A DNA stretch of 63,822 nucleotides, filler included, from Octopus bimaculoides (Eukaryota), in assembly GCF_001194135.2 (NCBI RefSeq). It is 6 parts of 5 records of this genome, joined end to end, with 100 filler letters (N's around TTAATTAATTAA, not from the genome) between each part and the next. Parts side by side here need not be neighbours in the genome. Positions count along the whole stretch, not along the records: positions 44,067 to 49,455 come from NC_068994.1; 5 more parts are not named here. The stretch is one strand, 5' to 3'. A program made the translations under genes and the position numbers. Below are positions 1 to 63,822 of this stretch, in pieces (position 1 is the stretch's first letter; each line of letters starts with the position of its first letter). Below the pieces are notes generated by a model. The model was not told the DNA's origin, did no database searches, and worked only from the letters and a program-made list of their open reading frames with translations.

Positions 1-644
1 TCTGAGAAAATAACATTCTTCCACTGCTCCAGGGACCAATTCTGTAGGTTTTTACTGCACTCTAAATGCTTTATAATGTTTGTTTTTGAAAGTAGTGGTT
101 TTCTGATTGCAGCCCTCCTGTAAAATCCAGCTTTGTGCAGCTCCTGGCAAATAGTTTTTGTGGAAACTGGGTTCTTGAAGTGATCATTAAGCTCTGCAGT
201 AATTCTGGGAGCTGTACTTTTGTGATCCTTTCTAACAATTCACTTACAAGTCCGACAGTTCCTATCTGAAAGTTTTGGTTTTCTTCTGGAGTTTTGTTTC
301 AATGAGGAGGTTTATCCCTCTTTCTCAAAGGCTGTCATTACTTTCAAGACAGTACTTCTTGATACACCAAATATTTCGGCTGTTTTCGTTACGCTAGCAC
401 CTGACATATGAGCACCAACAATTTGACCTCTTTGGAAGTCCGATAGATCTGTCATTTTAATGAATTTTAATTACCTTTTTCTGATGATATCTGAGAAGAA
501 ACAGCAATTTTAGCAAAACATATTAAACAACACTAATAATTAATCAAAAACCATAAAAATAAGCAAGCTTTTGACAGTTTTATAGATATTTCAAATTTAT
601 GATGCTATGATGCTAGGTGTTTCCATTATTCTGTCCAACCCCTG
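1..644 (-). mobile_element. Tc1-family DNA transposon, 5' half with inactivated transposase (continues beyond window start)
   Basis: Minus strand from ATG at 455: MTDLSDFQRGQIVGAHMSGASVTKTAEIFGVSRSTVLKVMTAFEKEG*...RAAIRKPLLS...WSLEQWKNVIFS, a paired-like HTH running into the first DDE Asp; two in-frame stops. TIR CAGGGGTTGGACAGAATAATGGAAACACC ends at 644, followed by TA. Confidence 0.9.
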
Positions 645-660
645 TATATATATATGTGTA

Positions 661-704
<44 letters not shown>

Positions 705-812
705 TGTGTGTGCGTGTGTGTAGGAGTGACTGTATGGTAAGAAGCTTGAAAATCTACCTCAACAAATTCAGTCTGATCCATACAAGCATAGAAAAGTGTA
801 TGTTAAAAGGAA

Positions 813-920
<108 letters not shown>

Positions 921-984
921 ATAGTTTTAAAAAATTAATGGCGTTTACTGTAATTATATATACTGAATTATATGTATATAATAT

Positions 985-1270
985 ATATATAGTGAAGGCA
1001 CACAGTCCAGTGGTTAGAATGTTGTACTTGCAATCACTAAATTGTGGTTTTGATTCCTGGACTCGGTGGCATGGTGTGTTCACGAGCAAGGTACGTCATT
1101 TCATTTTTGCTCCAGTCCACTCGGCTGTAAATGGATAACCCTGCAATGGATTAGTCTTTTGATCAGGGAAAATGTTGGCCTGCCCACCCAGTCAGAAGGG
1201 TGGCATCATTCGGAGTCTATAACGATGTTAAGCTCATTGTGACCAGCAGTGTATAAAAATATCTGATAGT
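985..1270 (+). mobile_element. tRNA-headed SINE (V/Meta-like core), degenerate
   Basis: A/B-box-like head (cagtggttagaatg...gattcctgg) followed by gctccagtccactcggctgtaaatggataaccctgcaatggattag; similar to 47512 and 60508. Confidence 0.6.
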
Positions 1271-1293
1271 CTGGTCCATCAGGTGATCATATG

Positions 1294-1351
<58 letters not shown>

Positions 1352-1789
1352 ACTGAATTTGGTTTCTTGCTTGATGTTTGCCAATAGTTATATTTGGAAG
1401 AGAAATTTTGTAAGAGGTGCTTAAAACTTTGTTGTCTTGTATCCAAATTTGGTTTACTCCAGTTATATTCAAGTTGTCATATCTGCCACTTTCACAGTAG
1501 TAAAGAGATTAGTTATAAATTAAAATACATTCTTTATGAAACAATCAAGATTCACCCAAGAACACCCCCCACTTTCTAATGCCAATGATTTCTTCATTGA
1601 CGTACATTACACTGACGTACATTACATTGCACCTAAAATGTTTCTGTCTGAGGCACAAGTCCAGGCAAGGTTGTTTATGGAAGACCAGCAGTTTCCCATG
1701 CATACCAGCCTCACCTCTCCACCGATGTTATCCAAAAGAAAGGCAAAGACTGATACAGCTTGGCACCAGTGATGTTGCAGCTCATTCCT

Positions 1790-2110
1790 GCAGGTGCATA
1801 GCTTAGTAGTTAAAGATGTTCACTTCACGATTGTAAGGTCGTCGGTTCAATTCCCGGCAGCACGTTATGTCCTTGAGCAAGACACTTTATTTCACATTGC
1901 CTCAGTCTACTAAGCTGTCGAATATGAGTTGTACCTGTAATCCAAAAGGGGGCAGTCTTGTCACATTCTGTGCCATGCTGAATCTCCCTGAGAACTACAT
2001 TAAAGGCACATATGTCTATGGAGTACTCTGCCACTTGCACGTTAATTTCATGAGCAGGCTGTTCCATTGATCGGATCAATGGGAACTCACTTCATAACTT
2101 ATGGAGTGCC
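1790..2110 (+). mobile_element. tRNA-headed SINE; an inverted copy of the same family lies at 3345-3722
   Basis: gcatagcttagtagttaaag...gttcaattcccggc...gtccttgagcaagacact...cttgcacgttaatttcatgagcaggctgttccattgatcggatca; the body is the reverse complement of 3345-3722. Confidence 0.8.
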
Positions 2111-2947
2111 AATTATAAATTATTATTATTATTATTAGTTCTCTGACATCATTAACATCATTTTCATCAACATCATAAAATGTTTCCCTGTGAGGCACAA
2201 GTCCAGCCTCCCCTCTCCACCGATGTTATCCAAAAGAAAGGCAAAGACCGATATAGCTTGGCATCAGTGATGCTGCAATTCATTCCCGCTGCTGAGAGAA
2301 CTAGAACAATGTGAAATGGAGTGGTGCTGCTCAAGAACATTGCAAACTGCCTGGTCTAGAAATTGAACTCACAACCTCAAGATTGTAAGTCTGATGCACT
2401 AGCCATATGCCTTCACACACACACACACTTACAGTGAGCTTCTTTCAGTTTCCGTCTACCAAATCCACTCGCATGTCTTTGGTTGGCTTGAGCCTATAAT
2501 AGAAGACACTTGCTCAAGGTGCCATGCAATGGAACTGAACCTGATTGTGAGGCAAACTCTTCAACTTCACAGACATGCTGGCACTTATGTCCATTTTACT
2601 ATGCTTGCATAGATCAGATGGAACTTATTGGGGCAAATTTTCAAAAGCCAGATGGTCTTCTGGTTGCCAAGCCTCATCCGTTTCAAAGTAAGGATATGTT
2701 TTCATTGGAAACAGGAAACAGGAAACTCTGTTTGTATGATGGTGACATCCATTTATAATTATCCTTTGTTATCAAAACAAGGAGATGCACACATATATCC
2801 ACATACCACACACATCTATCTATCTACACACACACACACACACACGCACATACACAAACAAACACACAAACACACACACACACAAACACCCACACACATA
2901 TACACACACAGACACACACAAACGCACACACACACACNNNNNNNNNN

Positions 2948-3006
<59 letters not shown>

Positions 3007-3344
3007 CATAAAGAGCTTCTTTCAACTTCTGTCTAACAAATCTTTGTTGTCCTGATGCTATATTAGAAGACACTTGCCCAAAGTGCCATTCAGTGGAACT
3101 GAACCCAAAACCACATGGTTGGGAAGTAAACTTCTTAACCACACAGCCATGCCTGACATTTATCGACATTTGTCGGTTAAACACAACTTGGAAGATAATT
3201 ATCTGCTATGCATATACTGCCACAATTTCAGCTGAAATAAAGTTATGATGCATATATGGGCAGCAATGTGATACACACATGTGATCAAAGAATGACCAAC
3301 ACAAAACCGAAGAAAGTTTTTCAATTCAACCAATCGTCGCACTC

Positions 3345-3722
3345 TGTCAGTTACGACAATGAGGGTTCCAGTTGATCCAATCAATGGAACAGCCTGCTCG
3401 CGAAATTAACATGCAAGTGGCTGAGCACTCCATAGACACGTGTACCCATAATGTAGTTCTCGGGAAGATTCAGCATGACACAGAGTGTGACAAGGCTGAC
3501 CCTTTGAAATACAGGCACAACAGAAACAGGAAGAAAGAGTGAGAGAAAGTTGATGCGAAAGAGCACAGTAGGGTTCACCACCCCCACCCCCACCCTGCTA
3601 GAGCCTTGTGGAGCTTTGGGTATTTTCACTCAATAAATACTCACAATGCCCGGTCTGGGAATCGAAACTACAATCCCACGACCACGAGTCTGCTGCCCTA
3701 ACCACTGGACCATTGCACCTCC
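3345..3722 (-). mobile_element. tRNA-headed SINE (same family as 1790-2110)
   Basis: Shares tgaatcttcccgagaactac / gcacgttaatttc / caggctgttccattga; the ORF track translates both copies to near-identical peptides (MLNLPENYI...HLHVNF.SRLFH). Confidence 0.8.
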
Positions 3723-4894
3723 ACTATTCAACCAATTCAATGATAGCTAACATGTTACAATAAAAGTTTAGAAATACTTAAAATAATTTTTTTTTGTTTA
3801 ATTTTTATTTCATTTTATTTCTCTAAAACAAAAAAGACAAAAAAAGGAAAAAAAAGAAGATACTTCTCTGAATATTAGACAATTATTTTGAGTGCAAACT
3901 TTAATTTGATTTTCTAATTTTAGATATAAGGTTTAATTTCCAACCTGTTTTCAAAAGCTAATTGTGAGCATGACCCAGAAGCCACAATAGTCGATTCATA
4001 GTTCGTGTCATTTAGAGACACAAATGACGCACACAGCTTACATTAAAGTATCTACTAACAAACTGGTGCTCTATTATAGCCTTAATTCTGGTCAACAAGG
4101 TAGCAATAGAGATTGATTTGACTACAAATTAACAACAAGCTAGTCAGCCAGTCTGCTGTAATTCGGAAGTATAGGGAAAGTTAAGCGTCAAGTCTGTGCC
4201 ACAATCATCTCATGTCTTTGTGGTAGGTACAAATTTTGAAATGACCAGTTCTCTTTCAACAACATTTAAAGCATCCTAATTGTACATTCCTTATTGTGTT
4301 CAAAGTAGGCAAAGCGTTTATATATTACATATGTTATAGCTTACTTCCTTTATGATTAGGAAACTAGTTAAGTAGACACAAACAACCGGCCTGGCTATCA
4401 TTAGAGTACTCAAACTTAAAGGAAATGATTAAGTATAAAGTTGTGTCATATTTACCTGTCATTCTTTGACTACAGCTAAACACTTCTAACTGTTAACAAA
4501 GATTTACAGTTCTTTTTTTGAAAGAAGACTTAAAATAGGGATAATACACTGCTTTCGCTTTACATGAGAAAATAAAATTATTGCCCAGTAAATGACATTA
4601 AGTGGAACAAAAGAAAAAATATTTATTGTTTTAGAATTTAAAAATTTTCATTCAAATTCCAAATTGGATTTTCAGATCCAATTTGGAATTTTTAATGAAT
4701 TTTCAGTAAATTTTTCAGATCTTAAATAGTATTAATTAAAATAATTAACAAACAAAATTATGTAATGATTATTTAAAAGAAAAAAAATTTTTGTCTTCTA
4801 TAGAATGACATAAAAAAAAAAATTTAACTTTGCTAATTTGAATCTAGAAGAATAAAATCATTCATCATTGTCATTGCCATTGTTATCATCATCG

Positions 4895-4943
<49 letters not shown>

Positions 4944-5053
4944 TATCATTGTCATCATAACAGTGACATGCAGTTGTCTTTCTTAAAGTAAAACTTAATA
5001 CATAAAAGTGTATGTATGTATGCATATATGTATGTACATATGCATGAGTGTAC

Positions 5054-5084
<31 letters not shown>

Positions 5085-5521
5085 TGTATGTATGTATGCG
5101 TGTGTGTGTTTATGAATATGCATGTATATGTGTGCATGTATGTATATATAGTATATTCAAAGTTGTAGGCCACGCTTTTGTACTCTGGGTGGCTAAAATG
5201 TTATGAAAGGATACATTTTTCAGGGCGGAGGTCAAAGTTATATAATTTTTAGATTCTATATTTATTTATTTTGCACATTTTTATAAAGCTCAGTTTGAAC
5301 AAATTTTTGAATTTCCTGCAAAAAAATTTTATTGAATCAACATCTCCAGGAAAAAAATTGAAGATTGTTGGCATCAGTTTAAAATCAATTTCTGACCCCA
5401 CACCATCCACCACAGACTGAATTAATGAAATTGAATTTCATGGGCTGGACAAAGCTGTGTACAGATGATAGGAATATATGTGTGTGCATCATCATCATCA
5501 TCATCATTTAATGGATGTTAA

Positions 5522-5559
<38 letters not shown>

Positions 5560-5841
5560 AATGATGATGATGACGATGATGATGATGATGATGTGACGAT
5601 GATGATATATATCAATTTCATTGATTTAACGTCCACTTTTCCATGCTCCCATGGACTGAATGGAATTTATTAAGACAGAAGTTTCTATAGGCAGTTACCC
5701 TTCCTGTCGCCAACTATCCACTGTTTCCAAGCCGGGTAATATTTTCCCATGACCAGACATCTTTTTACAGAATATTGAAAATACACAGAGATATTTATAA
5801 TAATCAGTGTACAGATATCAGTGTACATATCCAATATGGCT

Positions 5842-5921
5842 GATCTTACCAATTAGTTTCACACTAGGGCTTCAAAAGAATGTTAGGTAACAGTCCGATT
5901 ACGTAACTCTGCACTCATCAG
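5842..5921 (-). ncRNA. Decayed minimal type-I hammerhead ribozyme motif
   Basis: Minus strand: CTGATGA gtgc..(46 nt)..gtgt GAAA CTAATTGG T A agatc. Helix III is one change from palindrome ACCAATTGGT; stem II GTGC/GTGT is restored to GCGC/GCGC by reverting three CpG>TpG changes; stem I 5' strand appears cut by the adjacent SINE. Confidence 0.45.
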
Positions 5922-5934
5922 AGCATATATATAT

Positions 5935-6165
5935 TTATTTCTTTATTGCTCACAAGGGGCTAACCATACAGGGGACAGAAAAGGACAGACAAGGGGAGTA
6001 AGTCGATTACATTGACTTCAGTGTGTAACTGGTACTTATTTAATCGACCCCAAAAGGATGAAAGACAAAGTCAACCTCGGCGGAATTTGAACTCAGAACA
6101 CATTGATGGATGAAATACCGCTAAGCATTTTGCCCAGCATGCTAATGATTCTGCCAGCTCGCCGC
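5935..6165 (-). mobile_element. Abundant tRNA-derived SINE (head GGCGAGCTGGCAGAAACGTTAGCA), CpG-decayed
   Basis: Reverse complement of the intact copy at 23835-24060 with many CpG>TpG/CpA changes. Confidence 0.9.
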
Positions 6166-6236
6166 TCTCTAGAACATATATATTATAGCCACACACATAT
6201 CTACACATGCATATTCATTTTTATGTACAATGCATG

Positions 6237-6289
<53 letters not shown>

Positions 6290-6906
6290 NNNNNNNNNNC
6301 AAATGAAAGAAGAGCACTCAACACATTTATTGGGAGTTACATTAATTGATCAAAACAGTTTGATTCAAATTTGATGGTGCTCCTAGAGTTTCAAGCTAAT
6401 CTTCAGCCATTTTGAATTTGAATGAAAGAAGTTGTTATTACCGTAAGGTGGGCTGCGATTGGTTGAGGAAGGTCACGTGGTATCCAAACATGTATAATGT
6501 AAAAAATGTATAAAGTATAAAAAAAAGCCCTTTTGACTGAGTGGGTGGTATGTTTGAGGGGAAGGTGGTATTATGTCTGGTCTTAAGAGGCTAAATTATG
6601 ATAGCACATAGAGAAGATACATGGCTACCACACACACACACACACACACATGCACGCACGTGCGCATGCATGGGTAAAAGAGATTACACAGGAAAAACAA
6701 TGGTAATGTTATGAACTCCATTAGCTTATAGCCGTTTCTGCTATAAGATGCAGTGGGCTCTTCATTGAATTCAGGCACTCAACTAACTACTTATCTAGCA
6801 CTTCCTTCTGAAAAATACATATATTGAGTTCTACACCAGGTTATAAGTCTCACAATGGCCAGGCAAAAACATTAAAACATGTGTGTATGTGTGTAAAAAA
6901 TATATG

Positions 6907-6965
<59 letters not shown>

Positions 6966-7457
6966 ACACACATATTCTTTGGTCCCTGCATGGATGTGAC
7001 TTTGTTGAGATGCTGTATGGCTGAAATCATTTGTTTCATTGATCACCAATGGGTATAAGTGATAGCTTTAGACATCTTTCTCTTTTGTTTTCTCTTTCAT
7101 TTCTTTCTTTTCTTTTGCTTATTTTTAAAATTATACTTTTATCTGTTATTCTTTTGCTAGTTGCTATGTCATTGTCAAATTCACTGATGAACAATCTATG
7201 TGTATGTATATATNNNNNNNNNNNNNNNNNNNNNNNNNNNNNNNNNNNNNNNNNNNNNNNNNNNNNNNNNNNNNNNNNNNNNNNNNNNNNNNNNNNNNNN
7301 NNNNNNNNNNNNNNNNNNNNNNNNNNNNNNNNNNNNNNNNNNNNNNNNNNNNNNNNNNNNNNNNNNNNNNNNNNNNNNNNNNNNNNNNNNNNNNNNNNNN
7401 NNNNNNNNNNNNNNNNNNNNNNNNNNNNNNNNNNNNNNNNNNNNNNNNNNNNNNNAA

Positions 7458-7499
<42 letters not shown>

Positions 7500-7989
7500 G
7501 GAGAGAGTGAACTCATTGACTATGTACAAAGTCAATAAAAACATAAATACAAACACTCATGCACACACACACAAGCACACAAGCATAAACACTGACACAC
7601 ACACAAACATAAGCACATAGACACAAACACACATTGACTTGCAATATTTGGTTCCCCAATCCTATTTTCTCAGCTTTGTAGAGAGCAGCAAAATGAATTC
7701 CCAGAGTTCATTGAAGCGAAACATTGTAGATAAAAACATGGAGATCAAGTCATGATGCCCAGAGAAGGCTGTAAACTCCTGAGAAATATCTTATTGTAAT
7801 GACTGTCTTCGATCTACTGTTATTATATTATGCATGTGCATATGTGTGTGTGTGAGAGTGCGTAAAATATGTACATACACCCACATAAAACAGGAGGGTG
7901 TCCTGGATACGTTAATCAACTAATGCAGCAAGACGTACCCAATGACTGGCAAAGCATTACCATTGTATAATGTTACAAAGACGATGCAT

Positions 7990-8660
7990 TAGACAGCGGG
8001 AATTACGGAGGAAACAGATTACTGGATCAGGTTATGAAGGTCACAAAAAGAGTCGTAGCACAACTGATCCTTGACAGAATAAATCTAGATGAGATGCAGG
8101 AGAAATACTTGGCTGAGAATAAACCGTTATTCCTGATATCCTTTGACTTGGAGCAAGCATTTGATAAAGTATCATGTTCGGTAATGTGATAGTCACTAAC
8201 AAAAATATGTATAAAAGAATGGTTTGTGAGAGTTGTACAAGCTATGTATAAGGATGTATTAAGTAAAGGGAGAGTTAATAATGATTCCAATGAATTTAGT
8301 ATGAATCAAGGAATCTATTAAAGTTCAATTTGCCATTCTTTCCTATTCGTCATAGGCCTACAGGCTATCACAGGAGTTTAAGACTGACTGTCCATGGGAA
8401 TTCTTAAATACTGTTGATCTAATTCTCATTGTTAAATCTGTAGTAAAATTTTAGGCATGGAAGTTAAACCTAGATCAAAGAGGCCTCAACATAAAACTTA
8501 GAAAATACTAAGGTTTTATTAAGTAGGAAAGAAGACAGAACCTTAGAATCTTCAAGGAAATGGCCTTAGTCAATATGCAGAAAAGAAGTAGGTATAAACT
8601 TCATATACTGTACTCAATGTAAGCTATGGGCACAAGAGATATAATGGAACCACTAGCAGA
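7990..8660 (+). mobile_element. RTE-clade LINE reverse transcriptase fragment (pseudogenised)
   Basis: NYGGNRLLDQVMKVTKRVVAQLILDRINLDEMQ..EKYLAENKPLFLISFDLEQAFDKV...EWFVRVVQAMY...DCPWEFL..DL...KWP*SICRKEVGINFIYCTQCKLW; matches RT motifs NYRGIKLL, DLEKAFD, PWELLYADDL and a C-terminal Cys motif; stops and frameshifts. Confidence 0.85.
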
Positions 8661-8661
8661 C

Positions 8662-8960
8662 TCATCATCATCATCATCGTCGTTTAACGTCTATTTTCCA
8701 TGCCAGCATGGGTTGGATGGTTTGACTGATGTCTGAAGAGCCAGCGGCTGCACCAGGGTCCAATTTGATCTAGCAATGTTTCTACAGCTGAATACCATTC
8801 CTAACGCCAACCACTCCAAGAGTGTAGTGGGTGCTTTTTACATGTCACTGGCACAGGAGCCAGTCAAGCGGCCCTGGAATTGATCCCATTCAGATAGTGC
8901 TTTTTATGTGCCACCATCACAGGGAGCCAGTCAGGGGGTACTGGCATTGGCTGTGGTAGG
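8662..8960 (-). mobile_element. RTE-type 3' end / RTE-mobilised SINE tail
   Basis: catcatcatcgtcgtttaacgtctattttccatgccagcatgggttgga is the reverse complement of the tail at 25711-25772 and 24560-24605. Confidence 0.75.
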
Positions 8961-8979
8961 ACCCAGTAAATGTATATAC

Positions 8980-9600
8980 ATAAACTCACTGGACCCTACC
9001 CTTGCACCCAATCTGTCCTCTGTCATACCTTGCCCACCTCCCATCTTCTTAAAACCTATTTCTCCATCATTCTCCTAACTATGGCACCATTCAGCCTCTG
9101 TAATTGTATGAAAGTAGAATCCACACATATTTCATCCTCTTTTGTGCTACAAGTCACCTCCTACTGTCTCCAGAACTACTTCATTTTAAACTCCATCCTT
9201 CATTCTCAATCTCATCCCTTTGAACTTTATTTTCCACTGATCACCCCTCTCTACCCTCCACCCCCCGTTATCTCTCTTTCTTCTGAACTACATTTTAAGA
9301 CTGCCATACCTCATCTTCAATACTTTCTCATATCTGCTGTCATTCTCAACATCCTCTCATCTCTGCCATTGGCACCCACCACTTCTTTGTCTCCGACTCA
9401 CTATAGCCACCACTGTGTATCTCTGAATTCTGTCTCTGTCATTATACATTTCTCTCTCTCCCAATTTTCCCACATCGTCCCCTTATTTTCTGATCTGACT
9501 CCAGGTTTTCCACCTTTTCTCTACAACTATCTATCACCTCTTCCTTACTAAAGGCTTTCCTATACCTTTCACCTTCCTCTGCATGATGATATTTACCATC
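8980..9600 (+). mobile_element. Highly decayed Penelope-like RT (C-terminal part)
   Basis: Faint motif order: YCLQNYFILN (cf. LNNFSFN), TSLSPTHYSH (cf. YKPTDSHSY), SLSQFSHIVPLFSD (cf. YSQFLRLRRLCSD), FLTKGFP (cf. F..RGYP). Motif-level only. Confidence 0.4.
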
Positions 9601-9914
9601 AACTACATCTCCATTCTTCCTCAGCATTCACAACATTCATCTCTACCCCCATCTTTAACCAAGTCATTCTCCTCTCATGCCTTAATGGACCTATTCAGCT
9701 ACCCTTCCCAATCCTCTGTCCATATTCTCTCATAAACTCACCTTCCTATACCTTGAAAATATGTTCTGATACCTTGTCACCACCATCTTTGTCTTCCTTC
9801 CAGTTACTCCCACTCACTTTATAAAATGTGGGATAGCCACTGATCTATTTTATAGCAAAACATCTGAGCCAGTCCCCTCTATTACACTTTAGCTTCTCAA
9901 CACCTAGCGTGGTT

Positions 9915-10560
9915 TCAGTGAAGTTCAAAGCAGCAATAAGAATAGGTTTTGTTATTCACACATAATAATCTCTTATGACAAACTAGAAGAAATGACATTC
10001 ATTTTTGCTTGGGATTTTGTTGAGCCAATCTATTATTTCGTTAGTTTTATTCTAGAGAGGTAATGTTGATTTTGTTTTTATATTTGGTGACAATTTGTCT
10101 GATTTTTTTTTTTTACTAATGATGCCTATGTCCAGTTTTGAAAGATTTACAAGTCTCATGCAAAGGTTGTCATTGAAGTTTGGTTTGTCCTCTTCCATGG
10201 TTATATATGGACATTTTGGTGTTAATGTGTCTACTCTATCATCTATTTTAAGCTTAATGACTATTTCTTTGGCTGTGGTGTTTATATCGTTTAAAGCTGC
10301 ATTTTGCTTCTTTTTTTTTTTTGTATTTGTATTTTTGTATGCATTAGAGAGAAAGCAGTTATAAGTGGTTTTACTTACCTGGTTGAAATTGTTTGACTTG
10401 TCTGATTTTACAAATATATTTAGAATTTTTTTTTTTTTTTTTGTGGTTGATTTTCTGTTTCAGTTCTTTTTGCAATTCGTTGATTTGCTTTTTGAGTTTC
10501 AGTTGCTTAATCACTGCAAATAGGTCATGTTTGAAGGGTTATAGCAATAGGGTATGTCAA
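9915..10560 (-). mobile_element. Penelope-like element RT, N-terminal to motif A (pseudogenised)
   Basis: Minus strand: PFKHDLFAVIKQLK...IFVKSDKSNNF...KIDDRVDTLTPKCPYITMEEDKPNFNDNLCMRLVNLSKLDIGIISKK...TNEIIDWLNKIPSK..HFF*FVIRDYYV*ITKPILIAALNF. Fits the PLE pattern ADKT.N / TLKDHK.NF / RLINP / FDI..FYPSI; frameshifts in A-runs. Confidence 0.8.
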
Positions 10561-11023
10561 CAAAATATCAACACACCCAGTTACTAAGGTTTAAAATACT
10601 GAACTTTGTATCTCTGACCTTTACATTGTCAAAGCAAAGGATTAAATTCAATAAAACCAAAATCAACTAAAATTACAGACATCCTGTGCCTGCTTAGCAA
10701 AAGGGACACACCTAAATATGCACACTTGCTTACAAACCTCTTGTACATGAATAAATTCTGAACAATAACATAACCCCAAATTTAATCAATCAAAATTTTT
10801 CCAAAACACCTCTCCATAACAATCCAGCCTAAAACCTAATTGCCACTCCACTCAAACCTACACACCAAAGGAAGATTTTTAACTCAGCAGAGACTATGTA
10901 AAGCCTAGGTTAACTTTAAAGCACTACATTCGTACGATGGCTTAACTGCCCAAAACTTTGAAGTCACTGTCAATAATATTCTTGTTTATGAATAACAAAT
11001 ACACACACACACACATATATATA

Positions 11024-11258
11024 CAAGGGGGTGCTGAAAAGTTCCTGACTTTGGGTAAAAGAAAATACAGGAGGACAAATTAATTACGATTTTATGCTGC
11101 ATTCACACACTCATTGCACATTTATTGCAGCAGATTCACACACTTACTGCAGCAGTCCTTCGGTTTTTCTAAGCCCTGTAAAAGAACTTGGAAGGCTGAG
11201 CCTCCAGCCAGACCTTTTGTGATACCCTTAAATTCAGGAACTTCTCAGTACCCCCTCA
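11024..11258. mobile_element. Mariner-derived MITE
   Basis: TA-caagggggtgctgaaaagttcctgact ... caggaacttctcagtaccccctca-TA; second copy in opposite orientation at 14287-14497. Confidence 0.8.
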
Positions 11259-14110
11259 TATATGGACACTCCCATGAAAGACAATGTATGAGCATTCAGC
11301 TTCATAAAAACGACCTGCACAAAGGATTTGTTTATAGTGATCAAATGTTCGTGTTGCACATCAGCTCACTCTTTCCATCAAATCGATGTTGTCTGAATAG
11401 GTGTATGGTGTACCACGTGTTGGGTGTCTAAATGATTGCAGAGCAACGTGAGATGAAGTGTTTTGCTCAAGAACACAATGCAACAGCTGGTCTAGGAATT
11501 GAAATCACGATCTCGCGATCATGAGTGCAACACACAAACCACTAAGCCATGTACTTATATGTATATAATATATACATATACATATATATATATATACATA
11601 TNNNNNNNNNNNNNNNNNNNNNNNNNNNNNNNNNNNNNNNNNNNNNNNNNNNNNNNNNNNNNNNNNNNNNNNNNNNNNNNNNNNNNNNNNNNNNNNNNNN
11701 NNNNNNNNNNNNNNNNNNNNNNNNNNNNNNNNNNNNNNNNNNNNNNNNNNNNNNNNNNNNNNNNNNNNNNNNNNNNNNNNNNNNNNNNNNNNNNNNNNNN
11801 NNNNNNNNNNNNNNNNNNNNNNNNNNNNNNNNNNNNNNNNNNNNNNNNNNNNNNNNNNNNNNNNNNNNNNNNNNNNNNNNNNNNNNNNNNNNNNNNNNNN
11901 NNNNNNNNNNNNNNNNNNNNNNNNNNNNNNNNNNNNNNNNNNNNNNNNNNNNNNNNNNNNNNNNNNNNNNNNNNNNNNNNNNNNNNNNNNNNNNNNNNNN
12001 NNNNNNNNNNNNNNNNNNNNNNNNNNNNNNNNNNNNNNNNNNNNNNNNNNNNNNNNNNNNNNNNNNNNNNNNNNNNNNNNNNNNNNNNNNNNNNNNNNNN
12101 NNNNNNNNNNNNNNNNNNNNNNNNNNNNNNNNNNNNNNNNNNNNNNNNNNNNNNNNNNNNNNNNNNNNNNNNNNNNNNNNNNNNNNNNNNNNNNNNNNNN
12201 NNNNNNNNNNNNNNNNNNNNNNNNNNNNNNNNNNNNNNNNNNNNNNNNNNNNNNNNNNNNNNNNNNNNNNNNNNNNNNNNNNNNNNNNNNNNNNNNNNNN
12301 NNNNNNNNNNNNNNNNNNNNNNNNNNNNNNNNNNNNNNNTCTATTGATTATTGATTATTAATTACTAATTATTTAAAAATAATGAATAATTCACAAGAAG
12401 AATTCAGTTTAAAATAACTAATTCGTTTTTAAATGCGAATACATGATATTTGAAATATAAATTAACATAAAATTATGATTGAAGGTCTTAATTTATATAT
12501 GGAATACTTTAAACTAAATGGTTTTGTATTATGCAACCAGCAGTGGTAGTCTCTGGTGGGTTGGTATTGAAAAGGTTAAAATATCTTCTGTCTGCTTCTA
12601 AGTATATTACTTTACACTCCCATTATTGACGTCTGAATGGTTCATTCTTACTGAATACAATAACTCTCTGTGTAGGTTGGTTCTTTTGGATGAGCCAAAA
12701 CTTACAGCTGGATTCATTAAAAGAGAATATCAAATTTTACAACATAGATGCATTGTTGCAATATAACCCTGGGTTGGTCCTGGTCAAGCAGACATTTGAT
12801 TGATCCAAAGCATTCCATCTAAGACTATCTGGCAGAGTGTATCTACAACTATATAATACAGTATACCTTTTCCCTTTTTTAGCCAGTAGGGTGTAATATG
12901 AAGGAGATTTGGCTATTATTTCTTGCAAATTGGACTACCACTCAGAAAATTCCTCATTAACTAATAAATATATTATTTACTAAAACAACATTTTTTCTAC
13001 TTTCTTTCACTAGAATTTTACACCTTTTATTTTTAAAAACAGAAAGGTATAAAATGAAGGTGGCTTGGATGCTATTTCTAGCAAATTGAGCTATCATATG
13101 ATGGGTCTTTCATTAAGTAATGAATGCTTTATTTATTTGAGTAATATTTTTTCCTTCTTTATTCCATAATCTCTTCTATGTTCCCATCCACTCCCCACCA
13201 TAAACAGCTCTTGCCATCATACTCGGTTTTTTTAATATAAGTTGGCTCCTGTTTCTCATTTAACATGTTTTTATACAATATAACCTGGAAGTTTTGATAT
13301 ATTACATAAACAGTGTTTTTTTCTCTTAATAGTTATCCATCAAACTACAGATTATTTACACACACACACCCATAATTCTCACACAGGTTATGTAAATAAT
13401 ATGCAGTAATGGAGAAAGAAAAATATAAACATTAAACTAATAACAAAAGAAATTGTCAGTTGTCATTGTTTAACCCTTGGCCGGCACTGCTAGAGTAGAT
13501 TTATGATCAAAAGCATTTTAGCAACAACCATCTTGCTACATTTTTTTTTTTTTTTTTTTTGCAGACACAGCAGATCAGGGGTGGAGAAATTTTTTAGTGC
13601 TGCGGGCAAAAATTTCCAAAGAAAACGGTCCATAGGCAAATCACAGGTTCCAACTCTTTGTAAATCTTGTATACATCTATGTATAATTCAATATACATTA
13701 ATAAAGATAATTAACACATCAAATTAATGTGTAACATCTTCATTAACACCACCAATGAATTTAGAATGTTTATATTACTTATGAGCTATTTTATGTTTTT
13801 CAGCCAGAGTGTTGGGTCTCAAGGGGGTGGAACAAACCCAGCAATATGTATTTTATAGTAAAAACAATATTTCCATTCAAATGGCAATTACTGGACGATT
13901 TTTTGTTTGAGTCTAAGTGTTTTAAGTTGTAGTGGAAACACGAACATATGTCGCAAATAAGCATACAAATATTGTATAAATTTTATAATTGAATAATTTA
14001 CTATATTTTGTACATACAAGTATACCAGCCTGCGGGTACAAAAAAACAGGCTTGCAGGTGCAATTGCACCCACAGGCAGGGGTTTCCCCACTCCTGGAGT
14101 AGCTAGATGC

Positions 14111-14272
14111 AGGTGTAGCTATGTAGTTAAGAACCTTGCTTCTTAATCATGTGGTCTCAGGTTCAGTCCTACTGTGCAGCACCTTGGGCTGGTGTCTTCT
14201 ACTATAGTCATCCCAAGTAGACCAAAGCCTCGTAAGTGGATTTGGTGGAAAGAAACTGAAAGAAGCTTGACA
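14111..14272 (+). mobile_element. tRNA-derived SINE family 2 (other copies about 2432-2585 -, 3012-3152 -, 14508-14630 -, 17420-17570 +, 26405-26556 -, 54805-54965 -)
   Basis: caggtgtagctatgtagttaag...ggttcagtcc...gcaccttggg...gtcttctactatag...caaagcctcgtaagtggatttggt..aactgaaagaagc recurs in both orientations. Confidence 0.8.
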
Positions 14273-14286
14273 TATGTGTGTGTATA

Positions 14287-14497
14287 CAAAGGGGTGCTGG
14301 AATGTTCCTGGCTTTAAGGGTATCACGAAAGGTCTAGTTGAAGGCCCAAGTTCTTTTATAGGGCTTAGAAAAACTGAAGGACCACTGCAATAAATGTGTG
14401 AATCTGAGAGGAAGATATATTGAATAAAATCATTATTAACTAATCCTCCTGTATTTTCTTTTTTCTCAAAGCCAGGAAATTTTCAGCACCGACCTCC
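14287..14497. mobile_element. Mariner-derived MITE (same family as 11024)
   Basis: TA-caaaggggtgctggaatgttcctggcttt ... aaagccaggaaattttcagcaccgacctcc-TA. Confidence 0.8.
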
Positions 14498-14779
14498 TAC
14501 ATATATAATCCACTCACAAGGCTTTGGTCATCCTGGGACTATAGAAGACACTTCCCCAAGGTACCACACAAAGGGACTGAACCCAAGACCATGTTGTTGG
14601 GAAGTAAACTTCTTACAACACAACCACATCTGAACTATACATCATTGTGTCACAATATCAATCAGACTATTGGATGTTGTTATACTTTGCTGGCTACAAA
14701 GTGTTTTGGATTGTTTTAGCTTTTGATTGATGCCACTCTGTTGGCTTGGTGAGCAGGCTGGAACCGGTACATGCATATA

Positions 14780-15115
14780 CAGGGTGATTGAAAAGTAACT
14801 CCCTATTTCAAAATACTTATAAATTATTTATTAATTGTAATATTTTTCTCAAGTTTCTTTTGTGTTTTTTATTTTTGTAGTATGCAAATTTAACCTGTAA
14901 TCATATTGCTCTTGTCGTTCATGAACAACTGAATGCTTGCTGCCCTGGGAGATGGATGGGTCGTCGTAGTCCGCATGAGTGGCCAGCCAGGAGTCCCAAC
15001 TTAATACCCTGTGGCTTCTTTCTTTGGGGTTGGTTAAAGGAACAAGTTTATAGTACCAAACCAAAGACATTGGAAGAACTTAAAAGGGTGAGTAGCAGAA
15101 GTGATTTATACTGTC
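14780..15115 (+). mobile_element. maT/DD37D-like Tc1-mariner relic (TIR plus transposase C-terminal fragment)
   Basis: TA-CAGGGTGATTGAAAAGTAACTCCC; HIALVVHEQLNACCPGRWMGRRSPHEWPARSPNLIPCGFFLWGWLKEQVYSTKPKTLEELK, matching RWIGR.G..WP.RSPDL.P.DFFLWG.LK..VY. Confidence 0.85.
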
Positions 15116-15878
15116 GTTATGTGTGAGATGTTTTTGTTGAGAGTCGTTTAGGCTTAAATACCAGGATACCAGCTCCACAGGCCTTTTTGTTCCAGTAGGT
15201 CACATGACCTTGTGATAGGCCAAACTTGTTCGTATGGATCGGTTTCCAACTGTCCAATCACGTTGGCGCAACAGTTCATCTTTCCTTATGCGGGAAATTA
15301 ATCACCAGCCCTGGGAGTCTCCTGATCTTTATAAGAACAGCAGTTCCTGGTGGTACTATGTCTTTGGCACATGCCACTGATCACACGCAACTCATCTCTG
15401 GCAATGATGTATCTGACACCAGCTTTCATCTCCACCAGATACCTGCCTACATCGTTGCTGTATGAACATCACACAACCAACAGACCAATGGCTGCCTCTA
15501 CACACCACCAATCAGTACATCAACTTTGTCTACAAGATCACAAAGTCTTTCACATATCCTTGTTGCAACCTGTTATATTAATTCATTTCATGGATGTCAA
15601 TCATATTTTATAATGGAGAATAAATCATTGCTTACCAATTCATTTTTATCTCACGTCGTATATCATTTTCACATTTTCCTTATTTCCCATCTTTGTTATA
15701 GGGGAATACGAGAAGTTACATGTCTTCCGTCCCATCAGAGTTCCTGGTGAAATCAGTTGACACAATTTTTGCCACATTATCATGGCATCTTTTATATTTG
15801 CTTTGTGCCAATTTTGGGCATTTGCTAATGATGTGCCGTTTCACCCCTCTCACCGCACATTCTGCATTATTATTATTA

Positions 15879-15926
<48 letters not shown>

Positions 15927-15944
15927 TCATCATCATCATTATTA

Positions 15945-16250
15945 TTTTTGGTTTCCTTTCATTATAACTTTATTTCAGCTGCCTTGGTACTGGGTATCAT
16001 CCAGAGGACAGGGGTAGCAAGCGCACTTTTGTTTTGCTATGCATGCTAAAATTATCACCAGATTTATTCCATCTTAGATGGAGAGTGCTTTCTGTAGTAT
16101 ACGGGCTGTACCCATTAAGGTTATCTTTTGTAGTTCACAGAGATTGGAGTTACCAGCGAGTTGCTTAATATACTTCTCAGCTCCCTTCTTTATCAATCCC
16201 AATGCACCAATTACTACAGGTAATATCATAGTACTAAGCTTCCAGGCACA
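15945..16250 (-). mobile_element. 5'-truncated R4/Dong-like non-LTR retrotransposon (RLE C-terminus plus 3' UTR) between (TAA)n arrays
   Basis: WKLSTMILPVVIGALGLIKKGAEKYIKQLAGNSNLCELQKITLMGTARILQKALSI* (stop 16074-16076); ATT arrays at about 15865-15945 and 16256-16300. Confidence 0.85.
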
Positions 16251-16255
16251 AGGCC

Positions 16256-16288
<33 letters not shown>

Positions 16289-17187
16289 CATTATTATTAT
16301 TACTATGTTTTTTTTCTTCTTTCTTCAAATTTTCTTCCATTTCTCGCTGAGTACTTTCCTTACACCTAGGGCAGAGAAGCTCATTGTATGCATTCCCAGT
16401 TTACACACACAAATTCACAGGTAAAATATGTATGTAAAAAAAATTAATAAATAAATAAAAGNNNNNNNNNNAAATTCACAGGTAAAATATGTATGTAAAA
16501 AAAATTAATAAATAAATAAAATCATGAATGGATATTGTTTTCACAGCGATAATGCTCTTCTCAGTACATAAGTCGTTCTAGTTAACATGATTTTTTGCAC
16601 TTCCTGTAGGGATGGTAGGCCTGGTAACATTTTCAAATAGGTTTCAGTACCTTTTTTTTATCATTCCTAGAGATCCTAGTCGTCACCTTAAGATGCCATC
16701 TTTTTTCAATTTCTATTAGCAAGTCTATTATTATTATGTTTAGAATTCAAATATTTAGAATTCAAATTCTACTGAGGTCAACTTTCATCTCTTTAAGGGT
16801 AGGAGTTAATATAATCGACTAGCCCCCACCTCTTAAATTTCAGGCCTTGTGATTATTGTAGAAAGGATTATCATTAAGCGAACCACTTTAATGAAGTAGG
16901 CTCTACCCCACCCAAAAAAATGTTAGCGCGTGCCAAACTTAAAATTATTATTAAAGGGAGAGCAATAAGTTGGAGAAAATCTAGAGTGAAGTATTAAATG
17001 TTTTGTGATATTTAGTTATGTCCCTTTATTTCATAAGTTTCAAGTAATGCCAAGGTCAACTTTGCCTTTCAACTTTTCCTGGGTCAATAGAAATGAGTGT
17101 TGCTGAAATACTGGAGTGGATTAAATCATCCATTCCTGAAATTAGTGACCTGGTACTTCTATTACAAAACAGTATTAAGCTGATGGA

Positions 17188-17379
17188 AGACAGCGAGCTG
17201 GCATATTCGTTAGCACGGTGGACGAAATGCTTAGCAGTATTTCATTTGTCGCGGCGTTCTGAGTTCAAATTCCGCCAAGGTCAACTTTGTCTTTCAGCGT
17301 TTCGGGGTCGATAAATTAAGTACCAGTGAAAGTCCCCTTCCCCCAAATTTTCAAGCCTTGTGGCCATAGCAGAATGGAT
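17188..17379 (+). mobile_element. SINE (GGCGAGCTGGCA head) with 15-bp TSD
   Basis: TSD tattaagctgatgga at 17173-17187 and 17380-17394. Confidence 0.9.
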
Positions 17380-18654
17380 TATTAAGCTGATGGATCACAG
17401 AAATATGAAAAAAAAAAAAAATGCCTGTGATTAAGAAGCTTGCTTGACAACGATGTGGTTTCATGTTCAGTCTCATAGTGCAGCACCTTGGGTAAGTGTC
17501 TTCTACAATAGCCAACTAATGCTACATTCTTGAGTGAACTTGGTAAATGGAAAACGTGCAAAAGCCTGTTTTGTGTTTGTGTGTGCATGTGTATATATAT
17601 GTGTGTNNNNNNNNNNNNNNNNNNNNNNNNNNNNNNNNNNNNNNNNNNNNNNNNNNNNNNNNNNNNNNNNNNNNNNNNNNNNNNNNNNNNNNNNNNNNNN
17701 NNNNNNNNNNNNNNNNNNNNNNNNNNNNNNNNNNNNNNNNNNNNNNNNNNNNNNNNNNNNNNNNNNNNNNNNNNNNNNNNNNNNNNNNNNNNNNNNNNNN
17801 NNNNNNNNNNNNNNNNNNNNNNNNNNNNNNNNNNNNNNNNNNNNNNNNNNNNNNNNNNNNNNNNNNNNNNNNNNNNNNNNNNNNNNNNNNNNNNNNNNNN
17901 NNNNNNNNNNNNNNNNNNNNNNNNNNNNNNNNNNNNNNNNNNNNNNNNNNNNNNNNNNNNNNNNNNNNNNNNNNNNNNNNNNNNNNNNNNNNNNNNNNNN
18001 NNNNNNNNNNNNNNNNNNNNNNNNNNNNNNNNNNNNNNNNNNNNNNNNNNNNNNNNNNNNNNNNNNNNNNNNNNNNNNNNNNNNNNNNNNNNNNNNNNNN
18101 NNNNNNNNNNNNNNNNNNNNNNNNNNNNNNNNNNNNNNNNNNNNNNNNNNNNNNNNNNNNNNNNNNNNNNNNNNNNNNNNNNNNNNNNNNNNNNNNNNNN
18201 NNNNNNNNNNNNNNNNNNNNNNNNNNNNNNNNNNNNACTTTATAATATAATATAATGAAATTATTCTATACAGTGCTCAGGTGCACTGCAACTTGTCAAA
18301 AGTGTGCATAAAGCATATGCAGTATTGTACAAATGTCTGGAAAGTGAACAGTGTATGAGTCAGATACATGCTTGCGTGTGTATGGAGGGGAGAGAGACCC
18401 TGGGTAATCCCATAGACCGGCCATAACTATCTTTATATAATTACTCTATAACTTAGTGTGATTCTCTTTGGGATTTATGATTTACTGATTATGTATAAAT
18501 ATAGGCATGTATGTACTAATTGTATTGACCCTGAAGAGATGATAGGCAAAGTTGATCTGACAGAATGTGAACTCTGAACATAAAGACGAATGAAACGTTA
18601 TTGTCTGGTGTACTAATGATTCTGTTAGCTTGCTGTCCTTTTAATAATAATATT

Positions 18655-18862
18655 CTTTTCTACTCTAGGCACAAGGCCCGAAATCTTTTTGGAGAGTGTG
18701 GGCCAGTCGTTTAGATCGACCCCAGTGCAATTAGATCGACTCCGAAAGGATGAAAGACAAAGTCAACCTCGGCGGAATTTGAACTCAGAATGTAAAGACA
18801 GACGAAATACCACTAAGCATTTCACTCGGCATGCTAACGTTTCTACCAGCTCACCGCCATTC
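18655..18862 (-). mobile_element. SINE (GGCGAGCTGGCA head), internally deleted
   Basis: gaaaggatgaaagacaaagtcaacctcggcggaatttgaactcagaa...gctaacgtttctaccagctcaccgcc is the reverse complement of the family head. Confidence 0.85.
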
Positions 18863-20223
18863 TCTTAATAATAATATTAATAACAATTCTTTTACAAAAT
18901 AATAATAAGAAACAAGAACACCCAGAGAGGGGATACCTCCACTAAGGCAACACCAATGTCTTCTCAATGATTAGCCAGAGATGATTTTTAAAATGAAAAT
19001 ATCTGAAATAAACTAGATTCACTCACAAACAAGAATACTAAAAGTGAACTCGACAATCCACAATCTATAATATAAATCCTGTTGTCTCTGTGTGTAAAAG
19101 ATAAAGGCCATATTTTTTAACTGATTTTCTCCAAACTGGGAACATACATAACTTATACTCCAGAGATGGTTTTAGACTCTTAAAATTTTTCACATGAGTA
19201 AAGGGATCCCTGGGAAAAGAAAACACCAGTTTCTGGGTTACGTGGTCAAGGGAGGTAACTCTTTGCGAAATAACTTTCAGATATTGGTTGTCTCCCTTAC
19301 ATCCAATACCACCAAAACAACTTGAAACATCCAAAGAACGGGTGCGTTTGCTAGTCAATTAATAATATAACAATACTGTTGTTACTGATGGCACATTTTT
19401 TTGCCAATATACAAATGAGGAATTTTATTTAATTTTTAATTCTTAAATATTATTTTGAAAATGAGTTTCTATTTCATAATTTTGTATAGCAAAATTTTGA
19501 ATTTCAAAAACAAGTAAAATTATAATTGAAAATATGTAACAATTCCTGATATTATTCACAGATGCATTACTAATTATATGATGGGCAATACTCATGTATT
19601 ATTATAAGATTGCTTCTATTTTCAAGCTCTTCTTATTACGGAAATGATCAAGGCAACAAGCTGGCAGGAATGTTAAGCATGCTGGACAAAATGTGTAGCA
19701 GCATTTCATCTATCTTTACACTCTGAGCACAAATTTCAGAGGTGGTCAATTTTACCTTTCAACTTTTTGGGGGTCGATAAAATAAGTATCAGTCAAGGAC
19801 TGTGGTCAATGTAATTGACTTACCCCTCCCCTCAAAAACTGCTAGCCCAGTGTCAAAATTTGAAACCACTATTATAACAATTATTGTTTGCAGTTCTGTA
19901 TTGTTTCTATTTTCAATCCCTTTATTTTTAAGAGGTTCTATAAGCCCTTGCTTAAACATTTCACAATCTGCATGACACAGGTTGTTATCATTGATGGATT
20001 TAGAACTTGAGAAACTAGTTAAGTATGAGAACATCGACGGGAATGAAAAATCTTCATACAGGATAATTCCAAAGATGACCATATTGGGCTGGATGAAGCA
20101 TAAAACAAATCACATGTACATAAAATATACTGCTTTATTATTTTTTTTTATTATTACAAGTGTAATATAATCAAAATCTTTTACCGTAAAATTTCTAACA
20201 CCAAAACTATATACAATTAAGCA

Positions 20224-20319
<96 letters not shown>

Positions 20320-21374
20320 TATAGTGAGAGAGAGAGAGGGTTTACTTTGATGAATTCAAGTGAGAGTTGGTGACAAGAAGGGCATTTGCCCATAAAAAAT
20401 TCAACCTGAGAACTCCATGTGATCCAAGCAAGCATGGAAACATGGTCATTAAAATGATGATGATGATGACAATAATAGGTTATAAGTTATATTGATTTCA
20501 GTAATTAACCATTCAATGTTATTGTGTTATGTCCCTTCTGATCCTAGACATAAAAGATTCTGATGAAATCACGTATCAGGTGAGCTGTTATAAAGTATTA
20601 AGGCCAATTTTTCATTTGTTACATAAACTCTGATGACTGCATGATGTAATCTGATTGTAAGATAATACATTTAATAATGGACATTTTCATTTTAGTGAAA
20701 TATGTATAAGAATGTACTGAAGAAATGTAAAAACCTATTGCCACTCTTGTTTATTTATTGCTTGGAATATCAATAGATAAATATGAAAAATCACATATAA
20801 TTCTAAGCATTGGTTATATGCCATGTTCTATATACAGCACTATACAATTATATAAAAATAATGAGAAATTTTTGCACCGGTTATGTTTCCAAAGCTAAAT
20901 AAGGCTGGTTTCAGAAAAAGAAAAACAGTTTTTAAAGAAAATTGTTCGAAATTTAATGACAGACTCACTTTTTCCAACCACACTATTATATACAGTTTAG
21001 TTGTTATTTGTCACTTTGCTACCTTCAACAGAAGCCTGCTGCAATGATCACATTGGAATGCTCAACAACCTGCTTTTTTTTTTTTTGCTTTGAATTAAAT
21101 TTTAATACTACCTTTCACACACACACTATTTCTCTCTCTCAACAACAACCTATCATTATCGTGAAAAATCTGTTGCATTGTCTATATGTTGAAAGACATA
21201 CATAAATACACATACACACACACGACCAACCAAGAAAATAACTAAATATAGTTATTTTTCTGAAGTCTGTTGCATTGTGTTGACAGACTTGCACTCAAAA
21301 TTTCCAGATTTTTAATTAAAACTTGTTAATATGGTGATAACACTCCCTATCTAACTATCTATCATTCACACACA

Positions 21375-21406
<32 letters not shown>

Positions 21407-22074
21407 ACTTCTCTCTCAACGGCTTTTTCTTCTCCCCTTCTTCCCTCCCTCTAATAGATGTTGTGATAGATGGACAGACAGAGATCGGCTCTTTTATAAT
21501 ATAAGATTGTGTGTATGAGTAACAAATCAGTATAACTCCAGGCTCTTTCATCTCACACCACTTTTGAAAATCATGAAAATTAAACATAGACTGGTTATGT
21601 TTCCCCATGGGCAGGGACATCAGTTTCTTGAAGTATTGTGTAGCTCTTTATTCTTCTATGCCGTGTCCACAAAAACCTGTCAAAATAAGAGGTTATATTT
21701 GAACTCAAATATTTAGACAGTAAATAGGAAATAAATGGAAGATGTCAGTAAAAAAAACAACAAAGAAAACAGCACAATGATGTTGTCTGATGGAGCTGAT
21801 GCAAAGACATCACCACTCTTTTAACATCCACTTTTCCATGCCTGCATGGGTCAGACAAAATCTGTTGAAGATTTTCTACAGTCAGATGCCCTTCCTGTCA
21901 CCAATCCTCACTTCTTTCCAACATGGAACACTGAATCATCTTAAAAGTAAACAGGCACCACTCATTTTGCATGATATTTCAAACCTGTTACTGTATTATT
22001 TTCCGTTTCAGATTATAGTATATTACTTGTTTATTGTAATTATCCATGCTGCAAACACCAGAAGCAGTTGAGTG

Positions 22075-22400
22075 ATTTTCAGAGGTCAATCCAAGGAAGG
22101 ATTAAGCCAGCATAAAATTGCACAAAACCTTGAAATTCTTTTTGCTACAGTCAACAGAATGGTTCTATAATTCATCAGCAAAGAAAAGGAATTGATAGCA
22201 TCCTACTCAAGTTGACCTGGGTCCTCTGACAGGTGTCTTCAAGCTGTCAGGTGGAATGCTGATAATAATTCCCCTTGTAAGGCAGCTAATGTTGCAGAGC
22301 AGCTCCAAAAGAGCTGAAGTACTTTTGTGGGGTATCTCCATCAGCTTGGCTACTAAGGCAGAACAGCTGGAAGAAATCTCTTCTTCAACCAGCAAATATC
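22075..22400 (+). mobile_element. Decayed Tc1 transposase N-terminus
   Basis: GLSQHKIAQNLEILFATVNRMV...PGSSDRCLQAVRWNADNN..AANVAEQLQKS*STFVGYLHQLGY*GRTA; double-HTH pattern of Tc1. Confidence 0.55.
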
Positions 22401-22455
22401 CAAAGAAGGAAGAAGAAATCTTTTAAATATGGTCTTTATTGTTGAAGAGAGAGAG

Positions 22456-22518
<63 letters not shown>

Positions 22519-23205
22519 CTGCGCCTGCGTGCTGTGGGTGTACCCTTGTCTTGAAATCATGTGATAATTGTAAAGGAGCATCACTGTCTATTCATTTCCA
22601 GTCTTCTGTGGAAAACCTGTCTAGGAATACTACCTTTGTTGGAAACAAGTGAGGGTTGCTGACAGGAAGTGCATCCAGCCATAAAAAAATCTGCCTCAAC
22701 AAATTCCATCTGACCCATGTAAACATGGAAAAGTGGATACTAAAATGATGATATCTTCTATGCTGGCATGGGTCAGACAGTTAGACAGGATCTGACACAA
22801 GTTGGAGGATTGAATTGAACTAATAACATATATTAACGTGACAATGTAGGTTTTTAGGATTTTGTAATCATGAGAATTTGCAAAAGAATATTTGTTAACA
22901 AGGAGAAGATTTAAGCAGATCAAAACATTTGTAATATGGAGTTTAAATAAAGTAATGTAAAAGTAACTAGACTTACAAAGTAAGGCAAACCAGCAAGATA
23001 CTTATTCCAGCAGACCCGTAGTAGCAAATTCCTGGGTCGATTGCAACTGTAGCACTGTATATTTCATTAAAACTTAGAGAAGCAATCAAAGACGTGATAT
23101 TTTGTAGACAAGATATAATGGTAAATAGTTTCCCTGAAATTTCAAACAAAAAAAAAATGTTGTTCATGTCATAAGAATTTATAAACTTCAAGAGAAGGTG
23201 AAATA

Positions 23206-23627
23206 CCATAAATCCTCAAGTATAATACGCACTTTTTTCCCAAAATTTAAAGGTCAAAATTTCTAGAGTGTACTATATACGAGGTTAAAAATGAAAAATA
23301 TTTTCTAAGCAAAATTTTCTAAGTGATAAATATGTAAAGGCAATTTACTTAATATTTATTTTTCACTGACGTTATAACTGTTATTTCTTTATTTTCTGCA
23401 AACAAAGTGCACAAAAAAGCTACACGTTTGCATTGTTATATATACAATAATAATAAAGGATGTTACCGTATATACATTTACAAACCAAGGATGTTATATA
23501 GACCTCCTTGACTCAAGTTAGAGAAGGGGTGCGTATTATACACAAGGTTTAGGTTTTTTCAGAGGTACAGCCCCCTAAAAATCCTCTGCGTATTATACTC
23601 AAGGGCGGACAATACTCAAGGATTGGA
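23206..23627. mobile_element. pogo/Tigger-like MITE
   Basis: TA-ccataaatcctcaagtataatacgcac at left; gcgtattatactcaagggcggacaatactcaaggatt at right (imperfect inverted ends). Confidence 0.5.
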
Positions 23628-23834
23628 TGCTGACAATTTGATATGGCTAACTGGATATTCAGGCCATTTCGGTGACAGTGCTTTTTTAGTGCTGGGGTCA
23701 TGTGTGCAAAAATATACGCATGCAGATAAAATGAGAATGAGATTACAATTTATTGATTGAACACAACTGACATAAACATTTTCTTTTGCTTCAGACACAT
23801 GAAGAGAAAATTGCTTATACACATAAATAGAGAG

Positions 23835-24137
23835 GCGAACTGGCAGAAACGTTAGCACGCCGGGCGAAATGCTTAGCGGTATTTTGTCTGCCGCTACGTT
23901 CTGAGTTCAAATTCTGCCGAGGTCGATTTTGCCTTTCATCCTTTCGGGGTCGATCAAATAAGTACCAGTTACGCACTGGGGTCGGTATAATCGACTTAAT
24001 CCGTTTGTCTGTCCTTGTTTGTCCCCTCTGTGTGTAGCCCCTTGTGAGCAATAAAGAAACAAGAAACGTTAGCACGCCGTTTGTCTGTCCTTGTTTGTCC
24101 CCTCTGTGTGTAGCCCCTTGTGGGTAGTAAAGCAATA
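23835..24137 (+). mobile_element. Young SINE with partial head-to-tail second unit, 16-bp TSD
   Basis: CpGs intact; TSD acacataaatagagag at 23819-23834 and 24138-24153; 3' body duplicated. Confidence 0.9.
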
Positions 24138-24294
24138 ACACATAAATAGAGAGAGAGAATGAAAAAAAAAAACCATTAAAACATCTGGTGCCAGTTATGT
24201 CTCTGATCATTGGTTTATTTGATTAGAACCGACCAGGAGCTAATACAAATAATAGATTAATAAATCAAGAGATGCAATTTTTTTTTTGTCTTGC

Positions 24295-24605
24295 AAGTAC
24301 TTGGTGACCCTGTCAATGCAGGTGTCACTTAAAAGCACTCAGTCCACATTGTAAAGTGGTTGGTGTTCAGAAGGGCATCCAGCTGTAAAAGCCTTGCCAA
24401 AACTGACCTCGTCTGTGCTTGTGTCGCATAAAAAGCACTAAGTCCACTCTGCTGAGTGGCTGGTGTTAGGAAGGGCATCCGGCTGTAAAAATCCTGCCAA
24501 AACAGTCACAGAAGTCTGGTGCAGGCTTCTACCTGGCTGGCTCTTGTGAAACTATCCCACCTATGTTAGCATGGAAGGCAGATGTTAAACGACAATGATG
24601 ATGAT
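24295..24605 (+). mobile_element. RTE-type 3' end ending in GTTAAAC(GAT)n
   Basis: taaaagcactcagtccac...gaagggcatccagctgtaaaa (twice)...atgttagcatggaaggcagatgttaaacgacaatgatgatga. Confidence 0.75.
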
Positions 24606-24993
24606 TAAAAATTGTGAGAAGAAAAAGCAATAAAAGAGAAAGGAAAGTGGGAAAAGAAATGTTTACCTTGCTCTTCTTTTAGTACAAAAGACGAACATAC
24701 TCCTCGCATTGCTACAGAGGAAAATCCCAGGAAAAGGCTAATAAATGGAACTGAAGTGGAAAAAAAATATATATATTAATAGTAGTAATTATAACTCCTC
24801 ATATGTATATATATATATATATATATAATCAGGTGAATTGGGAATTGTAATCCAGGCATTTACTTCATGAAGCACTCCCATGAATGGTGGCAGATTGAAA
24901 GCTGAAAGGCAGGGTAAGTCTCTCAGAATGCTAGCTATCTTTGAATTCACAAAATGTCCACAGACTATAGATAGTAAAAGAATATCAAAGAAT

Positions 24994-37993: not shown

Positions 37994-38078
37994 CTCCTAC
38001 ACATGTTTCGATGGATGCACCCAAGCTACGTCCGACAGGATGAGTAATGGTCAGCTATGCATCAATCTCTTCGGGGAG
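37994..38078 (-). ncRNA. Type-I hammerhead ribozyme motif, U4C core, long stem II
   Basis: Minus strand: ctcc CCGAAGA gattgatgca (38-nt loop) tgcatccatc GAAA CATGTG T A ggag. Stem I 4 of 4 bp, stem II 9 of 10 bp, helix III one CpG deamination from palindrome ACACGTGT. Confidence 0.65.
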
Positions 38079-38338
38079 GATATAAATAACAGTACTCATC
38101 AAATAGACATTTTAAGAGATATATGAAGCTCCAGAAAATGTGACGTATATATATGCATATGCAAACACGCGTGCATACACACATACACGCAACATGTGTT
38201 TAGGTAAACATATATATTTTATACTAATATTACATATATACATATAACATACACACACGTTGATATATCCATGCATATACCCATACAAACATACATATTT
38301 ATATACATATCCACACATAGGTATACGAACATATGCAT

Positions 38339-38373
<35 letters not shown>

Positions 38374-39179
38374 NNNNNNNNNNNNNNNNNNNNNNNNNNN
38401 NNNNNNNNNNNNNNNNNNNNNNNNNNNNNNNNNNNNNNNNNNNNNNNNNNNNNNNNNNNNNNNNNNNNNNNNNNNNNNNNNNNNNNNNNNNNNNNNNNNN
38501 NNNNNNNNNNNNNNNNNNNNNNNNNNNNNNNNNNNNNNNNNNNNNNNNNNNNNNNNNNNNNNNNNNNNNNNNNNNNNNNNNNNNNNNNNNNNNNNNNNNN
38601 NNNNNNNNNNNNNNNNNNNNNNNNNNNNNNNNNNNNNNNNNNNNNNNNNNNNNNNNNNNNNNNNNNNNNNNNNNNNNNNNNNNNNNNNNNNNNNNNNNNN
38701 NNNNNNNNNNNNNNNNNNNNNNNNNNNNNNNNNNNNNNNNNNNNNNNNNNNNNNNNNNNNNNNNNNNNNNNNNNNNNNNNNNNNNNNNNNNNNNNNNNNN
38801 NNNNNNNNNNNNNNNNNNNNNNNNNNNNNNNNNNNNNNNNNNNNNNNNNNNNNNNNNNNNNNNNNNNNNNNNNNNNNNNNNNNNNNNNNNNNNNNNNNNN
38901 NNNNNNNNNNNNNNNNNNNNNNNNNNNNNNNNNNNNNNNNNNNNNNNNNNNNNNNNNNNNNNNNNNNNNNNNNNNNNNNNNNNNNNNNNNNNNNNNNNNN
39001 NNNNNNNNNNNNNNNNNNNNNNNNNNNNNNNNNNNNNNNNNNNNNNNNNNNNNNNNNNNTATATATATATACTCACAACACATGCATATGCTAACATTAA
39101 TGGGCTTATACGACTACGTGCTTACACACATAATCACACTTACACATACACGTACAGAAGCATACACAAACCAGAAAAA

Positions 39180-39230
<51 letters not shown>

Positions 39231-40122
39231 TATAGATAGATGATAGATGGATAGATAAACGTACAAATAATAGCACATGGATAGTGGTTCAGTTACAGCT
39301 GTTTCAGCTGCGTTTTGTTTTATTGATGAATAGAGTTATTACATCAATGGACACATGCTACGAATTAAATATTTAAAAAACATATTCCACGAATCCTAGT
39401 ATGTACCATTTTATGACTCTCTGGCGTTCTTCGAAACTTGTATCAGCATATAAACATGCCTACAGACACATACGCATACATATCCTAACTTAGAAGTTTC
39501 GCCATTAACATTTTTTCATGTAAGGACTGAAAAAGAAAAGATTAGAAATATTTAGAAAAGGAAATGAATATAAAAAAGCGATTGGATTATTTTCGATATT
39601 TTATTGATAATTAACATCCACAAAATACATACATCTTACTTATCCTCGCTATCTCAGAATTCAAATGTCTTTAATGTGTAGGGCAGCAAAATCCTCTGTA
39701 GACAATACGTTTGGGAACTTTCTGTGAGATCGTAAACATTGCAACGTGTATACACAGTGTTATGTATGAACACAATATCAACTCAATGAAGGTACAGTTT
39801 CGTTGCCGTCGATTTACTTTCTGTACGTAAAGAAATAATTTGCTAAAATCTCATTGTCCTGCCCTATGAAGGTGATGTTGTTCTTCATTCTTCTCTACGC
39901 TTCAGAACAAAATGTATCATCCACACAGCCTATTGATGTCACCGTTTTGTTTTTAATTAATTATAAACAGACACAAAAAGAGGAGGTTTAAAATAAAAGA
40001 TTCTTGCATTTGTATTTAATATGTTGGGTACTCTTAACAGCACATATATAAAATGACTGATCATCTTATATAGGAAAAATTTTCTATGTCATCATCTTAG
40101 ATAACACAATATTGAAAAAGTC

Positions 40123-40341
40123 TGAAGGCGGTGAGCTGGTAGAAACGTTAGCACGCCGGGCGAAATGCTTAGCGGTATTTCGTCTGTCTTTACTTTCTGA
40201 GTTCAAATTCCGCCGAGATCGACTTTGCCTTTCATCCTTTTCGGCGTCGATAAATTAAGTACCAGTTGCGTACTGGGGTCGATCTAATCGACTGGCCCCT
40301 TCCCCAAAACATTCAGGCATTGCACCTAGAGTAAAAAAGAT
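40123..40341 (+). mobile_element. Young SINE (GGCGGTGAGCTGG head) with 13-bp TSD
   Basis: TSD tattgaaaaagtc at 40110-40122 and 40342-40354; CpGs retained. Confidence 0.9.
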
Positions 40342-40487
40342 TATTGAAAAAGTCAGTGGCACTACAAATGCTGCAGAATCAACATCTTCGATAACCACCC
40401 TTCGCGATTTCACATCAGCAGCATTGCAATATGCACGTGTGTGTGTGTGGGTGGGCATGCATGTGTGTGTTTATATGCGTACGTGTA

Positions 40488-40576
<89 letters not shown>

Positions 40577-41022
40577 ACACACACACACATATATATGTAT
40601 ATATTTATGTATGTTTGCATGATACATGCTTATCATATACATACATACATACATATATATTTCTTTTTGGGAATTACTTCTCGAAGTACACATAAAGGTA
40701 TAAATAATAACATATAGATACGCTATTGTTTATAAATAAAAAGAGACCTTTGAATAGATAAAGTCGAAGGCAGCCCTTAGGACACGAACCCACATCCTCT
40801 AAAGACATGCCAGGCGTTATGACGCCAACAACATCCATCCATCCATACATATATGTATGCATATATACATGCAAACACATTTGCATACACGCATGTTTAC
40901 ATTACTTGAAGTTCTACAGACAGGAAAAGAACGTAATAACAAAATAAAGAACAGGGAAAAACGCATATATATATGTATATATATACTTGGAGACAGTGCG
41001 TGGCGTTCGATCATATAGCATA

Positions 41023-41070
<48 letters not shown>

Positions 41071-42296
41071 AATGCCTGATCGCCCGTCAGACATCCGTTG
41101 TCTTTTGTTTTTGTTTCTTTTATTCTCCAGTTAGTTCATGCTATTTTATGCTCCTGTGAATTCTCCTGAAGGAATCCACAAGAGCATAAAACTCTGAATA
41201 GCGTCAAAGTGAATCGTAAGCATAGAATGATTAAATATACTCTTGTTGATAGATTAAGAATTATTTTCGTCTGTTAGTCTGTTTATACATGAAAGCTCGT
41301 ATATCATATTTCATATATTCCGATGTATTCACGCATGTATTCATACGGGCATTTATTACAAGTGTGTCCGCCGTCTGTATGTCAATCTAAGTAGTTTGCT
41401 CAGTAACTGGTCTCATATTATGATTACATTACGTAAATGGATCTTGTCTAAAGCGATATTACGCAATTATCCAGAGGATCAAAGATTTAACCTCCAGCAG
41501 CCGATAATAGCTTTGTTATTGCAGATGGGAAAAGATCAATGTGGAGGGGAAAAACCAAATCGAACGATACTGAAAGTGCTACTAGAAAATCGATGCATTA
41601 CTTCGTCTTCCCAAACAAATCAAGTTAAGACTTGCAGACGTAAGACTGTTAAATAGGTTATACATACGTGCGCGTGCGCGTGTGTGTGCGTATGAATGAG
41701 TGAGTGTGTCTATAACCGTACTTAGATATATGCATGTGCATGTGTATATGTATGTAATTATATATGTGTGTGTATTTCTATACAAATACATTGTTATGGG
41801 GTATACTCAAAGATTATAGCTGTCATTTCTTTCGAAAATGTATTCAATAGATTTATAAAAATTTAGTAGCTTCATGAGACAGTAGTAAAAATATATTGCA
41901 TTTATTACATAACTTCCACATGGACAGTAACACAGGGATCGACTGGTTGATTTTCTTGTATGTGAATAAAACCGAAACGGCGGCGTCAAGGTGACCCCTT
42001 TTAATTGTCCACATTGCGGTTGTATAATTAACATGACAGACGTCGACAACTGTCTCCTATATTTAGTAAATTTAACGTGTTCCAGTAACTTACGAACGCA
42101 AAATCGGTTAGTCTTTGGGCGCATCCTAGAGCAGGCCTGGCCAACTCGAATTACATTGCAGGCCACTTTAATCACAGAAAGGTTTTGAGGGCCGCTTGTA
42201 TACTTTATGCATTAATAGTCAAATAATCAAATTACAGAATCATGAATTTCTTATACTTTTATACGTTTGTTTAAAATTATGAAATTGTAGAACATA

Positions 42297-42389
42297 TTGC
42301 CACTTAAATGTGGTTAACCCTTAAAGGTTGATGCTACTGTAGCTTGTACTAGCATCAACCCTTAAGGGTTATCCACATTTAAGTGGCAA
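42297..42389. repeat. Near-perfect 40-bp inverted repeat with 13-nt loop
   Basis: ttgccacttaaatgtggttaacccttaaaggttgatgcta / tagcatcaacccttaagggttatccacatttaagtggcaa; two mismatches. Confidence 0.95.
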
Positions 42390-43135
42390 ATATACCTAAA
42401 TTTTTTCTGGAGAACATTATTTTTCTTTGTGGTTGGGTCGTTGATGACCTCTTTCTAGCATATTGGATGTCCACCTAGTGGTCATCCCTTATACACGTGT
42501 AATACAATTTTTTCAAAATTTTTTCTGAATTTTCAAATTTGTTATATGCAAGGCCACTTGGTTTTAAATTGAATTAATATTCAATTTATCACCCTNNNNN
42601 NNNNNNNNNNNNNNNNNNNNNNNNNNNNNNNNNNNNNNNNNNNNNNNNNNNNNNNNNNNNNNNNNNNNNNNNNNNNNNNNNNNNNNNNNNNNNNNNNNNN
42701 NNNNNNNNNNNNNNNNNNNNNNNNNNNNNNNNNNNNNNNNNNNNNNNNNNNNNNNNNNNNNNNNNNNNNNNNNNNNNNNNNNNNNNNNNNNNNNNNNNNN
42801 NNNNNNNNNNNNNNNNNNNNNNNNNNNNNNNNNNNNNNNNNNNNNNNNNNNNNNNNNNNNNNNNNNNNNNNNNNNNNNNNNNNNNNNNNNNNNNNNNNNN
42901 NNNNNNNNNNNNNNNNNNNNNNNNNNNNNNNNNNNNNNNNNNNNNNNNNNNNNNNNNNNNNNNNNNNNNNNNNNNNNNNNNNNNNNNNNNNNNNNNNNNN
43001 NNNNNNNNNNNNNNNNNNNNNNNNNNNNNNNNNNNNNNNNNNNNNNNNNNNNNNNNNNNNNNNNNNNNNNNNNNNNNNNNNNNNNNNNNNNNNNNNNNNN
43101 NNNNNNNNNNNNNNNNNNNNNNNNNNNNNNNNNNN

Positions 43136-43570
43136 GAGAAATTAAGGCCAATAGGCCAGATATAGTTGTCAGAGATCATGAAGGAAAAAATACTTTCTAA
43201 TTGATGTATCAATACCAGCAGATGACAACGTTTCCCTAAAAAAAATGGAGAAATTTTCAAAATATAAAGACCTGGAAATAGAGGTAACTCGAATGTGGAA
43301 TCTAAAAACAGAAACAATTCCTATGATAGTAGGCGCCTTAGGTATAATAAAAAAATATTCAGACAAATACATAGCAAAAACACCAGGACTTACAAATATA
43401 TATAACACACAGAAAATTGCACAACTGGGCACTGCACATATCCTACGCAAAACACTTTCAGTACAGTAATCATAAGAGCATCACAGCAAACCACAGCACA
43501 TACCCAAGGTACACAGAGATGCGCTCGGTAGTGAAGTGAAAGCACGTTATAAAAATAAAACTACTGAAAG
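43136..43570 (+). mobile_element. R4/Dong-like element 3' end (PD-(D/E)xK RLE plus 3' UTR); upstream part lost in gap
   Basis: IKANRPDIVVRDHEGK/FLIDVSIPADDNVSLKKMEKFSKYKDLEIEVTRMWNLKTETIPMIVGALG...GTAHILRKTLSVQ* (stop at 43469); one frameshift; followed by (TAA)n. Confidence 0.9.
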
Positions 43571-43596
43571 TTATATATAATAATAATAATAATAAT

Positions 43597-43966
43597 AAAG
43601 AAGAAGTGCAAGAATTTTGGAATAAAATCTGGGCAGAAGATAAAACACACAATGAAAAGGCCCCTTGGATTGATAGAATAGCTACAGACCTAGACTCCTT
43701 AGAGGAGCAGAAGTGGGAGGGGGTCAGGGTAGAAGATATAAGATCTGCTCTCAGGAGGTCAAGCAAATGGAAGTCTCCAGGAAAGGATAACATTCCTAAC
43801 TTCTGGTTGAATGCCTTCCCAGAAAGCCATGAACTGCTAACAAAACTTTACAACGATGTTTTGCAAAATCCTAGTTTGATGCCCTCTTGGCTAGTTAATG
43901 GTTTAACATTCCTGCTTCCAAAAAATGAGGAAACAAACGAACCAAAAAATTATCGCCCCATAACCT
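43597..43966 (+). mobile_element. Second R4/Dong-like element, 5'-truncated inside the pre-RT region, running into gap
   Basis: EEVQEFWNKIW...APWI...KWKSPGKDNIPNFWL...PSWLVNGLTFLLPKNEETNEPKNYRPIT; open frame; starts directly after (TAA)n. Confidence 0.9.
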
Positions 43967-44287
43967 NNNNNNNNNNNNNNNNNNNNNNNNNNNNNNNNNN
44001 NNNNNNNNNNTTAATTAATTAANNNNNNNNNNNNNNNNNNNNNNNNNNNNNNNNNNNNNNNNNNNNTATATATATATATATATATACATACATACATACA
44101 TACATACATACATACATACATAAATACATACGTCGGCAGCAAATTTTGCGGAGCTCCTCCAACTGCTGTCGGCTTGTTGTAAACTTTCAGGTGTTAAAAT
44201 TTATAAACTGCCTTTAACGCAGCCTATGGTACTAGTATGAGCAGCGCCTCAAACCTTTAAATGTAGACTAGTTCGTGTATATATATG

Positions 44288-44319
<32 letters not shown>

Positions 44320-44552
44320 TGTACGTATAACTGGCATACAGACACATTCTTTCACCCGGCCTTTCTTTCTCTCTGTCTGTCTGTCTAACTACTCCGTATG
44401 TTTCTGTGTTTCTGTGTGCGCGCATGTGTTCAACAATGTAACTTTGTTTAGGTTGAGTGTGTAAGAACGTACTCTGCCTTCCTCGAAATACTTAACTACA
44501 CCCGCGTCGTCGAAATTTCAACAAAGAAATAAAGTACGAACGAAAAGAGAAC

Positions 44553-44584
<32 letters not shown>

Positions 44585-45801
44585 GGTGGGGGTGAAAAAG
44601 AAACAAAAAAAGCTCGGTGAGGCGACTAAATAAATAAATAAATAAAAACCATTACCTCCTGGGTATTTTACTCTCGTTTTNNNNNNNNNNNNNNNNNNNN
44701 NNNNNNNNNNNNNNNNNNNNNNNNNNNNNNNNNNNNNNNNNNNNNNNNNNNNNNNNNNNNNNNNNNNNNNNNNNNNNNNNNNNNNNNNNNNNNNNNNNNN
44801 NNNNNNNNNNNNNNNNNNNNNNNNNNNNNNNNNNNNNNNNNNNNNNNNNNNNNNNNNNNNNNNNNNNNNNNNNNNNNNNNNNNNNNNNNNNNNNNNNNNN
44901 NNNNNNNNNNNNNNNNNNNNNNNNNNNNNNNNNNNNNNNNNNNNNNNNNNNNNNNNNNNNNNNNNNNNNNNNNNNNNNNNNNNNNNNNNNNNNNNNNNNN
45001 NNNNNNNNNNNNNNNNNNNNNNNNNNNNNNNNNNNNNNNNNNNNNNNNNNNNNNNNNNNNNNNNNNNNNNNNNNNNNNNNNNNNNNNNNNNNNNNNNNNN
45101 NNNNNNNNNNNNNNNNNNNNNNNNNNNNNNNNNNNNNNNNNNNNNNNNNNNNNNNNNNNNNNNNNNNNNNNNNNNNNNNNNNNNNNNNNNNNNNNNNNNN
45201 NNNNNNNNNNNNNNNNNNNNNNNNNNNNNNNNNNNNNNNNNNNNNNNNNNNNNNNNNNNNNNNNNNNNNNNNNNNNNNNNNNNNNNNNNNNNNNNNNNNN
45301 NNNNNNNNNNNNNNNNNNNNNNNNNNNNNNNNNNNNNNNNNNNNNNNNNNNNNNNNNNNNNNNNNNNNNNNNNNNNNNNNNNNNNNNNNNNNNNNNNNNN
45401 NNNNNNNNNNNNNNNNNNNNNNNNNNNNNNNNNNNNNNNNNNNNNNNNNNNNNNNNNNNNNNNNNNNNNNNNNNNNNNNNNNNNNNNNNNNNNNNNNNNN
45501 NNNNNNNNNNNNNNNNNNNNNNNNNNNNNNNNNNNNNNNTCCCAAATCCTCGTTCTGGGTTTGAGCAGTGTGTTGTGTGTGTGTGTGTTGTGTGTGTGTG
45601 GGTATTATTAGTCAGCGTCGCGGACAACAGAGCAACAAGAAGAAGAAGAAGAAGACGAAGAAGACGAAGACGAAGAAGAAGAAGAAGAAGAAGGAGTAAG
45701 ACAAGGCAGGAGGGAGGAGTGCTTCTCGCTTCAGCTCCGCTTTCTCCTGTCAAAACATTTGTGTGTGTTGTCAGTAGTTTTTTCACCTTCGGAGCCGACA
45801 G

Positions 45802-45939
45802 ATGATCGACCAGCTCCTGAAACACACAGCAACAACAACAACAACAACAACAACAATAATAATAACAACACAGCAACAACAACAGCAACTGCAGCAGCAA
45901 CAGTTACACATTTTACAATACCATCTACAACAACGCTAA
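45802..45939 (+). other. Putative uORF (45 aa, poly-Thr/poly-Gln) in the presumed Slit 5' leader
   Basis: MIDQLLKHTATTTTTTTTIIITTQQQQQLQQQQLHILQYHLQQR*; same frame as Slit but stops at 45937-45939. Transcription not shown. Confidence 0.3.
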
Positions 45940-46185
45940 CAAACAATAACAACACCGAAAAATTCACACACACACACACACACACAAAAAATCCCCCAGC
46001 ATCGCTAACTCCACCAACAAACTACAACACTAACATCGCCACTAATAACAGCAACCACCGCAACAACAACAGCAACAACAACAACAATAACAATTGCTAC
46101 ACCTTAAAACCCATCGACAATTCCAATATTGGCAATCGCAAAAGCAACAACAACTACAACAACATCGGTCACACCGACAACAACG

Positions 46186-46293
46186 ATGACGAATGCGACG
46201 ATGGTTAGGATGACAATAACTAGTAAAACACCTGAAAAAACAACTTCGTGTTTTATGCCCTCTTCACGTGGTACTACTACTACTACTACTACA

Positions 46294-46327
<34 letters not shown>

Positions 46328-46655
46328 ATACTAATAATAATATTACTACAACTGCAACGGATAATACTACTGTTACTACTATTGCTACTCCTTTGTCTGC
46401 TTCCGTCATATCGCCCCTCATTTCAACTTCAGTCACCGTACCCATCCCTTCACACGCGTTGTCGTCGTCGTCGTCATCGCCAACGCCGTCATCTTCATTA
46501 CCGTTATCACCACCGTCACCGCCGCCATCATTACCATCACCAGCTTCATCGTCGTCGTCGTCGTCGTCGTCGTTGTCATCGTCATCGTCAGCACTACAAC
46601 CACCACCACTATCAACATCAATATTATCGACACGGGATCAACTAGTTACTACGAA

Positions 46656-46691
<36 letters not shown>

Positions 46692-46692
46692 A
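46186..46692 (+). CDS. Possible low-complexity N-terminal extension of Slit (169 aa; T18, poly-S/P, N11)
   Basis: No stop from 46129 to the donor; in-frame ATGs at 46186, 46201 (acgATGg), 46210 and 46255; only triplet repeats. Could equally be 5' UTR. Confidence 0.4.
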
Positions 46693-47000
46693 ATGATGTC
46701 GTCGATGACTGGAATTAAACCTTCGTTCTCTGGGGCCTCCTCGCTCTCTGGCCCAACTTCCTCCGGTGGTCGCCACTTTGTTTGTCACCCGTCGGCACTG
46801 CGCTTTTTACTAGTGTTCACGTTAACCTTGGCTTTACCACAGGTCGATGCCCGCTACGGACTGGCCATGAGAATGTACAACGGTTTCAGCACGGGCCGCA
46901 ATTGTCCGACCAGTTGTTCATGTATTGGAACCACTGTGGACTGTAGCTTTCGGAATCTGCAATATGTACCGAGTGATATACCCAAGGACACAAAGAGATT
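46693..47000 (+). CDS. slit: Slit-like axon-guidance ligand, first coding exon (signal segment plus LRRNT)
   Basis: MMSSMTG...ALRFLLVFTLTLALPQVDA-RYG...CPTSCSCIGTTVDCSFRNLQYVPSDIPKDTKRL. Closely follows the Slit N-terminal cap as I recall it (human SLIT2 [33 protein letters not shown]). Exon ends TT|GTAAGT at 47000/47001, phase 2 in the Leu codon, the usual Slit LRR exon boundary. Another LRR gene is not excluded without downstream exons. Confidence 0.8.
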
Positions 47001-47009
47001 GTAAGTACA

Positions 47010-47058
<49 letters not shown>

Positions 47059-47074
47059 GTCGTTGTTGTTGTTG

Positions 47075-47106
<32 letters not shown>

Positions 47107-47439
47107 GAGAGAGCAGCGCATGCCATCAAAGTGAGACTGAAGTACAAATATACGAAACCCAAATAGACCCATCATGACTACCCGTCTGATAAGGGTACAT
47201 CAAGCTCATACATCATACATATACATCATACACATACATCATACACAACCATATGTGCGCGACATAGTTATTTAGAATTCCGCCGAGGTCGACTTTGCCT
47301 TTCCTCCCTTCGGGATCGATAAATAAAGTACCAGTCAAGTACTGGGATCGATGTGATCAACTTACTCCCTCCCGCAAAATTTCAGGCCTTGTGCCTACAG
47401 TAGAAAGCATTATTATTATCATCATTATTATTATTATTA

Positions 47440-47484
<45 letters not shown>

Positions 47485-47511
47485 CTTTTAAATGTTCACT
47501 TGTTTCGTATT

Positions 47512-47810
47512 GGGGTGCGTGGCCTGATGGTTAGAAGTGCTGGACTAACGAACGTTAGGACGTAGATTTCGATTCTCATGTCGGGGTGGCATGTCGTGTC
47601 CTTGAGCAAGCACCAAGTATACTCGACTGAAATTTAATTTAATCATCGGTGTTATTTGTGAATTAACCCTCCGGTGAACTGTCGCCCCGTCCAGGAAGGT
47701 GGTTGTCCCACACCCTAAACGGTTTGAAATCGACGAATGTCCTCCAGCCTCCAGGACCTGTGAGCTAGAGGCAGGTTTTGGTATCAAGCATTGCACTAGG
47801 GACATACATA
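47512..47810 (+). mobile_element. tRNA-headed SINE (V/Meta-like core) in Slit intron 1
   Basis: gggtgcgtggcctgatggttag...tttcgattctc...gtgtccttgagcaagcac...ctgtcgccccgtccagg. Confidence 0.6.
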
Positions 47811-49555
47811 TCGACCTCCCTATCACCACCACCACCACCACCACCACTGCTCATTTTTCATCGATATCTATATACCGAAATGCTAAATCAGCGTTTTTGA
47901 CAGAAGCAGGTAAATTATGCAGGTTTCTATTGGTAAGCATAAATACAGGAAGATACTCACAGATACACATCTGTGACAGGTTTCTGTACAGTTTCTGCGC
48001 ACCATACCTAAACCCGATATTAAAGTAGAAAAATAAGTTTCAACGTGTTGTGGGATCGAACCAAGAGTAACATGCCTGTAAACTGAACTTATTAACAACA
48101 CGGCTTTGCTAGGTTTATATATAGGTATTAATGAATGTAATGTATGTATGCATATATATANNNNNNNNNNNNNNNNNNNNNNNNNNNNNNNNNNNNNNNN
48201 NNNNNNNNNNNNNNNNNNNNNNNNNNNNNNNNNNNNNNNNNNNNNNNNNNNNNNNNNNNNNNNNNNNNNNNNNNNNNNNNNNNNNNNNNNNNNNNNNNNN
48301 NNNNNNNNNNNNNNNNNNNNNNNNNNNNNNNNNNNNNNNNNNNNNNNNNNNNNNNNNNNNNNNNNNNNNNNNNNNNNNNNNNNNNNNNNNNNNNNNNNNN
48401 NNNNNNNNNNNNNNNNNNNNNNNNNNNNNNNNNNNNNNNNNNNNNNNNNNNNNNNNNNNNNNNNNNNNNNNNNNNNNNNNNNNNNNNNNNNNNNNNNNNN
48501 NNNNNNNNNNNNNNNNNNNNNNNNNNNNNNNNNNNNNNNNNNNNNNNNNNNNNNNNNNNNNNNNNNNNNNNNNNNNNNNNNNNNNNNNNNNNNNNNNNNN
48601 NNNNNNNNNNNNNNNNNNNNNNNNNNNNNNNNNNNNNNNNNNNNNNNNNNNNNNNNNNNNNNNNNNNNNNNNNNNNNNNNNNNNNNNNNNNNNNNNNNNN
48701 NNNNNNNNNNNNNNNNNNNNNNNNNNNNNNNNNNNNNNNNNNNNNNNNNNNNNNNNNNNNNNNNNNNNNNNNNNNNNNNNNNNNNNNNNNNNNNNNNNNN
48801 NNNNNNNNNNNNNNNNNNNNNNNNNNNNNNNNNNNNNNNNNNNNNNNNNNNNNNNNNNNNNNNNNNNNNNNNNNNNNNNNNNNNNNNNNNNNNNNNNNNN
48901 NNNNNNNNNNNNNNNNNNNNNNNNNNNNNNNNNNNNNNNNNNNNNNNNNNNNNNNNNNNNNNNNNNNNNNNNNNNNNNNNNNNNNNNNNNNNNNNNNNNN
49001 NNNNNNNNNNNNNNNNNNNNNNNNNNNNNNNNNNNNNNNNNNNNNNNNNNNNNNNNNATATATATATATATAACTGCCTGAAACTGTAGGGACATCTGTT
49101 AACTTAACTGAAGAAAGAAAGCCACGAATGATCCGTCCTTTTTTTTTCCTGGCCCTCTAATAGTTGTTTTTCCTGTCCACCTTTTATCGTCTATCTGTTC
49201 GGATCTTTTATTGTCCTCTATTGCGTTTTTGTTCCCTTTTATAACTATATATATACTCCTTATATATTCATACATGTGCATATATATTCCAACATATATA
49301 CATGTATCTATGTATTCTATGTGTGTTTGTGTGTGTTTGTGTGTACATGTATATATATATGTGTGTGTATGTATGTATCTATATATATATATATATATAT
49401 ATGAATGTATATATATGTATATATATATATGTATAAATATATATGTATGTATATANNNNNNNNNNNNNNNNNNNNNNNNNNNNNNNNNNNNNNNNNNNNT
49501 TAATTAATTAANNNNNNNNNNNNNNNNNNNNNNNNNNNNNNNNNNNNNNNNNNNN

Positions 49556-50640
49556 CCATCTTAGACTCTGGAACTCTATACCAGGGCCAGCGCTCCAATT
49601 GCAAGCTTTGCCTAACGGAAGCGTTCCATATTTTAAAATACAATTCTCCCACTCTACTTAATCGATATAATGAAGCGTTTAGCAACTGAAACCACCGCTC
49701 TTTCCACACATTCAGGTTATATCACAAGCAAAATTGCACAAATGATTACGCAAATTAATAACACAACCCCCCACAGGCAACCTATTCAACCTGGCAAAAA
49801 CAAACATCTTTCACCATCTTTTTGAATAGGATTATTTCCTTTCGATCATCTCACCACACATGTACCACCAAATTTATTTCTCATATTCTCAATTTCACAA
49901 GAACACTACCTACACAAACAGACTACGTCACCTCTTTCAATCCCTTTCCACCGTCTATAAATAGGCTTGGCAGCATCCTAAAATATGATACTACTAACTA
50001 CCTTTCCCACCCATCCCTCTCCTTTATCTCTGTCCTTGGTTTATCACTCATACCCCAACCACCTTTATACTACACACACGCATTCCTTCCTACTCACTAG
50101 ACATTTTAACCTCATCCCCCTATTCCTCCTTCACTCTATGTGCTCTTCCCCTCTACCCTGTTAAGACCGACTGACCATAAATATATCGCTACCATCCTCC
50201 GCCTCTATATCTCTTCTATCCCCTTCCACATTCTGTCTTCTTGACTTGACCTAATTACCGCTAACTTTTCACTTGACTTGGACATTCTTCAAGTAAACAA
50301 GCAAAAATCTATCGCAATATGGAATATATATACCTCTGCTATCTATGCTATATCAACTCTCGTTCCAACATAAATTTGCGGATTATTCACACAAGGATTA
50401 CTTTGCACAAGTTTCTACACGGATATTTACCACTGGAATGAAACTACACTTCAAGTACTGTTCTCTCTTTTTTCAGCTCATCACACTCTTTAACACTTCA
50501 TACTTAAAATATCCGCCTATGGATATAATAATAGATTACTCTATTTTTTCTGTCTCCGATGAAGGGAAGTACTGGACCTTCCCAGAAACAGCTGTAAGAC
50601 TCTATCCATAAAATTCTTCAACCTTACCTTTGCTCTCTTT
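49556..50640 (+). mobile_element. Penelope-like element 3' end: GIY-YIG C-terminus, C/T-rich 3' region and HHR
   Basis: ILDSGTLYQGQRSNCKLCLTEAFHILKYNSPTLLNRYNEAFSN*NHR matches the PLE endonuclease tail C.LCL.EK..I...LLN.R.E..S.CRH; HHR at the 3' end. Confidence 0.75.
50552..50600 (+). ncRNA. Minimal type-I HHR, U4C core, sense to Slit pre-mRNA
   Basis: gtct CCGATGA a gggaag tactggac cttccc a GAAA CAGCTG T A agac: stem I 4 bp, stem II 6 bp, palindromic ACAGCTGT helix III. Confidence 0.7.
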
Positions 50641-50658
50641 ATCTTTTTGTTTTTATAT

Positions 50659-50707
<49 letters not shown>

Positions 50708-53700
50708 ATGTTTTAGTGTGTTATTTCAAATTTATGTGCTGACAAAACTTAATGTCTTTTTTATGTGTGTTTTATTATAATTCACTTTGTCCTTTTATTC
50801 TGTATAATATTCTATCACTTCTCTCATTCACCTGTTCTCAAAGCTTTCCTTATATTCCGCCTCTCTACTCGCTTTTCACTGTTCCTTCCTATACTTTATA
50901 CTCTTCCATGTGGCTCACGGAATTTCCTCTGTCACAGAAAAATTAACTAAAATTACCCCACTCTTTTCTTGTAAATATACTTTCTCCAAATTTCATCTTA
51001 TTCTTTACCAACAACTTATTCTTTACTAGCATCCCTTTTCTCACGAAAGTATTTCTACGTATTCTGCGCGCACACACACTCATACTCACACACACAAGAC
51101 GATCACTAACAAATTCTTACGCTTCGAACCCCTGCGATCTACACCACTATGCCTGCAGGCATTTAACTTTCTACATTCATTGACTTATCCATAAACAATG
51201 TACATTACACACTTCCCATTATGCCTAATCCAAATCAAACGTACATTTAGATACCTGCTAACACATGCACCCGTCTTACCTCCCTTCCTAATTCCATTTA
51301 ACGAAATAACACTTCCTCATTTCTATGCATTTTCGCTCTGATGAAAGAATCACGTTTAAAAAGTTATAATTTTCTTTTTATTTCTTAAGTATTAATCTAA
51401 AACAATTATGTTGTGTTGCGTGTGCCTTTTTGTTTTTGATAACTACATCTCTCATATAGACGTGTGCTTGTATGTTTGTGTGCATAGAAATGAAATTCAG
51501 TTCCTTTCATTTACAAGAAACTTTCTTTTTCTGTTTAATTTACAACGATTAACATTATTCCTTTGAGTCTTGGCTACATGCACTCAACATGTATAGCTTT
51601 TAAAGTGTTTCGCATACTGATGCTACTCGAGCTGTAAACATTTCTTATTCAATTTTAACAAGCAGTGCAAATACATTTATACCATTCAAAGCGCTTTCAA
51701 GTGCATCAAAATTGTTACATGTAACAATAGTTAAACCTTGCACACTTTAAATGTTTCGCACTGCAGTTTAGTATTCTCTCTTCATTACAAAGCCATTGAT
51801 TCTCTATTTTAAAACATTTATATTATGAAAGAGATATTTAAGTTATATAGAAGATAATTATATAGAAGATGGGATAGAAAATTTATAATCAGATAAGTTA
51901 TGCAATGTAACTTTAGTAGACACATTAAATGAATAATTTCTCCGTAACAGTTTAGTCTCCTCATCTAGAAAATTCTAAAATTTGCAAATGCTATCAAATT
52001 TGTTTCGTCACGAGCACAATGATTTTATGATACCCAATAAATCATCATTTATTTGTACCCAAGTAATATACTTTGAAATATTTTTCTCAAACTTCGGAAG
52101 ATTTTTTTTCCCACTAATATGACAAAAGCTGCAAATTAGTAAGCACTCATGTCTCAAGTTTTTTAGAAATTGATCATTTAGACAAGAATGAAATTTTTGC
52201 AGGACATCTGATCTGCTATTTATTAGACTAATAGCAACACTTTAAATTGGATTCTAAATAAGAATGTTACACAAATTGTATCACCAATAAAAACCATGAA
52301 GTTAGACTGAATGGTTGTTGGAATGAACAGCAGGTAACAGAATCATTCTAAAGACGAATGTCTTAATCTAAATCAGCGTTATTATCCATGTATTTCTACC
52401 TGAAATCACAATTTACTGTTACTGAAGTAGAAAGAATCATTACATGTCATTATTGCTAGAGTTTTCTATATATAACGCGTTTAGAGAACACTAGATCCAG
52501 TAATCGAATCGTTATGCTGAAAACTCAACAAAAGCAAAACGAAGAAACACAACATAACTCTATGTAAGCAATTTTACATGGAATTGCACATCAGTAGCTG
52601 TATTATAGAATATGCTCACAGGCAAGGTGGACACATATGCTCCTTGTAAATTGATGATAAGTAACATTTCCAAATGTTATGATAACGGATATATTCATGC
52701 GGAAAGCAAGTAAAGAGAACTAAGAATGCCATTATTTATTGTAACTAAACAGCTAATAACACGAAGGGGATTTACACAGCAGTTATAGAACTAATAATTT
52801 ATAATTGATAGTAGGTCAGTTGCTGGCAGAATCGTTAGCATACTGGTTAAATTGCTTAGTGGTGTTCCATCCCTTTTCATGTCCTAGATCCTGCTGGTGT
52901 GGACTTTGCATTACACTATTTTGAGAGAGATAAAATAAGTATCGGCTGGGGTCGATATAATCGACTAAAGTTGCTGTCCTTATGCCAACATTTAGAATTA
53001 CTATTTATAATTGAAAATGATATGAATTTTCATATACACTGGGTCACAAGATTTTTATATTGATTTTGTATTAACTTTTCATGCGTTTTTCAACTTCTTT
53101 TCACTTTCAGATATGAATCACGACTGGAAAACTCTTCACAGTATTATCACCTATGTTTATAGTATATCCCACTGTGGGAGCAAAAGCTGCTATGGTCAGT
53201 AATATCTATAACCATTAGAAACAATCTGCCAAGTAATTTTCAATATATATGAAAGAAAAGAAAAAGACATATTCTGTTGATTGGTAAAGGCACCAAATAA
53301 TTACCTGTAAGAATTATTTAACACACACTAAACTGATTGTACTTCTTGCATAATTTTGAATTTGCTTCAATGATATACACTTCCACAACGTCGGAAGCTT
53401 CTTGTAAAAGAACGTAAAATAAAAAAATAAAAACTAGCTTTCATAGTAATGCTAGTCATGCTGGTGTTCTATTTTTTTTATTATTTGTGGTTTCACTCAT
53501 TTGACTGCAAGTTTGCTGTAGCGCCATCTTTAAGGTTTCATTGACTCTATCTTAAGAGTATCTATCTTTAAATCTTGTATTTATCGTATTGATCCTGTTG
53601 TCGGAATGTTAGGAATTACCATAGATGCGTACACAGAAACCTACATTATTGCACATATCTACGCTTGCACCTATAGTATAAATGTAGTATATCATAAAAT

Positions 53701-55061
53701 TTGTTTTATCCCTGTTTTTACTTCTATACAGCTAATCAAATAGAATCCGCATAATGACTTTCGTATAGTTTTCGATCTTTTGCAAACAAATGTCTTCAAA
53801 TAGCAAAACAACACAGAATGAAGTACATTCTTGAAGACAAAGGAATTCATATTTTCAGTGATGGCCGGCCAATCGAATAAGGTTTTCCACCGCAGCAATT
53901 TCATTTTATCGCATTTAAAATTTCTTCATTCGGATACACATAAAATTTCTGCACGTCTTGGTGCACAAAGTGTTGACATTGTAGCTTGACAATGAAATTC
54001 CCTTAGCGATTTCAACAAAGCAAAATATATTTCACAATAACGGGTATTTCGGACATATACATTTCACAGCAACAGGTATTTCAGACATCAAACATATGAT
54101 TATCTTAAGCAATCAGCGGATCAACACTTCTACAATTACTTGTCAATGTTTATCATTTCACACAACCGCTTCAAAACGCAAAACATAAGAAACTTTCAGA
54201 TATTGAAATACACCAAGTAAACAACATCGCTAATAACCTATAAGAATGTTTATACGTTAGATATTGAGAAATATTGATTTATGTTGATAATTATTTTACT
54301 TAATGACATATTCAAACCACCTAAGATTATACACACACATGCATATATATATGTATGTATGTATATATATATATATATATATNNNNNNNNNNNNNNNNNN
54401 NNNNNNNNNNNNNNNNNNNNNNNNNNTTAATTAATTAANNNNNNNNNNNNNNNNNNNNNNNNNNNNNNNNNNNNNNNNNNNNTATGTATATATGCCTGTG
54501 TGTGTGTGTGTGTCTGTATGTATATATGTAAAATATCCTTGTACTTGTTTCAGTCACTTGACTGCGATGATGCTAGGGCGTTACAGTGTTTCCTACTGTA
54601 AGACATGGATCCCAGGACTAATTGTCCGTAAGCCGGTTCCTCATCTTATTGGTCTCTTTTGTCGAACTGTTTTATTACAGGGATGCAAACACACCAACAT
54701 CAATTATCATGCGATAGTGGGGAACAACCACAAACACAAGAATACACACACACACACACAGACACACACATACACACACACACACACACGCACACACACA
54801 TATACGTGACAGGTTTCTTTTATTTACCTTGTACCAAATCCATTCAGTAGTTTTTGGAGCAATGCTGTGGTGCATGACGCTTCCCGTAAGTGACACGAAG
54901 CGTGGCTGAAACAGTAGCTGTGGCATGTGGTTGAGAAGCCAGGTTCTTAACAGGCAGCCACGCCTGTGCCTATATATACACACAATACATACATACATAT
55001 ANNNNNNNNNNNNNNNNNNNNNNNNNNNNNNNNNNNNNNNNNNNNNNNNNATATATATATG

Positions 55062-55095
<34 letters not shown>

Positions 55096-55683
55096 TGCGT
55101 GTGCGTGCCTGTGAGGGAATGTTGAGTGTATGTATCTACACATGTAAGTGTACACAAACACTCTCTCTCTCATATATAAATATATATATTCCTGAGCTCT
55201 CAGTTCGAAAATGCAACAGCTATATATGTACACAATAGTATCCATATATACATGCATACCAACGTATACATAAATACCAAAATAAATAAAAAGGTATATA
55301 AGATGCATTTTAAATTTATTCCATATATTTTAATCAACCACTTTTCTACCATCCTTTTTGCTTCCTGAAACGCATTAACAAATATCTCAAATTATCTGTA
55401 ATCGAACCACCTCTATTGTCTCTTCGAATTTTTATCCTGTCCTAAAGCAACACTTATGAAAACTGCTCTATTTTGAAAAATATCAACCCAATCTCTCGTC
55501 CCACTAACAACAATCTTAATCACCCCCATCATAACACTCATCTGCTATCGAACCAGTTAATTCTTTAACAACCATTCTGTTTGCACAAATTTAACTTTCC
55601 ACTAGAGATCTATATTTAAGAGATGAGGAATTATGTTCATTATTTACCTTTGACGGATATTTGCCCGCGTATTTTTTGTTGCT

Positions 55684-55729
55684 AACACAACGTTTCGGCT
55701 GATATACCCTCCAGCCTTCATCAGATGAC
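55684..55729 (-). ncRNA. Minimal type-I HHR, canonical core, antisense to Slit
   Basis: Minus strand: gtcat CTGATGA a ggctg gagggtatat cagcc GAAA CG T T gtgtt; 5-bp stem II, palindromic ACGT, stem I imperfect. Confidence 0.75.
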
Positions 55730-55854
55730 TTGGAGAAATTTCGAACCTAAGGTACTTTTTTGATGACCTGAATAATAGTAATAACAACAACAACAACAAC
55801 AACAACATTGAAAAACACCTCAGGAATGAGAACCAATGTTCTAAATTTCTCAAA

Positions 55855-55900
55855 GACACCCGATGAAGGCTAGAGGTTACATCATCCGAAACGTTGTGTT
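55855..55900 (+). ncRNA. Sister HHR copy, U4C core, weakened stem II, sense to Slit
   Basis: gacac CCGATGA a ggcta gaggttacat catcc GAAA CG T T gtgtt; stem I gacac/gtgtt. Confidence 0.65.
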
Positions 55901-56395
55901 AGCAACAAACAAGATGAAGACAAATATCCATCAAATGTAAATAATGTAAATGTTAACTTTCCACATCACCTAAACCAATTATTCACCCCTCTTGCCACAT
56001 TCCATCCTTACTACTATCAGGAGCATCATTATGATTGTGGAATATATTTCCTTCCCCCTCTTGCTACTCTCTATCTAAACACCCCAACTCCCTTTCCTAA
56101 TACGTGTAGCTCTCTATAATCCAATTCAATTATTAAGCTCCATCATACCCAAATATCAAATTAAATATGTTATTACCATATTTTTTCCCCTGAAGGGGGA
56201 GGCATGGTTATTCAATAATAGACCCTAATATATGTAATATATCAGGACAACCAATGCCCCTGAAATGGCCGTATGACTTTAAAAACTTTACCTATTTTAT
56301 GTGTGATGGCATGTTTCCTGTAATTTGACCTATATACTTTTAATATCCACAGATATTCATACACACACACACACACGCACACACACACACACACG

Positions 56396-56434
<39 letters not shown>

Positions 56435-56649
56435 GCGTGTATGTATGTATCTATGTATACATTGAGTTTTTGTACACATACAAACAAGGGGACAAAACAT
56501 GACCATACACAAACACTTCACACACACATACACACAAAGACATATATAGGCACAAATGCATGCAAAACCCATGCATACATATATATACATATATTCATAT
56601 ATATGCATACATATATCCAAATATATATATATCATTATTATCCTCATTG

Positions 56650-56707
<58 letters not shown>

Positions 56708-56708
<1 letters not shown>

Positions 56709-57138
56709 CGTATCTGTCAAGACCTACCAAAAACTGAGCAAATATAAAGATCTTGAAATAGAAATTAGCAAAATGCGGAATCTGAAGACGAAAACAGTAC
56801 CTATTGTCATAGGTGCCCTGGGAATGACAGCGAAACGGGCTGATTACTACCTAGCTCAGATACCAGGAAACCCCAAAATGGCTGAAGTTCAAAAGATAGT
56901 GCTCATGGGAACTGCCCATATCCTACGTAAAATACTGTCTATGTGATCTCAAATTTTAAAGCAAACACATAATTTTCTTATGGTTTCTTAAACATTCACT
57001 AGAACAAAACTGTACACATCCAAATATATGGTACCCTAGGCATAACACCTACATGAACTTCTAACTTGTTGTCTCTTGAGGTCTCTGGGTGAGACTTGGA
57101 TCCAACTTGTACAAATGCAAAACAAAAGTCAAACATAA

Positions 57139-57140
<2 letters not shown>
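56708..57140 (+). mobile_element. 5'-truncated R4/Dong-like element flanked by (TAA)n on both sides
   Basis: VSVKTYQKLSKYKDLEIEISKMRNLKTKTVPIVIGALG...GTAHILRKILSM* (stop at 56946); AAT arrays at 56651-56707 and about 57140-57202. Confidence 0.9.
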
Positions 57141-57202
<62 letters not shown>

Positions 57203-59008
57203 GAGAGAAACGATTAGAATGGACTTCATTTCGTAAGCACGATTTTATTGCTGGAATAATTTTGAAAACATACTGTTTTCTTCATTCCATGTATCGAAAG
57301 CATGAAGCGACCTTAATATTTTAAATTTCCTACGGCCTATACTTCTAGAATATAAATCTAAATTTTGTTGCCAACTATCAACTGTCGATAGCTAAGATTC
57401 TATTTAACTATTCAATTTAATTTGCACAAACTTGCACACACAGACAGCGTGAATAAATGACTTTATTCACACTGCACGATAATACGGAAATAATAATATT
57501 TGAATCACAGTCTAAAGCGTTTGAAGAAAATTTGTATCTCACAATGAAAAGAAAAATTGTGATCATTCTAACTAATTACTACTTTCATTTGAAAAGGAAA
57601 TTCAACAAAATCGATTCTACATTTAAGGCAAGATAACATCTAGGGTGTAACAATTTACATAAATTGTAAAACGTGGGGATGTGTGTCCATGTATTAAACG
57701 TGATATATTATATTGAATATAAATGTTTGTACAACGTTTCCCTTAACACTATAAAGCGATAAAATCGTGATAATATAACTGGTTGATGGGTTTTCTACTG
57801 ATAATAAACGTTCTAACTTTATAAACAAATGTTCAATGTTGTTATCAAAACTCAATATATTTTCTATAATTTATATAAAACCCCCAACGGAAGTTATTAT
57901 CAGTAAATATAATACCATCGTTATAGGTTGTTTATAGATTGATAGGCCCATACTATTTAAAATTCGTCGTGAATAGTGACCACTCATTCACTGAGGACGG
58001 TTATTTAAGAAAAAAAAAAATATATATATAAAACCTTAGTTCTTCCGCGGAAATTCAGAAACAACAATCATCTAAATGCTGAATAAACAATATGCTAATT
58101 TCTATATGACCGAAAAATTCTCAAGTGAATCTGCCATGATAATGTCAACTGATACAAAACAGCAGCAGTTACGAATATAGCAGTCAAAACAATTTTAAGA
58201 TTTTATCCTTCTCAAAATAATCTTAATTTAGTCAGACGTGATTATTCATTATGATCATAAAACGTCCGATTGGTAAACAAGCAAGCTCGAAAAACAATAA
58301 CAAAACAATGTGGAGCTTTCCAGACGATCTTTTACTTTATTTGTAAAGTTGCCGCCCACAAAATACACAAAGATCTGTTTCCAGGAAACATATGTTTACC
58401 ATTATTCAAAACGTTTCTATGCAAACAGTTTAGAAAAAAAAAAAATTAAGCATCTTTAGGACACACACACACACAAATACAATCACACAAGCACACGCAC
58501 ACACAAATACAATCACACAAGCACACACACTGTAATATATACACTGAGCAAAAAGAGTAACGGCTTGAACTTGCCATTCCTATTTTACATGTGTTTCAGA
58601 ATCCGGTAATAAATTGTTGCAAATTAAATCTATGCATGCATCTCGTGATTGTAGCTTGCATAATCATAGCCAGCTCCTCAGATATTTTTCATGAACCTCA
58701 TAACACGTCTGCCGACGATGATGCACGTTGCCTTTATTAGCGGCAACTAAGATCATATTTATCCTCTGGCATCCATTATTACTAAATTCTGAAACACATA
58801 TGAGAGGTGTAAATACGAAATACCAAGTTCAAGCCTTTGTATTTTACTCTCATTATTTGCCCGCTATTGAGATTACGTTGTAGCATTCTTCAGACTACAT
58901 AGAAACCTTTGAGCTCACATAAACGTAAGATTAATTTATTCATTATAATCATAAGAAATAGGACAATGAAAGAATTATATTCTGTAAACATGAATATATA
59001 CATACATA

Positions 59009-59455
59009 CAGTGTGTCCCAAAAGTAAATGACGGGTTTCAATTTTCGATAGTTTCCTTAACTTAACATATTATTGCATAAAATATTATTGATACTATATA
59101 AAGAAAATAATGGAATTTAATATGCACAAGTCAAATTTTGCAACACCACTACATCACACAGGCAAAGTAACAACGCTTAAATGGCCGTTATTTCCGGCTC
59201 CGAACTCCGGTGCTCTTTCCAAATATCGCACCAAAACACCTCGAAGAGTTTCAGACCCCACTTTTCTGATTTCTCTATTCATATTGTCCGGTTTGTTGAC
59301 GTAAACTCTCTCTGACAGGTTTCCCCAGAAAAAAAAAAAAAAGACTGGGCTAGTCAAGTTTGGGGAACGTGAAGGCCATTCAAACTAGTCCTTACACAGG
59401 GTTCCAGCAAGATGAGGCAACTTGTCATACCGCAAGAGAAACAATTCAGTTACTA
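59009..59455 (-). mobile_element. maT/DD37D-like relic with TIR, internally inverted
   Basis: TA-CAGTGTGTCCCAAAAGTA; minus strand EWPSRSPNLT..FFWGNLSERVYVNKP..GHL; plus strand 59395-59455 FQQDEATCHTARETIQLL. Confidence 0.8.
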
Positions 59456-60507
59456 NNNNNNNNNNNNNNNNNNNNNNNNNNNNNNNNNNNNNNNNNNNNN
59501 NNNNNNNNNNNNNNNNNNNNNNNNNNNNNNNNNNNNNNNNNNNNNNNNNNNNNNNNNNNNNNNNNNNNNNNNNNNNNNNNNNNNNNNNNNNNNNNNNNNN
59601 NNNNNNNNNNNNNNNNNNNNNNNNNNNNNNNNNNNNNNNNNNNNNNNNNNNNNNNNNNNNNNNNNNNNNNNNNNNNNNNNNNNNNNNNNNNNNNNNNNNN
59701 NNNNNNNNNNNNNNNNNNNNNNNNNNNNNNNNNNNNNNNNNNNNNNNNNNNNNNNNNNNNNNNNNNNNNNNNNNNNNNNNNNNNNNNNNNNNNNNNNNNN
59801 NNNNNNNNNNNNNATATATATATATATATATATACGTGTATATAAGCACATATATAAATATCTATGTATGTATACATATGGATATACATACGTATGTGTG
59901 TGTATGTATCTGTATCCATGCATATTGATATATTGGTAGACTAGATTATATTATTTTAGGACGTGTTCCTAAGAAACAAATATGCATTGTAATTAATCAT
60001 ACAAGTGACGGACGTTTCAAGTAGAAATATGAAAATACAAAATATGTTACTAAAGTCCTAGAATATATTCAGAAAAATATGCTTTAATTCACAATATTTG
60101 AGTTGATATTTCTCTTACGTTTCCTTAGAAATAATGATTACTACGTTTCAAACAGAGAAAACATTTCAATATCTGCGTGGGAAAGTTTTAAACACTACAT
60201 TTTTAATATGTAGTAAATTTATCGTTTTCGGCAATACATCTCGTAGTCAAAATCCTGCGTTATATTAAAACATCAGTTTTGAATTTTAGCAAGTTGAAAA
60301 CATTATATAATTTCATCATTTATATTATTTATGTGTCAGGAAACGAGTGAAATACAGAATTGCGAGAATCACATTATACACAAATATATGTATTTGTTTA
60401 TAAGCACAATCATTCTCGAATACACACACACACACATACACACACGCATACACACACACACACAAACACACATATATATAAGCATATATGCATATGTTCA
60501 TACACTT

Positions 60508-60835
60508 TCATGGCGCATGGCTTAGTTGTTAGAGCGTAGGGCTTCCGATCATGAAGTAGTGTTTTCGATTCCCGGACTTGGATGCCTTTTGTGCTCTTGC
60601 GCAAGAAACTTTTTCACGTTGCTCCAGATATAGAAATGAGTTGCGACATCACTGGTCCCAAGATTTGTCGGCCTCTCCCTTGGGTATTATTGATAGCATA
60701 TAAAACAAGTTTGTTATGAATGGGTGGAGGCTAGTCTTCCATAAACAACCTCGGCCAGAAATGTGGCACGGATGGTAACTTTCGAGGTGTAATCCTATGG
60801 TAATTCATGACTAAAGTGAATCTTTACCGTCACTA
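60508..60835 (+). mobile_element. tRNA-headed SINE (same family as the minus fragments at 1630-1790 and 2175-2410)
   Basis: ggcgcatggcttagttgttag...tttcgattcccgg...gagttgcgacatcactgg...gtcttccataaacaacc. Confidence 0.7.
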
Positions 60836-62091
60836 TANNNNNNNNNNNNNNNNNNNNNNNNNNNNNNNNNNNNNNNNNNNNNNNNNNNNNNNNNNNNNNN
60901 NNNNNNNNNNNNNNNNNNNNNNNNNNNNNNNNNNNNNNNNNNNNNNNNNNNNNNNNNNNNNNNNNNNNNNNNNNNNNNNNNNNNNNNNNNNNNNNNNNNN
61001 NNNNNNNNNNNNNNNNNNNNNNNNNNNNNNNNNNNNNNNNNNNNNNNNNNNNNNNNNNNNNNNNNNNNNNNNNNNNNNNNNNNNNNNNNNNNNNNNNNNN
61101 NNNNNNNNNNNNNNNNNNNNNNNNNNNNNNNNNNGAAATTATAACAATTGTTATGAATGAAACACAAGAGCAGCAAACGTTTTAATCGATTTAATCGATC
61201 TCGATACTTGTTACTTGAATGCATTGATTCAGATGGCAGAAATGGAAATGTTGACATCGATGGCATTTGAAAACACAAATATATAGATCCAGAACAAGAC
61301 AGGCTGACAGTGTACAACGCTCTAAGACATTCTATCAAGCTACTTATCAGCAATGCTAAAGAGCTTTAACAAAAGCATCTGTACATACAGCTCATTAACT
61401 GATACGGATGAGTGGTTTGGGTAGAGTCATGCATAGGCACATGTTCGTCAATGCAAGTTCAATGTACGATATTAATGCAAATTTTCGAGATGTGGTTTTC
61501 TTTATGTATGCTGTTTTATGCAAAGCAGCAGGCATATATTTCTAATATCACACCGTTGCACACATCTATATAGCAATACGTTCCATTCTTTCAATGCAAT
61601 CTCGTTTAAATCAACGTTTTTGTATTCAAACAAGGAAGTGAAATGAATATATATTTGCTGCATCTTAATGCATTCCTTATTCACATTGTACAATATTCTG
61701 CACACTCCGTATCATTCATGCAGTTATACTATATGAGGTTATGTGAGGTGAAATATGCGAAATTTCATCAAGAATATGATACGCCTATGGAATGATTTGG
61801 AGAACAGATGAGTAACGTTAGAACATGCTCGTGTGAACAAACAAGAACCAACAAGAAAAGATAAAAGTTCGTGGATTTGTATATTCACATATTTTGTAAA
61901 ATGTGTAAAAGGAAATGAGCACAAAGAAAAGAGCTTTCTCCATTGATGATTGAGGGAGATGTATTTTCATGTCCAAATCATAAATGTCACTCAAATGAAA
62001 AAATACAACGTATAATTCGAGCGACGCTTTAACATTACACACTATCAGGAATCGAGGACTAATTACATACATACATACATACATACATACG

Positions 62092-62137
<46 letters not shown>

Positions 62138-62237
62138 NNNNNNNNNNNNNNNNNNNNNNNNNNNNNNNNNNNNNNNNNNNNTTAATTAATTAANNNNNNN
62201 NNNNNNNNNNNNNNNNNNNNNNNNNNNNNNNNNNNNN

Positions 62238-62310
<73 letters not shown>

Positions 62311-63791
62311 CACACACACATTATACATACATATGTTCAATGGTGCATCCCTCATTCATCAATGAGGTTTCAGTTATTCAATCAAAATGAATTATTCAAT
62401 CAAATGAACTGAACAAGCAAGTGGTTTGCCATTACACAGACACATGTTTCCTTAAGATTATTCTTAACCACTATCAATATGATACAGTATATGACATGGT
62501 TATGCTTTGTGAATTACAAGTGCAAACAATCTGGTAAACTTCTGCATAATTTCTGTAAAGCCCATTTCATGCACAAAATATGGATTGACTAGAAGATGGG
62601 GAAAATATTAGTCCAAGATGTCAAATGGGGGGATGAAACCAGATGTCATGTGGTTGCAAAGCAAACTTTTTGCAATTTACACCTACATAAATATGTATAT
62701 GTATGTGTATAAATACATACATTTATACACACATATATGCAGACATTTGTACACACATACACACAAAAGTACTTTACATACATGCATACATACATACATA
62801 TGGGTACACTTCCTTTTAATGGTTACAAAGAAGTTACCAGAATGTTACATAAGCACACAGCACAAAGTGCACTGCTTCTCATCGCAGAAACAGCTGTAAG
62901 CTAATGAAATTCATTGCATAAATCTTGTTCTTGTATCATTCATTCTCCTGCCACTTTCTTCTAAAATATTAATATATTGAGTTCTAATGATCGGTTATTT
63001 ATAAATTCCTCTTACTCTGAGTTTTGTGAATGATCATGGACGTATGCTCATCAGACATATGAGTTATGGATTTTAGTTGATCACAGCAAAGATAGCTGCT
63101 GTGGAGGATCTATGCACAAAATATTTCAGGATTATTTACTTTACCAAAAATATAGCTACAAGAAGCGAAACTGTGTAGGCATGTTTCAAGTTTTAGTCTA
63201 TAGTTCCACAAATTATTGCATCGGAGCACATCATTTCAAGGAAAACTTCAGACACTAGGTGACATATTTTGAAGCCACCACAACAAACTGTAATTAACAG
63301 CAGAAAAAATTACTGATGAAAAAATAAATAACTTAGTGCAATTATCTAAAGTAAAAATTGAAACTAGTTTTCACAGAAAATTGAAATAAAGGTAAGAGTA
63401 ACATATCATTTATGGATTATATTTGTTTTCTTGTACAATTATTATGAAGCACAAATTGGATTCTCCCTTCTCCATGGCATGGATGCAACAGTTCTGTTAG
63501 TAACAATATTTGAAGACCAACTGAGAATTGCCAGCATATTATTAACAAAGAATATAGAAAATACAATGAAATCATATGATTCAATTTATGTTGGTATTGG
63601 GAAACCTCTGTTAAACTGGGTATATTTGTTAGTATGTGTTCATTTCTCTATTTACGACATGTTTTTGAATTATATATACAGGTATGTCATATTTCCATTG
63701 TCTTTTTATTTAATCCTAAATTGGTTAAATAAGGCATTAAAGGTGAAAAACTGGAGTTCCTATAGAAACCAATATTATATGTTTTTCTGTG

Positions 63792-63822
<31 letters not shown>

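Follow-up and report, generated by a model that had tools for sequence, protein, structure and literature searches.

Slit is a textbook secreted guidance cue, and the range over which it acts depends on its release and retention. In canonical Slits (Drosophila Slit and vertebrate SLIT1-3) exon 1 encodes a signal sequence and then the first LRRNT domain, ends after ...RL at a GTAAG donor, and places the hydrophobic core of the signal sequence within the first 10-30 residues. Longer presequences are known from two-part signal peptides, which are described by the NtraC model and represented by the 98-residue signal peptide of MMTV Rem/Env, and in which an extended N-terminal part precedes normal h- and c-regions; those documented measure ~40-150 residues, and signal peptidase cleaves peptides of the NtraC type (PMC2447879, PMC8725593). 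In type II signal-anchor proteins a long cytosolic N-terminal region precedes the hydrophobic segment, which is thus internal, and it is the C-terminal domain that is translocated; the h-region usually measures ~20 residues and lacks a used cleavage site (PMC11579918). Finally, proteoforms with extended N-termini arise from upstream in-frame AUGs or from alternative transcription starts.

The locus described here, a candidate Slit exon of Octopus bimaculoides, compares with each of these systems in part. It has the canonical order of signal sequence, first LRRNT and donor, but its hydrophobic core begins at residue 38 or 207, depending on the ATG used, and a 16-residue spacer (RYGLAMRMYNGFSTGR), conserved with the one relative that we found (L001), precedes the LRRNT. 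The extended N-terminal part ahead of normal h- and c-regions recalls the long signal peptides, but the putative octopus leader would run to ~220 residues and is low-complexity and unconserved, while that of L001 would exceed 120 residues and possibly reach ~480. The internal position of the hydrophobic segment, with the C-terminal domain to be translocated, is that of a type II anchor, whereas the core is 11 residues long and is followed by a conserved cleavage motif. As in extended proteoforms, AUGs in good context lie upstream with no stop between; the candidate extension, however, is largely microsatellite.

Identity of the octopus exon

The window, that is, the whole stretch of DNA analysed, is 63,822 nucleotides long and consists of joined parts of the O. 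bimaculoides genome. The exon lies in the piece at 44067-49455 (NC_068994.1), which is AT-rich and microsatellite-laden and has N gaps at 44681-45540 and 48162-49057. The features that bear on its identity and on its signal sequence are as follows.

46804-46836, plus strand: h-region of the signal sequence, an 11-residue hydrophobic core FLLVFTLTLAL (Kyte-Doolittle 2.62 over 9 residues and 1.65 over 19)
46843-46851, plus strand: c-region V-D-A, with a predicted cut A|R between 46851 and 46852 (-3/-1 rule and conservation with L001)
46852-46899, plus strand: conserved 16-residue spacer RYGLAMRMYNGFSTGR, the predicted mature N-terminus
46900-46983, plus strand: LRRNT domain (Pfam PF01462, E = 4e-10), nearest to the first LRRNT (D1) of full-length Slits
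47001-47006, plus strand: splice donor GTAAGT, with the exon end at 47000 in phase 2, after ...KDTKR-L

The exon product contains one LRRNT, which scored 39.4 bits in Pfam against a cutoff of 25.8 and follows the Slit pattern CPxxCxCxGxxVDCSxxxLxxVPxDIPxxTxRL. Compared with one full-length Slit, it is 61% identical to D1 over 33 aa versus 39% for D2. When the 103-aa exon product was run against 1.84 billion representatives in an exhaustive HMMER search, the best matches included full-length proteins with four LRRNT matches. All three of the full-length matches that were scanned carry LRR and EGF domains, and two of them (1427 and 1471 aa) also carry laminin-G. The position of the exon end, after ...(E/K)RL of the first LRRNT, recurs in L001 and in ~32 exon-1 ORF calls from other animals; the calls that end at ...ERL in other animals are Slit exon 1 read into the GTAAG donor. 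These ~32 ORFs are 55-166 aa long, compared to 534 in L001 and 272-298 in octopus. A complete Slit has four LRR domains, EGF repeats, laminin-G and a cystine knot at its C-terminus, of which the piece covers exon 1. The LRRNT alone matches lamprey variable lymphocyte receptors equally well, and neither the 2.4 kb downstream in octopus nor the 4.3 kb downstream in L001 revealed an exon 2. Judged from exon 1 alone, the assignment of the octopus exon as a Slit-type exon 1 is well supported but not proven.

Other searches for relatives were negative. Word-indexed protein searches, one for the 103-aa exon product and one for the last 217 aa of P0002, the ORF call carried by L001, gave no matches; P0002 itself was absent from the results of the second, which places these sequences outside the coverage of that index. 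JGI metagenomes were scanned with a peptide pattern derived from an alignment and, for NGFSTGxNCP, with a degenerate DNA pattern; neither yielded a relative, the sole match to the DNA pattern (L002) being a chance match. A literature search on cephalopod Slit N-termini returned nothing usable.

An open frame and two groups of candidate start codons

Upstream of the signal sequence the Slit frame continues open through a repeat-rich leader, which is bounded by the following features.

46105-46107, plus strand: last in-frame stop codon (TAA) in a frame scan; the frame is open from 46108
46186-46257, plus strand: four in-frame ATGs, at 46186, 46201, 46210 and 46255, with an out-of-frame ATG at 46193 among them
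46186-46692, plus strand: stop-free in-frame leader of 169 codons, MTNATMVRMTITSK...T18...S/T/P-rich...S9...N11 A
46693-46707, plus strand: proximal ATGs at 46693, 46696 and 46705, the conventional start candidates

An earlier, sequence-only reading of this DNA had noted the lack of a stop between 46129 and the donor. The frame is indeed open, and slightly further than described, for 298 codons from 46108 to the next stop, a TAA at 47002-47004 that lies within the donor GTAAGT. Of the five ATGs in 46108-46260 only one is out of frame, and three of the four in-frame ones have A at -3. Their contexts are A-3/A+4 at 46186, A-3/G+4 at 46201, A-3/A+4 at 46210 and T-3/C+4 at 46255; the proximal ATGs have G-3/A+4 (46693), A-3/T+4 (46696) and T-3/A+4 (46705). 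The proposal that the upstream ATGs have the better context holds in that 46201 alone, among the in-frame ATGs, has both favoured positions (-3 and +4), but 46693 and 46696 also have a purine at -3. No ATG in any frame occurs in 46256-46687 (P = 0.086). An out-of-frame ATG at 46688 opens a 2-codon mini-uORF (ATG CAA TGA), with which the ATGs at 46693 and 46696 overlap; if this DNA is 5'UTR, the mini-uORF could damp initiation at the conventional start.

Translation from 46186 would begin MTNATMVRMTITSKTPEKTTSCFMPSSRG and continue into T18, a Thr/Asn/Ile stretch, a Ser/Thr/Pro-rich part with S6, S9 and S5, and then N11 and A-MMSSM. Thirty polar residues, including R27, H28 and R37 (numbered from M46693), separate A-MMSSM from the hydrophobic core, and 3' of the core the order is P-Q-V-D-A|R-Y, the 16-residue spacer and the LRRNT.

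The hydrophobic segment has the size of a signal-peptide h-region

The core spans residues 38-48 counted from M46693 and residues 207-217 counted from M46186. The latter agrees with the earlier statement that an upstream start would place the segment about 200 residues in; the statement that it is late for a signal peptide even from 46693 also stands, with the core starting at residue 38 rather than 35.

Cleavable ER signal peptides have a basic n-region, an h-region of 7-15 residues, small residues at -3 and -1 and no proline at +1. The octopus segment is preceded by basic residues (R27, H28 and R37), has a core of 11 residues within an uncharged stretch of 14 residues between R37 and D52, and is followed by P-Q-V-D-A|R-Y, in which P occupies -5, V -3, A -1 and R +1, with no P at +1 and the motif conserved in L001. 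This corresponds to the classical -3/-1 rule of cleavage (summarised in PMC11579918). The segment does not lie at the extreme N-terminus behind an n-region of few residues, given that its core starts at residue 38 from M46693 or 207 from M46186. A type II signal anchor, by comparison, has a hydrophobic span of ~18-25 residues and no used cleavage site after it. Here the core is 11 residues long and the conserved V-D-A follows it, and only its flanks bring the Kyte-Doolittle value over 19 residues to a borderline 1.65. The hydrophobic segment is of signal-peptide h-region size and short for a membrane span.

Alignable sequence between octopus and L001 begins exactly at V-D-A|R-Y, a motif that the two share without a difference; a mature N-terminus at RY... 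would lead one to expect this. Cleavage by signal peptidase falls with a longer n-region in yeast model substrates, and anchors tend to have long n-regions (PMC11579918); cleavage has, however, been documented both for long signal peptides and for internal signal sequences (PMC2447879, PMC8725593, PMC13578380). The odds favour an ordinary, secreted mature Slit, whichever ATG is used.

Repeats and chance expectation in the octopus leader

Much of the leader is encoded by tandem arrays.

46273-46326, plus strand: Thr18, encoded by near-pure (ACT)n within a TRF array at 46272-46389
46549-46589, plus strand: (TCG)n array encoding the Ser runs S9 and S5
46657-46689, plus strand: Asn11, encoded by (AAC)11, 100% pure
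45612-46206, plus strand: adjoining open frame of 198 codons without ATG, in frame +2 relative to 46693, in (GAA)n/(CAA)n/(CA)n DNA

The Ser runs of the leader lie at 46457-46479 and 46549-46589. As the sequence-only reading had observed, all tandem arrays within 46186-46692 have period 3, a (CA)11 dinucleotide array lies just 5' of the leader at 45965-45986, and the ACT/AAT repeats give TAA in another frame (frame +2, at 46326, 46332, 46335, 46338 and 46362). Nonetheless, the argument from period 3 does not discriminate, because triplet arrays are equally common in the intron, which holds (TAT)32 and (ATT)25, and in the upstream flank, with (AAG)19 and (AAC)23. The near-pure arrays of the leader look like young microsatellites, and would do so in coding and non-coding DNA alike.

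When the TRF arrays were kept intact and the 351 unique bases were shuffled, the probability of an open Slit frame was 0.027. Shuffling the dinucleotides of the whole region left the frame open in 0/2000 trials, and a five-frame stop-proximity test gave P = 6e-7; we set both aside as too generous, since neither takes account of how the DNA is built from repeats and the control frame next to the leader passes similar tests. Other frames across the leader are also long, the open stretches being 141 codons in frame +1 and 176 in one of the minus frames. The number of one-step paths to a stop per codon is 0.38 in frame 0 versus 0.44 and 0.46 in the other plus frames, and frame 0 has no stops.

The adjoining frame at 45612-46206 served as an internal control. 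It begins right after a TAG at 45609, contains (CA)11 and overlaps the Slit-frame ORF by 33 codons, and its openness has a nominal P of 0.01-0.02, from which it follows that openness tests are over-optimistic in such DNA. This frame could be a product of chance in stop-poor repeat DNA or a frameshift-separated relic of a longer leader. Because the repeat-preserving P is ~0.03 and the adjacent ATG-less frame is equally long, the octopus leader taken by itself is open only weakly beyond chance.

A distant relative has a longer open leader

L001, the one relative, is a 30-kb ENA metagenome contig (ERZ21867824, ctg78484l). Its 534-aa ORF call, P0002, was the one sequence in the exhaustive HMMER search that matched beyond the LRRNT, with residues 39-103 of the query aligned to its C-terminal 65. 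Of the 53 residues between the start of VDARY and the donor, 35 are identical (66%, counted by hand), and the DNA is 68% identical over the last 131 nt of the exon. The rest of the contig gave no further alignment to the octopus piece, which marks L001 as a distant relative, presumably another cephalopod.

The exon frame of L001 is open for 589 codons, from 9836 to 11602, with 0 stops. Over the 519 codons from 9836 to an ATG at 11393 it has 0 stops, compared to 35, 12, 14, 7 and 30 in the other five frames, and it is the sole stop-free frame of the six across this full length; within 10961-11392, which is non-repetitive, it again has 0, versus 10, 3, 5, 5 and 9. A stop-proximity estimate predicts ~18 stops (P ~2e-8), and the leader ORF has double the length of any other on the locus. 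In-frame ATGs are enriched in the leader (11 observed versus 5.2 in shuffles, P ~0.008) and out-of-frame ATGs are depleted (4 versus 10.3, P ~0.008). The strongest repeat arrays of the leader have periods of 3, 6, 9, 18, 30 and 36, with a few weak overlapping rows of 8, 14 and 16, while in the flanks periods of 1, 2, 5, 8 and 11 occur as well.

The only ATG near the L001 signal sequence, that at 11393, lies inside the hydrophobic core (M-FWLPILTTCLLLGTCTVDA|RY). A basic GRRRC n-region is encoded 5' of it, an out-of-frame ATG lies 13 nt before it, and the next in-frame ATGs upstream are at 11081/11090. Because the sole proximal ATG sits within the h-region and the n-region is encoded before it, translation of L001 almost certainly starts at least 100 codons 5' of the cleavage site, at 11081/11090 or further back.

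The leaders of octopus and L001 are not alignable, and there is no sequence conservation 5' of VDARY. The only features common to both are CAA-rich DNA upstream and an early Thr-rich ACT/ACA block, which is simple sequence. Two local resemblances were considered and discarded. A shared GATGACAAT at an in-frame ATG (octopus 46209-46217, L001 10000-10008) lies in an alignment around the ATGs that is not above shuffles (P = 0.06), and a BLASTN match of 80% between 46273-46331 and L001 10130-10188 falls in the Thr-rich block and carries little weight as simple sequence. What the two leaders share is openness, not sequence.

The sequence-only reading had suggested a comparison of orthologous first exons for stops and for indels in multiples of three. 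With one relative to compare, the first part favours a translated leader in L001, whose frame is stop-free (0/519 codons), while in octopus P is 0.027 and the control frame does equally well; the second part, and residue conservation likewise, gave no sign of a coding extension, the leaders not being alignable.

We made several further observations on the L001 leader. An uncharged hydrophobic stretch of 32 residues, LAVIVALCGVISGVASVATSAFLVTLTSALLC, is encoded at 11105-11200 (P0002 residues ~375-410) and is followed by a very basic segment of 55 residues and then by the signal sequence proper; it has no octopus counterpart, and in a product started at 11081/11090 it would look like an N-terminal signal or anchor. 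An in-frame 36-bp tandem repeat at 10829-10951 (3.4 copies, 95% identity) encodes (EVKEKRRAEMLG)n within a Glu/Lys/Arg-rich part of the leader. On the opposite strand, a frame of 262 codons is open over the leader at 9817-10605 (minus strand). Pfam and PDB searches of the leader found no domains.

Interpretation of the leader

On balance we consider translation of the octopus leader, in some transcripts or in all, slightly more probable than not, a statement that covers both readings with an upstream start. That it forms a long, fast-evolving leader that is cleaved off to leave an ordinary secreted Slit is the likeliest single reading but has, in our judgement, not quite an even chance. According to this proposal some transcripts at least would begin 5' of 46186, and ribosomes would initiate at 46186, 46201 or 46210. 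The precursor would carry a disordered, Thr/Ser/Pro/Asn-rich leader of ~170 residues that is kept cytosolic, the segment at residues 207-217 would act as an internal signal sequence, and signal peptidase would cut after V-D-A to release a secreted Slit starting RYGLAMR.... The leader would then be a very long, fast-evolving pre-sequence rather than a permanent anchor. Of this proposal, the frame with its ATGs, the LRRNT, the anatomy of the signal peptide and the openness of the L001 leader are seen in the sequence, whereas the site of transcription start, initiation upstream and the cut by signal peptidase are inferred.

Translation of the leader is supported because the L001 frame is open for 589 codons and shows a frame bias of its ATGs, because the L001 and octopus ORFs both exceed the 55-166 aa of other animals, and because in octopus itself the repeat-preserving probability is 0.027 and 4/5 ATGs are in frame. 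Cleavage is supported by the 11-residue core, the textbook site and the identity of VDA|RY in L001. Counting against translation are the single relative with an unalignable leader, the largely near-pure microsatellite composition, which is equally typical of non-coding DNA here, and the ATG-less frame of 198 codons that adjoins it at a similar nominal P. In addition, octopus, unlike L001, has usable proximal ATGs with a purine at -3, and the lack of ATGs in 46256-46687 is 5'UTR-like, although P is only 0.086. The lower signal-peptidase cleavage caused by long n-regions in yeast substrates (PMC11579918) counts against removal of the leader. Upstream initiation, as the sequence-only reading proposed it, is plausible and gains from L001, but the arguments originally drawn from triplet repeats and from the open frame are weak.

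A sizeable, if somewhat smaller, probability attaches to 46108-46692 being plain 5'UTR or promoter-proximal DNA, with transcription starting 3' of 46255 and translation at 46693 or 46696. The product would have a cleavable signal peptide of 53 residues, and the open frame would be a by-product of stop-free triplet microsatellite units. This fits the modest repeat-preserving P of 0.027, equalled by the ATG-less control next door, and the open frames of 141 codons (frame +1) and 176 codons (a minus frame); it also fits the near-purity of the leader arrays and the commonness of triplet repeats in intron and flank. The region of 46256-46687 without ATGs in any frame, the G and A at -3 of 46693 and 46696, the lack of conservation 5' of VDARY and the short N-terminal signal peptides of Slits in other animals point the same way. 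It leaves unexplained, however, the 589-codon open leader of L001 and its ATG frame bias, and it needs a promoter within the (ACT)n/(TCG)n arrays. Moreover, the core begins only at residue 38 even from 46693, and frame 0, no better protected from stops than the other plus frames (0.38 versus 0.44 and 0.46), nevertheless contains none. If the leader is plain 5'UTR, the locus is a case in which open frames of triplet repeats mislead gene models.

The sequence-only reading had gone further and inferred a tethered Slit, started at 46186 or 46201, in which the segment ~200 residues in is an uncleaved type II signal anchor that leaves a cytosolic low-complexity tail. We regard this as unlikely, and our results do not support it. 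In its favour, the frame is indeed open and does contain upstream ATGs, signal peptidase cuts less often behind a longer n-region, such as signal anchors generally have (PMC11579918), the Kyte-Doolittle profile peaks at 1.65 over 19 residues, borderline for a membrane span, and the L001 leader has an extra uncharged hydrophobic stretch of 32 residues. Nevertheless, a core of 11 residues (14 uncharged between R37 and D52) is short for spanning a bilayer, and the textbook V-D-A|R site with P at -5 is identical in L001, where conservation begins exactly at this point. There is precedent for the cleavage of long and of internal signal sequences (PMC2447879, PMC8725593, PMC13578380), and the tethered form depends on an unproven upstream start. 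Repeats of variable length might, as the sequence-only reading also supposed, render the protein polymorphic.

It is very improbable that 45612-46206 and 46108-47001 are one ORF of ~463 codons split by a single-base frameshift within 46108-46206, be it an assembly error of a gapped draft or a real lineage truncation: the open frames do adjoin, with a nominal P of 0.01-0.03 each and a 33-codon overlap, the L001 ORF of 534-589 codons is comparable and the draft is gapped, N runs lying on either side, but the frame +2 part has no ATG and starts right after the TAG at 45609, holds the (CA)11 dinucleotide array and is unlike the L001 leader beyond simple repeats.

If the favoured reading of a translated and cleaved leader is correct, two distant cephalopod-like genomes would be producing Slit in an unusual manner, through a long translated leader kept open in both. 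Such a leader could alter secretion efficiency or yield alternative isoforms, and under the minority reading it could hold the cue on the cell that makes it; it would be of interest for the wiring of the large cephalopod nervous system. We can also envisage, as an improbable extension, a cephalopod Slit with a fast-evolving cytosolic leader of several hundred residues and variable repeat length, which would remain uncleaved in some isoforms or lineages, or whose released fragment would be functional, making a tethered short-range cue.

Other features of the piece

Rfam and tRNA scans of the octopus piece gave only sub-threshold matches on simple repeats and zero tRNAs. Intron 1 contains two non-repetitive blocks, at 47270-47405 and 47495-47790, flanked by (ATT)n arrays; ARAGORN and Rfam detected no tRNA-like gene in them, and L001 has no copy. 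They resemble, and may be, SINE-type interspersed repeats of octopus genomes. Just 3' of the last in-frame stop and 54 nt 5' of the first in-frame ATG lies a palindrome, CCAATATTGG (46123-46132), which contains a CCAAT box and also matches the CArG pattern CC(A/T)6GG. As a post-hoc observation, it might be a promoter element.
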